From: an uncultured Clostridia bacterium
GTDB taxonomy: Bacteria > Bacillota > Clostridia > Christensenellales > CAG-314
Direction: 5' to 3'
Assembly (NCBI GenBank): GCA_947623225.1
Contig: CANQGO010000002.1
Coordinates: forward strand, 16,714-80,713
DNA length: 64,000 nt
Positions 1-64,000 of this stretch are shown here, piece after piece; position 1 is the stretch's first letter, and each line of letters begins with the position of its first letter. The notes below the pieces were generated by a model. That model saw nothing but the letters and a program-made list of their open reading frames with translations, made no database searches and was not told the origin of the DNA. Both the position numbers and the translations under genes were made by a program.

Positions 1-556
1 TATCGCCCGCCTTGAATGGATACACGGGCGCGATCGCTGTCAAAGCGTCATACTCGTACAGTGCACCTTCTCTTGTCCATTGGTCAATCTTTTCCTGCGT
101 AGGGACTATTTCGTTGCCGTAACTGTCCGTGCTGAAATCTTCCGTTTGATTGCGCCACAGTGCTTTCATTCCGGAACGCTCGGAGACAACTTCTCCGTTT
201 ACAGTGATCTCCACCTCGCTGTCGGAAAGACCATTGTGCAATATATACCAATCGGCATATATAGCCAGCTTATCAGCAGCGTCCAACGTCACCGTGTAAG
301 TAACGGTGTCGCCCTCATCCAAGCGTACGGCTTCGTGGTCATATCCGTGCAGATCTGCCTGTTCTGTCACCTTGTCGCCCGTAGTTTCGGATTCATTGAC
401 AACGGCGGTGACCTTCTGATTGGTGGCGGACTGCTCGACCGATGAAAAATCTCCACTCGCGATGGAAAAATCGTATGCCTCACCCTTGCACCCCGCCAAA
501 AGGACGGTCGCCAATGTCAATATCAGAGCGAATACTACGATCAATGCTTTTTTCAT
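1..556 (-). CDS. Lipoprotein of unknown function (5' end complete, 3' end runs off the window)
   Basis: This gene is absent from the ORF track because it has no stop inside the window. The reverse-strand ATG at 556-554 gives MKKALIVVFALILTLATVLLAGCKGEAYDF, with a KK n-region, a hydrophobic core and an LAGC lipobox. The frame stays open for 185 codons to position 2 (ending YEYDALTAIAPVYPFKAGD). The + strand ORF 80..445 is its antisense shadow. Confidence 0.7.
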   Translation of the reverse strand, partial: MKKALIVVFALILTLATVLLAGCKGEAYDFSIASGDFSSVEQSATNQKVTAVVNESETTGDKVTEQADLHGYDHEAVRLDEGDTVTYTVTLDAADKLAIYADWYILHNGLSDSEVEITVNGEVVSERSGMKALWRNQTEDFSTDSYGNEIVPTQEKIDQWTREGALYEYDALTAIAPVYPFKAGD

Positions 557-650
557 AGTGTTTTCCTTATTTTTTAATGTTTTTAGCAATTGTAAGCGAA
601 CTCAACTCTGCGAGAAAGAGTCGTAAACATCTTTACGACTCTGCTCCATG

Positions 651-2093
651 TTATTTGTAAGTATCACCGTATTTTGCGACGGCATTTGAATATTGTTTGT
701 TCGCCAATTCATTGCACTTCGTGGCGTGTTGCGTATATTCGACGTCGCTTATACCGTTCCAGCAAGCGTCAAGGAATTGTCCCATATTGGCATTGGGCAC
801 TGTCTGCTCTCCGCCGTCCGTCATCACAGTGACAGACAATCCGGTCGTAGCATTCCATCTTGCTCCTTGATATCCGGGTACGATCTTGGTGGGCTCCATG
901 ACGGCCTTGTCAAGTTTGTCATACATTTGCTCCACGCCGTCGATGGGGAATATAGCGAAGAACTTCTCTACCGTTGCCTCATCAGTGATCATGGGAAGAG
1001 TATTGGGGACCTTCTCTGCGTCCTTTGTGCTCGACTTTGCCAGTTCTATACGTTTGGCAATTCCTTCCGGGCCATAGCCCATCCACTTTGCCAACTCAAA
1101 TGCAAGTTCGGGATCCTTTGTTCCCTTATATATAGACGTGTAGTCGGGGATCAATATGGAGAAGCTATCCGTGCGCTTATGCTCGCTGGTAGATCCCGCC
1201 ACATAGGGGAGCCCGATAAAGCGAATTTCAAACCCGTTGTGAACTTTATTGTACATATCGGGTGCTTCGTACGTGCTGCCGTAACGGAATGCTATTTGAC
1301 CTTGGTTAAATGCATCTGCGATCTCGGCACCGCTGAAGTCGGCTGTACGCTCATCCGCCGTAAGCGAGTCATACGAATAATGGCCGTGACGTATCTCTTT
1401 AGTTTGAGCAATACCGGCCTTGAATTCCTCGCTGTCAAGGTGATACTGGCTTCCGTCCCACGTAAACATACCGTAGTCCGAATTGTATGCGGAGGGATAC
1501 CACTCAAGGAAGGAATCTTCCTTATTCAGTGCCACCGCTCTTGTTTTGGACTCGGAGTCTACCAATTTGATTTGCGGAAACGTGGAAATCAACCACTCAT
1601 AAGTAAATTTATCTGATGAAGGCAACGTTATATTGTTCTTCTTGAGCAGATCCACATTTACAAAGAAACCGTTCATATGCATTGCAAAAGGTATAGCGTA
1701 TATACCGCTCTTGTAGTGTGCGGATTCTTCGAGTGAAGCGGGGATTTTTTTCCAATCGCTGTCGGCTTCGGCAAACTCTTTAATATCCAGTCCGTATTCG
1801 TTTACCAAAACATAGTTGAGGTTACTGATCATAAATACGTCAGGTGCGTCACCGCGCGCTATTGCTGCCTTGATAGCATCATCATATCCGACAGGATAGT
1901 TCATTCTTTTGATTTTTACGTCGTGTGCCTCTTCAAATGCCTGAAGCATATACTCTTCCACCGTCGGTTCCGTTTCGGTACCGAGGTTCCAACAAGCGTA
2001 CGTGAGATCATACTTGTCTTTGCATGCAGTAAAGAGTACGACCGTTGCCGTAAGTACGAGTACCAACGCCAATACGATAGCTAATCTTTTCAT
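651..2093 (-). CDS. ABC transporter extracellular solute-binding lipoprotein (sugar type, family 1-like)
   Basis: The ORF track gives 651..2180. I start the gene at ATG 2093 (MKRLAIVLALVLVLTATVVLFTACKDK, a signal peptide plus FTAC lipobox), with GGAGGA at 2100-2105 on the coding strand. Its ~480 aa length and composition are typical of carbohydrate SBPs. It sits directly downstream of the GH94 gene. Confidence 0.8.
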   Translation of the reverse strand: MKRLAIVLALVLVLTATVVLFTACKDKYDLTYACWNLGTETEPTVEEYMLQAFEEAHDVKIKRMNYPVGYDDAIKAAIARGDAPDVFMISNLNYVLVNEYGLDIKEFAEADSDWKKIPASLEESAHYKSGIYAIPFAMHMNGFFVNVDLLKKNNITLPSSDKFTYEWLISTFPQIKLVDSESKTRAVALNKEDSFLEWYPSAYNSDYGMFTWDGSQYHLDSEEFKAGIAQTKEIRHGHYSYDSLTADERTADFSGAEIADAFNQGQIAFRYGSTYEAPDMYNKVHNGFEIRFIGLPYVAGSTSEHKRTDSFSILIPDYTSIYKGTKDPELAFELAKWMGYGPEGIAKRIELAKSSTKDAEKVPNTLPMITDEATVEKFFAIFPIDGVEQMYDKLDKAVMEPTKIVPGYQGARWNATTGLSVTVMTDGGEQTVPNANMGQFLDACWNGISDVEYTQHATKCNELANKQYSNAVAKYGDTYK

Positions 2094-2125
2094 GTCTGTC
2101 CTCCTGTTTTTACTTTTATTGATTG

Positions 2126-4474
2126 CTACTCTATTTCCAATTCTACGGAATGTTCTCCGGGACCGAGATCCGGAACACATCCGTTTGTAACCTGACCGTC
2201 CACTGTAAGCAGTCTGCGTCCTGTACGCCTAACGGTGATATCGTAAACAGCACCTCTGAATGTACGTCTGTAACGATATCCTTGCCAACTTTCGGGAATA
2301 CACGGTTCTATGACCAAGCCCGTATAGGTGGCACGCACGCCGAGGATCCAATTGACCGCTACCCTGTGCAACCACTGCGCCGAGCCGGAGTACCAACTCC
2401 AACCGCCCTTTCCGAAATACGGAGAAATGGGACCGTCACTGTTGCCCGGCAGAACGTACGGTTCCGACTTGAACGAATCTATGTCCTTGCCCCTATTCGG
2501 AGGACAAAGTCCGCTATAAGCCCGATATGCCAGATCAGATCTGCCCATCAATGCTTCTGCCCATACAGCCCAAGTCGCAGCATGCGTATATACTCCGCCG
2601 TTTTCGCGCAATCCAGGCGCATAACGGGTAATATAGCCGACTTCTCGGTCGGGGGAGCAATACTCCGGAGACAGCAATAATGCGCCGTGTTCCTTAAGCA
2701 AATATTTTTCCACCGATTTCATGGCTTTTTGCTTGCGTTCTTCGGTTGTAATATCGCTTATGACCGCCCATAGCTGAGGATTGAGGAAAATTTGTCCCTC
2801 CGAGTTGTCCTTGCTGCCAAGTTTTTCGCCCAAGTCATTGGTTGCTTGCAAGAACCACTCTCCATCCCAGCCGTATTTATTGAAATCGTCCCTGAGTCTT
2901 ACGGCTCTGTCTTTCAATAATTGGCAGAATTCGTTATCTCCGTGCTCGGCAGCAACAGGTGCAAAACGAGTAATTATATAGTAGAGAAACTCCGCCACCC
3001 AAAAGCTTTCGCCCTTCATCGCATGTCCTACGGCAGATAGTCCGTCGTTCCAGTCATGGGCACCCATAAGGGGAATACCACGCTCGCTGAACATGCCGAG
3101 ACTGTGATTTATCGCCGCCTTGCAATGTTCATATATTGTTGCGCTACCGCCGTCCAACCATATCGCTTCCTTGTCGAGAATATCACGGTTGCCCACTTCT
3201 TCCATGTAGCACAGCACTGCAAACGGCAACCACAGGAAGTCATCCGAGCAGGTCGTACGCGGCCCCGCGCCATTGTATGTAAGCCACCAATGCAATACAT
3301 CTCCTGCGCGGAACTGCTTGGTAGCGTGCAGCAATATCTGTCTTTCCGTAATAGACGGATCCGTTTCCAACGCCACAAGACTGTCTTGCAACTGATCGCG
3401 GAAACCTATGCCGCCACTTATCTGGTAATACGCTGCCTTCGCCCACATACGGCAGGACAACGCCTGATATTTGCACCAATAGTTGGTCATGACATCAAAT
3501 GCGGGGTCGGGAGTATCCGCATGCTCTCTGTCACACAACTCCGTCCAATAGTCGATCACGCGCCGCAATTCCGCCTGCGCCTGCTCCACACGCGTAGAGG
3601 CAGCAAGAGAACGATATTCCTCTTCTCCTTTTCTGGCAAGCCCTATGGAAAAGCACAACGTCGCACTGCCATAAGCGTCAAGATCCACATCCGCGCGCAA
3701 GGCGGCTACAGGATCTCCGTATCTGCCGCGGCTGCATGCAAGTCTGTCTTGAGACATTGCCGCAGGATCCGCCTCGTCACGATACATACCCACAAAGGAT
3801 TCTTTGTCCGTATCAAAGGACGACGGCGATTCGGAACATGCGAAAAATGCGGTGTAAGGATAGTCATCATTGTTATAACGCCCCTTTTCATCAGGGAAAC
3901 CCCACAGGCACTTATTCGCTACGACAGCGTGAAGACCGTCGTCATATTCCATGTCATAAAACAGACGCTGGAATTCTCTGTGCGTATCATAAGCGATGCC
4001 CAGTGCCCACTCGAAATATCCTGTCACGTCCAACTTGCGGTGACGATCCGTAAGATTTTTCAACGTCAGCAGCGCATACTCCATAGGCTTCTCGCGAGCC
4101 ACAAATACGGTGAGCGTGCTCTCGACACCCTCCGTGGAGCGTACAAACGTAGAATATCCCAAACCGTGACGCACAGTATAGCTATCGACGTTGCCTTTGA
4201 CCGGATTGAGCGCGGCACTCCAGAATCGTCCGCTTTGTTTATCGCGCAAATAGAAATATTTGCCCCAATTGTCCTTAACTATATCCTGATACAAGCGGGT
4301 GATACGATTTTGCTCAGCATTGCCACGGAAAGAAAATCCGCCGCCCATCTGAGAAACCATCATGGAATAGTCGCCGTTGCTTATCACATTGATCCACGGT
4401 CTCGGAGTATATGGATCGGTAATCACGAACTCTTTGCCGGATTCGGAAAAGAATCCGTATTTATTATTCAACAT
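2126..4474 (-). CDS. GH94-type glycoside phosphorylase (cellobiose/chitobiose/beta-glucan phosphorylase family)
   Basis: The N-terminus YGFFSESGKEFVITDPYTPRPWINVISNG and the ~780-aa length match GH94 phosphorylases as I remember them. The likely start is ATG 4474 (MLNNKYGFF), but the ORF-track start at 4516 cannot be excluded. Confidence 0.8.
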   Translation of the reverse strand: MLNNKYGFFSESGKEFVITDPYTPRPWINVISNGDYSMMVSQMGGGFSFRGNAEQNRITRLYQDIVKDNWGKYFYLRDKQSGRFWSAALNPVKGNVDSYTVRHGLGYSTFVRSTEGVESTLTVFVAREKPMEYALLTLKNLTDRHRKLDVTGYFEWALGIAYDTHREFQRLFYDMEYDDGLHAVVANKCLWGFPDEKGRYNNDDYPYTAFFACSESPSSFDTDKESFVGMYRDEADPAAMSQDRLACSRGRYGDPVAALRADVDLDAYGSATLCFSIGLARKGEEEYRSLAASTRVEQAQAELRRVIDYWTELCDREHADTPDPAFDVMTNYWCKYQALSCRMWAKAAYYQISGGIGFRDQLQDSLVALETDPSITERQILLHATKQFRAGDVLHWWLTYNGAGPRTTCSDDFLWLPFAVLCYMEEVGNRDILDKEAIWLDGGSATIYEHCKAAINHSLGMFSERGIPLMGAHDWNDGLSAVGHAMKGESFWVAEFLYYIITRFAPVAAEHGDNEFCQLLKDRAVRLRDDFNKYGWDGEWFLQATNDLGEKLGSKDNSEGQIFLNPQLWAVISDITTEERKQKAMKSVEKYLLKEHGALLLSPEYCSPDREVGYITRYAPGLRENGGVYTHAATWAVWAEALMGRSDLAYRAYSGLCPPNRGKDIDSFKSEPYVLPGNSDGPISPYFGKGGWSWYSGSAQWLHRVAVNWILGVRATYTGLVIEPCIPESWQGYRYRRTFRGAVYDITVRRTGRRLLTVDGQVTNGCVPDLGPGEHSVELEIE

Positions 4475-4599
4475 ACAATATCGCTCTCTTTCAATAATTT
4501 CACAGTAAAACGGCATAATTCGCCTTTTATACCATTACAGATTTAGTGTAACACAACCAAAACTCCCTTTCAATACGACAATTCAGTTTAATTTGTCGA

Positions 4600-4614
4600 A
4601 ATTTCATTGAAATT
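4600..4614. promoter_or_regulatory. Perfect 7-1-7 palindrome AATTTCAtTGAAATT in the GH94/lacI divergent intergenic region (candidate operator)
   Basis: I read the palindrome directly and checked it by reverse complement. It lies 20 nt upstream of the predicted lacI-family -35 box. It lacks the central CG typical of LacI-family operators, so the regulator assignment is uncertain. Confidence 0.3.
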
Positions 4615-4634
4615 GGCTGTGCTACATTGAATTC

Positions 4635-4664
4635 TTGACAAGAGCGGCAACGCGGTGATACAAT
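4635..4664 (+). promoter_or_regulatory. Sigma-A type promoter for the LacI-family gene
   Basis: TTGACA (4635-4640), an 18-nt spacer ending in TGa, then TACAAT (4659-4664), about 80 nt upstream of ATG 4744. Confidence 0.45.
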
Positions 4665-4743
4665 AAAACCATAGAGGTCGGAAGGAAAAAAGCAAAAACA
4701 TTGCAAATGGTTCCTTCGACGATCGCAACAAAGGAGTGGAAAG

Positions 4744-5682
4744 ATGATCACACTGAAGGATGTGGCGCAAAAAGCGAACGTTGCGGTATCCACAGTCAGC
4801 TACGCGCTCAACAACGATCCGCGCATACCTGACGAGACCAAGCAGCGCATTTTGGCGGCGGCACAAGAACTCGGCTATATGGGCAAGAGCGGACGAAAGC
4901 ACAATCATGTATATCAGCGGCAAATGGTGCTGTGCCTGCACTCTATAAGCGGTATCATTTATCCGGAAATAGTCAGCACCCTCAAAAGCGTTCTGAATGT
5001 AAGCAACTGCGAGCTTGTAGTGTATGTGGGAGAAAATATATCCAATCTGAAATGGATGGATGGTTTATTTGTTCTGAACAGCGGCGTACCCACGTCAGAG
5101 ATAAGAACTCTGACCAGTCGGCGCATACCGGTAGTGATGATGGATCGCGATGACGACGTAGACGGTGCGGTGAATGTCACGCTGGACAATTTCAAGGGCG
5201 GCTACGACGTGACTACCGCCATAATCAATCGCGGCGCGAAAACCTTTGCATTCGTGGGCGGTCCGAACAACTCTTCCGAGAGCCATGACAGATACGACGG
5301 TTTTTGTCAAGCCCTGATAGACAATCACTTGCAAAGCAACAAGACCGTCGTATTGCAGAGCGACTTCACCTACGAAGGGGGCATAAGCGTGTCGAGATTT
5401 TTACTGGAGAAGTCGGTCCTTCCCAACGCCATAATATGCGCAAACGACGAAACGGCCATGGGCATACACAATGAATTGATACGAAAAAATCTGGAAGGCA
5501 ATGTTTTGTTGGCAGGCTTTGACGGACTTGAGCCTCCTATACGCTTTCCGTATGTGACTGCAAAGGCGGAACGAAAACACTGGGGAGCCATAGCGGCGTA
5601 CTCCATGATGCAACTGTACGATCATTCATCCATGCCTGAGCAAAAAGTCAAGATACCAGTAGAAGTCGTTGAGTATTATTGA
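4744..5682 (+). CDS. LacI family transcriptional regulator
   Basis: An N-terminal HTH (MITLKDVAQKANVAVSTVSYALNN, QRILAAAQELGY) is followed by a periplasmic-binding-protein-like sensor domain. AAAGGAG lies upstream of the ATG. Confidence 0.9.
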   Translation: MITLKDVAQKANVAVSTVSYALNNDPRIPDETKQRILAAAQELGYMGKSGRKHNHVYQRQMVLCLHSISGIIYPEIVSTLKSVLNVSNCELVVYVGENISNLKWMDGLFVLNSGVPTSEIRTLTSRRIPVVMMDRDDDVDGAVNVTLDNFKGGYDVTTAIINRGAKTFAFVGGPNNSSESHDRYDGFCQALIDNHLQSNKTVVLQSDFTYEGGISVSRFLLEKSVLPNAIICANDETAMGIHNELIRKNLEGNVLLAGFDGLEPPIRFPYVTAKAERKHWGAIAAYSMMQLYDHSSMPEQKVKIPVEVVEYY

Positions 5683-5729
5683 TATAGAACTACCATATAA
5701 AGAATCCAATCATATAAGGAGATAACGCA

Positions 5730-7712
5730 TTGAAAAATCCGGATAAAAATGACAATTTACAAAAACTCAAATTGTTGATGGGCAAAGATTGTTGGCACAC
5801 CAACGACCTCGACGGCAGACTATACAGCGTCAAGGTGTCCGACGGACCGCTGGGACTGCGCACCCCGGCGCAGAAAGGCGATCACTTTGAGGACCAACCC
5901 TCCGTGGCCTATCCGTCCGCACAAGTTTTGAGCCAGAGTTGGGATGAAGAACTGGCTTATCGCCTGGGCTGTGCGTTGGCAAATGACGCCATCGAAAGAG
6001 ATGTCGACGTGCTGCTTGCACCAGGTCTCAACATCAAACGCAGTCCGCACTGCGGCAGAAACTTCGAGTATCTGTCCGAAGACCCGCTTGTGGCGGGTAC
6101 TCTGGGCAGGCAATATATACTCGGTCTGCAAGACAACGGCGTAGGGGCCACAATTAAACACTACTGCTGCAACAACGCCGAAAACAGCCGCATGTGGCTA
6201 AGCGCAGAGGTGGACGAGCGTACGCTCCGAGAAATATATCTACGTGCATTTGAGATCGCATGCGAAGCCCGCCCCATAGCGGCAATGTGCTCTTATAATG
6301 TGGTAAACGGAGTGCGTATGGCACAAAACAAAAAACTGCTGACACTGCTGAGAAAAGACCTCCGATTCCATGACGGATTGATCATGTCCGACTGGGGCGC
6401 AGTGACAGACGCCGCTGCTTCCGTACGCGCAGGATTGGATCTCATCATGCCCTACTCGGACAAATGCGAAGAGCAATTGCAGAAATCATACCTCGACGGC
6501 GAATTGACCGAGACACAAATAGACGATTGCGTCGATCGGGTAGTGAAATTTGTTCAAAAATGTCAAACTAACAGACAAAAACGACACACGACCATGTCTG
6601 TGGATGAAAGGCTTTCCGTAGCGCGTCAAATAGAACAAGAGGGAACAGTCCTGCTCAAAAACAACGGACTCTTGCCCCTCAAGCCGGACGCCAACATAAG
6701 CATAGGCGGAAACTTCGCCAATTGTTATATCAACGGCGGAGGATCCTCTTCTGTCGTGCCCGGTCGCACCCCCGTAACACTGCTTGACGCGTTGACAAAA
6801 GCATTGCCTCAAGGTACAGTTTCCTTCCGCGACCTGTGGGAGTACGGCGTATCCGAAGCACCGTTGCTGCAAATAGAAGACGCTTACGGCAAAGATGCAG
6901 CCATAATATGCGCCGGAATGCATGACTGTGAAGGCTTTGATCGTGTCTCTGCACGTCTTCCTCGTTCGCAAGAACAATTGATCAAGGAAACTTCACGCAA
7001 AAACCCGAACACCGTTGTCGTATTGTACTGCGGTGCTCCCATAGATATGTCCGAGTGGATAGACAATGTCGCCGCGGTTGTGTGGGCTGGTTATGTGGGC
7101 GAAGAAGGCAATCTCGCCGTAGCAGACGTATTAACAGGCAAAGTTAATCCGAGCGGCAAACTGACGGAGACTTTCCCTGTCGGCGAATATGACTATCCTG
7201 CGCACTACTGCTACAGCGACAGCACCGTCAGCGTATACAGCGACGCGTTGTTGGTAGGATATCGTTATCACACGACTGCAGCGCATACTCAACTTGCCCT
7301 CCCAATTCCTCAACCGAGATTTCCGTTCGGGTTCGGCTTGAGTTATTCGGAGTTTTCCTATTCGGATGCGACCGCACATATAACCGAAGATGGTGTGGAA
7401 GTTCGTTTCACAATAGACAATATCTCTGACCGTGACGGAACGGAAATAGCACAACTGTATGTGCATGAAGTGAATCCGCGTGTATTTCGCCCTTATTGTG
7501 AACTCGGTGCATGGAAGCGCGTAAACATCCTCGCCCATCAAAAAGCAACTTCGGCAGTAGTGCTACCCTGGAGAGCCTTCGCCTATTACTCCGTGTCGGA
7601 AGATCACTTCCTTGTAGAAGGTGGAGATTACGAGATATATGTAGGCACAAGTAGCGTTGATACTCCGCTCCGCGTCAAAGTCCGTCTTCCGCGCAAGATA
7701 TTACCACTGTAA
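5730..7712 (+). CDS. Glycoside hydrolase family 3 beta-glucosidase-like enzyme
   Basis: TTG start at 5730 with AAGGAG at 5716-5721. Motifs include KVSDGPLGLR and the nucleophile region GLIMSDWGA, plus a C-terminal fibronectin-like region (FGFGLSYSEF). Confidence 0.9.
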   Translation: MKNPDKNDNLQKLKLLMGKDCWHTNDLDGRLYSVKVSDGPLGLRTPAQKGDHFEDQPSVAYPSAQVLSQSWDEELAYRLGCALANDAIERDVDVLLAPGLNIKRSPHCGRNFEYLSEDPLVAGTLGRQYILGLQDNGVGATIKHYCCNNAENSRMWLSAEVDERTLREIYLRAFEIACEARPIAAMCSYNVVNGVRMAQNKKLLTLLRKDLRFHDGLIMSDWGAVTDAAASVRAGLDLIMPYSDKCEEQLQKSYLDGELTETQIDDCVDRVVKFVQKCQTNRQKRHTTMSVDERLSVARQIEQEGTVLLKNNGLLPLKPDANISIGGNFANCYINGGGSSSVVPGRTPVTLLDALTKALPQGTVSFRDLWEYGVSEAPLLQIEDAYGKDAAIICAGMHDCEGFDRVSARLPRSQEQLIKETSRKNPNTVVVLYCGAPIDMSEWIDNVAAVVWAGYVGEEGNLAVADVLTGKVNPSGKLTETFPVGEYDYPAHYCYSDSTVSVYSDALLVGYRYHTTAAHTQLALPIPQPRFPFGFGLSYSEFSYSDATAHITEDGVEVRFTIDNISDRDGTEIAQLYVHEVNPRVFRPYCELGAWKRVNILAHQKATSAVVLPWRAFAYYSVSEDHFLVEGGDYEIYVGTSSVDTPLRVKVRLPRKILPL

Positions 7713-7771
7713 CCCTTTCGATGCATACGGCACACCAATAAAAAGATTTGAAATATACATTATAAAATAAT

Positions 7772-7803
7772 AAAAAACCGAGCGAAAAACGTTCGGTTTT
7801 TTT
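7772..7803. terminator. Bidirectional intrinsic terminator between the convergent GH3 and Fer4/TlpA genes
   Basis: Stem AACCGAGCG / CGTTCGGTT (9 bp, one G-U) with an AAAAA loop. An A-run lies on the left and T7 on the right. Confidence 0.75.
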
Positions 7804-7825
7804 GTTATTGTGGACGATGGGTGAG

Positions 7826-9502
7826 TCAAGCGTTGAGTGCTCGTTCCACTTGCTCGCGCAGTTCGCTTTCGGAAAGCTTGCCGTTGCGTATAAAAGCGAT
7901 CTTTCCGTCTTTGCCCACAATGACCGTCATGGGCCATGTACTGCGTCCGCCAAAAGCGATATACGTAAGGCAATCGTTGCCGTCTAATTCGTCCTGCAAG
8001 AAAATCATGGTATAATCGCGCCAACTTTCTCTGTCCTCGTAGCCATCGCGATCCCTACCGCTGATAAATCGAGCGACATCCCTGTCTGCCAATCCTTGCA
8101 CGCCGAGCACGTTGACTTGCGGAAATTCTTTGGCTATTTCGTTGAATCCCGGTATCTCCTCCACGCATGGACCGCACCACGTTGCCCAGAAATTCACCAC
8201 CGTGACTTCGCCGGAGTGCTCGCTCAACACAAATCTGTCTTCCAAAAGAGTATAAGCGTTCTTCTCGTCCGTTCCGTATATCCTCAGCGAGAAGTCCGGA
8301 GCAACGGACCCCACCTCTATAGAACCCGAGGAGGACTCCGCGAACACATTACAATACAATGCCACTCCCACCAACAGCGACAAAGCCAATATCCAGGCAG
8401 TAAGCTGTATTGCAAAACCTTTTGTCCGTTTTTTTCCGACTGCATCGCCGCTTGTCATAAGCGGACTGCCCTGTATATCCGATGATCGAATGGAGTTGTC
8501 CGTCGCGCTCTCGGAAGCATCACGAGTCAAAAACACGGAATGCCCCTCCTGAGCGGTACCCGCCTCGCATGGTATCGGCGTGGAAACGGAAACCTTAGCG
8601 TCGGCGTTTTCCTGACCGAAAAGTTTGGCACACTTCCAACCGATCGCTCCGGCAGGGCACACTGCTTTGCACTCGCCGCAATTGATACACTCATGATCTC
8701 CGACGCATTTGACGTCCATTTTACAATGTTGGACGCACAGCCCGCAATGCGTACATTTATCTTCGTTTACCTTGATGCCGAACAGCGCAAACTTGTTGAA
8801 AAATCCGTATATGGCACCAAGTGGGCAGAAAAATCTACAGAACGGGCGGTAAATAAACACGCTCGCCACCAAAAACACTATAAGCAGCGCAAACTTCCAG
8901 GTAAATATGCCTCCGAGCATGGCAAGCAAATTGCCACTACCCTGTTGGTTGACGGGGTTTATAAGAAGACCGATGCCACCGCCGAGCGTACCTGCGGGGC
9001 AGATATATTTGCAAAAAGCAGGTACCGCTATGGATTGTGCAGAATACATGATGGGTATGGCAATAACCATCATGACTAAAATGACATATTTGAGATAGGA
9101 CAGAATTCGCGTGGCGCGGCTCTTGGCGAGCTTGGGGGTCCGTACCTTGTATAGCAATTCTTGCCCAAGTCCTACCGGACAGAAAAATCCGCACACGGTA
9201 CGCCCAAACATGACTCCGAATATACCCAATATGCCGAATATGTAGTACGCGGAACTGTTCCCGGATGAGGCGAAAGCGTTTTGCAAAGCACCCAACGGAC
9301 ATGCCGCCACCGCTCCCGGGCAAGAATAGCAGTTCAATCCGGGGGCACAGACATATTTGGAATTGCCCTTGAAAATATCTCCGCTTATATAGCCTTTGAT
9401 ATTTGCGTTATACAGCAATGCGGTGTATATCTGAATAAGACGACGTTTTGTGGGCAAGTGGCCTACTATCCAATTTTTTATCTTTCCGAAAAACGCAGTC
9501 AT
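7826..9502 (-). CDS. Fusion protein: polyferredoxin-like 4Fe-4S membrane protein plus C-terminal TlpA/ResA-like thioredoxin domain
   Basis: The N-terminal multi-TM region carries NCYSCPGAVAACPLG, FCPVGLG, CKYICPAG and FFCPLG motifs. Two ferredoxin clusters follow (CTHCGLCVQHC and CINCGECKAVCP). After one more TM helix (AIQLTAWILALSLLVGVALY) comes a thioredoxin fold with APDFSL and FWATWCGPC. Confidence 0.8.
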   Translation of the reverse strand: MTAFFGKIKNWIVGHLPTKRRLIQIYTALLYNANIKGYISGDIFKGNSKYVCAPGLNCYSCPGAVAACPLGALQNAFASSGNSSAYYIFGILGIFGVMFGRTVCGFFCPVGLGQELLYKVRTPKLAKSRATRILSYLKYVILVMMVIAIPIMYSAQSIAVPAFCKYICPAGTLGGGIGLLINPVNQQGSGNLLAMLGGIFTWKFALLIVFLVASVFIYRPFCRFFCPLGAIYGFFNKFALFGIKVNEDKCTHCGLCVQHCKMDVKCVGDHECINCGECKAVCPAGAIGWKCAKLFGQENADAKVSVSTPIPCEAGTAQEGHSVFLTRDASESATDNSIRSSDIQGSPLMTSGDAVGKKRTKGFAIQLTAWILALSLLVGVALYCNVFAESSSGSIEVGSVAPDFSLRIYGTDEKNAYTLLEDRFVLSEHSGEVTVVNFWATWCGPCVEEIPGFNEIAKEFPQVNVLGVQGLADRDVARFISGRDRDGYEDRESWRDYTMIFLQDELDGNDCLTYIAFGGRSTWPMTVIVGKDGKIAFIRNGKLSESELREQVERALNA

Positions 9503-9505
9503 GAC

Positions 9506-10507
9506 TCACCCCAGGCCTATACATTCGGTACAAATATTGACCGCTTTGATGAAAACGTCTCTCGCTCCGCCATTGAAAATGCCCACCATGAGATACACAA
9601 CCGATATGGTACATACAACAGCGGCTATCGCCATATGTATGGGCTTCCGCGCCGACAATGGTATGTCGCGACTATAGCGCGAAAACAAGATCGTCGCAGT
9701 CACCGTCACGACCAGCAATATCAATGCCACCGAAAGAGTGACCGCATACGAATATTCTCCGCCTTTCGACATATAGTGGGACAACGCCGTCGCTATTGCG
9801 GGCAACGCAGCAAATACACCTACGGCTACGACCGATATCGATGCGGTAACGACCACCGCCGCCTTGCCGTGAGCGGTTGTATTCGTTTGAGGTGTGTGCC
9901 TGCCGCCCTTCAAAGCATTACGGGCGATATCCACTTCTTTGCGTAGCGAAACGTTGTCGTATATCAACGCAAAGCATATTCCTACGAGACAAGCAACTCC
10001 CCACCAGATGATATTGCGCACCAAGGCGAGGATGTCATTACCGATAGCGTCGGTATGATAATGGGCAGGATCGAATATGTACACCGCCATATATACACCG
10101 CTTGCCGTCAACAAAGCAAATACCGCACCCCATATAGTTCTTCTTGTCAGGGACATACGTTGCAGTGTATTGCGAGTATCGGCGAAGTCCTCTCCTTCTC
10201 GCGGTATAAGTACCTTGAGCACGGAGAAGGAAGCGGCATAATTTGTGCGAACACGAAGTTTTTCTTCGCTCGGATATATAACGCTGAGCACATATCCGAT
10301 TATCGCCGCCGCCACCCAGACAGAAAGCAGTATCAATGGCAAAATCAAATGCGACCGGACCGTATCCACGGTGTATGGAGAAGTCGAGTCTGCCTTGCCG
10401 CCGTAATAAATGTCGGCGGCCTCTATAATAAATGCGACACCGACCACCACGGTCAAAACAGACAGACACAGTCCGTATATAAGGCGTATCTTTTTCGCTT
10501 TGCTCAC
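9506..10507 (-). CDS. Polytopic membrane protein with C-terminal CxxC tail (…NICTECIGLG)
   Basis: This 333-aa protein has about 8 hydrophobic segments and ends 3 nt before the Fer4/TlpA start codon. Its only conserved-looking feature is the terminal CTECIGLG. GGAGAAG lies upstream of ATG 10507. Confidence 0.65.
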   Translation of the reverse strand: MSKAKKIRLIYGLCLSVLTVVVGVAFIIEAADIYYGGKADSTSPYTVDTVRSHLILPLILLSVWVAAAIIGYVLSVIYPSEEKLRVRTNYAASFSVLKVLIPREGEDFADTRNTLQRMSLTRRTIWGAVFALLTASGVYMAVYIFDPAHYHTDAIGNDILALVRNIIWWGVACLVGICFALIYDNVSLRKEVDIARNALKGGRHTPQTNTTAHGKAAVVVTASISVVAVGVFAALPAIATALSHYMSKGGEYSYAVTLSVALILLVVTVTATILFSRYSRDIPLSARKPIHMAIAAVVCTISVVYLMVGIFNGGARDVFIKAVNICTECIGLG

Positions 10508-10564
10508 AATACTTCTCCTTCTACAGTCAGATCATCTGGTACAGAAAAACTTTTGCTTTATATC

Positions 10565-11383
10565 TTAAAGATCATTCACGTATTCAAATACGATATAAAA
10601 TGTTTTGTTGATAGCGGTACTATCCACAAGAGACACTTCAAACCAACTCAGACTGCCTACCTGTTCAAGGTTGGCATCATCATGCGTAAATTCCAAGCTG
10701 AAATTTTTGTCCGTATCAGTCATATTGTCGTTTGTGTATTTGGCATCGGTGGGACGAGTAAGACCTATGGCTTTATTGCCGCTGAGCAATGTAATGCTCG
10801 CATCCACTTCTCCGATGGAGTATACCTTATATATAGCGGGATACTCCTGATCGCCCTGGAACTGAAAATAAATCTTGCTGTCGGCGGAAGTAAATTTGAT
10901 CTGATACACGCCTTGCTTGGTTTTGTATGGGTCAAAAGTACTCAGCTCTATTTTGTTCGAGGCAGCATTGTACGTTCCGATACCACTGCCACCATCAAAA
11001 TCGTCTTGTTTCATTTTGAGAGAAACAGTGATGCTGTGTCCCTTGCTGAGCGTAACCTCGTCATACTCGAGGTAACTCGGACACCCCAACAAGTGTATGA
11101 CCAACTCGTTGATATTTGCATCATTGAAATCTTTTTCCGCGTCAAATGTGGCAGTACCGGTACTATCCACCGACTTACCATTAAAACATGTCGTACCGTC
11201 AGCCAGACAAGGTTGCACCTGAACACCTGTAAACGGCTTGCCGTCGGGGCCGATCACTTTGACTGTGAAATCTGCCACAGATCCATTCTTCGGCGTATCG
11301 GGTTTGCATGCGATCAGCAACAAACACGTTACCGCCAATACCGTTGCCAACAAGATAGTTGCAATTTTTCTGTTCGTCCTCAT
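10565..11383 (-). CDS. Lipoprotein of unknown function
   Basis: MRTNRKIATILLATVLAVTCLLLIACKPDTP is a signal peptide plus LIAC lipobox. It is followed by an Ig/carboxypeptidase-regulatory-like stretch (FTVKVIGPDGKPFTGVQVQPC). It is the first gene of the 11383->7826 minus-strand cluster. Confidence 0.7.
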   Translation of the reverse strand: MRTNRKIATILLATVLAVTCLLLIACKPDTPKNGSVADFTVKVIGPDGKPFTGVQVQPCLADGTTCFNGKSVDSTGTATFDAEKDFNDANINELVIHLLGCPSYLEYDEVTLSKGHSITVSLKMKQDDFDGGSGIGTYNAASNKIELSTFDPYKTKQGVYQIKFTSADSKIYFQFQGDQEYPAIYKVYSIGEVDASITLLSGNKAIGLTRPTDAKYTNDNMTDTDKNFSLEFTHDDANLEQVGSLSWFEVSLVDSTAINKTFYIVFEYVNDL

Positions 11384-11605
11384 TGCGTTTCTCCATTTTT
11401 AGATGTTCGAAATCTTAAATAAAAATTACTTAAAATTTTTTATTATTTTACTATATTTAGAATATGTTGTCAAACCATATGCGTTCGTTTTGCAAATGTC
11501 ATTCTATGTTTCTAACACAAACGACTCGGATGTCTTGCCGAGCCGTCTCTCAATAGATATATTCCTCGCTTGTATGGCGAACAGCATATCAACTTCATAT
11601 ATTCA

Positions 11606-12085
11606 TCAATAATTATCTATAAACTGTTGAAACTCCGTCACTCCCAGCTTGCCCTCTGCAATTTCGGCGAGTTTACCGCTGAACTTGTCTATCATATTGC
11701 AAGAAAGTAAGATCATATATCTGCACACTTCCGCGCTCACCATGCTCTGCATAAACGGGACGACCATCTTAAACGCCACAAAGCCATCCGAATTGTCCAT
11801 TTCAAAACTGCCGTTCAGCATGGACCAATTGGCGCGAACTATTGCCAGTCCCATCGTATCGCGCATGTTTTCCGGAACAGCAAAGGGCATGGGCGACTTA
11901 AGATACATCAATTCTCTGTCCACTTCTATGCGAATGGCCAGACGCATATTGGCGTCTTTGCCCGACGCAGAAGTAAACACCATAAAAAAATCTTCGTGTT
12001 CTTCTTTGTTGTACTTCCAATTGAGACTGTCCAGCGCCTGACAGAGTGTTTTGTACAAGACTTTTGCTTCGTCAAACTTAGCCAT
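11606..12085 (-). CDS. YbjN-domain protein (chaperone-like fold, function unknown)
   Basis: At 159 aa, its pattern (FFMVFTSASGKDANMRLAIRIEVDRELMYLKSPMPF … DGFVAFKMVVPF) is what I associate with YbjN family proteins. A hairpin terminator (ACGGCTCGG/CCGAGTCGT) lies downstream at about 11521-11548. Confidence 0.55.
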   Translation of the reverse strand: MAKFDEAKVLYKTLCQALDSLNWKYNKEEHEDFFMVFTSASGKDANMRLAIRIEVDRELMYLKSPMPFAVPENMRDTMGLAIVRANWSMLNGSFEMDNSDGFVAFKMVVPFMQSMVSAEVCRYMILLSCNMIDKFSGKLAEIAEGKLGVTEFQQFIDNY

Positions 12086-12239
12086 TGCCGCCTCCGATAT
12101 CTTATTTTATTGGAATTATATCATTTTCTTACGCAAAAATCAACAGCATATTCATTCGTCGCATACAATGCGACGGCGAACAATTAAAAATATACGCGGC
12201 TACAAATAAATTGATACCAAATGGGCAATACTCTGCTAT

Positions 12240-12386
12240 ATGAAATGCATCGGTTGCAACAACGAAATAGACTTAAACGATTACTGCGTATGCACCAAAT
12301 GCAGACAAAAAGTCTGCCCTGCTTGTGCGCAAAAAAATGCTTTTGTATGTGCCGACTGCGGCGGCGACATAGCATACCTGTCCTGA
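12240..12386 (+). CDS. 48-aa cysteine-rich (9 Cys) zinc-ribbon-like mini-protein, not in the ORF track
   Basis: I translated MKCIGCNNEIDLNDYCVCTKCRQKVCPACAQKNAFVCADCGGDIAYLS by hand. The cysteine pattern is CxxC-x9-CxCxxC-x4-CxxC-x7-CxxC. This frame is far more protein-like than the overlapping 70-aa track ORF 12221..12433. I see no clear SD sequence. Confidence 0.45.
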   Translation: MKCIGCNNEIDLNDYCVCTKCRQKVCPACAQKNAFVCADCGGDIAYLS

Positions 12387-12452
12387 GCGGTAAAACACCG
12401 CACATGATGTACGGTGTCCCAAAAGAGAAATAAAACACTGGTCCTTGGTGTT

Positions 12453-13772
12453 CTAAAGCATGTCGGCGAGTTTGTCTATGTCACCCGCTCCAAGTATGAG
12501 CAAAATGTCATCCGGACCGCAATTGCCGAATACCCACTTGCGAGCAGTTGCAAAGTCCGGCAGAAAGCAGGCATTGATACCCTTTTCGGAGGCATGCTGT
12601 GCCAGAAGATAAGAATTCACTCCACCTATTGGCTTTTCCCTTGCCGAGTATATGGGCAAGTACCCTACAGCATCGGCACCGCGAAAGCACTCTGCAAACT
12701 CTTCCCAGAATGCTTGGGTGCGCGTATAGGTGTGAGGCTGAAATACGCACAGCACACGTCCTTTTGTCATACTGTTCGCCGTACTGACCGAGCAACCGAT
12801 CTCCGTGGGATGATGAGCATAATCCAATACCGTCAGACCCAAATTCGTTTTTTTTAATTCCGTCCAGCGTCTGTCCACCCCGCAAAAGTCTTGCAGGCTA
12901 CGCGCCACGGCGTTGGAAGGAATACCCAAAGCCTGCGCCGCGGACAGCACAGCCAAAGCATTGGACACATTGTGCTCGCCCGGAATGCCGAGATCTACAT
13001 GCACCGTCCCGTCATACGTCTCCGCGTCAAAGTTGAACGTGCCGCAAGTGTTTCGAAGAGACAATATTTTATTACCTCTGTCGTACAGCAACCTGTTTCT
13101 GTGCGGAAACAGCCCCCTCAATTCACTCGGAAGCACTACACAGCCGCCTTTGCCCACACTTGAAAAGAATCGTCCGAATGCACGCCTTGTATCATCGATA
13201 TCCTTATAGCAATCAGGGTGATCGTATTCTACATTCACACAAACACACAACGTCGGTTTCAAATAAAAAAAACTGCGATTGAATTCGCAGGCTTCCGCCA
13301 CCACCGTTTTCGATCCGAAGAAATAATTGTTTGCCCTATATACACCGCCTATGAAAGCCGCATGGTCTATTCCGACGTCGGTAAGCAATTTGTGCAGCAT
13401 CGCAGTGACGGTCGTCTTTCCGTGCGTACCGCATACGGCAATACGCGTCTCGAAACTATTGAACACTGCGCCGAGCAACTCTTCGCGCAAAACGACCGGC
13501 ACCCCTCTCTCAGTGGCGCGGACCACTTCTTCATTGTTCAACGACACCGCGCTTGTTCTCACCACAAGTTCGGCGTCACCAATATTTTCCCCGTTATGAC
13601 CTATGCACACCTTGATGCCCAGCCGCTCAAGCGCATCCGTTCTGTCCGACTTGACGCGATCGCTTCCGCTTACAGTGTATCCCATTCGATACAAATGCTG
13701 CATAAGACCGCTCATGCCGATACCGCCACAACCTATAAAATGCACCCGACGAGGGACTTCTTCTATCTTCAT
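12453..13772 (-). CDS. murC: UDP-N-acetylmuramate--L-alanine ligase
   Basis: VHFIGCGGIGMSGLMQHLYRMGYTVSGSD and GTHGKTT, with a full-length Mur ligase architecture (439 aa). Confidence 0.92.
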   Translation of the reverse strand: MKIEEVPRRVHFIGCGGIGMSGLMQHLYRMGYTVSGSDRVKSDRTDALERLGIKVCIGHNGENIGDAELVVRTSAVSLNNEEVVRATERGVPVVLREELLGAVFNSFETRIAVCGTHGKTTVTAMLHKLLTDVGIDHAAFIGGVYRANNYFFGSKTVVAEACEFNRSFFYLKPTLCVCVNVEYDHPDCYKDIDDTRRAFGRFFSSVGKGGCVVLPSELRGLFPHRNRLLYDRGNKILSLRNTCGTFNFDAETYDGTVHVDLGIPGEHNVSNALAVLSAAQALGIPSNAVARSLQDFCGVDRRWTELKKTNLGLTVLDYAHHPTEIGCSVSTANSMTKGRVLCVFQPHTYTRTQAFWEEFAECFRGADAVGYLPIYSAREKPIGGVNSYLLAQHASEKGINACFLPDFATARKWVFGNCGPDDILLILGAGDIDKLADML

Positions 13773-13894
13773 ATTGTACTATATGTCGATATTGAGGCAA
13801 ATTGTGATTATTTTTCCGGACGCTATTTCGTAAACATCTGTCCGCTTCCCTTTCCCGTAAAATACGGATGGAACTTATTGTGAATATATCCATA

Positions 13895-13930
13895 TAAACA
13901 AAAGACAGAGACGCGCTTCGTCTCTGTCTT
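13895..13930 (-). terminator. Intrinsic terminator of rpmE
   Basis: A perfect 12-bp stem AAGACAGAGACG / CGTCTCTGTCTT with a 5-nt loop. On the minus strand it is followed by TTTTGTTT. Confidence 0.8.
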
Positions 13931-13938
13931 GTTCATCT

Positions 13939-14145
13939 TTATTGCAGACCGTATTTTTTCTTAAACTTGTCCACTCTTCCGCCGGCATCTACCAACTTCT
14001 GCTTTCCAGTGAAATACGGATGGCACTTATTACAAATTTCTACCTTTATTATATCCGTATCCTTAGTTGTTCCGGTTTGAAAAGTGGCTCCGCAAGCACA
14101 TACAACAGTCGCTTGATGATAATTCGGATGTATACCTTGTTTCAT
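13939..14145 (-). CDS. rpmE: 50S ribosomal protein L31 (Zn-binding type)
   Basis: [27 protein letters not shown]…[14 protein letters not shown] start it at ATG 14145, not the track's 14160. Confidence 0.93.
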
Positions 14146-14227
14146 GATAGCACCTCTCAAAAAATTTAGCGTATCTATTGTACTATGTTAGTGAATTTAA
14201 GTCAAGTATTTTACAACAAACAAAGTG

Positions 14228-14255
14228 TTGCAAAAATTTTCAAATTCGATATAAT
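14228..14255 (+). promoter_or_regulatory. Sigma-A type promoter of the two-gene ABC operon
   Basis: TTGCAA (14228-14233), a 16-nt spacer, TATAAT (14250-14255), about 30 nt upstream of ATG 14287. Confidence 0.5.
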
Positions 14256-14286
14256 TAGTAATATACACAAACGCAGAGAGGCAACT

Positions 14287-15195
14287 ATGTCGGAAATCGT
14301 TATATCTGTTGAAAACCTTACAAAAAAATACAATGGGGTCAAAGTTGTAGACGGGGTAAGTTTCTCGATAGAACAAGGAACAATTGTTGGTCTTGTCGGC
14401 AAAAACGGCGCGGGAAAGACCACGCTGATACGTCTATTGACCGACCTGGTCAAGCCGGATTCCGGCACGGTGCGTATTTTTCCGGGACAAAGTATCTCAA
14501 GCACAGACGTCGCGGCAATAGTAGAGCGACCGTCCGTATACAACGACATGACGGCGATGGAAAACTTGCGAATTCAGTCCACACTACTGGGTATCCGAGC
14601 GGAAAATCAATATCTTGCTCAGACGCTGTGCGTAGTGGGGTTGGATCCCAATCTTACAAAAAAAGCGAAGAACTTCTCTTTGGGTATGCGGCAACGCCTT
14701 GCCATAGCAATGACGTTGGTGGGCAGACCGAGACTGTTGCTGTTAGACGAACCTACAAACGGGCTCGATCCCGATGGTATACGTCAAGTACGGGAGATAC
14801 TTGTCAAACTAAACCAAGAAATGGGAGTAACCATCATCGTCTCCAGTCATATTCTATCCGAACTGAGCAAATTCGCGACGGAATTTCTTCTAATGGACAA
14901 AGGCAAAATATTGCGTCAGATATCTGCCGAAGAACTGAACAACAGCGTGCAAAAGAGATACCGTATCACTGTAGACAAAACAGGCGTGGCGAAGGAAACT
15001 CTCGAGCAATTCGGCCCGACCGAGATAATCGGCGCAGAACAAGTCATACTCACTGCGGATGTAAGCGCAACGCAAATTCTGCAAACGTTGGCGGTAGCAG
15101 ACGTCAATGTGCGTGCTTTGGTTCTCGCCGATGATTCTTTGGAAGAATTCTATCTGCAATCAGTACGCGATAGCGATAATGGAGGTGGACAATGA
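14287..15195 (+). CDS. ABC transporter ATP-binding protein (ABC-2 exporter type)
   Basis: The start is corrected to ATG 14287 ([15 protein letters not shown]), with AGAGAGG upstream. Walker A is GKNGAGKTT, the signature is FSLGMRQRL, and Walker B is [12 protein letters not shown]. Confidence 0.9.
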
Positions 15196-16007
15196 CGGAA
15201 ATTTTGAAAATCGAATTCTACAGATTGAAAAAGAGCAAAATGTTTTGGGCATTGTTTGGCGTGACCGCTTGTTTGCCCATTCTGACCATCATTCTGTTGT
15301 TGTTTATGGCATCATTGCTTCGTATTGCAACAGATTCTAACGGTTTGGAGTTATTCGGCACGCTCAATGTCACCGCCATGCTACTCTCATCTTACGGAAG
15401 TCTGACGGCTACCTCATCGCTGTTGGCAGTGATATGCTCGAGCATATTCCTGAGCAGAGAGTTTGCGTACGGCACATTTCGCAATATCTTGCTTGCCCGC
15501 CGCACTCGAGCGGAACTATATGCGTCGTTTCTACTTATCTCTTTGGTGATAGGCATAAGTTTCATGAGTGCATCTATGCTCACCACACTCGTACTAAGCG
15601 GACCGATATTCGGATTTGCAAGTATGAATGCCGCCAAAATAACCGTCACTATCATAACCGCATTTGCAATGGGTATTGTTTCCGTCATATTTGTGCAGAC
15701 GCTTATGTGCATGTTCTTATTCTGCACACGCAAATTGTCCGCCACGCTCGCTTGTTCCATAGTTATCTGCTATGTGGTTCCCTCTCTATTGTCCGGGATC
15801 GTGAGTTTTTGGCAGACGATGCTGATAATAACCGGTAGCAATGTCTCAGCCGATCTGAGTTGGGTGCCGCTTTACAATGCTTCTATGCTGGACCTTTCCG
15901 AAACGGACGGTGCTCTTATAGGGAAAATTTTGCTATACCTCATACCTCTGTCCACTCTATTCGGTTGGTCCGGTTGGTGGGCTTTCCGTAAGGCAAATCT
16001 CAAATGA
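15192..16007 (+). CDS. ABC-2 type transporter permease
   Basis: It overlaps the ATPase gene by 4 nt (ATGA). It is a 271-aa protein with 6 hydrophobic segments. Confidence 0.8.
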
Positions 16008-16085
16008 TTATCATATACAAAGATACCCCGATCCTCTCATGGGTCGGGGTATTCATATATTCGTATGGCTCGCTATATTCGCGCT

Positions 16086-19000
16086 TTATTCCGTACGAAG
16101 TGCAACTACCGGATCTTTCTTTGCCGCAGAGCGCGAAGGGATTAATCCCGAGATCATAGTAAGCAGCACGCTTATGGCGACAAGTATCGCCGCGGCACCC
16201 AGTGGCAATACCGCCTTCAGCTCCGCCATGCCGGTCAGAGCACGCAAGATGATATTGACCGGTATGCACAGCAAGTAGGTTGCCAATACGCCTATCAGTC
16301 CCGCAGCAAACCCTATTATGATGGTTTCAGCGTTGAACATGCCGGACACATCTCTCTTGGAGGCACCTATAGCACGCAATATGCCTATCTCTTTGGTGCG
16401 TTCTTGTACGGAGATGAGCGTGATGACGCCTATCATTATGGAAGAGACTATCAGCGATATCGCAACAAAAGCGATGAGTACATACGTCACTGCGTCCATT
16501 ATTTGCGTGACGGCGTTCATCACCAATGCCACAAGGTCAGTGTAGGTGATTTTGCTGTCATCGTCCTCCATCATATCATTGTAGCGATCTATTTCTTGTG
16601 TGATTATATCTTTATTGTCGAAACTGCTCGCGTATATATTGACCGCTATAGGTTGTTCAAGATCTACACAACCGAAACTTTCCAGATTGTCCTTATAAGA
16701 TGCTTCACTGAAATCCACCAGATTGTCATAGTATTCGGCGAACTGCCCCTCTTCGGCAAGGCGGAAGTGTTCATCGTATATTTGTTGGCATTCCTCGTCC
16801 GTCTTGCCCGCCAGACTACTCGCAAGTTGTGCTTTGTAAATATTTTTCGCTTGCTCTTCTATTGTAGGATATATCATTTCCAACAGCTGTTCCGTTTGGA
16901 ATGCATTGATCAACGCCCTCGCTCTTTCTTCGGACATCTGCATCTGCTCGGCAAGGATGGGAACAAGAGTATTCACCAATCTCTCCCTGTCTACCGGATC
17001 ACCAAAACTGCCGGCTATTATACCCTGAGTCATTGTCTCTATAGCTTGAGGATTATCCAAACAAAGGATGTCAAGGTAAACGCTCTGTTTGCTTTTGCCA
17101 ACGGAACCTTGCGCAGGCAAACCTGCAAAGTATTCCAAAAAATAAGTTTTCTTTTCTGCGTTGGACAAAGTACCCGTTCCCGAGCCGAAAGGCAAACCCG
17201 TCATCACGTCCGTGTTGGGATTTTCCTTTTGTTGGATCACTATATCCGATTGTTCGGATTTGGCAACGACATAATCTTTCAACCCGACCGTATATCCTAT
17301 AGTGCCGGACAGCATGTGGACTGTAGCGTCCGGATTGGGACGGACAATTCCCGTGATGCGCAACTTGAGCACGTCATCGGGATTGTCGCTATTATATATC
17401 AACCTGATCGCGCTATCTCTGTCCTGCTCTCTCTCCACGTCACGAAGGTCACGCCAAGTCCCATCCGCGCTTTTGTCAAAGAACGCGTGGTTCAGTATCA
17501 CCTTCGCTTCGGTACCGCATATCTGAGAATAGTCCCAATCGGTGTAGTTGCCTCTATCCACGAGCTGCTTGCCTTCGCGAATAGCATCCGCTACGTCATC
17601 GATATAGTCTTGTCCTATCAATCCCAGTGCATACAGAGCGATATCGCTTATCTCGTTGTCGGAAGTCATGACCAGCACTACTTCGTCGTATTCGTTGGGC
17701 CACTCGCCGTATACCACGTCGTACTGCTCCTTGACGACGTCATTTATCGCCGAGCCGTCGGTCCCGGAAAGAATTTCTTGCCATATATTCATATTGAACG
17801 ATCCAAGTCCGGCATAGTACTGACCCGTAGAAGCCTCTACATTTTCCAGATATATTTGCAGCAATTCTCGCATAAGATTGCCTACGTTACATTCCATAAT
17901 GTCGCCGTCTACATTCTCGGTATACACGCTCAGATTCAAATTATAGTTATAAGACAATCCCGCGACCGCTTCGTGCAATTTGCTGTTCTCGTCGGCTACT
18001 TCATCTTCCAAAAACTTTTTGAATGCTTTCAGATCATTGGTCTTTTGCGCCGAACCGGATACCATATTGACCAGATCGTATATCATCGAACGCTTATACA
18101 CCTTGTCATTGCCATGCTCGGTTCTGTTTTCGTCCGTGTTCATCATGTTGGCGACAATTGCCGTCAGATCCATAGTAGAGGACTCTATCGTCAGAGGATA
18201 GCTGGACAATGTCTGCTGCTCCACATAGTCGATATAGTGCGTCATTCCTTGACTCACAGACAGTATCAGGGCGATCCCTATTATGCCTATACTGCCCGCG
18301 AACGAAGTAAGGATAGTGCGTCCTTTCTTTGTAAACAAATTGTTCAACGACAACTTGAAGGCCGTCCAAAAAGACATGGAAGAACGTTTTTTCGTCTTTT
18401 TTGCCTTTCCCTTTTTTGCTTTCTCGGCAGCCGTTTCTTCTTCCGCCCGAGTACGAGCATCCTTCTCCGCCTGCTTGGCTTCGTTGTACTCTTGCTCGGC
18501 AAGCGGTTTGCTGTCGCCGACTATCACCCCGTCCAATATGCGTATGATACGCGTCGAGTACTGTTCTGCAAGGTCGGGGTTGTGCGTCACCATGATGACC
18601 AGGCGATCCTTGGCCATTTCCTTCAACAATTCCATGATCTGGATACCGGTCTCGGTATCCAATGCACCGGTAGGCTCATCTGCCAGAATGATATTGGGAT
18701 CGTTGACAAGGGCGCGCGCAATTGCCACGCGTTGCATCTGGCCGCCGCTGAGTTGGTTGGGGCGTTTGTTCATGTGATCTCCCAATCCCACCTTTTTCAG
18801 GGCTTCTTCTGCGCGAGGTCTGCGTTCACCCTTCGGCACGCCCGCCAATGTCAGAGCCAATTCGACATTTTTGAGCACTGTCTGGTGTGGGATCAGATTG
18901 TATGTCTGAAAAACAAAACCTATCGTATGATTACGATAAGTGTCCCAGTCGCGATCTTTATAATCCTTTGTGGATACGCCGTCTATTATCAAATCTCCGG

Positions 19001-19175
19001 TGGTATACTTATCCAAACCGCCTATGATATTCAGCAACGTAGTCTTTCCGCATCCGCTCGGTCCCAAAATCGACACAAATTCTGCAGTACGAAATTGTAG
19101 GTCCACCCCTTTCAACGCATGGACCGAGGTGTTTGCCACAGGATAATCTTTTACTATTTGTTTTAATTCCAACAT
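16086..19175 (-). CDS. Fused ABC ATPase / FtsX-type permease (MacB-like) with a very large extracytoplasmic domain
   Basis: The N-terminus has GPSGCGKTT, LSGGQMQRVAIARAL and ILADEPTGALD. A Lys/Glu-rich linker follows, then TM1, about 600 aa of soluble sequence, and a C-terminal FtsX-like 3-TM bundle (…ISGLIPSRSAAKKDPVVALRTE). Confidence 0.85.
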   Translation of the reverse strand: MLELKQIVKDYPVANTSVHALKGVDLQFRTAEFVSILGPSGCGKTTLLNIIGGLDKYTTGDLIIDGVSTKDYKDRDWDTYRNHTIGFVFQTYNLIPHQTVLKNVELALTLAGVPKGERRPRAEEALKKVGLGDHMNKRPNQLSGGQMQRVAIARALVNDPNIILADEPTGALDTETGIQIMELLKEMAKDRLVIMVTHNPDLAEQYSTRIIRILDGVIVGDSKPLAEQEYNEAKQAEKDARTRAEEETAAEKAKKGKAKKTKKRSSMSFWTAFKLSLNNLFTKKGRTILTSFAGSIGIIGIALILSVSQGMTHYIDYVEQQTLSSYPLTIESSTMDLTAIVANMMNTDENRTEHGNDKVYKRSMIYDLVNMVSGSAQKTNDLKAFKKFLEDEVADENSKLHEAVAGLSYNYNLNLSVYTENVDGDIMECNVGNLMRELLQIYLENVEASTGQYYAGLGSFNMNIWQEILSGTDGSAINDVVKEQYDVVYGEWPNEYDEVVLVMTSDNEISDIALYALGLIGQDYIDDVADAIREGKQLVDRGNYTDWDYSQICGTEAKVILNHAFFDKSADGTWRDLRDVEREQDRDSAIRLIYNSDNPDDVLKLRITGIVRPNPDATVHMLSGTIGYTVGLKDYVVAKSEQSDIVIQQKENPNTDVMTGLPFGSGTGTLSNAEKKTYFLEYFAGLPAQGSVGKSKQSVYLDILCLDNPQAIETMTQGIIAGSFGDPVDRERLVNTLVPILAEQMQMSEERARALINAFQTEQLLEMIYPTIEEQAKNIYKAQLASSLAGKTDEECQQIYDEHFRLAEEGQFAEYYDNLVDFSEASYKDNLESFGCVDLEQPIAVNIYASSFDNKDIITQEIDRYNDMMEDDDSKITYTDLVALVMNAVTQIMDAVTYVLIAFVAISLIVSSIMIGVITLISVQERTKEIGILRAIGASKRDVSGMFNAETIIIGFAAGLIGVLATYLLCIPVNIILRALTGMAELKAVLPLGAAAILVAISVLLTMISGLIPSRSAAKKDPVVALRTE

Positions 19176-19286
19176 GTTTTATCCCTCACTTGCCCTGAAT
19201 ATACGGTTCAATTCTGAACCTTTGCTAAAATATATCACGTTGTTACATATATGTCAAACGTTAATGATAAAAATTTCGCACAATTT

Positions 19287-19904
19287 TCATTTTTCTATCG
19301 TTTCCGGTTCCGGTTCGGACGGAGACTGCGCGTCGGGAAGATACTTTACCAGCACTCCTCCTTTCTGCAAAGCAAACAAAATCGCCGGAATGAGCACTAT
19401 TTGCAGTATGATCCCTGCCCATGTAGAGGTGAAGCTGCCAACCAGTTTAGTCCAGAGTGCCGCGAAATATGTAGAAGAGTCACTCATGATGAAAAATGCG
19501 CCCACTACGGCATTGAGCAACCGTCCCGCCACCATAGCAACGATCAGTGCCAATACGGATGCGAAGCGAAATGTCTTGCGGTTTTTGAGAAACACCCAAC
19601 GCATAAGCCCTGCGGTGAATCCGTACATTGCCAATTCGAATATCATTGGTATAAGCCCGTTCGGAAAGGGAGGTCTGGCACCGCCTGTGGAGAGGAAGGA
19701 TATGAGCGGAGATATGACGCCGCAGATAAGTCCAAGGTAAGGTCCGCACAAAACTCCGCAAAGCAATACGGGAAAATGCATCGGACTGAATAATGACGAC
19801 AGCGCGACATCTCCGAAAGAGTGGAATATACTGGCGACTATCACTCCTACCGCTGCAAGCATTGCCGTCGTGACCACATTCAACGTAGTAAATTTTGTTT
19901 TCAT
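19287..19904 (-). CDS. ECF-transporter S-component-like membrane protein (substrate unknown)
   Basis: It has 5-6 TM segments, is about 205 aa long and has a Gly/Pro-rich loop (STGGARPPFPNG) as in ECF S components. The likely start is MKTKFTTLNV at 19904. It lies directly downstream of the phosphosugar mutase gene. Confidence 0.5.
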   Translation of the reverse strand: MKTKFTTLNVVTTAMLAAVGVIVASIFHSFGDVALSSLFSPMHFPVLLCGVLCGPYLGLICGVISPLISFLSTGGARPPFPNGLIPMIFELAMYGFTAGLMRWVFLKNRKTFRFASVLALIVAMVAGRLLNAVVGAFFIMSDSSTYFAALWTKLVGSFTSTWAGIILQIVLIPAILFALQKGGVLVKYLPDAQSPSEPEPETIEK

Positions 19905-19916
19905 TGTAGCCAACAC

Positions 19917-21575
19917 CTACTTTGCAAAAAATTCATCCATAGCGTGCTTGATAGCCTCATACCTTGCGTTGTTGCTTTGTTTGTCGCCTTTGACTGTGAT
20001 ATAGCATTTGATCAACGGTTCTGTTCCGCTGGGGCGTATGATCAACTGACTTCCGTCGGCACTGCGCAAGCGAAGCACGTCCGCCTTCGGCAAATCATAC
20101 TCCGTCTGCGTGAGAAAGTCGCATGTCTCTGTCACGGGACTATTGCCCAATGCGACAAACGATTCTTTTCTCAACGCCGCAAGCAACCGCTCTTTTTTTT
20201 CCGCACCGCTTATGCCGTCAAATCTGTAGCTGATCGTATTCTGGAAATAGTATCCGTGCGCTTGGTATAACTCCTCCAATCTAGACACGAGAGTTTTGCC
20301 ACGGGATTTTAGCACCGACGCGCACTCTGCCACAAGCAATGCCGCTATCACACCGTCCTTGTCGCGTACGTAAGAACCCTTGAGGTAACCGCAACTCTCT
20401 TCGAAACCGAACAAATATCTGTCGGCACAACCCTGTGATTCGAGAATATTAATGACATTGCCTATATACTTGAATCCCGTCAATACGTCCCTGACTTCTG
20501 CGCCGAATTGCTTGGCAAGAGCATCCAGCATGGGAGTAGTTACAATAGTCTTGACCAACACCGGCTTGATCGGCAAAGAATTTGCTTTCTGCAACTCGGT
20601 CAGCACAAAATCCGCAAGCAATACGCCCACTTCATTGCCGCTGAGACGTCTATATTCCTTTCCGTCCCATGCTGCAACGCCCAGCCTGTCACAGTCGGGA
20701 TCGTTTGCAATGATGATATCGGCGTGCTTTTCCGACGCAAGTTTCATGGCAAGCATAAGCGTTTCCGTTTTCTCCGGGTTGGGATATGGACAAGTCGGGA
20801 AATTGCCGTCAGGATATTCCTGCTCTGCCACAACGGTCAGCTCTTTCAATCCGGCACGATGCAGCGTCTCGGGAACGATCCTGTAGCCTGCACCGTTGAG
20901 CGGAGTATAGACGACAGAGAGATCTTCCGACAAATCAAACGTAAGTCTCTCCTGTAACACTCTGTCGATGTACATCTCCTCCAACAGCCTATCGGTATAC
21001 TGCACCAAATTTCCCTCGTATTCTTCAAAAAGAGGCAACGGCCTGTCGAAAAGTGTCACCGTTTCTATATATCTCGTAACTTCAGCCGCGTCTTCGTCCA
21101 GAAGTTGACAACCTGTCGCGTCATATACCTTGTAGCCATTATATTCGGCGGGGTTATGACTTGCCGTAACGTTTACACCGGTATCGCAATGCAATTCCCT
21201 GACCATATACGACAAATATGGTGTGGGCATACACTCTGCCGTGAGATACACCTTGATCCCGTGACTTGCCAATGTCGCCGCTGCCAACTCGCAAAAACGC
21301 TTACTGTTGTTGCGTGAATCGTATGTGATCGCGGTACTTTTCATGCCGTGCGCGTCCATATAACGAGCCAAGCCTTCCGTTGCGCGGTAGACCGTGTACA
21401 CATTCATCCGAGCTGTGCCGACGGACATGATACCTCTGAGCCCCGCCGTTCCGAAAGACAAGTCTCCGTCAAAAGCCTCCTGTTTTTCGGAGTCGCTCAT
21501 ATCCCGCAACTGACGCTGCAACTCAATGTCAGTTACTTTTTGACACCATTCGTTGTATTTGTCTATATAGTTCAT
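19917..21575 (-). CDS. Phosphoglucomutase/phosphomannomutase family protein (PgcA-like)
   Basis: The active-site loop is TASHNPAEYNGYKVY. The start is corrected to ATG 21575 (MNYIDKYNEW), with AGGAGGGC upstream. Confidence 0.88.
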   Translation of the reverse strand: MNYIDKYNEWCQKVTDIELQRQLRDMSDSEKQEAFDGDLSFGTAGLRGIMSVGTARMNVYTVYRATEGLARYMDAHGMKSTAITYDSRNNSKRFCELAAATLASHGIKVYLTAECMPTPYLSYMVRELHCDTGVNVTASHNPAEYNGYKVYDATGCQLLDEDAAEVTRYIETVTLFDRPLPLFEEYEGNLVQYTDRLLEEMYIDRVLQERLTFDLSEDLSVVYTPLNGAGYRIVPETLHRAGLKELTVVAEQEYPDGNFPTCPYPNPEKTETLMLAMKLASEKHADIIIANDPDCDRLGVAAWDGKEYRRLSGNEVGVLLADFVLTELQKANSLPIKPVLVKTIVTTPMLDALAKQFGAEVRDVLTGFKYIGNVINILESQGCADRYLFGFEESCGYLKGSYVRDKDGVIAALLVAECASVLKSRGKTLVSRLEELYQAHGYYFQNTISYRFDGISGAEKKERLLAALRKESFVALGNSPVTETCDFLTQTEYDLPKADVLRLRSADGSQLIIRPSGTEPLIKCYITVKGDKQSNNARYEAIKHAMDEFFAK

Positions 21576-21589
21576 AGTCGCCCTCCTAT

Positions 21590-22846
21590 CTAATTTACCG
21601 ATACATTGTCTGCACCGAAAAGCGTGCAAGACAAAAATGCCGTCAAAAGTCTGCGCATTGTATCTATATCTTCTATACCGCACGTTTCGCTCGCCGAGTG
21701 CATGGCCAGCTGAGCAATACCTATATCACAGACTTTCATGCCCAATTCGCGTGCCGTGACAAGTCCCAGTGTACTGCCTCCCGACAGTTCGCTATTGTTA
21801 TACAGATCCTGATACGGCAAGCCGTGTTGGTCGGATAACCGTTTGACTATAGCCGCACTCAGTCCGTCCGTGGCATAATTGACGTGATGCTTAATGATAA
21901 CGCCGCCGTTCAGTCGGCAATGATATACCGGATCATGCTTTTCGGGGTGAGCGGGATGCGCTGCATGTCCATTGTCCACAGAGAGCACCATTCCGTTTTC
22001 CGTGGCGTAGAACAGTGCCGTTTGCGACATATTTAATGCCGAGGCGATCCCGTCTATCACCTGATGTAAAAAACTCGGCGCACCCTGCCGCGAACCACTG
22101 CCCGTTTCCTCATTGTCCAGACAAGCCACTATGGCTATATCCTGCGGATCGGCGTCCACAAGCGCGTAAAGAGAATTGTATACGCTTGTCAAGTTGTCCA
22201 GCCGTGCCGAGCAAAGGAATTCGTTGTGTAGACCGCACTCGAACGCTTCGGAAGCGGGCACGGCATACAGATCGGCGTCCAGCACACGCTTGTTTGTGAG
22301 ACTGCGATACAGGTTCGCTTCTCCCTGCGCCAACAAGGGCAACAGGTCGGTCTGTACATTCAAAAAAGGCTTCTCGTTTGCCTCTCTATTGAGATGGATA
22401 GCAAGACTGGGGATGGTAATATTGTAGTCGCTGACGACAAGTTGTTGCTCCACGCCATCCGCCGTTTCCAAAAGCACGCGTCCCGCAACCTTCATTTTAC
22501 GGTCGAAGTAACTATACATCAATCCGCCGCCGTACTTTTCCGTATCAAGCCGCTTGAGCCCGTCATTTTCTATCAATCTATCCCCCTTTATCTTGAAAGA
22601 GGGGCTGTCCGTATGACTGACAGCGATATTAAATACGTCTGTTTGCCCTACACAGAATGCCACAACGGAACTGCCGTTACGCGTGACGAAATAACTTCCG
22701 CCGCGTTCCAATTGCCAACTGTCCCCGAGCGTCAACTGCATAAATCCATGCTCTCTGAGCACCTCGCAAATATTCGCCGTCACATGATAAGCCGTATAAC
22801 CACTATCCAAAAATTCTTTCAATTCCATTTTTCTTCTCCATTTCAT
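21590..22846 (-). CDS. M18 family (aspartyl/glutamyl-type) aminopeptidase
   Basis: It has HTDSPSFKIK and a size of about 415 aa. ATG 22846 overlaps the stop of the upstream ATP-grasp gene (ATGA). An alternative start is MELKEF at 22828. Confidence 0.75.
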   Translation of the reverse strand: MKWRRKMELKEFLDSGYTAYHVTANICEVLREHGFMQLTLGDSWQLERGGSYFVTRNGSSVVAFCVGQTDVFNIAVSHTDSPSFKIKGDRLIENDGLKRLDTEKYGGGLMYSYFDRKMKVAGRVLLETADGVEQQLVVSDYNITIPSLAIHLNREANEKPFLNVQTDLLPLLAQGEANLYRSLTNKRVLDADLYAVPASEAFECGLHNEFLCSARLDNLTSVYNSLYALVDADPQDIAIVACLDNEETGSGSRQGAPSFLHQVIDGIASALNMSQTALFYATENGMVLSVDNGHAAHPAHPEKHDPVYHCRLNGGVIIKHHVNYATDGLSAAIVKRLSDQHGLPYQDLYNNSELSGGSTLGLVTARELGMKVCDIGIAQLAMHSASETCGIEDIDTMRRLLTAFLSCTLFGADNVSVN

Positions 22847-23730
22847 CTTGATTTGTCGTTCGCCGCTACGCTATTTACGATATGAAGCGCATAGGCTCTT
22901 GCCACGTTGAACTGTGTAACCGATTCCATCTCTTCAAACATTGCGTTGCTGTTCACTTCACACAATTTTGGCGGATCTGTAAGTAATACGTCAACGCCGC
23001 AATAGTCCAACCCTATGATGCTCGCCGCCTTCTCGCACATGATCTCAATATCCCGCGGTATAGCTGTACTCTCGCCCTTGCCGCCCAACGCCACATTGGA
23101 ACGGAAGTCGTGCGCGTTGATCCTGCGCATTGCACATACAGCCTTGCCTCCTATGACTATCACTCGCATATCGGAACCTCTGCTACCGGCTTCGTATCTC
23201 TGCAACAAGTGCGGTTTGCCCTTGATCTCTTCCAACTTATCCCGCAGTTGAGAAATACTGTCGCATAGATACACCTGCTCTCCGAAACTGCCGTGACACT
23301 CTTTCACTACGACGGGCAGGCCCAATCTATCCACGATTTTTCGCATATATGAATCGCTATCGACCCGCGCGTCGGCGCAATAGCACAAAGGTCCGGCAAT
23401 GGTATCCGGCATGAGTATGCCACTATCGGCGAGCACCGCATGCGTCAGCATTTTGTCGTCGCATATTTCCGTCGCTTCCGCCCTGTTGAACAAGCGTATT
23501 CCCGCCTTTTCCAACATGCTCGCAATGATGCGTTCTTTATCAAAATACAACACAAAATCTTCGTTAATATTACATTTTATCCTTCCATCACAGACATACA
23601 CAGCAAGGCCGTCATTACGAACCACACGTGTTTCTACACCCAGCGCAGCAAACTCTTCCTGCATCCTCGCCGTTTTGCGAATCTGCGCTCTGCTTGTATC
23701 GTATGGATTCACCAAAATCACGCCTTTCAT
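22843..23730 (-). CDS. RimK-like ATP-grasp ligase
   Basis: This 295-aa protein has an ATP-grasp layout (PVVVKECHGSFGEQVYL … LLQRYEAGSRGSDMRVIVIGGK … DYCGVDVLL). Confidence 0.7.
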   Translation of the reverse strand: MKGVILVNPYDTSRAQIRKTARMQEEFAALGVETRVVRNDGLAVYVCDGRIKCNINEDFVLYFDKERIIASMLEKAGIRLFNRAEATEICDDKMLTHAVLADSGILMPDTIAGPLCYCADARVDSDSYMRKIVDRLGLPVVVKECHGSFGEQVYLCDSISQLRDKLEEIKGKPHLLQRYEAGSRGSDMRVIVIGGKAVCAMRRINAHDFRSNVALGGKGESTAIPRDIEIMCEKAASIIGLDYCGVDVLLTDPPKLCEVNSNAMFEEMESVTQFNVARAYALHIVNSVAANDKSR

Positions 23731-23851
23731 AACTTAGCATTATACAATAAAACACCTTATCAGTCAATAACACAAGCAATATATGACATAAATTGTCCGA
23801 ATTATCGACTATCTTTGTAAAAACTTCTTTCAAAAAGCAGGAGATTTCTTT

Positions 23852-24064
23852 GTGGAGTATTGGTGGATCCTGGTAGTGATAGGCGTACTGTTTCTGCTGG
23901 GTATCCTGTCCATATTCTTCCCTGTACTGCGAGTAGTTTTCAAGTGGCTTTGGATAGGTATAAAGTGGATATTCAAGATACTTTGGTACATAATCTCCGC
24001 GCCGGCGCGGCTGGTGGTGCTGTTGATCAACAAGGCAAAAGCCAAGAAGGAGGGTTCCGGCTAA
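23852..24064 (+). CDS. Small hydrophobic 2-TM protein (70 aa), unknown function
   Basis: GTG start at 23852 with CAGGAG upstream. The sequence MEYWWILVVIGVLFLLGILSIFFPVL…WIFKILWYIISAPARLVVLLI has a lysine-rich tail. Its stop codon is 1 nt from the U-tract of the sRNA-A terminator. Confidence 0.55.
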   Translation: MEYWWILVVIGVLFLLGILSIFFPVLRVVFKWLWIGIKWIFKILWYIISAPARLVVLLINKAKAKKEGSG

Positions 24065-24065
24065 T

Positions 24066-24210
24066 AAAAAAACACCCGGGACTTTTGTCCTGGGTGCTGC
24101 GGAGCCTCACAGCTCGCCGACTCTTGTCGGTACTTTCACTCTCTTAGGCTACTCCGCTCGGTCGGTCTTAGCTTGCTTTCCGACTTTAGCCGTTGTATGG
24201 CTACCGAGAG
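24066..24210 (-). ncRNA. Candidate sRNA copy A (~145 nt), family unknown
   Basis: Minus-strand -35 TTGACA (24246-24241), an 18-nt spacer, and TGt-TAAAAT (-10 at 24222-24217). The terminator hairpin is CACCCAGGAC-aaaa-GTCCCGGGTG (24096-24073) followed by U7 (24072-24066). There is no ATG inside. It shares perfectly conserved blocks with copy B. The 5' end is predicted only. Confidence 0.5.
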
Positions 24211-24245
24211 GATTTCATTTTAACATAAAAAAGAAGGTGTTGTCA

Positions 24246-24587
24246 ATGACTAAAATTGTAAATAGAAAAAGAAAGCCCAATGAGGCTAACCTCGCCGGGT
24301 TGATGGTGGTAAACTCGGATATTGCATGGGACTATAAGAATAGACGTTGGCGCAAAGGCGTTTACGGTGCCGTGGACAAAGAGCTGACATTCATTACCAC
24401 TACCGTGCAGTCTAAGGACGGCACTCGGCGCAGAAAATTTGTAAATGACGTCACTGAGCTGCCGAACGTCACGAATGAGCGGGTGATGGCTTTCTTTGAC
24501 AATAAGCAAAATGTCCAACGTAGTAAATGCTACCTTGTAGAGAAATCTCTCTACGAGGAAATGGTAAAAGGTCGCAAGAAAGTATGA
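24246..24587 (+). CDS. orfX: 113-aa highly basic protein, no recognisable family
   Basis: ATG 24246 with AGAAGG 8 nt upstream. The protein is MTKIVNRKRKPNEANLAGLMVV…RRRKFVNDV…KGRKKV. Its stop overlaps the ATG of the P-loop fragment (ATGA at 24584-24587). It has a diverged paralog at 24861. Confidence 0.6.
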   Translation: MTKIVNRKRKPNEANLAGLMVVNSDIAWDYKNRRWRKGVYGAVDKELTFITTTVQSKDGTRRRKFVNDVTELPNVTNERVMAFFDNKQNVQRSKCYLVEKSLYEEMVKGRKKV

Positions 24588-24784
24588 TCACCATAATTTT
24601 CGGCAAGCCCGGGGCAGGCAAAACGGCGTATCTGGTCAGTCAGATGCTGCGTTACCCGAGTAACACCCAATATTATGACCTGACAAAAAAGCACCCGGGA
24701 CTTTTGTCCTGGGTGCTGCGGAGCCTCACAGCACGGTTCTCAAAGGAACTCCATTTCAGCACTTTCGCTACTCCGCTCGGTTAG
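24584..24784 (+). pseudogene. Truncated P-loop NTPase gene (Zot/pI-like extreme N-terminal Walker A)
   Basis: MITIIFGKPGAGKTAYLVSQMLRYPSNTQYYDL is native sequence up to about 24684. After that, the frame reads into repeat copy B (KKHPGLLSWVLRSLTA…) and stops at 24784. Confidence 0.55.
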
Positions 24785-24826
24785 ACCCCACCGGTTCTAA
24801 CTTTGGGTTTTGTTACCCACCAGCGC
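24685..24826 (-). ncRNA. Candidate sRNA copy B (~142 nt), paralog of copy A
   Basis: Minus-strand -35 TTGACA (24861-24856), a 17-nt spacer, and TGt-TAAACT (24838-24833). The terminator has the same 10-bp hairpin extended by one G-C pair (24716-24691), followed by U6 (24690-24685). The 40-nt block 24692-24731 is identical to 24073-24112, and the 15-nt block 24767-24781 is identical to 24148-24162. Confidence 0.5.
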
Positions 24827-24860
24827 AGTAGTAGTTTAACACAATTCAGGAGGGTTGTCA

Positions 24861-25070
24861 ATGATAAATAATCCGAACAGAAACAGAAAGAAAAATATTA
24901 ACCTTGCCGGACTTTATGCGGTTCCATATAACGTTGCTATTAAAAACAAATCTTGTCCGAAGTTTACTTGAGCCCGAACGATGGCGATCTACGGCAACTT
25001 TTATCCGGCACAAACAAGTAAGACTACAGAAAAACGCACCGTCTACCGCGATTGCGCCCTGAGCGTATGA
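24861..25070 (+). pseudogene. orfX' : diverged paralog of orfX interrupted by an in-frame TGA
   Basis: AGGAGG lies 7 nt upstream of ATG 24861. MINNPNRNRKKNINLAGLYAV aligns with the orfX N-terminus. There is a TGA at 24969-24971, but similarity continues in the same frame (AIYGNF…TSKTTEKRTVYRD versus GVYGAV…QSKDGTRRRKFVND) up to the stop at 25068-25070. Confidence 0.5.
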
Positions 25071-25345
25071 AACGTTGATTAGTTAAAATACTTGTAAATT
25101 TAACAAAGAGATGCTAAACTTTGCGTAGAAAAATAAGTATTTCGCCAAATGAAAGAACCTTCCGCCGAATGGTAGATCTGTTTCGTAATTGCGCGAAGAA
25201 CCGAATTAAAATCTTGGTGCACCGCATGAGCACAATAAAAAGACTATGCCCACGATATTGTCGAAGATTAGATATCATCGCGCGGCCGTTGACAGTAAAG
25301 AGACCCGAGAAATGAATAATGCAAAAAGGAAGAGGAAAGATTGGA

Positions 25346-25610
25346 ATGGTAAAAAGTAATGTGGTATACGATGAAGAAGATTTGGAATTTCTGCGTATAA
25401 TTGTAAAACGCAATTCTGAAGTAACCTTTACGTGCAGAGGATTGACGTACAGGATAGAGGCTCCCGGCGGCAAACCTTTTGTACCTTGATGAAAGAGATA
25501 CTCCCGAGTATTATTTCGAGGATCTTGATGACTTGCTGGAACATTACATTATAGATGGCGTTCCATTTAAGGATATAATTCCCAAGATAGAGTTTTGTGG
25601 TGAGGGTTAG
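25346..25610 (+). pseudogene. Frameshifted small ORF (~90 aa if repaired), unknown family
   Basis: Frame 1 is MVKSNVVYDEEDLEFLRIIVKRNSEVTFTCRGLTYRIEAPGGKPFVP, stopping at 25487-25489. The frame starting at 25476 continues as LLYLDERDTPEYYFEDLDDLLEHYIIDGVPFKDIIPKIEFCGEG to the stop at 25608-25610. The switch lies at the CCTTTT run (25475-25480). A strong purine-rich RBS is upstream. Confidence 0.45.
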
Positions 25611-25630
25611 GTTTCATCATTAAAATATTT

Positions 25631-25665
25631 AGTACGCATTGGCTAAGTCCGTGCGTACTTTTTTG
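25631..25665 (+). terminator. Intrinsic terminator
   Basis: Stem AGTACGCA / TGCGTACT (8 bp) followed by TTTTTTGTT. Confidence 0.7.
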
Positions 25666-25679
25666 TTAAGGAGAAAACT

Positions 25680-25909
25680 ATGAAAACAAAAGGCAGTAAA
25701 AATTTAACATGGACTCAGCGTTTGCAACCGGAAGCGTTACCGGCTGCAAAGTTAAGTAAGCGGCAGAATGCCGATACACTCGTCTATTCGCAATGATCGC
25801 CAAAATCGCGCCGAGTCCTGTATACGGAAGAGCAAAAGACCGTATAGTGAATTACGCTGGGAACGCCGCAAGAAAACGGCATTATTACTCTATCGATCAC
25901 TTTTGAGCA
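25680..25909 (+). pseudogene. IS30-family-like transposase N-terminal remnant
   Basis: AAGGAG plus ATG 25680 gives MKTKGSKNLTWTQRLQPEALPAAKLSKRQNADTLVYSQ, then a stop. This resembles the HTH-containing N-terminus of IS30-type transposases (K-HLT--ER--IE-L------IA--LG). A second frame continues as AESCIRKSKRPYSELRWERRKK. There is no catalytic domain, and the sequence is cut off by the gerAC 3' end. Confidence 0.35.
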
Positions 25910-27037
25910 TCAGCTCTCGTTTATCTTGACGGAGAGCCGCACAGGGAAATCTTGCATAGGTTTGGTCGCAAGCGCATTGCTCGAGCCTTCCTTTCTGCGA
26001 TACATTTCATGGAAATCCAGCAAGTCGAAATTGTACTCCACTTGTGCGGACAAGTATTGCTCTGCCACATAACGCGCCTGTCCGGTGACGTCGTCTAAAA
26101 CTTTCTGCGGTATCTCGGTGTTGTTCTTGGCAGTTATAGGTCCGCTCACTTCTTCGCTGTCTGTCCTGCCATAACGCACCGTTATGTCCAAGTCTATAAT
26201 AAACCCACCTCCGCCGTCGGGTTTCAAGTCCACCTTTTTATCCGTAACCTGAACGGTACGCGTCACGATATCCTCAAAAGAAACGAATGTCTCTCCGTAT
26301 ACGTCGGGCAAAAATAATGACAAACCCTTGACTTGCTGTTCGGACAGTGTAGTCACATATCTATTGGCGCGAAAAATACATATCTCCCGATACCCTATAT
26401 ATCCCATCTGCTTATCCGGCAAACTACTGTCGGTATTTTCGGAAGGGACAAATTTGATCCTGTTCAGAAACCCCGTGCGGTCCAGTTCATTCTGACTGCG
26501 AGCATACTGTAGCAAACTGTTGTTGGGTACGGCTATTTTCTCCGCCTGATCCAAAAGTGCCGTAGAGATCGCAATGGACATACTCTGCGTCAACGCATTG
26601 CCGGAGTTGAACAACGACTTGGCGTCACCTTCGCAACAGCAAATGACTGCACTTTCCTTAAAACTGTGATGGTTTATAAAATATTCCGTCAAGTCGCTGA
26701 AATCTACTTTCTCGTAATATTCTTGACCCAACACAAGCACCACGCTCTGTCCTAAAGACGCCTCTTTTCCTGTAACTTCTGCCACATTTTGAATGGCAGT
26801 ATTGATAGTCTCGCCCACGACAGAGACTATCTTGCTGAATGTGCCCACCTGCTCCGTGCCATTGCCGGGCGAAACGACTTCGCATGTCAGGACCACTCCT
26901 CCGTCGTCAGACAAATCCACTCCCATACCGAGAATTATCGCACGATCCATAACATCGCTACCCTTGAAACTTCCAGCGACCGCCGCTACGACGGCAACGA
27001 CTGCCAGTACTATGCCTATTCGTTTAAGATTGCTCAC
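25910..27037 (-). CDS. Spore germination protein, Ger(x)C family
   Basis: DRAIILGMGVDL is typical of GerAC-type proteins. I start it at GTG 27037 with GGAGGTG upstream. The track ORF extends to 27277 only by running through the gerAB 3' end in another frame. Confidence 0.8.
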   Translation of the reverse strand: MSNLKRIGIVLAVVAVVAAVAGSFKGSDVMDRAIILGMGVDLSDDGGVVLTCEVVSPGNGTEQVGTFSKIVSVVGETINTAIQNVAEVTGKEASLGQSVVLVLGQEYYEKVDFSDLTEYFINHHSFKESAVICCCEGDAKSLFNSGNALTQSMSIAISTALLDQAEKIAVPNNSLLQYARSQNELDRTGFLNRIKFVPSENTDSSLPDKQMGYIGYREICIFRANRYVTTLSEQQVKGLSLFLPDVYGETFVSFEDIVTRTVQVTDKKVDLKPDGGGGFIIDLDITVRYGRTDSEEVSGPITAKNNTEIPQKVLDDVTGQARYVAEQYLSAQVEYNFDLLDFHEMYRRKEGSSNALATKPMQDFPVRLSVKINES

Positions 27038-28130
27038 TCTGCACCTCCGTTTTTCTTTGGGCGGTTTTTGTAAGTAAAGGCATACACAGCGGCAACAAAT
27101 ACTGCACCAAGGTAAAAGGTATAACTCCCCACTTGATGACGGTGTCCAGCAATGTATCTGTAGATACAAACATGGGCAACAACAATGTGACCGATATCGT
27201 AGCCGCGGCAGCCCAATTGAACTTGACAAAATTGCCTCCGACGATTTTCTCGATACACTTGTATGCACAGAAGGCAAAAACCACGACTTTGATAAATACG
27301 CTTATAAGCCAGACGGACAGCGTCAACCAGTCCCACCTGCCGTTCGTAGTGCTCGCGGCGGAGAAAACGCCTATCTTACTCATAGCCATATCGAAATCCG
27401 GGGCAAGGTAGCCGAACAGTGCCACAAAGATGGCGTTGAGCAAGATGGACAGTATCGCACCGATGGCAAAAGAGATAAGTATCGGAGAAAAAACATGTTT
27501 TTTGATCTGTATCCCGTCCAGCACAAAATACATAAAAATATAATCGCTGAACCAAAAACTGCGCGTAAAACTTGCGAGCATGATTTTATCCCAGCCCGCC
27601 TCGCCTATAGGCAGTAGCTCGCCGAAATCCGTTTCTGTCAGGGGCGATACAAGCAACGCCACCACGGCTATAAGAATCAACCCGAAAAGTAACTGCCCGG
27701 TACGCGCTATCGCATTGAATCCTCGATACACCGCAAAAAATGTCAATAAAATGACCGGCAATATATATACTATCCAATTGGTAGAGACGTCGAATGTCAC
27801 AGAAAACATTTTGTAGCAATCGGACAGTAATATATTTATACGCAGTATGAAAATAACGAAAAATATGCACATTATCAACTTGGAAATGGGCTTGGTCAAA
27901 CTTTTGTCAAGTATACCCGATATGTCCAGCCGCGATCTGTCGTTGATGCGTATTGCCCACAGCAAAAAACAAAGACATACTCCGTCCCAGACAAAAGCAA
28001 ATGCCACGCTCAGCCAACTGTCATGACCGACATCTCCGGCAAGTAACGACGGCAACGTCAGAAACTTGCCGCCCATGATCAACAATAGATATAGTAATGC
28101 CAATTGATCTATATTGACTCTGTCTTTCAT
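27024..28130 (-). CDS. Spore germination protein, GerAB-type permease
   Basis: It is a 368-aa protein with about 10 TM segments. Its N-terminus MKDRVNIDQLALLYLLLIMGGKFLTLP is typical of the GerAB/APC-like family. Confidence 0.85.
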   Translation of the reverse strand: MKDRVNIDQLALLYLLLIMGGKFLTLPSLLAGDVGHDSWLSVAFAFVWDGVCLCFLLWAIRINDRSRLDISGILDKSLTKPISKLIMCIFFVIFILRINILLSDCYKMFSVTFDVSTNWIVYILPVILLTFFAVYRGFNAIARTGQLLFGLILIAVVALLVSPLTETDFGELLPIGEAGWDKIMLASFTRSFWFSDYIFMYFVLDGIQIKKHVFSPILISFAIGAILSILLNAIFVALFGYLAPDFDMAMSKIGVFSAASTTNGRWDWLTLSVWLISVFIKVVVFAFCAYKCIEKIVGGNFVKFNWAAAATISVTLLLPMFVSTDTLLDTVIKWGVIPFTLVQYLLPLCMPLLTKTAQRKTEVQSEQS

Positions 28131-29536
28131 CAGTCCCTCCTGTCGGCGTTTTTGTTGGGAATGGACTTGGGGCGTTTCTTCATACTCGGCACAGGCCTCT
28201 GCATGAGTGCGTCCTGTCTGTCCCGCGGAATATCCGGAGTAAAAGGTGCAAGGAACGGAGTCTTATATTCCTGCATCGACGCAAGATACACCACGATGAT
28301 GAGGGCGGAGATTATAACACCGAACAATCCCATGACGCCGCCTATAAACGTCACAGCAAGACGCAAAAGAGACAAAATCAACGTATTATCCGGCAATGTA
28401 AACAACCCTATCCCGGACAATGCGCCTATCATAACTGCGGGTGCACCCAGCAACCCTGCCTGCACTGCCGCATCGCCCAAAACGATAGCACCGACGAGCG
28501 AAAGGGAGATGCCTACCGCCGACGGCATACGCAGATTGGCTTCACGCAAGATATCAAAGATAATCAGCACCATTGCCATCTCTGTCAACGGGCTGAAAGG
28601 AATTGCCTCGCTGGCATTGAGCACGGTGATCAAAAAACGCAACGGTATTATCTGATAGTTGTACACTTGCAGACAAACATAAAGCGATGGTAACAACACC
28701 GAGGCTATTACGCTTATAAATCTCAACATTCGGCTCAACGCAGTCATTACCGAATTTTCGTAATAGTCTCCCGGAGACTGCATGTCTTCCACAAACAAAT
28801 ACGGCAGAGTAAGCACCATGGGACTTCCGTCCACTATGACTGTAAGCCTCCCCTCCAACATCTTGCCTACAGCGATATCGGGTTTTTCCGTACAACCGAC
28901 GCGACGGAACAAAAAGGTCCTCTGTACGTCGAGATAACGTGCCAGATAACTGCTGTCCAACACGCCGTCCACCTTGACGGATTGCAAACGCTGTACTGCG
29001 TCATTTACCACACCGGTGTCCGCTATTCCGTCTATATAGCACACCGCCACTGCGGTATTCGTATACTTTCCAACGGTAATATTGATTATCTTCAGATTCG
29101 GCGTTTTTAACCTTTTTCGTAAAAGAGTGATATTGACCTTGAGGTCCTCTACGAATCCTTCTCGCGGTCCGCGCATCACCATGGACGTGGGCGGCTCGGC
29201 AATAGAACGGCCGATGACGGTTCTCGTATCTACTGATATGCAATCGTCCTTGTCGTCGAACAATAATGTATATCCGTTGGTAAAATCTTCTATAGCGGAG
29301 TACAGATTCGGTGGACGACGGACCCCCGTGCCAACGGCGAGTTTCTTTTCTACTTCTTTCAGGTTGCTCACAGTCATATAGGCGAGAGGCTGCAGTACAA
29401 ACGCGGATACTTTTGCATCATCGCACATAGTGTCAAGGCATACCACATGCAAAGGAATACCGCAAGTGAGCTCTCGCAAACGAAAATCGTCCTGTCCGCT
29501 CCATAGTTTTTGTAATTTGTCAAAAGAGATCTTCAT
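28130..29536 (-). CDS. Spore germination protein, GerAA-type subunit
   Basis: It has a soluble N-terminal half and a C-terminal membrane domain (…PLRFLITVLNASEAIPFSPLTEMAMVLIIFDILREANLRMP…). Confidence 0.88.
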   Translation of the reverse strand: MKISFDKLQKLWSGQDDFRLRELTCGIPLHVVCLDTMCDDAKVSAFVLQPLAYMTVSNLKEVEKKLAVGTGVRRPPNLYSAIEDFTNGYTLLFDDKDDCISVDTRTVIGRSIAEPPTSMVMRGPREGFVEDLKVNITLLRKRLKTPNLKIINITVGKYTNTAVAVCYIDGIADTGVVNDAVQRLQSVKVDGVLDSSYLARYLDVQRTFLFRRVGCTEKPDIAVGKMLEGRLTVIVDGSPMVLTLPYLFVEDMQSPGDYYENSVMTALSRMLRFISVIASVLLPSLYVCLQVYNYQIIPLRFLITVLNASEAIPFSPLTEMAMVLIIFDILREANLRMPSAVGISLSLVGAIVLGDAAVQAGLLGAPAVMIGALSGIGLFTLPDNTLILSLLRLAVTFIGGVMGLFGVIISALIIVVYLASMQEYKTPFLAPFTPDIPRDRQDALMQRPVPSMKKRPKSIPNKNADRRD

Positions 29537-29623
29537 AATGGCAATTTTTGCGCTTGCGACTAAAAAATATACTCAAAATACAATAATTAAACATTTTTGT
29601 CGATGAACGAACAGTTCTGACAT

Positions 29624-29649
29624 AAAAAAATGCTCGGGATAACCCGAGC
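29624..29649 (-). terminator. Intrinsic terminator of lepB
   Basis: GCTCGGG-ttat-CCCGAGC on the minus strand, followed by ATTTTTTT. Confidence 0.75.
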
Positions 29650-29668
29650 GGTAATAAAAGTTTTTGAT

Positions 29669-30376
29669 CTAGCTGCGCACGATACCGTAGATTTGGTCGT
29701 AGGGCACATCGCCCAAAGAGCCGCGACTATCCGCGGAATTGCCGCGATTGTCACCCATGGCGAAGAAACACCCTTCTTGCACTATATGCGGATGTTCTTT
29801 GTCCGTATTTTTCAAACACCCTGTTCCCGCGATGGTGTTGTCGGAAAGAATAAACGCCTCTACATCCAGCACATGATCGTTTTTCACGTAGTAATCTTCA
29901 TACAACACGTCCCCGTCTACAGTCTGTACAACAAGCTTGTATTCATTCGCGCCTTGTGCTTCCAACCAAAGACTATCTCCTGCCAATGCCACGATCCGCT
30001 TGATAAGTTTCTCGTACTTACCGTCCTCCCCGGCGTCATCGCCGTGCGCAAACATTGCTTTGAATTTGCTGTCTACATGGTACTTATAAAACACTGCCAC
30101 GTCACCACGCTTGGGCTTGACTGTCTTGTTGAGCCGGACTATGTCATCGTTGTGGAATGTACACTCCGGATCGTAAGTCGAAACAACAGGGTCGTCGTAG
30201 TAAGGAGATGTCATTGATTCTCCGCTGACGCGTATTTTGCCAAATACAAAAAGACGCAAGACCGTAAAGGTCAAAAGTGCGCCTATGACTACCCACAACA
30301 GTACGTCGAATACAATACTCAACGCTTTGTTGTTGCGTTTTTTTACGCTATCAAGTTGTTCGCTATCGTTTTGCAA
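29669..30376 (-). CDS. lepB: Signal peptidase I
   Basis: An N-terminal TM anchor, then VSGESM (catalytic Ser region) and FFAMGDNRGNSADSR. The TTG start at 30376 overlaps the DUF951 gene end by 14 nt. Confidence 0.85.
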   Translation of the reverse strand: MQNDSEQLDSVKKRNNKALSIVFDVLLWVVIGALLTFTVLRLFVFGKIRVSGESMTSPYYDDPVVSTYDPECTFHNDDIVRLNKTVKPKRGDVAVFYKYHVDSKFKAMFAHGDDAGEDGKYEKLIKRIVALAGDSLWLEAQGANEYKLVVQTVDGDVLYEDYYVKNDHVLDVEAFILSDNTIAGTGCLKNTDKEHPHIVQEGCFFAMGDNRGNSADSRGSLGDVPYDQIYGIVRS

Positions 30377-30542
30377 TTTGCACTACCTTGTGAAATTTCT
30401 CCGCAGACAGCATCACCGTGCGTCCGCAATTGACACACTTGATTTTGTAGTCCGCGCCCACGCGCAATACGATCCACGTGTCGGAACCGCAGGCATGTTT
30501 CTTCCGTGTTGTTACAGTATCTCCCACGTTGAAGGCTATCAT
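30363..30542 (-). CDS. DUF951 family small protein (59 aa), not in the ORF track
   Basis: I translated MIAFNVGDTVTTRKKHACGSDTWIVLRVGADYKIKCVNCGRTVMLSAEKFHKVVQIAKR by hand. It matches the DUF951 pattern K-HPCGS--W-I-R-G-D-(R/K)IKC--CG--VM. Its ATG overlaps the upstream stop (ATGA at 30539-30542). Confidence 0.8.
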   Translation of the reverse strand: MIAFNVGDTVTTRKKHACGSDTWIVLRVGADYKIKCVNCGRTVMLSAEKFHKVVQIAKR

Positions 30543-32278
30543 ACCAGGAATATATTGTTCAACAAAAATTCATTGTCGGCACAGATGACGAGCATATCTA
30601 CTTTCTCCGAATCCGGCAACTGTTTCCCGTCGCCTTCACGATGGAAGTTGATCTTGTCAAATGTGACATGTTCCCACTTGCCATTGCCCACCAACGGCGC
30701 ATATTGACTGTATTGATAATTTTTTTCTCCAAAAGCGGTCACGGCAACGAGTTTGATTTGCTGTTTCACGCTGCTGCACACGTCAAACACGACTGTAAAA
30801 GATTGGTTGATACGAATACTTTTATCGTTAATTGCAAATGTCGCAAGTATTCTGCCTTTTGCGCCCAATATATTCAGATATCCTTTATCCAACTGCGGTT
30901 CAAGATCCACGTTCCACCACTTGCCGCTGTCAGTCAAAGGAACCAATGTCTGCTTGTTTGTACCGCTGAATATGATATTCAATGCTTTGACTACATTGGC
31001 CGCTACGACCTTTTCCGTAAGTAGCGGGGTCGACACCGCCACGTCCCCCTCGAATGTAGCAAACGCTCCCACATTGCATTCTCTTTCATACAGATCGAGT
31101 TTGGCAACGTATCCTTCTTCGCCCTGGGTAAGGTTCGCTTTCGTCCAGTGCTTGGCTCTCGAATCAACGTCTGTACAGTACCAAAGATACGTCTTGTTCA
31201 TGGGCTTTGTCGTTTTGACGGATATGCAGTAATTTCCTTCGCCATCGCGGAAGGACTTGATCTCCGACTTGGGCTGCGGCGCATATCCGTTCAGCCATTC
31301 CAACACTCCATCCACATAGTGTCTTGGCAGATAATCCATGCATGTCGGCAAAATAAGCAACCGGCTATCCGCATTGAGCCTCAACGTTGTCTTGCTGGTC
31401 TGTACTATATCCGCAAACGGACTGTTGGCGGAATTTATAACGTATACGGGCACTTTGATCTGCTGGGCATATGTCTGCGGAGCAAGTCCCAGCGTCCACT
31501 GCTGTCTTTTCGTGTCATATGCTATATGCCTCTCCAGTTCATCTCTGCCGGCGTCCAGAACGTTTTCGTCATTGTCTATAACTGGAAAATTGCGATACAG
31601 ATTGCCGAACAAGATAGCACCGTTTGCAACGCGGTCATCCACTCCCAGTACCATGATCCCCACGTATACACCTTTGCCTGCTGTCAGCACCGACACCTGT
31701 GCCACATGTTCTGCCTGCAACAAGTAGGTGATGGCTCTTCGACAACAAACGGTATATTCATATAGTTTGGTTTCGCGAGCGGTATCTGCGATCTCGAACA
31801 TGGTCGGAGCGTCGTTTTTGTTGCAATACCACAACTCTTCCGGGTACAGCGTATGCAACCCGTCCTCACGCGTCCCCGCCAGGTCTACTGACATGGCGAC
31901 AAATCCGCGCGAAGCAATATCTCTCAGCGTATCCGGTTCTATCGGTTTTGTATAATCGCTCACTACCAGCACCGCGGGTTTGTCCTCGGCAACTTTTTTG
32001 TAGCAAAGAGTAGCAAACACGCGGGACTTGGTTCCACTTGGCAATGTCCTTCCCGTAAAGTATAGGGTCTTGACGACAATATTGCCCTGTTCTGTTTGCT
32101 TGATATAGTCGATATCCAGTTGTTCTGCCGCGGGATTGTATCCTTCCCACAGCGTTTGCGAAGTCAAAACGCTTTCCATAATTTCACCGATGCAATCGAC
32201 CCACGGCAATCTGCCATCTGTCCCTGTCGATTGTACACAATTCTGCGCTTTTGCGAGAACTTTTCGTGCTATTTTCAA
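30539..32278 (-). CDS. Hypothetical protein with an acetyl-xylan-esterase-like alpha/beta-hydrolase N-terminal half and a beta-rich C-terminal half
   Basis: The ORF is long and clean. The N-terminal region (TLWEGYNP…KPAVLVVSDY…GFVAMSVDLAG) is reminiscent of AXE1/CE7-like hydrolases. At the expected nucleophile elbow I read TAGKGV rather than GxSxG. The start may be ATG 32179 (MESVLTSQ). Confidence 0.4.
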   Translation of the reverse strand: MKIARKVLAKAQNCVQSTGTDGRLPWVDCIGEIMESVLTSQTLWEGYNPAAEQLDIDYIKQTEQGNIVVKTLYFTGRTLPSGTKSRVFATLCYKKVAEDKPAVLVVSDYTKPIEPDTLRDIASRGFVAMSVDLAGTREDGLHTLYPEELWYCNKNDAPTMFEIADTARETKLYEYTVCCRRAITYLLQAEHVAQVSVLTAGKGVYVGIMVLGVDDRVANGAILFGNLYRNFPVIDNDENVLDAGRDELERHIAYDTKRQQWTLGLAPQTYAQQIKVPVYVINSANSPFADIVQTSKTTLRLNADSRLLILPTCMDYLPRHYVDGVLEWLNGYAPQPKSEIKSFRDGEGNYCISVKTTKPMNKTYLWYCTDVDSRAKHWTKANLTQGEEGYVAKLDLYERECNVGAFATFEGDVAVSTPLLTEKVVAANVVKALNIIFSGTNKQTLVPLTDSGKWWNVDLEPQLDKGYLNILGAKGRILATFAINDKSIRINQSFTVVFDVCSSVKQQIKLVAVTAFGEKNYQYSQYAPLVGNGKWEHVTFDKINFHREGDGKQLPDSEKVDMLVICADNEFLLNNIFLV

Positions 32279-32316
32279 TTATTCATTGTAGCACATTTGT
32301 TTATTTTGTCAATTAG

Positions 32317-32787
32317 TTACTTGTGATAGCGGATATTGTTTTCGATGCAAAACGCTCTGTATATTTGCTCACACAATACCACTCGAAACAATTGATGCGG
32401 CAATGTTACTTTTCCAAAAGACAATATTAAATCGGCTCTGTTTTTTACAACGTCGGACAAGCCGTTGCTTCCGCCTATCACAAACGTAATGCCGCTGCCG
32501 TACTGTTTCCGTTCCGATATGATTTCGGACAATTTCTCGCTGGAAACAAGTACGCCGCTCATATCCATCGCCACGACATATCCTTCCAATTTGTTCAGAA
32601 CAGCCTCACCTTCTGCTTTTTTGACGCGCTCCACTTCTCCCGCAGTCTGCGTGCCGTTGCTGAAACACTCCTCAGTCTCCGCTATTTCCACCGTGCAAAA
32701 ACGGCGCAGTCGCTTGACATACTCGGCAATTGCGTCACGCCAATACTGTTCTTTTATCTTTCCTACTGCCACGATCTTGATTTTCAT
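32317..32787 (-). CDS. rlmH: 23S rRNA (pseudouridine1915-N3)-methyltransferase
   Basis: MKIKIVAVGKIKEQYWRDAIAEYVKRL … FVIGGSNGL … TLPHQLFRVVLCEQIYRAF. The start at 32787 overlaps the CPBP stop (ATGA). Confidence 0.9.
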   Translation of the reverse strand: MKIKIVAVGKIKEQYWRDAIAEYVKRLRRFCTVEIAETEECFSNGTQTAGEVERVKKAEGEAVLNKLEGYVVAMDMSGVLVSSEKLSEIISERKQYGSGITFVIGGSNGLSDVVKNRADLILSFGKVTLPHQLFRVVLCEQIYRAFCIENNIRYHK

Positions 32788-33680
32788 GCGAACAAACTTG
32801 TCACCCAAAGCAATACGCACACGCCTATCGCCACTCCCAACACCATAAACGAATCGGTATTTCGTTTCGCCGTTTCATCTTCGGTCGATCCCGTCCAGAA
32901 ACTGCGCGTAGTGCGCATATAGCCGAAAACGCACAACGCAAAACCCACAAGCCCGGCAAAAAGCAGACTCAGCACGGTTGCCGTATTGCCGCTTACGCTC
33001 CAGAAATCGTCACGTCCCAACACGGTGAAATTCAAAGCCACTACAAGAGCGTTGTTGAATAAATGCACTGCTATACCCGTCCATAAACTACCGCTTCTGA
33101 GCACCAGCAGAGCGAGGAACGCACCCAGCACAAATTGATGAATGGTTTGCGCCGGATTGGCGTGAAACAGAGCGAACAATCCTCCGCACACGGTAATGGC
33201 TCCGAGCCTGTTGCGCATGCTCGATACGGACTGCGCCACCGTGCCGCGAAACACTGCCTCTTCACAGAATGCCGGCAAGATTGCTCCGACTATAATAAGC
33301 CCCGTTATGTCTTCTGGCAAGTTGACAGCTGGACGCGAAAGCCCCATAGCCTGTATCGCGTCCATCAGCATACTGTTGAGCGGCATCATTCCGAATATCA
33401 AAAACACATTGGCCGCCAATCCCCAACTTATATGAGCCCACCTCGGTCTTACATTCAGCTTCATGGCTGTCAACGGGTTCGTCTTGGTGATAGCGGCATA
33501 TACCGGAGCGACCGCTCCGATCAACAGTGTATAGATCGCTTGCATCAACCAAGATTTCCAACCTTCTGCTTCACCGAAGATAAGCGTCAGCAACAGGCTG
33601 GAAATGACCATCATCGCCACAGCCAAGCCGAAAGAAAAACCCAAATCACGCTTTTCGTAATTTAATCTAAGCAAATGCAC
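32784..33680 (-). CDS. CPBP family intramembrane glutamic endopeptidase (CAAX protease-like)
   Basis: Motifs FCEEAVFRG, LFALFH and HLFNN in a polytopic membrane protein. Confidence 0.85.
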   Translation of the reverse strand: MHLLRLNYEKRDLGFSFGLAVAMMVISSLLLTLIFGEAEGWKSWLMQAIYTLLIGAVAPVYAAITKTNPLTAMKLNVRPRWAHISWGLAANVFLIFGMMPLNSMLMDAIQAMGLSRPAVNLPEDITGLIIVGAILPAFCEEAVFRGTVAQSVSSMRNRLGAITVCGGLFALFHANPAQTIHQFVLGAFLALLVLRSGSLWTGIAVHLFNNALVVALNFTVLGRDDFWSVSGNTATVLSLLFAGLVGFALCVFGYMRTTRSFWTGSTEDETAKRNTDSFMVLGVAIGVCVLLWVTSLFA

Positions 33681-34441
33681 ACCTCGTTATGATATTGGTC
33701 TGCGACATATATATCTATATCTCTGCCCTCTACTGCACCGCACTCAAGACATGCGTTTACCGCGCAATTAAATGCCAATTCTTTAGTATTGTTGTTCTCA
33801 GACAAATGAGACAGTATCACCGTGCGCACCCGCGTTCCGACCAACTGCTTGAGCACCTGCGCCGCCTGAGCATTGGACAGGTGTCCGTATGGCGACAATA
33901 TTCGCTGCTTGAGCACAAAAGTATACTCTCCTCGCTTCAGCATGTCCTCATCGTGGTTACTTTCCAACATGACAGCCTTGCAGTCGCTCAAAAATTCCGT
34001 CATTTCATTAGTAGGTATACCTGTATCTGTCACACAGGCGAATCTGCTATTGCCGCACACAAACTTGTATCCGAAGCAGCAAATAGAGTCGTGCGAGCAC
34101 CGATATCTTTCTATATGTATATCCTTGATGTCAAACGATCCGTCTGTACCGTGCACTTCCGACATGCCCGTTCGCAGTTGCACATTGTCTACTATCTCAG
34201 ACGGAGCATATACCGGCGTCTGTATATGACGCCCCCACACGAGCAGTGTGCCTATGTGATCGCGATGCTCGTGAGTGATGACTATTGCATCTATATCTTC
34301 CGGTTTCAGGTTTCTTTCCGACAGAGCTTTCAACACTTCACGATATGAAAATCCCGCGTCCAACAACAAATTGGCTTCCGGCGACACTATAAGCGTACAG
34401 TTTCCTTTACTCCCGCTAAACAGCGGAAAAACTTTGAGCAT
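33662..34441 (-). CDS. MBL-fold metallo-hydrolase (YycJ/WalJ-like)
   Basis: SGSKGNCTLI, VITHEHRDH and the C-terminal HLS motif, in a 259-aa protein. Confidence 0.85.
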   Translation of the reverse strand: MLKVFPLFSGSKGNCTLIVSPEANLLLDAGFSYREVLKALSERNLKPEDIDAIVITHEHRDHIGTLLVWGRHIQTPVYAPSEIVDNVQLRTGMSEVHGTDGSFDIKDIHIERYRCSHDSICCFGYKFVCGNSRFACVTDTGIPTNEMTEFLSDCKAVMLESNHDEDMLKRGEYTFVLKQRILSPYGHLSNAQAAQVLKQLVGTRVRTVILSHLSENNNTKELAFNCAVNACLECGAVEGRDIDIYVADQYHNEVCICLD

Positions 34442-34536
34442 ATCCTTCCCTCATTTGTCCGATTTCCGCAGTTACGAAAATCGTGTAAGAATATTATACC
34501 ATACTCTCGCCAAAAGAACAACCTGTTCGTATCGAA

Positions 34537-34568
34537 CACAAAAGACGCAATCCGATAGGGTTGCGTCT
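34537..34568 (-). terminator. Intrinsic terminator of the GPH transporter gene
   Basis: AGACGCAA / TTGCGTCT stem with a 10-nt loop. The minus strand continues TTTTGTGTT. Confidence 0.7.
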
Positions 34569-34583
34569 TGCTGTGTTATCAAA

Positions 34584-36392
34584 TTATTCATCAGAGGTGG
34601 TTCCGGAGTCTGAGTTGTCATTTGTTTCCGAATCGTTACTCGATGATACTTCTTCCTGTGTTTCCGAAACATCTCCGTCTTCCCGCTCACAGTCCTCAGT
34701 GTCCGCCGTGATTTCGGGAAGTTTATTTGTGTTTTCACCCAACTGCGCCAACAGATCCTTGCGCTCTGCCTGCCACTCGGGGCTGCCCTTGTCGCCGCGG
34801 CGATTTAACTCTACTATCTTGGCTTGCAATTTGCTTGTAAGTTGATAACGGGAAGCGATGAACAATCCCAATCCCACTATAATGATAGGCAACAAAATGA
34901 ACGTGAGTTTTATAGCCGTTTGAGCGGCTTCGGGTTGCGACAGCGGCAACAACTGCACATTTATGCCTCCCTTGCCTTCTGTGACCTTAAAGTTTTCCAA
35001 AGCCATACCGAGATCATCTATTTGCTTATCAATACTCATGCCTTGCAGTGCATTATATTCGTCCATGGTGCGATACTGCGTCTCCACATATCCGGTCAAA
35101 CCTATGATCAACGGAGGAATGGCAAGTCCCACGGCTTGAGCGGTAGTGTTGAGGAAATTGTTAAGTCCGGAGAAGTTGCCTTCCGTACGTTCGCCGAAAT
35201 ACAACTCTCCCACATCACACACATCTCCGAATGCGCTATGCGGTACGAATACGGTTCCGCCGATACCGAGACCAAGCATCAGACCAAAGGCTATGAGCAA
35301 CCAATCGGGTGCTCCTTTCACCGTCTGGATCGATCCGTTCGCAAGTACGCTTACCTCGCCTTCCGCAGGCAAAAATACCATAAATGCCGCCACGATCATC
35401 CACACTGTTGCCCCCGTTATATAAGCAAAGCGTTTGGATCTCTTCTTGATAATGAACAAATACATAGGTAAAGCGATTATCTGAGCCACAAACATGGCTG
35501 CAGCCGCAATCGTTGCTATCGGGAAACGACTTGTCGCTCCGTCTAACCCAAGACTGTATGTATAAAATGTATTGCGTCTCAAAACATAGTCGCACAACGT
35601 GAAGAAGAAACTACTCATGACCGCCATGCCGAAACTGGCACACATCTGCATACCCAGGTGACGGCGATACGTAGCCATCTTCAGCGGACGAACGAATTCC
35701 TTTATGTCGAACTTGGATCTGACTGCGGGAGTCACCACCTGCTCATGACTGAACAGTGCCGCAACCAATATAGACACCATAAATATGCCGCCGAAGGTCA
35801 CAGCCATAATAATATACGAATTCGAGCCCTTCTCCGGCGAAGCAATCATTCCGGGAACAGCGACACATATAAGACTAGACATGATGGAGAAGGCAAGACG
35901 TACCGCATTGGTGCGGTTACGCTCGGCGAAATCATCCGTCATCTCGCTGGCGTGAGAATAATAGGGTATAAGAACGAAACTCTGTGCCGTTGCATACAGG
36001 ATATACACAAACACCACAAGGAAGCATTTTGCCCACACCTGGTCCACACAAATATTCCACGGGAAGAACAAAAGCACAAATCCCACCAAAACCAGCGGTG
36101 CACATAACAGCATAAAGAAACGCCTTTTGCCGAACTTGCCCGGTCGCTTGGCATCTGTAATCTTGCCGATAAACGGGTCAATGATACCGTCCCATATCTT
36201 GGTAAGCAGTAGTATCGGCGTCAGGTATATCATAGGTATACCGACTACCAGCGTAAGAAACGGCGTAAACAGGAAGTTGATTATATTGAAACTTCCCCCG
36301 CCGAATATATCTCCGCAAGCAAAAGCCAATTTGTTCCCGAGACTAACGTGACCCGGAGCAAATTGCTTTTTGGTCTTTGCGCGTGCGCTCAT
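34584..36392 (-). CDS. GPH-family (glycoside-pentoside-hexuronide) cation symporter with a long acidic C-terminal tail
   Basis: LAFACGDIFGGGSFNIINF and WDGIIDPFIGKITD are typical of the MelB/GPH family. The last ~100 aa are soluble and end in an Asp/Glu/Ser-rich tail. Confidence 0.82.
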   Translation of the reverse strand: MSARAKTKKQFAPGHVSLGNKLAFACGDIFGGGSFNIINFLFTPFLTLVVGIPMIYLTPILLLTKIWDGIIDPFIGKITDAKRPGKFGKRRFFMLLCAPLVLVGFVLLFFPWNICVDQVWAKCFLVVFVYILYATAQSFVLIPYYSHASEMTDDFAERNRTNAVRLAFSIMSSLICVAVPGMIASPEKGSNSYIIMAVTFGGIFMVSILVAALFSHEQVVTPAVRSKFDIKEFVRPLKMATYRRHLGMQMCASFGMAVMSSFFFTLCDYVLRRNTFYTYSLGLDGATSRFPIATIAAAAMFVAQIIALPMYLFIIKKRSKRFAYITGATVWMIVAAFMVFLPAEGEVSVLANGSIQTVKGAPDWLLIAFGLMLGLGIGGTVFVPHSAFGDVCDVGELYFGERTEGNFSGLNNFLNTTAQAVGLAIPPLIIGLTGYVETQYRTMDEYNALQGMSIDKQIDDLGMALENFKVTEGKGGINVQLLPLSQPEAAQTAIKLTFILLPIIIVGLGLFIASRYQLTSKLQAKIVELNRRGDKGSPEWQAERKDLLAQLGENTNKLPEITADTEDCEREDGDVSETQEEVSSSNDSETNDNSDSGTTSDE

Positions 36393-36423
36393 GATCTAAT
36401 CCTCCTTATATGTATACTGTATA

Positions 36424-37515
36424 TCAGACGTTGAATCGGAACAACACCACGTCTCCGTCTTTGACTACGTAGTCTTTGCCTTCGCTACGCACCTTGCCGT
36501 GCTCTTTCGCCTGGTTGTATCCACCCATTTGCAACATGACTTCATACGGAACTATTTCTGCGCGAATGAATCCTTTTTCAAAGTCGGTGTGGATCTTGCC
36601 CGCAGCCTGCGGAGCCTTGGTCCCTTCGGTAATGGTCCATGCGCGCGTTTCTTTCTCTCCTGCCGTCAGAAAACTTATGAGATGCAACAACTTGTAGCAC
36701 TTCTTCACCAGCCTGTTCAGGCCGCTTTCGCCTATGCCGTAACTTTCCAGGAACATTTGCTTGTCGTCCGGAGGCAACTTGGAGAGTTCCTCTTCCACCT
36801 TAGCGCAAATGACCAACGTCTCGGCATTTTCTTGTGCCGCTTGTTCCTGCACTTCCTTTACAAGCGGATTGTCATCATTTCCTATATCTTCCTCGGATAT
36901 ATTGGCGGCATATATCACCGGCTTGGCGGTAAGCAAGAACATTCCGTTCACCGCTTCCTGCTCCTCTTCGTCAAACGTCATCGTCCGCACAGGCTGACCG
37001 CTTTCGAGATGAGCGGATATACGCTGTAACAGTTCCGTTTCTATCTTGTATTTTTTGTCGCCCGTTTTCTGCATGGTTATGGCTTTATTCAGACGAGATG
37101 CAACGGTCTCTATATCTGCAAAGATGAGCTCGAGGTTGATGGTCTGCATATCGGAAACCGGGTCAACTTTGTTATTCACATGCGTGACATTGCTATCGGA
37201 AAAGCAACGTACCACATGCACTATCGCATCCACTTCGCGAATATGAGACAAAAATTTATTTCCCAATCCTTCGCCTTTGGATGCGCCCTTGACCAAACCC
37301 GCTATATCTACAAATCTCAAAAAAGTGGGAGTGATCTTCTTGCTGTTGTACAACGCTGCCAATTTGTCCAATCTCTCATCCGGCACCGGAACTACACCGA
37401 CATTCGGCTCTATTGTACAAAAAGGATAATTGGCGATCTCTGCTCCCGCTTGAGTGATCGCGTTGAAAAGTGTACTTTTGCCAACGTTTGGAAGGCCTAC
37501 AACTCCGAGTTTCAT
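36424..37515 (-). CDS. ychF: Redox-regulated ribosome-binding ATPase YchF
   Basis: MKLGVVGLPNVGKSTLFNAIT, a TGS-like C-terminus, 363 aa. Confidence 0.93.
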   Translation of the reverse strand: MKLGVVGLPNVGKSTLFNAITQAGAEIANYPFCTIEPNVGVVPVPDERLDKLAALYNSKKITPTFLRFVDIAGLVKGASKGEGLGNKFLSHIREVDAIVHVVRCFSDSNVTHVNNKVDPVSDMQTINLELIFADIETVASRLNKAITMQKTGDKKYKIETELLQRISAHLESGQPVRTMTFDEEEQEAVNGMFLLTAKPVIYAANISEEDIGNDDNPLVKEVQEQAAQENAETLVICAKVEEELSKLPPDDKQMFLESYGIGESGLNRLVKKCYKLLHLISFLTAGEKETRAWTITEGTKAPQAAGKIHTDFEKGFIRAEIVPYEVMLQMGGYNQAKEHGKVRSEGKDYVVKDGDVVLFRFNV

Positions 37516-37646
37516 AATCGCCTCTGTCTAAAATTCACAAAATTTGCATAAACTTGTATTACGCGAATATTCTCGCCGTACACGATCGACGAAGTTGATT
37601 TCATTCTAACACACTATTTACCAAAAGTAAATAAAAAAGGACGGAT

Positions 37647-38405
37647 ATGACGGTTTTACAAAGTTTATTTTTAGGTCTGTTGCAAGGGTTTACGGAATTT
37701 TTGCCCGTGTCCAGCAGCGGTCATCTTATGCTTGCAGAGTCGCTGTTTGACATAAACGGCGGACTGTTTTTCGACGTCATGCTACACCTGGGCACTCTGC
37801 TCGCCGTCCTTATAGCACTGCGCCACACCGTCTGGCAAACGATCCGACATCCAATGGCGAGCAAAAAACTTCTGTTCCTTACGGTCGCGAGCATTCCGAC
37901 ATTTGCCATCGCACTGCTCGTGAAACTATTTGTCCCGGAATATATAATGCGCTATGCGTTGCCGTTCGGTTTCGCGTCTACAATAGTATTGATAGTCTTG
38001 TCCGACAGACTATACAAGCAACGTTTCCGCCTGGAGCAGGCAGGATGGGGAAGTATCGTCGTCACTGGCATCACTCAGGGGATAGCGGTGTTGCCCGGTC
38101 TGTCACGCAGCGGCAGTACGATTTCCGTTATGAAGCTGTTCGGAATGAACGGCAGCGACGCTGCCGAGTTCAGTTTTCTACTCTCCGTGCCCGTCATTCT
38201 GGCAAGTGCCGTAGTAGAAGGTTGGGAAGCCTTGCATGCCGTAATCGCAACACCTTGGTACTGCGTGGCAATAGGAGTTACGGCGGCATTTCTGTCGGGG
38301 CTCGTATCAGTATATATGGTGATGCGAGCCATAAAGACAAAAAGTTGGATATGGTTTGCTGTATACCTGATAGTACCTTTCGTAATTTCGCTTATAATTT
38401 TGTAG
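37647..38405 (+). CDS. uppP: Undecaprenyl-diphosphate phosphatase
   Basis: GFTEFLPVSSSGHL and PGLSRSGSTI motifs in a polytopic 252-aa protein. Confidence 0.92.
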   Translation: MTVLQSLFLGLLQGFTEFLPVSSSGHLMLAESLFDINGGLFFDVMLHLGTLLAVLIALRHTVWQTIRHPMASKKLLFLTVASIPTFAIALLVKLFVPEYIMRYALPFGFASTIVLIVLSDRLYKQRFRLEQAGWGSIVVTGITQGIAVLPGLSRSGSTISVMKLFGMNGSDAAEFSFLLSVPVILASAVVEGWEALHAVIATPWYCVAIGVTAAFLSGLVSVYMVMRAIKTKSWIWFAVYLIVPFVISLIIL

Positions 38406-38416
38406 AATATATAAAG

Positions 38417-38438
38417 TGCACACCCGACGGGGTGTGCA
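38417..38438. terminator. Bidirectional terminator hairpin between uppP and the degV-family gene
   Basis: TGCACACCC-gacg-GGGTGTGCA (9 bp) between convergent genes. The flanking T/A runs are modest. Confidence 0.6.
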
Positions 38439-38451
38439 TATGTGTTTCAAA

Positions 38452-39336
38452 TCAGTCCTCTGCAGCAAGAGGGATGGGACGCTTGTCCGCAATGAATATC
38501 ACGCCGACCGTACCCGGTCCGCAGTGAGAGCCGATGACCGGTCCCACCGTCTGGCGAATTATCTTCGCTTCGGGACGGGCCGCCTTAATCATCTCGGCAA
38601 GGCTGTCGCCCTCTTGCGGGCAATCGGCATCCAATATGTATACCGGAAAATCCGTACCGGTGAGCTCGGCTATGACACGATTGGCCATTTTTTTCAACGC
38701 CTGCTTCTTTCCGCTGATTTTTTCGAAAACCTTCAGGCTTCCTTTTTCATCTATTGTCAAAACCGGCTTCAGGCTCAGAAGCGTACCGGCGAATGCGGCA
38801 AATCCGGACAATCTCCCGCCGCGCTTGAGATGCATCAGGTCATCCACCACGAAATAAACCGCCACTTTGTCGCGGAATTCCGTCAGTTTGGCTATGATCT
38901 CCTCATCGCTCGCCCCGCTGTTTTTCAACTCTGCAGCGTACTCCATCTGTATCCCCGATCCGAGACAGATCGATTTGGTGTCGAATACAGTGCATTTACG
39001 ATCAGGGTACTTGTCGTGCAATTGCTCGAGTGCCATGTCCAAGTGATCAAAGGTACCGCTCATCGCATGGGAAAAGCTGACATACAGCACGTCTTCGCCT
39101 TTGGCAAATATCGGCTCGATTATCTGCACATATTCTTCGGGGTTCAGTGCCATGGTCTTGGGCACCTCTCCGCCTCTGACAGCATCATAAAATGCGCGGA
39201 AATCGGTATTTTTGCCCAAGTCGTAGTAGTAGACATTGCCGCCGTAGCTGTACGGCATGGGGATAGAATACAGTCCCAACTCTTCGGCGCGAGTATACCA
39301 AAGTTCGCCGTCCGCATCGCAAATAAGAACACTCAT
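38452..39336 (-). CDS. DegV family fatty-acid-binding protein
   Basis: A 294-aa protein with DegV-type sequence (…TMALNPEEY…VLYVSFSHAMSGTF…FVVDDLMHLKRGGRLS…). Confidence 0.85.
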   Translation of the reverse strand: MSVLICDADGELWYTRAEELGLYSIPMPYSYGGNVYYYDLGKNTDFRAFYDAVRGGEVPKTMALNPEEYVQIIEPIFAKGEDVLYVSFSHAMSGTFDHLDMALEQLHDKYPDRKCTVFDTKSICLGSGIQMEYAAELKNSGASDEEIIAKLTEFRDKVAVYFVVDDLMHLKRGGRLSGFAAFAGTLLSLKPVLTIDEKGSLKVFEKISGKKQALKKMANRVIAELTGTDFPVYILDADCPQEGDSLAEMIKAARPEAKIIRQTVGPVIGSHCGPGTVGVIFIADKRPIPLAAED

Positions 39337-39467
39337 ACTTCCTCCTATTCACTTGCACGCGCAAATACAAAATAATTGTGACGGTTTTTCCGAAACCGCC
39401 CACATTACGACACAATTTTACCACATTGGTCGTACGTCGTCAAATATTTCACAAAAGTTTACAATTA

Positions 39468-39500
39468 CAAAAAACAACCGCTTTTGCGATTGCTTTTTTT
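39468..39500. terminator. Bidirectional intrinsic terminator downstream of gltX
   Basis: CAACCGC-tttt-GCGATTG, flanked by A7 on the left and T8 on the right. Confidence 0.7.
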
Positions 39501-39503
39501 GAC

Positions 39504-40937
39504 TTATCCGAGTTGCGTTATGGATCTGTCGAGGCGACGTAGAGTTTCTTCTCTTCCCAGCAGCTCGGCGATCTCGCTGGCACCTCCAGGCGTGGCGGCG
39601 AGTCCCGTCAACGCTATGCGCGCCGGCCAAAGCACTTTGCCGTTTTTGACGCCCATTTCCTGTGCCAATTCCACCAATGCCGCATACAAGTGCTCGTTGT
39701 CCCACAATGCCGCCGAGGCAAATTTGTCCCTCACTAACGGCAACACTTCCTTTGCGGTGCTTGCGTCGGTTTTTTGTTTTTGATTCTCGTACAATGCGTT
39801 GTCAAAATCGCCGAACTCCACCAGAAAGCGCAACTTATCCTCTATTTCAGCGAATGTCTCTATACGGCTTTGGATCAATTTGCAGACTTTTTCTTTGTCA
39901 AAATCTTTGAGATAGCATCTGTCCAGCCAAGGAGACGCATATTCTTCAAAAGCCTCCGGCGACATTTCCTTGATATACAGCGAATTCAACCATGCCAACT
40001 TCTTGGGGTCGAAAATGGACGGACTCTTATTGATTCCGCTTATATCGAACTTGCTCAGCAATTCGTCGAAACTCATCTTCTCGCTGTCATCCTTGGGCGA
40101 CCAGCCGAGCAGTGCTATATAGTTGATGATAGCTTCCTTCAAAAATCCTTTGGCTATCAGATCTTCGTAGCTTGCATCTCCGTTGCGCTTGCTCAACTTG
40201 TGCTGAGCATCTTTCATGATGGGAGGCATGTGAATATACATGGGACGTTCCCAGCCGAACGCATCGTACAGCAGATTGTATTTCGGAGTGCTGCTCAAGT
40301 ACTCTATTCCGCGCATTACGCAATTGATGCCCATCAGGTGGTCATCTATCACGTTGGCAAAGTTGTATGTGGGCATCCCGTCCGACTTGATGAGGATTTG
40401 GTCTTCCAGTTCGCTGTTTTCTATAGTTATATCCCCATACACGGCATCATGGTATGTGGTGCTGCCTTCCGTAGGCATATTTTGGCGAATAACATACTTG
40501 TCGCCGCGAGCGAGCCTCTCTGCCACCTCTTGCTCGGACAGGTGCAGACAATGCTTGTCGTAACGCCGCGCTCCATTGACGGAGGGCAACGACTCCAACC
40601 TTTCTTCGCTGCAGAAACAGTAATAAGCGTGTCCGCTCTTCACCAACTGCCGGGCATACTTGAGATATTCATCCGAACGCTGGCTCTGGATATACGGTCC
40701 GTAATCTCCGCCCACGTCGGGACCCTCGTCATAGTTAAGTCCCGTCTCGTGCAATGTTCTGTATATTATCTCTACTGCGCCTTCTACGTACCTGCCTTGA
40801 TCGGTATCCTCTATACGCAGGATGAATTTGCCGTTATTTTTCTTGGCATACAGATATGAATACAACGCCGTGCGCAGTCCGCCTATATGCAAATACCCCG
40901 TAGGACTGGGTGCGAATCTTGTTCTGAGTTGCGACAT
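39504..40937 (-). CDS. gltX: Glutamate--tRNA ligase
   Basis: RFAPSPTGYLHIGGLRTAL (HIGH region) and KLSKRNG (KMSKS region), 477 aa. Confidence 0.95.
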   Translation of the reverse strand: MSQLRTRFAPSPTGYLHIGGLRTALYSYLYAKKNNGKFILRIEDTDQGRYVEGAVEIIYRTLHETGLNYDEGPDVGGDYGPYIQSQRSDEYLKYARQLVKSGHAYYCFCSEERLESLPSVNGARRYDKHCLHLSEQEVAERLARGDKYVIRQNMPTEGSTTYHDAVYGDITIENSELEDQILIKSDGMPTYNFANVIDDHLMGINCVMRGIEYLSSTPKYNLLYDAFGWERPMYIHMPPIMKDAQHKLSKRNGDASYEDLIAKGFLKEAIINYIALLGWSPKDDSEKMSFDELLSKFDISGINKSPSIFDPKKLAWLNSLYIKEMSPEAFEEYASPWLDRCYLKDFDKEKVCKLIQSRIETFAEIEDKLRFLVEFGDFDNALYENQKQKTDASTAKEVLPLVRDKFASAALWDNEHLYAALVELAQEMGVKNGKVLWPARIALTGLAATPGGASEIAELLGREETLRRLDRSITQLG

Positions 40938-40952
40938 ATATACCTCTTAGTA

Positions 40953-41696
40953 TTATTTTTGTTTTCTACCGCCGATCCTGGACTTTTCAAACGAAAAACT
41001 GTAAAAGCTCTCGCTGTTGAAAATAACATGGTCCATCAACACTATATTCACAGCGTGAAGAGCCTCTTCCATCCTTTGCGTAAATTGCCTGTCTGCCTCG
41101 CTCGGCTGGCAAGGGCCCCACACGTGAGAATGACACATGATCACGCCCTGTGCGCTGCAATTCAATGCGGTTCGGACTATGTCCGTCGGCTCGACGAATA
41201 CGGAGTTGGGACTGCCGGAAGTCTTAATGTCCTTCTTGATAAGCTTGCTATCACCGTCCAGGTACATGATGATCATCGCCTCTTCGGTCCTGCCCGCCAG
41301 TAGTGTCCGAGCGTAATTCAGTATATCTGCTACCGATCGGATCTGTACGCCCTGAGCACGACAGCGTTCGCAACGAACTCCACATTCCTTGATCAGCAAA
41401 ATATGACAAGCAACGGCTTTTCCTACACCATTCACGCTGACCAACTGGTCGTAAGACGCATCTATCACTCTGTCGAGCGATCCGAAAGAATTGATCAGCC
41501 TGTGCGCCAGTCTGTTGGTGTTGGCTCGGCGGATCGTTCCGAACAATAGCCCTTCCAGGATCTCATGATCCTGCATGGATTCCATTCCGTTATTTACAAT
41601 ACGGTCTCTGAATCTCTCACGATGCCCTTCGTTTTCGTTCTTGTTTTCGTCGTAAACCTTTTTGATTCCTTGATTTGTTGCGTCTGTTTGTTTCAT
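40953..41696 (-). CDS. radC: RadC-family JAB-domain protein
   Basis: The start is corrected to ATG 41696 (MKQTDATNQG). It has an HhH region (LVSVNGVGKAVACHIL) and a JAMM-like HSHVWGPCQPSEADRQFT. Confidence 0.85.
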   Translation of the reverse strand: MKQTDATNQGIKKVYDENKNENEGHRERFRDRIVNNGMESMQDHEILEGLLFGTIRRANTNRLAHRLINSFGSLDRVIDASYDQLVSVNGVGKAVACHILLIKECGVRCERCRAQGVQIRSVADILNYARTLLAGRTEEAMIIMYLDGDSKLIKKDIKTSGSPNSVFVEPTDIVRTALNCSAQGVIMCHSHVWGPCQPSEADRQFTQRMEEALHAVNIVLMDHVIFNSESFYSFSFEKSRIGGRKQK

Positions 41697-41804
41697 ATTT
41701 TCTCTTGTCAAATGATTTTCCCGATTAATGCTTCTATATGATAGCACATTGTTGAGAATTTGTGTATAATATAGACAAGAAATTTTATCTACGCGGAGAA
41801 AAAT

Positions 41805-43133
41805 ATGGAAAAAGCAAGAAAAATACTCGACGAACAATTTGACGAACTAGTCCACGCCCTTCGTAATGTGATATGTTTCGACACGGAAAAGTCCGCACCC
41901 GCACCCGATGCTCCCTTCGGCACGAACATAAAAAGGTGCCTTGACTATACGCTTGAATTGGCTGCGTCATTTGGGTTGGATACGTATAATTGCGACGGAT
42001 ACGCCGGACATGCTCAACTTGCCGGCAGCGGCAGCGAAGTATTGGGCATACTAGGTCATCTGGACGTGGTGCCCGCCAAGCCTTCAGAGTGGAAATATCC
42101 CCCATACGCGGCGGAGATACACGACTGCAAACTGTACGGAAGAGGAACCATGGACGATAAAGGCCCCATGATCGCATGCCTGTACGCGCTGAAGGCGTTG
42201 AAAGAGTCGGGCTTCACCCCGTCCAAGACCATCCGCATCATATTCGGTTGCGATGAGGAAAGCGGCATGGCGTGTGTGGAACATTATTTTTCAAAAATGC
42301 CATACCCCACCGTTTCGTTCAGCCCCGACGGAGACTTCCCCGTTATCAATCGCGAAAAAGGCATATACCAATTTGACATTGTATGCGGCAAACTGCCCGA
42401 CGGCGTGACGATTACGGCAGGAGAACGCGCAAACGTGGTACCGTCACTTTGCACTGCGGTTAGCCCGATCCGCTTGAACACGGGCGCACATATCACTTGC
42501 GACGCCGGGACAAAAGCCCACACTTATACTGCTACAGGCAAGGCGGCGCACGGCAGTACCCCCGACGAAGGGATCAACGCCACGCACAACTTGCTGCACG
42601 CGCTTGCCGACGCCTTCCCGGACAATGCCACATTGAAATTCTTGGATGACAGCGTGACAGATACTACGGGCAGCAAATGGCACATTGCCCTCTGCGATCG
42701 AGAAAGCGGTCGTCTCACCTGCAATCTCGGCGTGCTACGCACCGCATCCGACGGTACACTCACCGCCACCGTGGATATACGTTTTCCCGTCACATACACC
42801 TGCGATCAAATGTACGAACTGCTGCGCACCAATACCCCAAGCGAATTCCAAATCGTACCGCAACACATAAGTGAACCGTTATTCGTCCCGTCAGACAGCG
42901 CGCTCGTGACAACGCTGATGAACGTATACAACAGCGAAATGCATACAAACCTGCAGCCTCTTGCCATCGGCGGCGGGACATACAGCAGATGCCTTCCCAA
43001 CTGCGTCGCATTCGGCCCGCTGTTCCCGGGCGAGGCACAGACCATACACATGCCCGACGAAGCCATCTCTTTGGGCAATCTGCGTACCATGTCTCTGCTG
43101 TATCTCGAAGCAATATATCGCCTTTCCAGATAA
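41805..43133 (+). CDS. pepV: M20 family dipeptidase (PepV/Sapep-like)
   Basis: GHLDVVPA and GRGTMDDKGP motifs, 442 aa. Confidence 0.85.
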   Translation: MEKARKILDEQFDELVHALRNVICFDTEKSAPAPDAPFGTNIKRCLDYTLELAASFGLDTYNCDGYAGHAQLAGSGSEVLGILGHLDVVPAKPSEWKYPPYAAEIHDCKLYGRGTMDDKGPMIACLYALKALKESGFTPSKTIRIIFGCDEESGMACVEHYFSKMPYPTVSFSPDGDFPVINREKGIYQFDIVCGKLPDGVTITAGERANVVPSLCTAVSPIRLNTGAHITCDAGTKAHTYTATGKAAHGSTPDEGINATHNLLHALADAFPDNATLKFLDDSVTDTTGSKWHIALCDRESGRLTCNLGVLRTASDGTLTATVDIRFPVTYTCDQMYELLRTNTPSEFQIVPQHISEPLFVPSDSALVTTLMNVYNSEMHTNLQPLAIGGGTYSRCLPNCVAFGPLFPGEAQTIHMPDEAISLGNLRTMSLLYLEAIYRLSR

Positions 43134-43145
43134 AAACACAAGAAA

Positions 43146-43180
43146 AACGCGGCGGAACTCGATCCGTCGCGTTTTCTTTT
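43146..43180. terminator. Bidirectional intrinsic terminator between pepV and mscL
   Basis: AACGCGGCGG / CCGTCGCGTT stem (one G-U), then TTTTCTTTT. AGAAAAA lies on the left side. Confidence 0.7.
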
Positions 43181-43187
43181 GCCGAAA

Positions 43188-43799
43188 CTATTGCTTGTTC
43201 TCTCTGAGCAGGTCCACGATCTCGGTGAGCAACTCCTGCTCCGTCTTGGGCGCGTTGGCTGCAGCCTCTTCTGCCGCTTTGCGATCCGCCTCTTCCTGCT
43301 CGGCTTTCTTCTGAGCAGCGATCGCAAGAATTTCCTGCGTGGTCTTCCCTTCGCGACGGAATGCTACAACGTCTTCCTTGGACAGAGGTGCGTATTTGCC
43401 CTTCTGCTTGTCTGCATTTTCATGCACCGTGTTGATCGCCTTGATGATGCAGAACAGCACTATGGCTATAAGCAGGAAGTTGATGATGGCGGTGATGAAC
43501 GCACCCCAGTCAATATATATAGACTTGGTCAGGTCTATTATTTGCTTTCCTTGCTCGTCCAGCAAAATCTTGCCGTCATCTCCCACCTGGTAAGAGGTCT
43601 GCAAGAACGTATATATATTCTCAAAGCCCTTGCCGCCGGTCACCATAAACAACACCCAATTGACTATAGGCATGAGTATGTTGTTCGTGAGCGCAGTCAC
43701 TATCGCCGTAAATGCACCGCCGATGATAACGCCGACAGCCATATCGATAACATTACCACGCGTGATGAATTTCTTGAATTCGCCAAAAAATTTTCTCAT
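43188..43799 (-). CDS. mscL: Large-conductance mechanosensitive channel, extended form (203 aa)
   Basis: The start is corrected to ATG 43799 (MRKFFGEFKKFITRGNVIDMAVGVIIGGAFTAIV), with AAGGAGAAG upstream. It has a long loop and a charged C-terminal tail. Confidence 0.88.
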   Translation of the reverse strand: MRKFFGEFKKFITRGNVIDMAVGVIIGGAFTAIVTALTNNILMPIVNWVLFMVTGGKGFENIYTFLQTSYQVGDDGKILLDEQGKQIIDLTKSIYIDWGAFITAIINFLLIAIVLFCIIKAINTVHENADKQKGKYAPLSKEDVVAFRREGKTTQEILAIAAQKKAEQEEADRKAAEEAAANAPKTEQELLTEIVDLLRENKQ

Positions 43800-43926
43800 A
43801 ACTTCTCCTTTTGGTAATAATATTTTATTTGTGCTCATAGTATAGCACCGCTCGCCTGTTTTTTCAAGCAGTTTCAACCAACAAAAGATTATTGTGCGGC
43901 CCTTCATATAAAATCTGCTCAATCAG

Positions 43927-43955
43927 TTGCAAAAAAGTTTGCAATCTTGTATAAT
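43927..43955 (+). promoter_or_regulatory. Sigma-A promoter of tRNA-Pro
   Basis: TTGCAA (43927-43932), a 17-nt spacer, TATAAT (43950-43955), 11 nt before the tRNA 5' end. Confidence 0.65.
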
Positions 43956-43966
43956 AGTATGGCAAT

Positions 43967-44042
43967 CGAGGTGTAGCGCAGTTGGTAGCGCGCTTGGTTC
44001 GGGACCAAGAGGCCGCTGGTTCGAGTCCAGTCACTTCGACCA
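43967..44042 (+). tRNA. tRNA-Pro (anticodon CGG), CCA encoded
   Basis: I folded the cloverleaf by hand. The acceptor stem is CGAGGTG/CACTTCG, the D stem GCGC/GCGC, the anticodon stem CTTGG/CCAAG with loop TTCGGGA, and the T arm GCTGG-TTCGAGT-CCAGT. The discriminator is A, followed by CCA. Confidence 0.93.
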
Positions 44043-44044
44043 CT

Positions 44045-44092
44045 CTGGACTCAACCGAACCCGTAAGGGAGAAGTTGAGTCCAGATTTGTAT
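44045..44092 (+). terminator. Terminator hairpin after tRNA-Pro
   Basis: An 11-bp stem CTGGACTCAAC / GTTGAGTCCAG followed by ATTTGTATAT (a weak U tract). Confidence 0.55.
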
Positions 44093-44155
44093 ATACCGTA
44101 ACAACGTCCATATATTTTGTCTTTCGTCCGTTGGTTGTAGCACAGTTCTCGTGCA

Positions 44156-44264
44156 AGTCAACGGCGAAAAATTTTTGTAATATATTCAATGTTTTGAGGA
44201 GTCGAGATGTTAAATTCTCGGTTCTTTCTTTTTACAAAAATTTTTATGTTTTCCCGTTGACTTA
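44156..44264. repeat. Long interrupted inverted repeat (10 bp + 13 bp arms) enclosing a 53-nt loop
   Basis: AAGTCAACGG (44156-65) pairs with CCGTTGACTT (44255-64). AAAAATTTTTGTA (44168-80) pairs with TACAAAAATTTTT (44234-46). The loop holds GAGGAG and the start (ATG 44208) of a 17-codon ORF (MLNSRFFLFTKIFMFSR) that runs on into arm 2. Confidence 0.6.
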
Positions 44265-44483
44265 TACAATAACAAATTTTAATACAATATCTTACAGACC
44301 GACCTGTGCTATGCCTGTTCTGCCGAAAGGCAAAAAATATATGGAGGTATATTCGGTTGGACAAACCTCCTCTCGACCACGCTGTTGTAACTCGTTGAAA
44401 AAACTTTTCTTGCTATCTTGTGACTCATTTTTTGCTTTGATTCCTAAAGGGCAAGCAAAACAACAAGAGAGTTATATTCGAAT

Positions 44484-44511
44484 TTGCATTTTTATATTTT
44501 TGTGATATAAT
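44484..44511 (+). promoter_or_regulatory. Sigma-A promoter of the Cys/His-repeat lipoprotein gene
   Basis: TTGCAT (44484-89), a 16-nt spacer ending in TGa, TATAAT (44506-11). AAGAGGTG and the TTG start at 44533 follow. Confidence 0.55.
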
Positions 44512-44532
44512 AAAAATATAAAGAGGTGCAAA

Positions 44533-45903
44533 TTGAAAAAAGCTGAAGATGTTTGGGTCGACGAACAAAAAAATTTTGAAGAAAACTATAGAGAGGACAT
44601 CCTCAGAGACCCATCACGATTTGATCGAATTATCAAAAAACTGCAAAAGATTTTTGGCATTGCTATGCCAATTATCACCGCTGCAACAATGTCAACGGTT
44701 ATGGTTGCTTGCAAGCCTGACACGCCAACACCTCCAAAACCGGCACACACCCACCGCCTTTTGAAAGTTAACGCTGTGAAGGAAAGCTGCACACAAGACG
44801 GAATGAAAGCGCACTGGGAATGCAGTGACTGCGACAAACTGTTTTCTGACAGCCAAGGCAAAAACGAGGTGCAAAAAGCCGACCTTGTTGTGAAGGCACA
44901 TCACACCCTCACCCACAAAACTGAGCAAAAAGCAACCTGCACCGCTGACGGAAACATTGACTATTATCACTGCTCCGCTTGCGGCGAAAACTTCCTTGAC
45001 GCCAATGGCAAAAACAAAGTTGACCTTGACGACACTGTTATCGCGTCAAAAGGCCATGTTGTTGGCGACGAGTGGCAGCATGACGAAAACGGCCACTGGA
45101 AAGTTTGTGGCGCATGCCATGAACAAGTTGACTACCACGCACACAACTTTGAAGACTTTGTTTGCACTGACTGCGGCGCTGTCGACGAGCAAAATAAGCC
45201 TTTGACTGAGGAAGAAATAACTTTAAAAATTACTGATGCACTTGAAGAAAATATATTAAACCTGATAAGGCCAGATTCGATAGTCAATTATTTAGCATTA
45301 AACTCTGCAATAGTTGATGGACAATACAAAGTTCAAATTTTAGTAGATTATTTGAGCTCAATGTCTGGCAAAGAAGAAGAATATCTTTCATTGGTTGAAC
45401 TACCTATCACTCAAGAATTTACTCCTGAAAATGTTAAAAACGGTTTATGCTTACCTACAGCAAAAAGGACAGGCAAAAAACTAATAACATTTAAAAAGGC
45501 AACGGAAGACGAACGCGGCGTTGAAATTTTGAAAAAAATTGATCCGGAAGGCGACCATGACCATTATGATTTTGTGAGTGTGAAAATTGGAACAGGTAGT
45601 GTAACACAAGATTCATATTTAATATACACGATTAACCGTTTTGGCATAAAAGCTCAATGTGTAAACGCTGATAGTTTTGGCGTGCGTGATGTTGTCGAAA
45701 CCAGCATTCTGAATGGGACTGAAGGGCAAACTTATGAACTAAATCACAAAGCTGATGAAAATTATGAATTCAGCGATAATGTTATTTACAATTTTAATGG
45801 ACTTTTAAATAAAACAGAAGAAAAGGCTTATGACATTTTGCTTGATGGAAGAAAGGTGGGAATGGCACAAGGGAATGTGATGTTCTATGAAGTAGATTTG
45901 TAG
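44533..45903 (+). CDS. Membrane-anchored/lipoprotein-like protein with three tandem Cys/His-rich repeats, unknown function
   Basis: A charged N-terminus is followed by IFGIAMPIITAATMSTVMVACKPDTP (anchor with a lipobox-like VAC). Three repeats of the form H..L.H….ATCT.DG….Y.C..CG..F.D..GKN.V follow, then an AT-rich-encoded C-terminal domain. Confidence 0.7.
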   Translation: MKKAEDVWVDEQKNFEENYREDILRDPSRFDRIIKKLQKIFGIAMPIITAATMSTVMVACKPDTPTPPKPAHTHRLLKVNAVKESCTQDGMKAHWECSDCDKLFSDSQGKNEVQKADLVVKAHHTLTHKTEQKATCTADGNIDYYHCSACGENFLDANGKNKVDLDDTVIASKGHVVGDEWQHDENGHWKVCGACHEQVDYHAHNFEDFVCTDCGAVDEQNKPLTEEEITLKITDALEENILNLIRPDSIVNYLALNSAIVDGQYKVQILVDYLSSMSGKEEEYLSLVELPITQEFTPENVKNGLCLPTAKRTGKKLITFKKATEDERGVEILKKIDPEGDHDHYDFVSVKIGTGSVTQDSYLIYTINRFGIKAQCVNADSFGVRDVVETSILNGTEGQTYELNHKADENYEFSDNVIYNFNGLLNKTEEKAYDILLDGRKVGMAQGNVMFYEVDL

Positions 45904-45967
45904 ATGTGGGGATTTCTCCACTTCGGTCGAAATGACAACCAATAATTAAAATATTGCAGAAAAAAAT

Positions 45968-45995
45968 AGTGGCGGAAACGCCACTTTTTTTGTTT
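45968..45995 (+). terminator. Intrinsic terminator
   Basis: AGTGGCG-gaaa-CGCCACT followed by TTTTTTTGTTTT. Confidence 0.8.
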
Positions 45996-46213
45996 TAGAT
46001 CTCTCGACTACGTTCGTTTTGCCCGACCCGCTTCGGACTTGACAGAGCCCGCAAGATGATCTCGACTGCGACATTTCATGAGATATTGCGACGTTGAAAG
46101 AGGGGCGATTGCGAATATATCTGTAGCGTTAACAAACTTTTGTTTCGGAAGATGGCCCACATACTTTCTTTTTGTATCGCAGGGTGATATAATAGAGCAA
46201 AAGGGGAACGGAA

Positions 46214-46825
46214 ATGACTAAAAGAGAAATATACAAAGAGCGACTGTCCGCGCTGAAAAGGGACTCTCACGGCAAGTATACCAACAAGAAATTCATCGCC
46301 AAGCGACTACAATCCGACAACACCGTACGCATAAACGTCAACCTGCCCGAGGATATGGACATATTCGATCCGATGGCTCCGGCGGAGTACGGACAATTAA
46401 ACCCGGAGATCTATCGCTACATAGAAGAGCAGGCTTACTTCGTGCCCACCGAATACGATATTACAGTAAATTTCGTCGGGCGCGAACTCTCACCCGTACA
46501 ACAAAAACAGGTGGAGACGGCTCTGCGCGACCACTACAACATGCAAGTATATGACAAGCTGGATGATATACACAGCAACCGTTCGCTTGGGCTGTTTTTG
46601 CTTATATTCGGTATCGTCGCGCTTGCGGCATACTTCTTCATCACGCTATTCGCAGAAAATCTTATCTTCCACGAAGTGATAAGTATAGTGGGGACATTCT
46701 CCATATGGGAAGCGGTAGACTGCTGGCTCATCAACGGGCACCACACCAAGGTAGAGTTGAACAACGCGTTGCAGATGGCTTTGACAAAGATCACCTTCGC
46801 AGGACGATCAAGCACCGACAAATAA
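46214..46825 (+). CDS. Hypothetical membrane protein (soluble N-terminal half, 2 C-terminal TM helices)
   Basis: GGGGAACGG lies upstream of ATG 46214, and an extended -10 TGATATAAT lies at about 46184-46192. TM segments are LGLFLLIFGIVALAAYFFITLF and VISIVGTFSIWEAV. Confidence 0.65.
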   Translation: MTKREIYKERLSALKRDSHGKYTNKKFIAKRLQSDNTVRINVNLPEDMDIFDPMAPAEYGQLNPEIYRYIEEQAYFVPTEYDITVNFVGRELSPVQQKQVETALRDHYNMQVYDKLDDIHSNRSLGLFLLIFGIVALAAYFFITLFAENLIFHEVISIVGTFSIWEAVDCWLINGHHTKVELNNALQMALTKITFAGRSSTDK

Positions 46826-46847
46826 AAAAGGCGCAACCGCAGTTGCG

Positions 46848-47303
46848 TCAATCGGATATTCTCTTGGATTTGAAATACTCCGTCAGTATGGCGGAGCATT
46901 TTTTTTCCAATACACCTCCGCACAGTTGCAATTCGTGATTGAGCGTGCGCCCGAGCGTCTCCGCAATGGGCACACACCCCTCGCCGCTCAGATCGTATGC
47001 GCCGAAGTATACCGTGCTCAAGCGTGCATTGAAGCAAGCCCCGAGACACATGACGCAGGGCTCCAGCGTCACATACATATCGCAGCCCGCCAGCCGCCAA
47101 TCTCCCAAACGCTTGCAGGCGCGCCTGATCGCGATCAATTCAGCATGGCCTGTGGCGTCGTGCGAAGCATTGCGAGTATTGTGCGCTACCGCTATCACTT
47201 CTCCGTCCTTCACTATAACAGCACCTATAGGCACCTCGTCCGACTTGGCAGATATGCGTGCCTGTCTCAAGGCAACGGACATGAATTTTTCCGCGTCGGT
47301 CAT
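46848..47303 (-). CDS. tadA: tRNA adenosine(34) deaminase
   Basis: HAELIAIRRAC and PCVMCLGA zinc-binding motifs, 151 aa. The start overlaps the GH2 stop (ATGA). Confidence 0.92.
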   Translation of the reverse strand: MTDAEKFMSVALRQARISAKSDEVPIGAVIVKDGEVIAVAHNTRNASHDATGHAELIAIRRACKRLGDWRLAGCDMYVTLEPCVMCLGACFNARLSTVYFGAYDLSGEGCVPIAETLGRTLNHELQLCGGVLEKKCSAILTEYFKSKRISD

Positions 47304-49111
47304 ACCGTCTCCTCATAGCGGGGGACGTGGTCTCCCTCTTTGTACTTACTTTGTTCCAACAAATCCGCCAACTTGTCCAGATTCAACCGACTGTTGATCT
47401 CCTTCATCATGTCCGCATGTACCTTGACTACCTGTCTGTCGTATGTCAACAAACCGTTCACTTCATCCTCTACATCGCTCAGTTGGGTGTATATGACCGC
47501 AGACAGACCTCTTGCGATATAGGGTATAACGTCCTTTTCATACAGTTCGGAAATGCCCGCATTGTAAGCGGTCTCGTTATCAAACTGTCTATAGCTGTGC
47601 GCACTTTCGGAATGGACGCTATGCGCTTCATCTATATAACCATATCCGCCGAACTCCGTCAGACAAAGTGCACGCTTTTTCTCATTGGGCAAGCGAACCT
47701 TTCCGAAGTATACGTGCAGGCTCTTGACATCCCCGCCGCCCTGGTCGTGCCAGCCGCTGGCGTGATCTACTATGCGCGTGGTATCCATTTGCTTGGTCAG
47801 TACGGCGATCTTATTCGCGTCGAACTGCCCCCATCCCTCGTTGAAGGGCACCCATACGGCGATGGATGTATTGTTGTACAGTCGATCGATCATCTCGGTG
47901 TATTCGCGAATAAAAAGATCTCGACTTTCCTGTTTGCCCCTTCCGAAAAGAGCATAATGGCTATCTTTGATCTTTAGCCCTATATACGGTGCATACGCCG
48001 TTGTCCATTTGCCGAAATGCGCTCCGCCGCAGGGCATATCCTGCCATACCAACATACCCAATCTGTCGCAATGATAGTACCAGCGTGCAGATTCCACCTT
48101 GACATGCTTACGTATGGTATTGAATCCGAGATCCTTGGCTGTCTGTATATCATATATCAATGCTTCGTCGCTTGGCGCGGTATACAGCCCGTCGCTCCAA
48201 TACCCTTGGTCCAGCACGCCCCTGTGAAAATAAGGTTTGTCATTCAACATAAGACGGACATATTTGCCCGCTTGGCAACAATAGAACTTGCGCATGCCGA
48301 AGTAACTGTCCACTATGTCCCTGCGTGAAATAAGCCGCAATCCGTACAGATGCGGATCCTCGGGGGTCCAGGCGGTGAATTTTTTGTTCGGGAAATGTAC
48401 TATTATTCTGTTTTTGCCGTCGTTTTTAGCTATCTCCCGCTCTCCGTCCGTCACGACGACAGTGACAGGCTCATCGAAATTGCACTTCGGCTCCACTATC
48501 ACTCGGGCGTTGTCAAAGTCGGGGGTTATTTTCACGGATCGAATATACTGCGCCGGGACACTCTCCAGCCATACGGTTTGCCATATACCGCTTTGCGCTG
48601 CATACCATATGCCGCCTCTCTTGATACGTTGTTTGCCGCGAGTGCCATAGCCGCTGTCCGTCATGTCGCGTACCCGGACTGTCAATTCGTTTTCACTTTC
48701 TCTTTTGATGGCGTCCGTGATATCTACGGAGAAAGCGTTGTAACCACCTTCGTGATGACACAAGTGTACGCTATTGATATATATGTCGCATATACTGTCT
48801 ACTGCGCCGAAGTTCAACAGCACCCTGTCCTTCACAAATGTTTTGGGCAGATTGAAGGAGCGGCGATAGAACAGAAATTCTTTCGGGCGCAATTGGCGCC
48901 CCACTCCGGAAAGCACGCTTTCGGGAGAAAACGGTACAAGTATCTTACCCTGATACTCGTCAGGGATCGTATCATTAACGCTGATGGAATACTCCCACCA
49001 ACCGTTCAGGTTTATGTAACTTTTGCGAACAAACTGCGGACGAGGATACTCCTGCAACGGCTTGTCGCCTATATCCTTGCCCCACTTGGTATACAGATCA
49101 CGCAACGGCAT
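47300..49111 (-). CDS. Glycoside hydrolase family 2 protein
   Basis: The start is corrected to ATG 49111 (MPLRDLYTKWG), with AAGGAG upstream. It has a sugar-binding domain (HHEGGYNAFSVDITD) and a TIM barrel with WVPFNEGWGQFD. Confidence 0.82.
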   Translation of the reverse strand: MPLRDLYTKWGKDIGDKPLQEYPRPQFVRKSYINLNGWWEYSISVNDTIPDEYQGKILVPFSPESVLSGVGRQLRPKEFLFYRRSFNLPKTFVKDRVLLNFGAVDSICDIYINSVHLCHHEGGYNAFSVDITDAIKRESENELTVRVRDMTDSGYGTRGKQRIKRGGIWYAAQSGIWQTVWLESVPAQYIRSVKITPDFDNARVIVEPKCNFDEPVTVVVTDGEREIAKNDGKNRIIVHFPNKKFTAWTPEDPHLYGLRLISRRDIVDSYFGMRKFYCCQAGKYVRLMLNDKPYFHRGVLDQGYWSDGLYTAPSDEALIYDIQTAKDLGFNTIRKHVKVESARWYYHCDRLGMLVWQDMPCGGAHFGKWTTAYAPYIGLKIKDSHYALFGRGKQESRDLFIREYTEMIDRLYNNTSIAVWVPFNEGWGQFDANKIAVLTKQMDTTRIVDHASGWHDQGGGDVKSLHVYFGKVRLPNEKKRALCLTEFGGYGYIDEAHSVHSESAHSYRQFDNETAYNAGISELYEKDVIPYIARGLSAVIYTQLSDVEDEVNGLLTYDRQVVKVHADMMKEINSRLNLDKLADLLEQSKYKEGDHVPRYEETV

Positions 49112-49291
49112 AACAAATTCTCCTTGGTATGGATAATATTTTACCACAAAATTTTTTCCGTGTAAACTGCCGCCCAAGACAAATCTCTCGCACACCTCGG
49201 CAAGGCAAGGATATTGCAACCAAAAACATTTTTACGCGGCAATGATTGCAATTGTACGATATTGTGATATACTGTAATAGAGGAAATACCT

Positions 49292-49771
49292 ATGAGAACA
49301 GATATAAAATTCAAAAAAGTCTCTTACGATACGTTTGCCGCACACGGAGACCGCGATACATATGACAATATCCAAATGCCGCATCGCGCCACAAGCAAAA
49401 GTGCCGGCTACGACATATTTGCTCCGACCGATCTGGATATAGCACCCGGTCAAACCGTTACCGTTCCGACCGGGCTACGCGTACTGATGCCAGACAATGT
49501 CTGCCTGATGCTCTTTCCGCGTAGCGGTCTCGGATTCAAGTACCGCTTGCGCCTGAACAATACCGTAGGTATCATCGACGCAGACTATTGCGATAGCGAC
49601 AACGAGGGACATATATTTGTGCGCATGACCAACGAAAGCGACCGACCGTTGCATATAGACAAAGGAACCGCATTTGTTCAAGGTATATTCGTACAGTATC
49701 TGTTGACAGCAGACGACGATGTCTCAGCCAAACGTAACGGCGGGCTTGGCTCCACCACCGACAAACATTGA
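49292..49771 (+). CDS. dut: dUTP diphosphatase
   Basis: SKSAGYDIFA, GIIDADY and C-terminal RNGGLGST motifs, 159 aa. Confidence 0.88.
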   Translation: MRTDIKFKKVSYDTFAAHGDRDTYDNIQMPHRATSKSAGYDIFAPTDLDIAPGQTVTVPTGLRVLMPDNVCLMLFPRSGLGFKYRLRLNNTVGIIDADYCDSDNEGHIFVRMTNESDRPLHIDKGTAFVQGIFVQYLLTADDDVSAKRNGGLGSTTDKH

Positions 49772-49822
49772 ACCGAAACAAACAAGCAAAAACACGATTG
49801 CAATATAATACATATATCACAA

Positions 49823-49852
49823 AGACGAGGTCGAGACCTCGTCTTTTCTTGT
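49823..49852. terminator. Bidirectional terminator between dut and the HxlR-family gene
   Basis: AGACGAGG / CCTCGTCT stem followed by TTTCTTGTTT. Confidence 0.7.
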
Positions 49853-49861
49853 TTGATCATT

Positions 49862-50197
49862 TCACTGCAACGCACGCTTGTACGCCGTTCCCCAGTCAGC
49901 CATCGCGTCGATAACCGGGCGTAGAGAATTGCCTGTCGGCGACAGCGAGTATTCCACGCGCGGCGGAACTTCTGCAAACACCTGCCGCTCGATCAAACCG
50001 TCTTTTTCGAGCGCGCGCAGATTGTCCGTCAGCACCTTTTTGCTGATTGCCGGGAGCGACCTTATAAAATCACTGAAACGCTGTTTGCCGTTGTATATCA
50101 AATTGCGAATCAACAATAGTTTCCATTTGTTGCCGATGAGTTGTACAGTCGTCGCAACGGGACATTCCGGCAGTTCGTCTTTCGTCAGCATTTTCAC
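49862..50197 (-). CDS. HxlR family winged-helix transcriptional regulator
   Basis: CPVATTVQLIGNKWKLLLIRNL … RVEYSLSPTG, 111 aa. Confidence 0.9.
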   Translation of the reverse strand: MKMLTKDELPECPVATTVQLIGNKWKLLLIRNLIYNGKQRFSDFIRSLPAISKKVLTDNLRALEKDGLIERQVFAEVPPRVEYSLSPTGNSLRPVIDAMADWGTAYKRALQ

Positions 50198-50362
50198 ACA
50201 CCTCCTTAAAAACCTTTCTTATTACATCATAATGATATAGCCGCATATATTTGGCCATTTACGCGGATAATCACAATCTCTTGAAGATAAATTTTGTATT
50301 TATATTATAGCATAGTGTGAAATGCACGTCAATAGTTCAAAAAAGAAACAATGTAATATATT

Positions 50363-50377
50363 TATTATCGGATAATA
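50363..50377. promoter_or_regulatory. Perfect 7-1-7 palindrome TATTATCgGATAATA in the hxlR/cupin divergent region (candidate HxlR operator)
   Basis: I read it directly and checked it by reverse complement. It lies about 45 nt upstream of the extended -10 TGCTATACT of the cupin operon. Confidence 0.3.
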
Positions 50378-50471
50378 GAATTGTAACAATTCGGCAATTA
50401 TTTTATTTTTTTGCTATACTATGGGCGTAATCAATGAGAATTACAAAATAAATTTTTCGGAGGTATCCATT

Positions 50472-50828
50472 ATGTCAAACAATTACAAAAAAGTAAACGT
50501 ACAAGAAGACGCACGCGTGGAATTGCACGACGCACTTGGTCTCACGGGCGCTGAAATCAGCATCAATGCACTCCCTGCGGGAGCGAGCGTACCCTTTGTG
50601 CATGCGCACAAGCAAAATGAAGAAATTTACGGAATTCTGGAGGGTGAGGGCAACGCGATGATCGACGGCGAAATCATTACTCTTACCGCCGGTGATTGGC
50701 TGCGTATCTCTCCATCTGCCAAACGTCAATTTTTCGCTTCGCGAAAAAGCCCAATCAAATATATTTGCATACAGGTCAAGGCTAATTCGCTGGAACAATA
50801 TACCGCGACAGATGCGGAAATATTTTAA
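50472..50828 (+). CDS. Cupin domain protein
   Basis: The start is corrected to ATG 50472 (MSNNYKKVNV), with GGAGGT upstream. The cupin metal motif region is VPFVHAHKQNEEIYGILEGEG. Confidence 0.75.
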   Translation: MSNNYKKVNVQEDARVELHDALGLTGAEISINALPAGASVPFVHAHKQNEEIYGILEGEGNAMIDGEIITLTAGDWLRISPSAKRQFFASRKSPIKYICIQVKANSLEQYTATDAEIF

Positions 50829-50911
50829 TGTATATCCGAGCGTAAATTTTATAAAATTTGTCTAATATCATAGACAAAGACGATAAATTTCGATCACGAA
50901 GAGAACAAATT

Positions 50912-51700
50912 ATGAACATCAATTTGAAGGGACAAACAGCAATAGTATACGGCGCAGGTAGAGGCATAGGCGAAGCCATCGTATCGCAACTCGCCCGTGC
51001 GGGAGCAAAGGTTTATGTGGCAGACCTCATCGAAGAAAACTGCAAGCATGTCGTTGAAAATCTCGCGGAAGAGGGATTAAACGGTGCGGCTGTGGGTTGT
51101 GACGTAAGCAAATTCGAGCAAGTCGACGAGGTTATGGAGCGTGCCGAACGCGAGACGGGCAGATTGGATATAGTTGTAAACAATGCCGGCATCGTGACGC
51201 TCGGTTCATTTCTCGATACTACGCAGGAAGAGATCGCCAAGCTCATAAACGTCAACCTTATGGGCACAAGCAACGGTTTGCAAGCAGCAGTAAGACGTAT
51301 GCAAAAGTACAATCACGGCAAAATTGTATCGACCGCCTCATTCGCAGGGCGTCATGCCCTAAAAGATGGCTTTGCCTACTACGGTATGACCAAGGCAGCC
51401 ATCATATATCTGACACAAGCCGCCGCTTATGCGGGTGCCGACTACAATATAAACGTAAACTCTGTCTGCCCGGGCATAATCCGTACGCCTATGTGGGAAA
51501 AGATACTGGATAGCTACGTCGCCGCCGGTCAAGACAGGGAGACCTCGTGGAAGGAAAGTCTCAAACACTTCATACCCCTTGAGCGCGGTGACCAGAAGCC
51601 CGAGGATATCGCCTATGCTGTACTTTTCCTTTGCTCAGAGTATGCGGATCATATCACGGGACAAGCGTTGAATATTGACGGCGGCGCGTCAATGGACTGA
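50912..51700 (+). CDS. SDR family oxidoreductase
   Basis: Start at MNINLKGQTAIVYGAGRGIGEAI (TGxxxGIG-type) with a YGMTKAA (YxxxK) catalytic motif. The ORF-track start at 50858 is possible but unnecessary. Confidence 0.85.
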   Translation: MNINLKGQTAIVYGAGRGIGEAIVSQLARAGAKVYVADLIEENCKHVVENLAEEGLNGAAVGCDVSKFEQVDEVMERAERETGRLDIVVNNAGIVTLGSFLDTTQEEIAKLINVNLMGTSNGLQAAVRRMQKYNHGKIVSTASFAGRHALKDGFAYYGMTKAAIIYLTQAAAYAGADYNINVNSVCPGIIRTPMWEKILDSYVAAGQDRETSWKESLKHFIPLERGDQKPEDIAYAVLFLCSEYADHITGQALNIDGGASMD

Positions 51701-51702
51701 TA

Positions 51703-52473
51703 ATGGTTGACGAACCTTTAGACAGATTGATACAAATTTTAAGTGACGAGCGGGGCGTTAAAACGCCTCGCCTTACTTGCGTAGATAAGAAAAGTCTCTT
51801 TCGCGCGCTGGTGAATGTGCGGCCGCCGATGACAGCGACCGAGGAATTTTTGCAACTGCAGGACGAATATTTGTGCGAAGAACTACGGCTTAAAGGCATA
51901 ACGGACATTGCAAATCTTTCGCCCATTCAGCCCGACATATATCTTTGGAAAGGTGACATAACAACACTCAAATGCGACGGGATCGTAAACGCCGCCAACT
52001 CTCAACTGCTCGGTTGTTTTGTTCCAAATCACGGCTGTATCGACAACGCCATTCACACCTTTGCAGGCGTTCAACTTCGACAGGAGTGCGCGAAAATCAT
52101 GCGAGAACAGGAACATGAAGAGCCGCCGGGCGAGGCGAAGATCACTCACGCCTATAATTTGCCTTGTAAATATGTTCTGCACACGGTCGGTCCCGTTGTC
52201 TTTGGAAGGCTCACCGCCGAACACGAGCGACTTCTTGAAAATTGTTACCATTCCTGCCTCGCGCTCGCAGACGAAAACGGGCTTGAAAGCCTTGCGTTTT
52301 GCTGTATTTCGACGGGCGAGTTTCACTTTCCAAACGAGCGCGCTGCAAAGATCGCCGTTCGGTCGGTGCGGGAATACAAGAGGGAAACGGCAAGTAAAAT
52401 CAAGGTCATTTTCAATGTGTTCAAGGAGCAAGATTATGAAATTTATGCAAGACTTCTCGGCGCAAACAAGTAG
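51703..52473 (+). CDS. Macrodomain protein-ADP-ribose hydrolase (sirtuin-linked type)
   Basis: A ~70-aa N-terminal extension precedes LWKGDITTLKCDGIVNAANSQLLGCF … CISTGEFHFP. It starts 2 nt after the SDR stop. Confidence 0.85.
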   Translation: MVDEPLDRLIQILSDERGVKTPRLTCVDKKSLFRALVNVRPPMTATEEFLQLQDEYLCEELRLKGITDIANLSPIQPDIYLWKGDITTLKCDGIVNAANSQLLGCFVPNHGCIDNAIHTFAGVQLRQECAKIMREQEHEEPPGEAKITHAYNLPCKYVLHTVGPVVFGRLTAEHERLLENCYHSCLALADENGLESLAFCCISTGEFHFPNERAAKIAVRSVREYKRETASKIKVIFNVFKEQDYEIYARLLGANK

Positions 52474-53284
52474 ATTGAAAGAAGAATTACAAAATGCCGA
52501 CGCTATCGTTATCGGCGCGGGGGCGGGACTTTCCACGGCGGCGGGTTTTACCTATTCGGGCGAACGCTTCGAAAAATATTTTTCCGACTTTGGTGAGAAA
52601 TACGGCTTTCGCGATATGTATGCGGGCGGTTTCTATCCCTATCGAACGCCCGAAGAACACTGGGCATATTGGTCGAGATATATCCTCGTAAACCGCTATA
52701 TGGATCCACCCAAGCCCGTCTATCAAAATCTTTTTGAGCTTGTAAAAGGAAAAGACTATTTTGTCATCACTACCAACGTCGATCATTGCTTTCAGAAGGC
52801 GGGCTTCGATAAAAAGCGGCTCTTTTACACACAGGGGGACTACGGGCTCTTCCAATGCTCCGTGCCTTGCCATAATCAGACGTATGACAATGAGGAAACC
52901 ATCCGCCGAATGGTAGCGGAGCAACGGGATATGCACATTCCGACCGAACTCATTCCGCACTGTCCCGTCTGCGGAAAGCCGATGACGATGAATTTACGCG
53001 CCGACGACAAGTTTGTACAGGACGAGGGTTGGGACATCGCTTGCGAGCGTTACGAACGGTTTATGACCGCGCACAACCAAGACAATATTCTATATCTCGA
53101 ACTCGGCGTGGGGTACAATACGCCTGCAATTATCAAATACCCATTTTGGCGACTGACCGCGCAAAACAAACGCGCGACTTACGCCTGTATAAACTACGGC
53201 GAAGCATTCTGCCCCGAACAAATACAGAGTCGATCGATCAATTTGAATGAAGACATATGCGAAGTTATAAAAATGTTGCTGTAA
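52436..53284 (+). CDS. SIR2-family protein, macrodomain-linked (SirTM-like) class
   Basis: The true start is ATG 52436 (MKFMQDFSAQ), with AAGGAG upstream, and it overlaps the macrodomain gene by 38 nt. Motifs are GAGAGLSTAAG, TTNVDHCF, QGDYG and zinc cysteines CSVPC…CPVCG. Confidence 0.8.
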   Translation: MKFMQDFSAQTSRLKEELQNADAIVIGAGAGLSTAAGFTYSGERFEKYFSDFGEKYGFRDMYAGGFYPYRTPEEHWAYWSRYILVNRYMDPPKPVYQNLFELVKGKDYFVITTNVDHCFQKAGFDKKRLFYTQGDYGLFQCSVPCHNQTYDNEETIRRMVAEQRDMHIPTELIPHCPVCGKPMTMNLRADDKFVQDEGWDIACERYERFMTAHNQDNILYLELGVGYNTPAIIKYPFWRLTAQNKRATYACINYGEAFCPEQIQSRSINLNEDICEVIKMLL

Positions 53285-53315
53285 TTCAGACTTAAAGTCA
53301 TACACAAGCCAAGCA

Positions 53316-53346
53316 AAGACGGCTTGCCTCTCGGGCAAGCCGTCTT
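53316..53346. terminator. GC-rich hairpin between the convergent SIR2-family and uvrC genes
   Basis: A 13-bp stem AAGACGGCTTGCC / GGCAAGCCGTCTT. The U tracts are weak on both sides. Confidence 0.55.
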
Positions 53347-53372
53347 GACATATTTGTACTTGTACACGAGTA

Positions 53373-55190
53373 TCAATCGTGCAAAAATTTGTATAATGCT
53401 TCCGCGACGGGACGCGTCATCCCGGGGGTATCGGATATCTCATCCACGGTCGCCGCCTTCAACGCATCCATTGACTTGAATTTCCTGTGTAATTCTATCC
53501 GTCGCTTTTCTCCTATTCCGGGAACATCCTGCAAGACGGATCTTATGCTCGTCTTATTGTGCAATTTGCGGAAATACGTGATAGCAAAACGATGGCTCTC
53601 GTCACGAATATTGATGAGCAGATTCAGCGCGTAACTATTGCGCGGCAAATATGTCGGCTGATTCGTGCCCAACGTATATACAAGTTCTTCCTGCTTGGCG
53701 AGCGACACCAATTGCACTTCCGCTCCGGACTCTTCCATTGCCTGTCGGGCATAATCCAACTGTCCCAAGCCGCCGTCTACGACTATCAGGTCTGGCGTCT
53801 TGCCGAACACACCGTCATCTTGCTTCATACGCTCGAATCGCCGCAGAAGCACCTCGCGCATGCTCGCAAAGTCATTGGCACCCTCCACTGTTCTGATCTT
53901 GAACCGACGGTACTGCGAGGCGTCCTTCCTGCCGTTGGTGAACACGACCATGCTCGCCACCTTGTCCACGCCCTGCACATTGGAGATATCATAGCACTCC
54001 ACGCGCAAAGGCAATTTCTTTAAGTGCAGCAAGTCTTTGAGTTGCAGGACTGCGCCCTGCGTCGCATTGTACTTCCGGTCTATCTCCGTCTGGCTCTTGG
54101 TCAGATACTCTACGGCATTTCTGTAAGACATATCCACCAATCTTTTTTTGTCCTGCATCTTGGGACAGTATACTATCGTTTTGACGCCTGTCTTTTCGCT
54201 GATCAGCTGTTGCAACTCGACTGCGTCCGGTAGCTCTATATTGGTATATATCTCTCCGCACAACTTCACCATCTCGCAATATTCGGCAAGAAAACTGGAT
54301 AAAGTTTGTGCTTCGTCTATGCCTGCGTCGGTGATAGCGTTGTTGTCGGAGAATACCACCTTTCCGCCACGTATCATTGTGTGATTTACCACACAGTTTT
54401 TTCCGTTGCTCGCCACTGCAAACATGTCGTAATCCACAAACTTGCTGAGCACGACTATACGTTGTTGATTGATTTTGTCTATCAACTGAATATAACGCTT
54501 GTAGTTAAGAGCCTGCTCATACTGCATCTTTTCCGACGCTTCCATCATCTTCTGCTGCAATATGTCCCTCACTTCGCGGTCGTCCCCGGACAGAAACGCC
54601 ACTGCCCTGTTCACTATCTCTCTGTACTGCTCCTTTGTCACCTTGCCCACACACGGCGCACAACATTTGCCTATATGATAGTTCAGGCATGGACGAAAAT
54701 TCTTGGGCAGTTTGGTCAGATTGTTATTGCACGTGACCGTCGGGAATACACTGCTCAATATCTCCAGAAAAGCCTTCGCGCCCCCTTGTGTGATGGGGCC
54801 GAAATAGCGACACCTGTCCTTTTGCAGCTTGCGCGTGGCAACAAACTTGGGAAAATCCGACCTCAGATCCACTTTGATATACGGATATTGCTTGCCGTCC
54901 TTCAGCAAGATATTGTAAGGGGGAGTATATTTCTTGATCAGAGTATTTTCCAGACTGAGCGCGTCCGTCTCGCTGGCTGTGATGATATATTGAAAGTCCG
55001 TGACGTGACTGAGCATGGCAAGGACTTTCTCTGTCTTGTTCGTAGACGCATGGAAATATTGGCGAACACGATTTTTCAAAATTTTCGCCTTACCCACATA
55101 CAAAACATTGCCGTCGGCGTCGTACATGATGTACACGCCCGGCTCTGCGGGCAAATTCTTCAATTTTGTCTGAATATCCACACTTGCCAT
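53373..55190 (-). CDS. uvrC: Excinuclease ABC subunit C
   Basis: GIY-YIG domain GVYIMYDADGNVLYVGKAKILKNRVRQYF and a C-terminal HhH (VPGIGEKRRIEL), 605 aa. Confidence 0.95.
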   Translation of the reverse strand: MASVDIQTKLKNLPAEPGVYIMYDADGNVLYVGKAKILKNRVRQYFHASTNKTEKVLAMLSHVTDFQYIITASETDALSLENTLIKKYTPPYNILLKDGKQYPYIKVDLRSDFPKFVATRKLQKDRCRYFGPITQGGAKAFLEILSSVFPTVTCNNNLTKLPKNFRPCLNYHIGKCCAPCVGKVTKEQYREIVNRAVAFLSGDDREVRDILQQKMMEASEKMQYEQALNYKRYIQLIDKINQQRIVVLSKFVDYDMFAVASNGKNCVVNHTMIRGGKVVFSDNNAITDAGIDEAQTLSSFLAEYCEMVKLCGEIYTNIELPDAVELQQLISEKTGVKTIVYCPKMQDKKRLVDMSYRNAVEYLTKSQTEIDRKYNATQGAVLQLKDLLHLKKLPLRVECYDISNVQGVDKVASMVVFTNGRKDASQYRRFKIRTVEGANDFASMREVLLRRFERMKQDDGVFGKTPDLIVVDGGLGQLDYARQAMEESGAEVQLVSLAKQEELVYTLGTNQPTYLPRNSYALNLLINIRDESHRFAITYFRKLHNKTSIRSVLQDVPGIGEKRRIELHRKFKSMDALKAATVDEISDTPGMTRPVAEALYKFLHD

Positions 55191-55265
55191 CTTTGGATTT
55201 TCCCGTTATCTTACTTTTCAGGTCTATTATACCACAAAATGTGCACTATAACAATAAAAAAATCC

Positions 55266-55293
55266 CCGACCGACAGGTCGGGGTATATGATTG
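55266..55293 (-). terminator. Intrinsic terminator of the 55297-56025 gene
   Basis: CCCCGACC-tgtc-GGTCGGGG on the minus strand, followed by ATTTTTTT. Confidence 0.8.
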
Positions 55294-55296
55294 ATC

Positions 55297-56025
55297 CTAT
55301 CTGCTCTGACCGCTACGCGCATACGCTTGCAACAGACCGTTCAGTGCCACATTGATCTGCCTCTGCTGCTCGACGGTACGGTGTTCGTCCAGGCCTTTTT
55401 TTTGTAACAACTCGCTCGCTCTGCCGATGGTTTCGTCTGTCACTTCGCCTCTATTGAGTTTGTGGAGCGCGCTTACCGTATCCTCGACAACGGCGGACGG
55501 TTTGGGCGGCGTCACCCTTGTCAGCTGGGCAACAAATTGAGCAAAAAATTGCTTCGCCCGGCGTGTTTGTTTGCGGTATATGGCCTTGTCCGCAAAAAAG
55601 ATCAAAAGAAACGCCAACCAATATATCACCTGCGCGGTCAGATATAGGAAGTTGCGCGCGACCATCACAAAAACAGCCACATACGCAGTAGTCACGATCG
55701 ACGCTGTCACTATCATCCATAGCGCAATGACTCTTTTGCGCTTGGGTACAAACTCGAACACATGTGCCGGCTTGTCCGTGCCGCTATTGACAAACGCTCT
55801 CCACTGTCTGCGATAGTCCTCCGTCAATCGCGTCACATGCAGCGACGCGCGAGCAGGGTATGCGCGCAGGGCACTCGTGCAGGTGCGCATGCGCTTATTT
55901 TGCTTGCGATAGGGATCATACAGCCAGTTTACAACTCCGAACAGCACCGACAATGCCAAAGATGCCAACAAAAAAGCCGCGCTGTTCTGATCCAGGAAAT
56001 AGAGAATTCTCATTACAAAATACAT
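55297..56025 (-). CDS. Hypothetical membrane protein
   Basis: A 242-aa protein with 4 hydrophobic segments and a soluble charged C-terminus. GGAGG lies upstream of the ATG. I recognise no family. Confidence 0.6.
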   Translation of the reverse strand: MYFVMRILYFLDQNSAAFLLASLALSVLFGVVNWLYDPYRKQNKRMRTCTSALRAYPARASLHVTRLTEDYRRQWRAFVNSGTDKPAHVFEFVPKRKRVIALWMIVTASIVTTAYVAVFVMVARNFLYLTAQVIYWLAFLLIFFADKAIYRKQTRRAKQFFAQFVAQLTRVTPPKPSAVVEDTVSALHKLNRGEVTDETIGRASELLQKKGLDEHRTVEQQRQINVALNGLLQAYARSGQSR

Positions 56026-56139
56026 TGTTTACCTCCGTTTTGTACGATTGTTGACACTGTTGACGAAAAATAAAACAAGTATTTTATAAATCGGACAATG
56101 AAGCGTCCGAAGTATATCCGGACGCTACTTATATTTCTT

Positions 56140-59100
56140 TTACATTTGGATCAATTTATTGTCTGCCACCGAAAGTATGTAACACCGCACGTTGTCTATA
56201 CCGCAAATACGACGGACTGCCAATTTGTAACTATTGAGCTGTGCCTGATAACGCGATCCCACATTGTCGGAGCGATTGGTGTATTTGTAGTCAATGACTA
56301 CCGCTTCGTCGTCGCATATGACCAATAAGTCTATGACCCCCTGCAATATCACTTGCTCGTGCGGCTTACCGTCCGCGACCAACTCGTCATAGTAGGCATA
56401 TAGCATAAACGGTATCTCTCTATAGACTTTGCCATTATTCACTATCTTAAGCAACTCGGGATTGTGCAATGTTTGATATATAAGCCCCACGTCCAGTCTG
56501 TCGGCTAACGCCTTGTCCAGTCTGCCGTCATTCACCAGCGACTCGATCAACTCCGATATTTGTTCTTCTTCCATGGACCAGGACGCGTACTGCAACACTT
56601 TGTGGTACGCCGTACCCACTTCATTTCTGTCGCTTTCAAGTACAACGCCTTGCTCCGCACGGGGTTCCTCGTCCCCCGCAATATATTCCTTGTCCAGAGC
56701 GGAACTGACTACTTTAAGCGGGACCTCTTCGTCATAACTATACGGATAACGATAAGACAGTTTGCGGCGAACCTCATCGACTCCGACATACTGCTCGCAA
56801 ATTCCGTCGTTTTCTTTCAACTCAGACGCGCTTATATTGTCTATTATGTTGATTTCCACGCCCTCCTCCGACGTGCCGTTGTACTTGTTCCTCAAGCCTA
56901 TCATCAACCAATCCAGCATACTGTTGGCACGATTGGCTTGCTTGGGCAGTTCTTTCAACTGCTCATCCTTCACCGTAGCGACCAGATCAAGCACATATTT
57001 CGCACGCGTCATTGCCACATACAGTAAGCGCATTTCCTCTTCTCTCTGTTTTCGCTCGTTGTCCAATTGGCAAATAAAGTCTCCCAATGTTTGAGAACAG
57101 AGCATGGTATCAAAGTTGTAATAACTCAGCGCAATGCCCAATCGGGTATTGGTTTTCAGCGAAAATCTGTCGAAATTGAATGAACTTTCCAATCCGGCGA
57201 CGATCACTATCGGAAACTCCAGCCCCTTGGACGCATGTATGGTCATCAAGCGTACGGCGTTGGGAACATTCTGCACGTCGGAGTCCTTCTCCTCCGTCTC
57301 ATCTACATAGGACAGAAATTTATCCACGCTCTGTGCATAACTTGCCCCGCGCAAACTGTCTATAAACGTGTACAATTTGCCCAGTCGCATCTCGCCGTCG
57401 GGCAAACTTTGTACAGCCATCGCATAGTCCCGTTTTTCCAATATATACAGCACCGTTTCACATACCGAGACGCTACCGGAATAAAATCTCAAATCTTGCA
57501 GAAATTCCAAGAAAACGCGGATCTTACCGGCGATAACGGCGTCGTGCCCTGTCTGAGCATATATTCTCAACCTGTCGTAGAATGGTATACGCCCCTCTGT
57601 GTCCAGTCGCACCGGAACGAGATCGCTCTCGGACAAATTCCCAAACACGAGACAGGCGCCTACCATGTATACGTCGTTGTACGGATTGTCAATCACTCGA
57701 AGCAAATTTATGATATCGCGCACTTCCTTGTTGGCATATCCTTCCACCTTGAAAGAGGCGGCGACGGGTATGTTGTGCGCGACCAGTGTGTTGTATATCT
57801 CCGTGGCGCGATTGGTCATGGAGCGCATCAGGATCACCACGTCGCCATATCCGATAGTCTGCGCTCTACCGCTATCGTCAAAATACTTTTGCCCTACATA
57901 TTCGTTGATCTGCGCCGCGATAAGTTCACCTTGTTTGACCCCGTCATCCTTTTGTTCCTCGGCAGCGATGTCATATATCTCTTGGATCTCATTTTTTTCC
58001 TGCTCTGTTTTTCTGATAAAATTTACCCGAACGGATGCAGTTTTCAACTTGGGGGGCACATTTCCGACAAGTTTGGCATTGTTTTTATAGTCCTCTTGCC
58101 CGAACTGCTCCGTCATCAGATCCTCAAAGATATTATTTACGAATTGCAAAATTTGCACATTGCTCCGGAAATTATCGTTGAGCGTGAGTGCTCTTCCGCT
58201 ACAGTCTGAGCCATACCGATTGCGCTTAGCTACAAATATATCCGGATCGCACCCTCTGAAACCGTATATGGACTGCTTCACGTCTCCCACCATAAACAGA
58301 TTGTCACGAACGGCAAGCCGTTGTATGATAGCCTCCTGCACCGGGTTAGTATCCTGATATTCATCTACGAATATCATTTTGTAACGACTGTGTATGTCCG
58401 CAAGCGTAGGCTCGTCCTGCAAAAGAGCCAACGTCATGTGCTCCAGATCGTTGAAGTCCAGCCCGCCTAGGCGACGTTTCTCTTCGTCGAACAATTGGTC
58501 GAACCTGTTTATCAATTCCACCAACTTGTCCACATGTACTACCGATAACGCCATCTCTCGTCCCAGCGTTTCCAGTCTTTCGCCGCGATATAGTTCGGAA
58601 TATTTCTTTATCCTGTCGTCCAGTTGTTTCTTCAGCTGTCTGCAGTTCAATCGGATATTTTCTTCATATTCGGATATCTCGACATTTCTTTTTTTCGCAG
58701 GAATAGCTTGCAACTTTAGAGTGTACAGTTCGTCCAGCATCTCCTGCAGCGGCTTTTCTTCTATGGATCTCAGCGTGACAGCATTTGATCGCATCACGTC
58801 GGCATATTCCAGACCTAACTCGCTCGCTCTTTCATATAATTCGTCGAATTTATCCGCTTGATACCGCAACAATTGCCTTATATCCTCGCCGAGCATCAGC
58901 GCGAAAACATTGTCATCCCCATATGAGATGAAATTATTTCTTTTTTGCTCATACCATGTAGGAAAATCATCCAGACATCTCGTGAAATCGTACAGCCGCA
59001 TCAACGTCTCGCGAAAATTGTCCTCTCGCCGTCCTGTGGAGAAAATTTTGTATACTTCTCTGAAAACGCGGTCATCTTTAGTGAAATATTCGCCAAACAA

Positions 59101-59514
59101 ACTGTCCAGCGCATTTTTGCGAAGAGTAGCCGCGGTCAACGTGTCCAACACGGCAAATGCCGGATCGATATCTACCACATAGAAATAATTGCGTAGCAGA
59201 TCCACGCAAAATGAATGCAGTGTACATATAGCCGCCGTATCCAACTTCTCGAGTTGCTCTATGGCGCGTTTGTCACCGTGCATCCCGGATAATTTTTCGG
59301 CGAGTTTGGCCTTCATCTCCGCCGCTGCCAGGTTGGTAAATGTCACAACCACGATTTCTGATATATCCGCCCCTTCTCGTATCAGATCGGCTATTCGCAT
59401 GATCATCGTAGTGGTTTTGCCTGTACCGGCAGACGCCGACACCAACATGTCTGTATTTCGCAAGTCTATCACTTCGCCCTGTCGAGGCGTAGGCTTAAAT
59501 ATCTTTTCTTTCAC
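56140..59514 (-). CDS. addA: ATP-dependent helicase/nuclease AddA
   Basis: UvrD-type Walker A SASAGTGKTTTM, helicase motifs (FVDEYQDTN, TIHASKGLEF) and a C-terminal RecB-like nuclease (VIDYKYT), 1124 aa. Confidence 0.93.
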   Translation of the reverse strand: MKEKIFKPTPRQGEVIDLRNTDMLVSASAGTGKTTTMIMRIADLIREGADISEIVVVTFTNLAAAEMKAKLAEKLSGMHGDKRAIEQLEKLDTAAICTLHSFCVDLLRNYFYVVDIDPAFAVLDTLTAATLRKNALDSLFGEYFTKDDRVFREVYKIFSTGRREDNFRETLMRLYDFTRCLDDFPTWYEQKRNNFISYGDDNVFALMLGEDIRQLLRYQADKFDELYERASELGLEYADVMRSNAVTLRSIEEKPLQEMLDELYTLKLQAIPAKKRNVEISEYEENIRLNCRQLKKQLDDRIKKYSELYRGERLETLGREMALSVVHVDKLVELINRFDQLFDEEKRRLGGLDFNDLEHMTLALLQDEPTLADIHSRYKMIFVDEYQDTNPVQEAIIQRLAVRDNLFMVGDVKQSIYGFRGCDPDIFVAKRNRYGSDCSGRALTLNDNFRSNVQILQFVNNIFEDLMTEQFGQEDYKNNAKLVGNVPPKLKTASVRVNFIRKTEQEKNEIQEIYDIAAEEQKDDGVKQGELIAAQINEYVGQKYFDDSGRAQTIGYGDVVILMRSMTNRATEIYNTLVAHNIPVAASFKVEGYANKEVRDIINLLRVIDNPYNDVYMVGACLVFGNLSESDLVPVRLDTEGRIPFYDRLRIYAQTGHDAVIAGKIRVFLEFLQDLRFYSGSVSVCETVLYILEKRDYAMAVQSLPDGEMRLGKLYTFIDSLRGASYAQSVDKFLSYVDETEEKDSDVQNVPNAVRLMTIHASKGLEFPIVIVAGLESSFNFDRFSLKTNTRLGIALSYYNFDTMLCSQTLGDFICQLDNERKQREEEMRLLYVAMTRAKYVLDLVATVKDEQLKELPKQANRANSMLDWLMIGLRNKYNGTSEEGVEINIIDNISASELKENDGICEQYVGVDEVRRKLSYRYPYSYDEEVPLKVVSSALDKEYIAGDEEPRAEQGVVLESDRNEVGTAYHKVLQYASWSMEEEQISELIESLVNDGRLDKALADRLDVGLIYQTLHNPELLKIVNNGKVYREIPFMLYAYYDELVADGKPHEQVILQGVIDLLVICDDEAVVIDYKYTNRSDNVGSRYQAQLNSYKLAVRRICGIDNVRCYILSVADNKLIQM

Positions 59515-62500
59515 TTGTCACCGTCCTGTCTATAGCCGCCTTGTCCACGTCATCGTTGACTTTGCGCGTCTTGTACGTGTATACATCTCCGAAGTCGCAA
59601 ATATCCTTATAGTCACAATAATCGCACACCTTCTCATAGGGATTGACCGCAGCGTATCCTTGCCTCATCAAATTGCCGGCTCTACGTATAAGCGCGAACG
59701 CGTATTCCACCTGATTATCGAACTGACCGTCGTTCAACAGGCGAGTCCTTCCACGCTGCATATTGAATTCGCCGTTGTCTTTGAGAGACAATCCGAGTTT
59801 GACGCTGTTGCCATTGGCCAAGTTGCGATCTATCTGACATGCAATATCTTTGTCGTTGAGCGTCCTGCCATTGTATACGTATCTCTCACCTTCCGAAAGA
59901 TCTGCGAACTTATCGTGCATATTGAAGTAGTAAAAACCTGCCGGACGCAAATGCAACAGGTCCTCCACCGCTCGCACATATACGGGCAACTGCAATTTGT
60001 GTCCTATGTACAGATCTTTTTCACTGTATGAGGCGGCTTTGGCTCCGCTTTTGTAATCTATAACGATAAATCTATCGCCGCACGTGTCTACACGGTCGAT
60101 TTTGCCCACCAAGTTAAATTGACCTCCATCAAACTGTACTACCACGGGAGGCAATGCGCTCTTCCCTCCGAAGCTCATCTCCGTTGCATAGTTGCCAAAG
60201 TCGGATTCACGGAATTGTTTCTTGACCACCTTGCACATGCGAATGCTTTCCTGCCTCAGTTGAGACAATATTCCCGCCATCTTGACATCGTTTTTCAAGG
60301 CACGATAGAAGTCGTTATTCAACGCCTCGTCGAATTTTTCATTCGCTTTCCGTGCCGTAACCTCGTCATTCTCATCAGTATCCATATCCCTGACATAAGT
60401 TTCCAAAACGGCATGCAATACGTTGCCCAAGTCGGAGGACTGCAACTCCGCGACGGTGCGCGGACGCACATTCAGCCCGTATTGTATATAAAAGCAGTAC
60501 GGGCATTTATAAAAATCCGTCAATTGCGAAACGCTTGTGGACGCCTCTTTGAGATACAATTCTGTGCCGCGCGGTACGGATATTTCCTTACCGTTCTTCA
60601 ACGTCTCGTACGCAGCCAACTCATCCCCGTATAGCTGACACAACGCCTCATATGAGGGTAAGTCCACCAAACGGCGATCTTTTATTTTACGTCTGTTGCG
60701 CACCAACTTGGACTTGGCTTGCTTCTCGGTAAACACATCCTCGTCCATTTCATTGCTTGGCCGAAGTGGTTCTCTGTCCATCTCGAACAGATCGCATAGC
60801 TCGCGCACAAATGATGATGCAACCAGTCTGTCTTCTCCATCGGATACGGCATAGGATATGTATAATTTATCGGTAGGTTCCAAAAGCAACTGAAACAGAC
60901 TGAATCGTTCACGCCTGTTCTCTGTCAGTATTTGCGGTTCCATATTTATACCGCTGTTGACCAGATCGCGTATATTTCTATCCGTCAGTAACCGTGTATC
61001 GTGCTTGACTATAGGCATGGCGTCTTGATTCGCGCCCAACAGTGCCAGGAATTTCACGTCATGCTTTCTTGCCTTAGCCATATTGGCGAATATTACGCAA
61101 TCGTTATATACGGGAATGACGGAGACCTTGACTGCAGCCAATCCTGTCGAAAGCAATCGTATAAACTCATTCAATTTGACAAGTCTTTCTCCGAGCACCT
61201 TTTCCGCTTGCACAAGTACATTTTCAAACTTGTCTGCTGCTTGCGCCGTCACCTTGCTCTCGAAATCCATACCTTGCCGTTGTTGCAACTCAGCCAATCT
61301 GTCGTTCTTCCCCTTCAAGTCCGAGACTTCTATAAGGCTGCGGACAAAGGACACATACTCTCCCACGGTTGCAGAGTTAGGGGCTTTAAGCGTACTATAT
61401 AGCGCGTTAAACTTCGTTCTGAACTCATTTGCGCCATTATACATTTCGTCCGTTTTGCCGAAGTCGAATCTGTCGAAGCGGTAGGATATGTTGTACTTCA
61501 GACAATAGTTTTCAAACAAAAATACGTTCTCATCCACCTCGGCATTTTCGCCGCCGCAAAACAGATAATTCTTCACAAAGGGCAGAACGCCGGACAATTT
61601 ACCGCCGTTGCGGCAAAGCGCAAGATAGTCCACTACAAATCTCGCATATGGATGGTCGGCAAGGATATATTGCCTGTCGCAAAAATATGGTATACCGAAT
61701 TCACTGAATACTGTCGAAACAGCATTGAAATACTTGGCTACGTCACTGGCGACCACATATACATCCCTGTATCGTCCTCCGCAACGCACATACTTGCTGA
61801 TCATGCACGCCAGCGAATACACCTCGTCCGACCGCGTTGCGCCTTCGAATACCTCTATGAATCCATCGGACTCCATAGGAGATGCGTCATTATAGCGGAA
61901 AAGGTTTTCTCCTATTTGCTTGGCGAACCTGTGCGCATACCCTCCCCCATGTATCACATTCGGCGCAATGTCATTTTCTTTACAGATATTGCATGCCCCT
62001 CTGTATATATCGTTCAGATACAACCGTCCGTCGTTGTTTCCGACGCAGCACGCGATCGTTACTCCACGTGATTTGAGCATCAATTGCTCGATGATTTTCA
62101 ATTCTTGTGCTGAGAAATTGTCAAAATCATACAGATAGTAGTACCCGTTTGTTGAAAAATCCGTCTGAGACAGTGTCTCGCACAGCAGATCCAGCTTATC
62201 GGCGGAATCAATAAAGCGATCTTTGGTATAATCCAGATACGCTCTGTACAACAATGCTATATCTTCCACCTTGCCGCGCACGCTCTTCGGCAGCTCACGC
62301 GCCAACATTTCCGGAGTGATACGACAATATTTCATCATGCTCAGCGTCTCATAAATATTTTCCACAAAGCCCTGCGAATCTATTCCGCGCTTATAGCACT
62401 TGAGCTTGTCGCGATTGTCGCGTATTATCCCGGAAAGGACCATGATGCCCGCTTGCTTGGACAAATACTCGTATTTCGGCAAGACATCCGCCGCCAAACG

Positions 62501-62695
62501 TCGAAACGTCTTAACTTGTACGTTAAAACTTCCTTTAAGTGCGCGCAAAATCGCCCGCTCCGCTTCCAACGAAGCGCGATCCGGGACTATCACGGTATGC
62601 ATCACATCCAGATTAGATCGATCTACGCGCGAAAGTACGTCCATTACGTATTTTTCGGCGTCCGCCATTGTATTAGTTGTATATATAGTAATCAT
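59495..62695 (-). CDS. addB: Helicase-exonuclease AddB
   Basis: The start is corrected to ATG 62695 (MITIYTTNTMADAEKY). The C-terminal nuclease has Fe-S cysteines (CPYCFY … CDYCDYKDICDF). It overlaps addA by 20 nt. Confidence 0.9.
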   Translation of the reverse strand: MITIYTTNTMADAEKYVMDVLSRVDRSNLDVMHTVIVPDRASLEAERAILRALKGSFNVQVKTFRRLAADVLPKYEYLSKQAGIMVLSGIIRDNRDKLKCYKRGIDSQGFVENIYETLSMMKYCRITPEMLARELPKSVRGKVEDIALLYRAYLDYTKDRFIDSADKLDLLCETLSQTDFSTNGYYYLYDFDNFSAQELKIIEQLMLKSRGVTIACCVGNNDGRLYLNDIYRGACNICKENDIAPNVIHGGGYAHRFAKQIGENLFRYNDASPMESDGFIEVFEGATRSDEVYSLACMISKYVRCGGRYRDVYVVASDVAKYFNAVSTVFSEFGIPYFCDRQYILADHPYARFVVDYLALCRNGGKLSGVLPFVKNYLFCGGENAEVDENVFLFENYCLKYNISYRFDRFDFGKTDEMYNGANEFRTKFNALYSTLKAPNSATVGEYVSFVRSLIEVSDLKGKNDRLAELQQRQGMDFESKVTAQAADKFENVLVQAEKVLGERLVKLNEFIRLLSTGLAAVKVSVIPVYNDCVIFANMAKARKHDVKFLALLGANQDAMPIVKHDTRLLTDRNIRDLVNSGINMEPQILTENRRERFSLFQLLLEPTDKLYISYAVSDGEDRLVASSFVRELCDLFEMDREPLRPSNEMDEDVFTEKQAKSKLVRNRRKIKDRRLVDLPSYEALCQLYGDELAAYETLKNGKEISVPRGTELYLKEASTSVSQLTDFYKCPYCFYIQYGLNVRPRTVAELQSSDLGNVLHAVLETYVRDMDTDENDEVTARKANEKFDEALNNDFYRALKNDVKMAGILSQLRQESIRMCKVVKKQFRESDFGNYATEMSFGGKSALPPVVVQFDGGQFNLVGKIDRVDTCGDRFIVIDYKSGAKAASYSEKDLYIGHKLQLPVYVRAVEDLLHLRPAGFYYFNMHDKFADLSEGERYVYNGRTLNDKDIACQIDRNLANGNSVKLGLSLKDNGEFNMQRGRTRLLNDGQFDNQVEYAFALIRRAGNLMRQGYAAVNPYEKVCDYCDYKDICDFGDVYTYKTRKVNDDVDKAAIDRTVTSERKDI

Positions 62696-62866
62696 CAAAT
62701 ATATTGTAACATTTTTTTTACTTACTGGCAATAGTAGTGCGATTTTATTGTCAAATAATGTCCTTTCGTTCTTGTCGCAAAATATCATTTGCAAAAGCAT
62801 TGTATATATGATATAATTATTTATTATAAAATACTTGGGATCATATGCCCACGTTTCGGAGATAAG

Positions 62867-63997
62867 ATGAAAAGAAAACTTACGATCCTTTTATTGCTAT
62901 TGCTCGTTGCCACGCTTTCGCTTACAGCATGCAACCGAGCCACTCCCACTAAGATCATCTCTCGTTGGCAAAGCGACGAAAGCTATACGTTCCGCATAAG
63001 TCTTGCAGATTTCGCCGTCGACCCGGATACGGGTGCTACTAAAAACGAATTCAAGACCACTACCGACGGAGACACTGTTTACTATAAAGACATGTCTATG
63101 CCGGGAGAGAACTTTACCGCTCTGGATGAAATTCGCCCCGTTGCCGTCGACGGACTTTATAAACTCGATATAAAACTGACCTCCACGGATCAATGGACCG
63201 TCACGACAGAACAAGAAATATACGCGCAGTACAAAAAATCCTCTCTTGCTCAAAACGGCTCCACTTTGGACTTGACAAAATGCGCCGCATGGACCGACCT
63301 TCAAACCAGAACGGCAAGCGAAACGGAAATAGCTGCTACCGCTCTCACCCCGTCGGATGATTCGATCATTCTCAAATCCACGTCCAAGACCAATGCGGTT
63401 TTCTACGATAACACCCAACGTCCGGTCTCATCCTTTACAGAAGTACACGGTTTCTATATTGGGCTGGCAAACCAGCAATTGACCGACTACACGACAGAAG
63501 CGCATTACGACTACAGCAATGAACGCAAACCTCGCGTCACCGGCAAACGCAACGACGAAAGTTTTGAATACAAACTGCAACGCAACGCCAATGTAATAGA
63601 CACCAATCAACTGCTTCTCTATATTCGCAGCATCAATAAAACAACGGACAGTTTCCAAGACACCCCCGCAGTATATATGTTCGATCCGCTGACCGGACAA
63701 GTTATGAGCGTTTCATTCACCTTCAGCTACACCAATCCGTTTATCATCACCGACTTGAACCGCGCCGATGATACGACAAAGAAAGTCTCACTCAACGCTG
63801 TCGCGGCCACCGTCAACGGTTACGCGTACCTCCTGCAACAAAACATTCCCGACGCCGCAAAAATTGATACAATGGACGCCGGAGAAAAATGCAAATATAC
63901 TACCGTGCGATTCAGAGTGGGCTATCTTGCATATGAGCTGGACACCTACACGCCCGAAGTATGGTCCGCCCTCAAACCCACCTACTCACAAGACTGA
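62867..63997 (+). CDS. Lipoprotein of unknown function
   Basis: The start is corrected to ATG 62867. MKRKLTILLLLLLVATLSLTACNRATP is a signal peptide plus LTAC lipobox. I recognise no family. Confidence 0.7.
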   Translation: MKRKLTILLLLLLVATLSLTACNRATPTKIISRWQSDESYTFRISLADFAVDPDTGATKNEFKTTTDGDTVYYKDMSMPGENFTALDEIRPVAVDGLYKLDIKLTSTDQWTVTTEQEIYAQYKKSSLAQNGSTLDLTKCAAWTDLQTRTASETEIAATALTPSDDSIILKSTSKTNAVFYDNTQRPVSSFTEVHGFYIGLANQQLTDYTTEAHYDYSNERKPRVTGKRNDESFEYKLQRNANVIDTNQLLLYIRSINKTTDSFQDTPAVYMFDPLTGQVMSVSFTFSYTNPFIITDLNRADDTTKKVSLNAVAATVNGYAYLLQQNIPDAAKIDTMDAGEKCKYTTVRFRVGYLAYELDTYTPEVWSALKPTYSQD

Positions 63998-64000
63998 TTT

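Follow-up and report, generated by a model that had tools for sequence, protein, structure and literature searches.

A probable inovirus-like prophage remnant with two copies of a conserved small RNA gene between gerAC and a RimK-like gene in an uncultured Clostridia bacterium

Between the 3′ end of the gerA operon and a RimK-like ATP-grasp gene, an uncultured Clostridia bacterium of the Christensenellales carries a sparsely coding islet of about 2.2 kb, which raises the question of where this DNA came from and whether any part of it still works. A first-pass annotation of the window, the whole stretch of 64,000 nucleotides that was analysed, had taken positions 23731-25909 for decayed mobile DNA, the eroded end of a larger element inserted at this site. 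In two relatives, L046 and L047, the gene order is GerA-permease-GerAC-RimK-M18-PGM, with gaps of only 157 and 251 nt between GerAC and RimK, and the islet is absent from the syntenic site, although both are distant relatives (67-68% RimK identity). GerAC and the RimK-like gene, whose adjacency elsewhere the annotation had proposed to check, thus adjoin in these two relatives in an otherwise identical gene order, and the comparison shows the islet to be an insertion, placed downstream of gerAC and upstream of the RimK-like gene and its promoter. Its true left edge lies at about 23768 and not at 23731; positions 23699-23767 align at 84% with the region upstream of RimK in L046, the homology ends at the -35 box, and 23731-23767 belong to the native RimK promoter. 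Direct repeats flanking the islet were looked for and none was found, and the nearest tRNA gene, also the only one in the window, is at 43967-44042, in agreement with the earlier statement that no att repeat or tRNA flank is visible. A native origin, with the region inherited vertically as intergenic DNA that contains host sRNA genes, is hardly credible and already contradicted: the sequence does recur in four independent metagenome assemblies of this species, but these are 99.95-100% identical and therefore represent one strain, the region is missing from the nearest other relatives, and all its parts have phage homologues. Since the assemblies are clonal, population data give no test of selection on the remnant.

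The compositional profile, run as had been proposed, places the islet as the second most deviant region of the window by tetranucleotides (10th of 619 windows, exceeded only by the region at about 43.4-46 kb) and at the 3.5th percentile for GC content. The reported dip in GC is real but smaller than the 23-45% against 50% first counted by hand: the value is 43.2% in 23731-25909 versus 47.5% in the whole window, where windows of the same length have a standard deviation of 2.0% and 3.5% of them are equally low or lower. It is also uneven, with 28% in 23731-23851 and 41% in 24971-25909, while the phage core at 23816-24970 reaches 45.9% (20th percentile) and is not deviant. The deviation is real but modest, and weak for the phage core.

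By homology, all alignable parts of the islet match inovirus-like prophages of gut Clostridia, 8-10 kb in size, at about 85% nucleotide identity, which bears out the idea of a larger element now eroded. These relatives are known solely from metagenome assemblies and MAGs; no match was found in 50,697 GenBank phage records or in IMG/VR, and the BLASTN comparison with phage and plasmid collections suggested earlier likewise found nothing. In most of the related loci read, a homologue of a gene that we call orfX stands directly before a gene for a protein of about 280-305 aa, with PF05707 (Zot) in most. The related elements also carry 60-65-aa proteins, HTH repressors, integrases, 465-685-aa proteins and a rolling-circle replication (RCR) Rep, recognized by PF23343 in L025, L002, L019 and L048 and by PF01446 in L006 and L023. 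A rolling-circle Rep (HUH) gene is absent from the islet, and the inovirus assignment rests on fragment homology, every inovirus-defining gene in the window being incomplete. The features are collected in Table 1.

Table 1. Features of the islet and its borders, in window coordinates
Feature	Position	Strand	Basis or remark
Native RimK-like gene promoter, TTGACT-17-TATAAT	23739..23767	-	Promoter scan 11/12; last host DNA on the left
Left junction DNA, AT-rich	23768..23815	.	Matches nothing in any locus compared
3′ fragment (last ~79 codons) of 665-685-aa phage protein gene	23816..24064	+	tblastn to L002
sRNA-A, ~150-nt structured RNA gene	24062..24216	-	Terminator hairpin 24073-24096 and T-run
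sRNA-A promoter, TTGACA-18-TAAAAT, extended -10 TG	24217..24246	-	Scan 11/12; -35 overlaps orfX start codon
orfX, 113 aa, intact, basic protein	24246..24587	+	19 homologues
zot′, first 24 codons with Walker A GKPGAGKT	24584..24655	+	Zot/pI-like morphogenesis ATPase gene
Joint of two phage-derived segments	24656..24682	.	L025 homology to 24658, L019 homology from 24685
sRNA-B, second sRNA gene copy, L019 phage lineage	24683..24832	-	R1 model, L019 alignment
sRNA-B promoter, TTGACA-17-TAAACT with TG	24833..24861	-	Promoter scan 10/12
orfX′, pseudogene, 36 codons then TGA	24861..24971	+	orfX homology only to ~24947
Internal deletion joint	24972..25107	.	Matches nothing in any locus compared
Decayed phage 108-aa gene remnant	25108..25356	+	tblastn and blastn
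Frameshifted 91-aa gene	25346..25610	+	Frame change near 25483; ORFs 25319-25489 and 25479-25610
Hairpin and T-run after 91-aa gene, likely terminator	25631..25665	+	Same inverted repeat (I3) in L048
IS30-family transposase gene, first 34 codons	25680..25781	+	Premature TGA (25794-25796) ends ORF
DNA up to GerAC stop codon, contains right junction	25782..25909	.	No homologue
GerAC, full length (375 aa) as in relatives	25910-27037	-	Gene comparison

The alignments show that DNA of two phage lineages went into the islet, which is the wreckage of one or two prophages. The first, L025/L002-type piece consists of the 3′ end of the 685-aa gene, sRNA-A, orfX and zot′; nucleotide homology to L025 begins at about 23822 and reaches 85% identity across 23915-24651. 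By tblastn, the gene fragment at its left end matches L002 at the C-terminus of its 685-aa gene (62% identity, E 1e-31), and a 70-aa ORF at 23852-24064, a remnant that had been missed, is the C-terminal hydrophobic fragment of this 685-aa protein, one of a set of C-terminally membrane-anchored phage proteins of 665-685 aa that are putatively adsorption or pIII-like proteins. The sole full-length protein gene of the islet is orfX, whose 19 homologues are 108-115 aa long and share 21 invariant residues, and which has no match in Pfam, PHROG, PADLOC, PDB or BFVD. Its stop codon overlaps the zot start (ATGA). In its first 23 aa, zot′ agrees exactly with the Zot-like protein of L025, which is 305 aa long and scores 32.8 bits against PF05707 (cut-off 20.3); the stub alone retrieves only phrog_197 'Zot-like', weakly (E 1e-3); its ORF continues without homology to 24784.

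The second, L019/L048-type piece comprises sRNA-B, orfX′, a deletion of about 3.2 kb, the 108-aa gene remnant, the frameshifted 91-aa gene and the transposase stub. Its left part (24685-24925) is 85.5% identical in nucleotides to L019, and orfX′ retains about 30 homologous codons before its stop; its N-terminus MINNPNRNRKKNINLAGLYAVP pairs with MTKIPNRNRKKNINLAGLYAVP of the homologue P0018, and a tblastn search with the segment starting at 24900 gave matches limited to its first 16 aa. What is gone at the deletion joint, relative to L019 and L048, is the remainder of orfX, zot, a 149-aa gene and Rep. Beyond it, the 108-aa protein of L048 matches 25129-25356 (tblastn, 40% identity, E 1e-11), a second remnant overlooked at first, and 25108-25216 is 68% identical by blastn in the same comparison. 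The 91-aa protein of L048 matches the islet in two frames, at 86% and 90% identity, and P0140, one of the intact homologues P0140-P0144 of 90-91 aa, is 87% identical over the full joined length; the gene matches phrog_3711 (E 9e-7), and its frameshift was found in three independent assemblies. The four ORFs first called broken, namely zot′, orfX′, the 91-aa gene and the IS30-like stub, are thus all confirmed as such against intact homologues.

The stub is 85% identical in amino acids to residues 1-34 of a 346-aa protein of L048, which scores 207 bits with the IS30 model NF033563 and 34.5 bits with HTH_38; a Pfam search of the 34 codons gave no match. With IS30-family insertion sequences it shares homology to the N-terminal HTH of a protein meeting the NCBIfam equivalog model, and it could be imagined that an insertion sequence arrived independently and, truncated, now makes up the right third of the islet, which would then mix this element with phage debris. 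We consider this very unlikely. Unlike an insertion sequence with a complete DDE transposase (HTH_38 and rve), the window holds only the 34 codons, and terminal inverted repeats were found neither around them nor around the intact gene of L048; in relatives the gene is fixed at the right end of the phage. In L048, the 108-aa gene, the 91-aa gene and the transposase directly follow Rep, ordered and spaced just as they are in the window, the 85.6% nucleotide identity to L048 over 25211-25780 is unbroken across the boundary between the 91-aa gene and the transposase, and the diverged locus L049 has the same linkage. The IS30-family transposase is most likely the phage integrase and, less probably, belongs to an insertion sequence that rides beside the phage, and the earlier remark that no integrase is visible was in this respect misleading.

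Two segments of different ancestry each brought an sRNA gene. Every intact phage has exactly one sRNA/orfX module and, by their alignments, copies A and B stem from two different phage lineages and not from a local duplication, contrary to the autonomous duplicated cassettes first envisaged. In the related phages, the sRNA gene lies head-to-head with orfX so that its -35 box covers the orfX start codon; it is present upstream of every orfX for which upstream sequence was examined, whatever gene precedes, and both promoter boxes are conserved in 21 aligned homologues. The predicted RNA of about 150 nt is complementary to some 145 nt upstream of the orfX ribosome-binding site (RBS), which it does not overlap, and ends in a hairpin and U-tract located just past the stop codon of the gene upstream. 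It folds into five helices, including a bulged long-range helix. In the alignment, 94.2% of cells are paired versus 75.6% in shuffles, a value reached by none of 500, and 25 of the 37 pairs are altered on both sides (32-42% in slid controls). All 21 sequences have an intrinsic terminator, in which a U-run follows a hairpin of -12 to -19 kcal/mol; the hairpin stem covaries, with both sides altered in seven of nine pairs. Unpaired blocks, a GUGAG bulge, AAAGU and ACCGA, persist even where the OrfX proteins of the phages share only 40-50% identity. Rfam 15 contains no match overlapping the sRNA in the window, whether at the gathering threshold or at E<=10, nor in six other loci at E<=5.

A structured, intergenic region of this kind could also act as single-stranded DNA, as a minus-strand origin or packaging signal folded from the (+) strand in the manner of the Ff intergenic region or a plasmid sso; inoviruses need such an element and none has otherwise been identified in these genomes. 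Both window terminators, moreover, have an A.C mismatch in the RNA sense and were missed by a simple terminator scanner, and their hairpins are more stable when read on the plus strand (-19.9 and -24.1 kcal/mol) than as RNA (-16.9 for sRNA-A and -19.3 for sRNA-B). We nevertheless regard this reading as quite unlikely, since the helices read on the plus strand have 53 mismatches and one G.U pair, against 13 mismatches and 41 G.U pairs on the minus strand, one U.G pair is invariant in 22/22 sequences, and in all lineages a collinear promoter (-35, 17-18 nt, -10) and a hairpin with T-run bracket the structure on the minus strand. In 18 of the 21 homologues, it is the minus sense that gives the more stable terminator hairpin. 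The free single strand of known inoviruses is the coding (+) strand. Promoter, covarying fold, terminator and strand asymmetry together show the sRNA to be a real, uncatalogued minus-strand gene family, the expression of which is predicted.

Both copies in the window look functional, since they are on a par with intact-phage copies in promoter, fold, terminator and model score: with the covariance model R1, sRNA-A scores 103.5 bits (E 1e-26) versus 107 bits for the L025 copy, and sRNA-B 134.4 bits (E 2e-35) versus 133.4 bits for that of L019. Their promoters, judged by consensus, are the top matches of the promoter scan of the region, and both genes, with promoters of their own, are probably still transcribed. 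The impression that the sRNA/orfX modules are the functional-looking part of the islet holds for both sRNA genes and for the first orfX, but not for orfX′, which is broken. Apart from two apparently intact copies of a conserved phage sRNA gene, the islet is ordinary prophage decay.

As to what the RNA does, the most likely role is that of a cis-antisense regulator of the orfX-zot leader, assuming read-through from upstream. In a live phage, rightward transcripts of the structural genes would read through into orfX-zot, a promoter scan having found no plus-strand orfX promoter inside the spacer, and the sRNA, as a counter-transcript, would limit OrfX and the Zot ATPase by duplex formation and/or convergent transcription. 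Simple occlusion of the RBS is excluded because the sRNA does not overlap it. Counter-transcribed RNAs are well known from rolling-circle plasmids and phages (pMV158 RNAII, pT181 RNAI/II and lambda OOP). These, too, are small RNAs with a constitutive-looking promoter, conserved stem-loops and an intrinsic terminator, lying opposite an operon leader of a rolling-circle replicon, but the islet sRNA is larger and more elaborate, and overlaps neither an RBS nor a rep leader. A pure antisense RNA, moreover, needs no conserved unpaired blocks, whereas this one has GUGAG, AAAGU and ACCGA, which suggest that it may also bind a protein partner, possibly OrfX. Translation-initiation regions were also screened for a conserved trans target, with no consistent result.

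The persistence of the pair invites a reading in terms of selection, in which the sRNA and orfX form an addiction (toxin-antitoxin-like) or superinfection-immunity module selected to survive deletion of the prophage. The two are tightly linked in every architecture read, including those where orfX has no adjacent zot, their arrangement is antisense, the remnant keeps two sRNA copies with undiminished model scores, and in L041 and L042 an orphan copy of the sRNA, with no orfX, is found next to a tRNA. Yet orfX′ is broken although sRNA-B persists and L041 lacks orfX, and so the pair does not show the co-maintenance expected of a toxin-antitoxin system; nor is OrfX a small hydrophobic peptide, PADLOC has no model matching it, the 70-aa fragment or the 91-aa and 108-aa proteins, the sRNA covers neither the RBS nor the coding region of orfX, and pieces of about 150 nt beside deletion joints can survive by chance. 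Such a module is therefore improbable in our judgement. Phage immunity RNAs do exist, those of P1/P7 (c4) and P4 (CI) being examples, and like them the sRNA is structured, is encoded by a phage and could have phage transcripts as its targets; by analogy, it could protect a lysogen or a carrier of the remnant against related phages. No sequence or Rfam relationship to them, processing signals or repeated target sites were found for it. Equally improbable is that the sRNA, alone or with OrfX, serves as a superinfection-exclusion factor against related filamentous phages and is kept by host selection in deleted prophages; if true, the copies here and the orphan of L041 and L042 would represent domesticated RNA that defends gut Clostridia against inoviruses.

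Taken as a whole, the locus is best explained, and with high probability, as an inovirus-like prophage remnant with two sRNA genes, the sRNA being most likely a counter-transcript of orfX-zot. Prophage DNA, of which about 23768-25909 is left, was inserted downstream of gerAC and upstream of the RimK-like promoter, and deletions appear to have taken the Rep, Zot and coat genes and most of the IS30-family transposase, so that the element would have lost its capacity for replication, assembly and movement. Integrated arrays and remnants of filamentous phages are familiar from Vibrio cholerae (CTXphi/RS1). Among gut Clostridia, inovirus prophages include those of Enterocloster (PMC10061712). The islet and its relatives resemble both in the relatives' size of 8-10 kb, a Zot/pI-like ATPase, an RCR Rep and genes on one strand, as well as in chromosomal integration, related copies in tandem and decay by deletion, but the islet differs in consisting of fragments only and in carrying the remnant of an IS30-family DDE transposase rather than relying on XerCD or a tyrosine recombinase. 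The phage lineage is a different, uncharacterised inovirus-like group.

For the host, insertion of a prophage accounts for an odd gap in a conserved gerA-rimK neighbourhood. For the phages, the islet draws attention to inovirus-like prophages of gut Clostridia as a group hardly described so far, some members of which appear to integrate by means of an IS30-family transposase, and in which the promoter of an sRNA is interlocked with the start codon of a conserved gene for a 113-aa protein, located before the Zot ATPase in most members. To our knowledge, how assembly-gene expression is regulated in filamentous phages of Gram-positive bacteria is essentially unknown, and the sRNA-OrfX pair offers a concrete and testable handle on this regulation.

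The AT-rich islet at 23731–25909 is a fresh example of a familiar thing, a deleted prophage, and most of it can be traced to related phage or prophage loci. Its first segment (23915–24651, 85% nucleotide identity to locus L025) comprises the last ~79 codons of a 685-aa gene, a spacer, the orfX gene and the first 24 codons of zot. The second (24685–24925, 85.5% identity to L019) holds a spacer and the first ~30 codons of orfX′, a stop-interrupted orfX copy resembling the homologue P0018, and the third (25211–25780, 85.6% identity to L048) the end of a 108-aa gene, a 91-aa gene split over two frames and the first 34 codons of an IS30-family gene. Four intervening or flanking stretches (23768–23815, 24656–24682, 24972–25107 and 25782–25909) have no homologue and probably represent deletion joints and leftover junction DNA. 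L019 and L048, each encoding a 391-aa Rep and both obtained in one study, look like the two halves of one phage type; because of this, segments 2 and 3 can be taken as a single prophage that has lost ~3.2 kb internally and is truncated on the right. Segment 1 comes from a second, L025-like phage. The four genes described as broken in the first-pass annotation are indeed so, and their number was understated, since a 70-aa ORF is also a fragment and the 108-aa gene a remnant. Without Rep, Zot or coat genes, the phage of the window is dead. The comparison with phage and plasmid collections that had been proposed as a check gave no match by distant-mode BLASTN in GenBank phages or PLSDB plasmids, and the mobile origin is supported by homology to the prophage loci.

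The site of insertion, proposed to lie between an ATP-grasp gene and the 3′ end of the gerA operon, is supported by synteny. A scan of GTDB genomes with the single RimK-like protein returned no sufficiently close relative, and syntenic relatives were obtained by protein search and look-up of their contigs; the RimK-like proteins of the nearest available ones are only 67–68% identical to that of the window. The common gene order is SPOUT methylase, DUF951, S26 peptidase, GerA, spore permease, GerAC, RimK, M18 peptidase and phosphoglucomutase, and in the two relatives GerAC and RimK are adjacent, separated by just 157 and 251 nt. Positions 23699–23767 align with the DNA upstream of RimK in L046, a relative with the host neighbourhood, at 84%, and the homology stops exactly at the −35 box of TTGACT-17-TATAAT (23767→23739), the native RimK promoter, so foreign DNA begins at about 23768. 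As the full-length GerAC has its stop at 25910, the right junction must lie just left of that position. The same islet is present in four independent metagenome assemblies at 99.95–100% identity, and its breaks are therefore not assembly errors; the frameshift in the 91-aa gene was considered separately as such an error and this was dropped, the same frameshift being found in three other assemblies. The four islet-bearing assemblies amount to one strain and are not informative on selection.

Predicted sRNA genes of the islet and host genes flanking it (R1, covariance model of the sRNA)
Feature	Position	Strand	Support	Intact-phage counterpart
RimK-like ATP-grasp gene	22843–23730	−	PF08443, E 8e-32	
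sRNA-A	24062–24216	−	R1, 103.5 bits	L025, 107 bits
sRNA-B	24683–24832	−	R1, 134.4 bits	L019, 133.4 bits
gerAC	25910–27037	−	PF25198 and PF05504; full length	

The islet has a GC content of 43.2% versus 47.5% for the window, a value reached or undercut by only 3.5% of same-length windows. The dip is concentrated in the spacer 23731–23851 (28%) and in 24971–25909 (41%), with 23816–24970 unremarkable at 45.9%. The lower GC reported from hand counts thus holds in direction, but its size was overstated and the deviation is much weaker. The low coding density is borne out, the sole complete gene in 2.2 kb being orfX (342 nt). By tetranucleotide deviation, the islet ranks second within the window, with only 43.4–46 kb being more unusual. 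The most compositionally deviant stretch, 43400–46900 (~39% GC, top tetranucleotide deviation), has a tRNA-Pro(CGG) gene at its start (43967–44042), a 456-aa ORF (44533–45903) with only a sub-threshold RYYR-CCHC match and a 203-aa ORF (46214–46825) for which a Pfam search gave no match; this stretch is possibly another foreign islet, larger than the first and sited at a tRNA.

The first-pass annotation had reported no visible integrase, overlooking in this respect the IS30-like stub, which is most probably the integrase remnant: the 91-aa gene is linked to the transposase gene in two diverged loci, and among inverted repeats sought around the IS30-like gene, none bracket the transposase gene alone. 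The 346-aa protein of L048 qualifies as an NCBIfam IS30 equivalog (207 bits) and matches Pfam HTH_38; Pfam searches with the read-through stub and the repaired 91-aa protein, and tblastn of the latter against phages, returned nothing. A VLP-packaged element from a gut Pumilibacteraceae MAG, integrated where a sporulation gene has its 3′ end, carries a partial IS30 element together with a Rep of the ‘inovirus gp2 family’ (2026 preprint, bioRxiv 10.64898/2026.07.08.737213). It is possibly of the same kind as the one decayed in the islet.

OrfX (113 aa) has 19 homologues. Where contigs are readable, most of their genes lie immediately upstream of, and are translationally coupled to, a gene of ~280–305 aa that in most cases matches PF05707 (Zot). 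The elements bearing them are 8–10 kb long and encode a rolling-circle Rep (PF23343 or PF01446), proteins of 60–65 and 465–685 aa, an HTH repressor and either a recombinase of the tyrosine or serine type or a gene of the IS30 family, a set that is characteristic of filamentous (inovirus-like) prophages. Hosts, according to GTDB records, are uncultured Clostridia, Lachnospiraceae and Christensenella MAGs, together with a few doubtfully named bins. No relative emerged when IMG/VR was scanned with the OrfX profile, and the group is poorly sampled, being absent by these searches from GenBank phages, PLSDB and IMG/VR. OrfX itself matches nothing in PHROGs, Pfam, NCBIfam or PADLOC; a profile search against PDB gave only noise, and its AlphaFold model (pLDDT 75) found no Foldseek hit in PDB and BFVD better than E 0.18. 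A tRNA gene lies ~70 nt beyond the Rep gene of an L002-type phage (L005, 3405–3490, minus strand), from which this lineage seems to integrate at a tRNA; the L048 type, in contrast, ends in an IS30-family gene. In the related phage L039 (2047–2095, plus strand), a sub-threshold match to the Rfam ssNA-helicase RNA motif (RF03070; 31.3 bits, E 0.029) may mark the real single-strand origin of these phages.

At every homologue with upstream DNA at hand, ~180 nt preceding orfX are conserved, whatever gene comes before (the 685-aa gene, Rep_1 or others). This spacer is predicted to encode a minus-strand sRNA with a sigma-70 promoter, whose −35 box (TTGACA/T) overlaps the orfX start codon and whose −10 box usually has an upstream TG, a body of ~110 nt made of hairpins and a long-range helix with an invariant U·G pair and a GUGAG bulge, and a terminator consisting of a GC-rich hairpin followed by a U-run. 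The two promoters of the window, TTGACA-18-TAAAAT and TTGACA-17-TAAACT, rank first and third in a scan of the region (11/12 and 10/12). In a model-based alignment of 22 distinct sequences, standard pairs occupy 94.2% of cells versus 75.6% in shuffles, none of 500 shuffles reaching this level, and 25 of the 37 pairs have changed on both sides; slid controls reach 32–42%. The RNAalifold helices contain 41 wobbles and 13 mismatches on the minus strand, as against one wobble and 53 mismatches on the plus strand, and for 18 of 21 sequences the terminator hairpin is more stable when read on the minus strand. A plus-strand 5′-UTR or riboswitch-like orfX leader was dropped on the strand asymmetry of the helices. 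Covariation and strand asymmetry likewise argue against a (+) ssDNA origin or packaging signal in place of an RNA gene, a reading we hold to be very improbable. With model R1, the window yields exactly two copies, which score like their intact-phage counterparts, and each intact phage yields one. No Rfam family matches the sRNA, at gathering or permissive thresholds, in the window and six related loci, and a non-exhaustive literature check turned up no account of an RNA of this kind in filamentous phages.

Local tandem duplication of one sRNA/orfX module was dropped as the source of the two window copies, which match different phage lineages. The copies are ~72% identical overall, and a 41-nt block covering the terminator and the first conserved block (24073–24113 and 24692–24732) is identical despite these different lineages, which suggests gene conversion between them after integration; substitutions common to both copies also produce an A·C mismatch in the RNA hairpin. 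Two modules also occur in one Lachnospiraceae MAG, on separate contigs (L036, 7819–7968; L037, 7817–7968). In L037, unrelated sequence stands in place of the terminator's 5′ arm and the A/T-run, with the score dropping from 142.7 to 122.1 bits, and the break in the element falls exactly at the sRNA terminator, as it does at the 24682 joint of the window. In L022 (10001–10333) and L023 (6097–6423), no Zot-like gene follows the pair, which in L023 stands directly behind Rep_1; it follows that the pair travels as a unit from one genome architecture to another. The highest-scoring sRNA copies (150.8 bits; L041, 1597–1749, and L042, 1557–1709, both plus strand) have no orfX after them: the ORF at its usual position has just six codons, and a tRNA gene lies in its expected place, ~150 nt beyond the sRNA promoter. 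Each is an orphan sRNA at an apparent prophage end.

Sequence comparison establishes the anatomy, conservation and strand of the predicted sRNA gene and its obligatory pairing with orfX; its function can be proposed. The sRNA would be complementary to ~145 nt before the orfX ribosome-binding site. As no plus-strand promoter was evident within the spacer in the scan of the region, orfX–zot probably owes its transcription to read-through from the structural gene upstream of it, and the sRNA would most likely act as a counter-transcript limiting this read-through. Because it leaves the ribosome-binding site uncovered, the effect would be exerted by duplex-dependent cleavage or attenuation, or by convergent transcription. 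This organisation is like that of the counter-transcribed RNAs of rolling-circle plasmids and of lambda OOP, albeit the predicted sRNA exceeds these in size and degree of structure. Its unpaired blocks stay conserved even between phages with OrfX proteins of only 40–50% identity, which suggests an additional protein partner, and the basic OrfX would be the obvious candidate. An RNAduplex screen of the translation-initiation regions of six phages gave a different top gene in each and no conserved trans target, and is uninformative. That the sRNA and orfX instead form a toxin–antitoxin or immunity module seems unlikely to us. sRNA-B persists although orfX′ is broken, and the sRNA of L041 and L042 is an orphan next to a tRNA. 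Both sRNA genes of the window have retained a promoter each and probably continue to be transcribed, and orfX may be without a promoter there. The islet is ordinary; the sRNA/orfX pair represents an uncatalogued, well-supported RNA family in Gram-positive filamentous phages.
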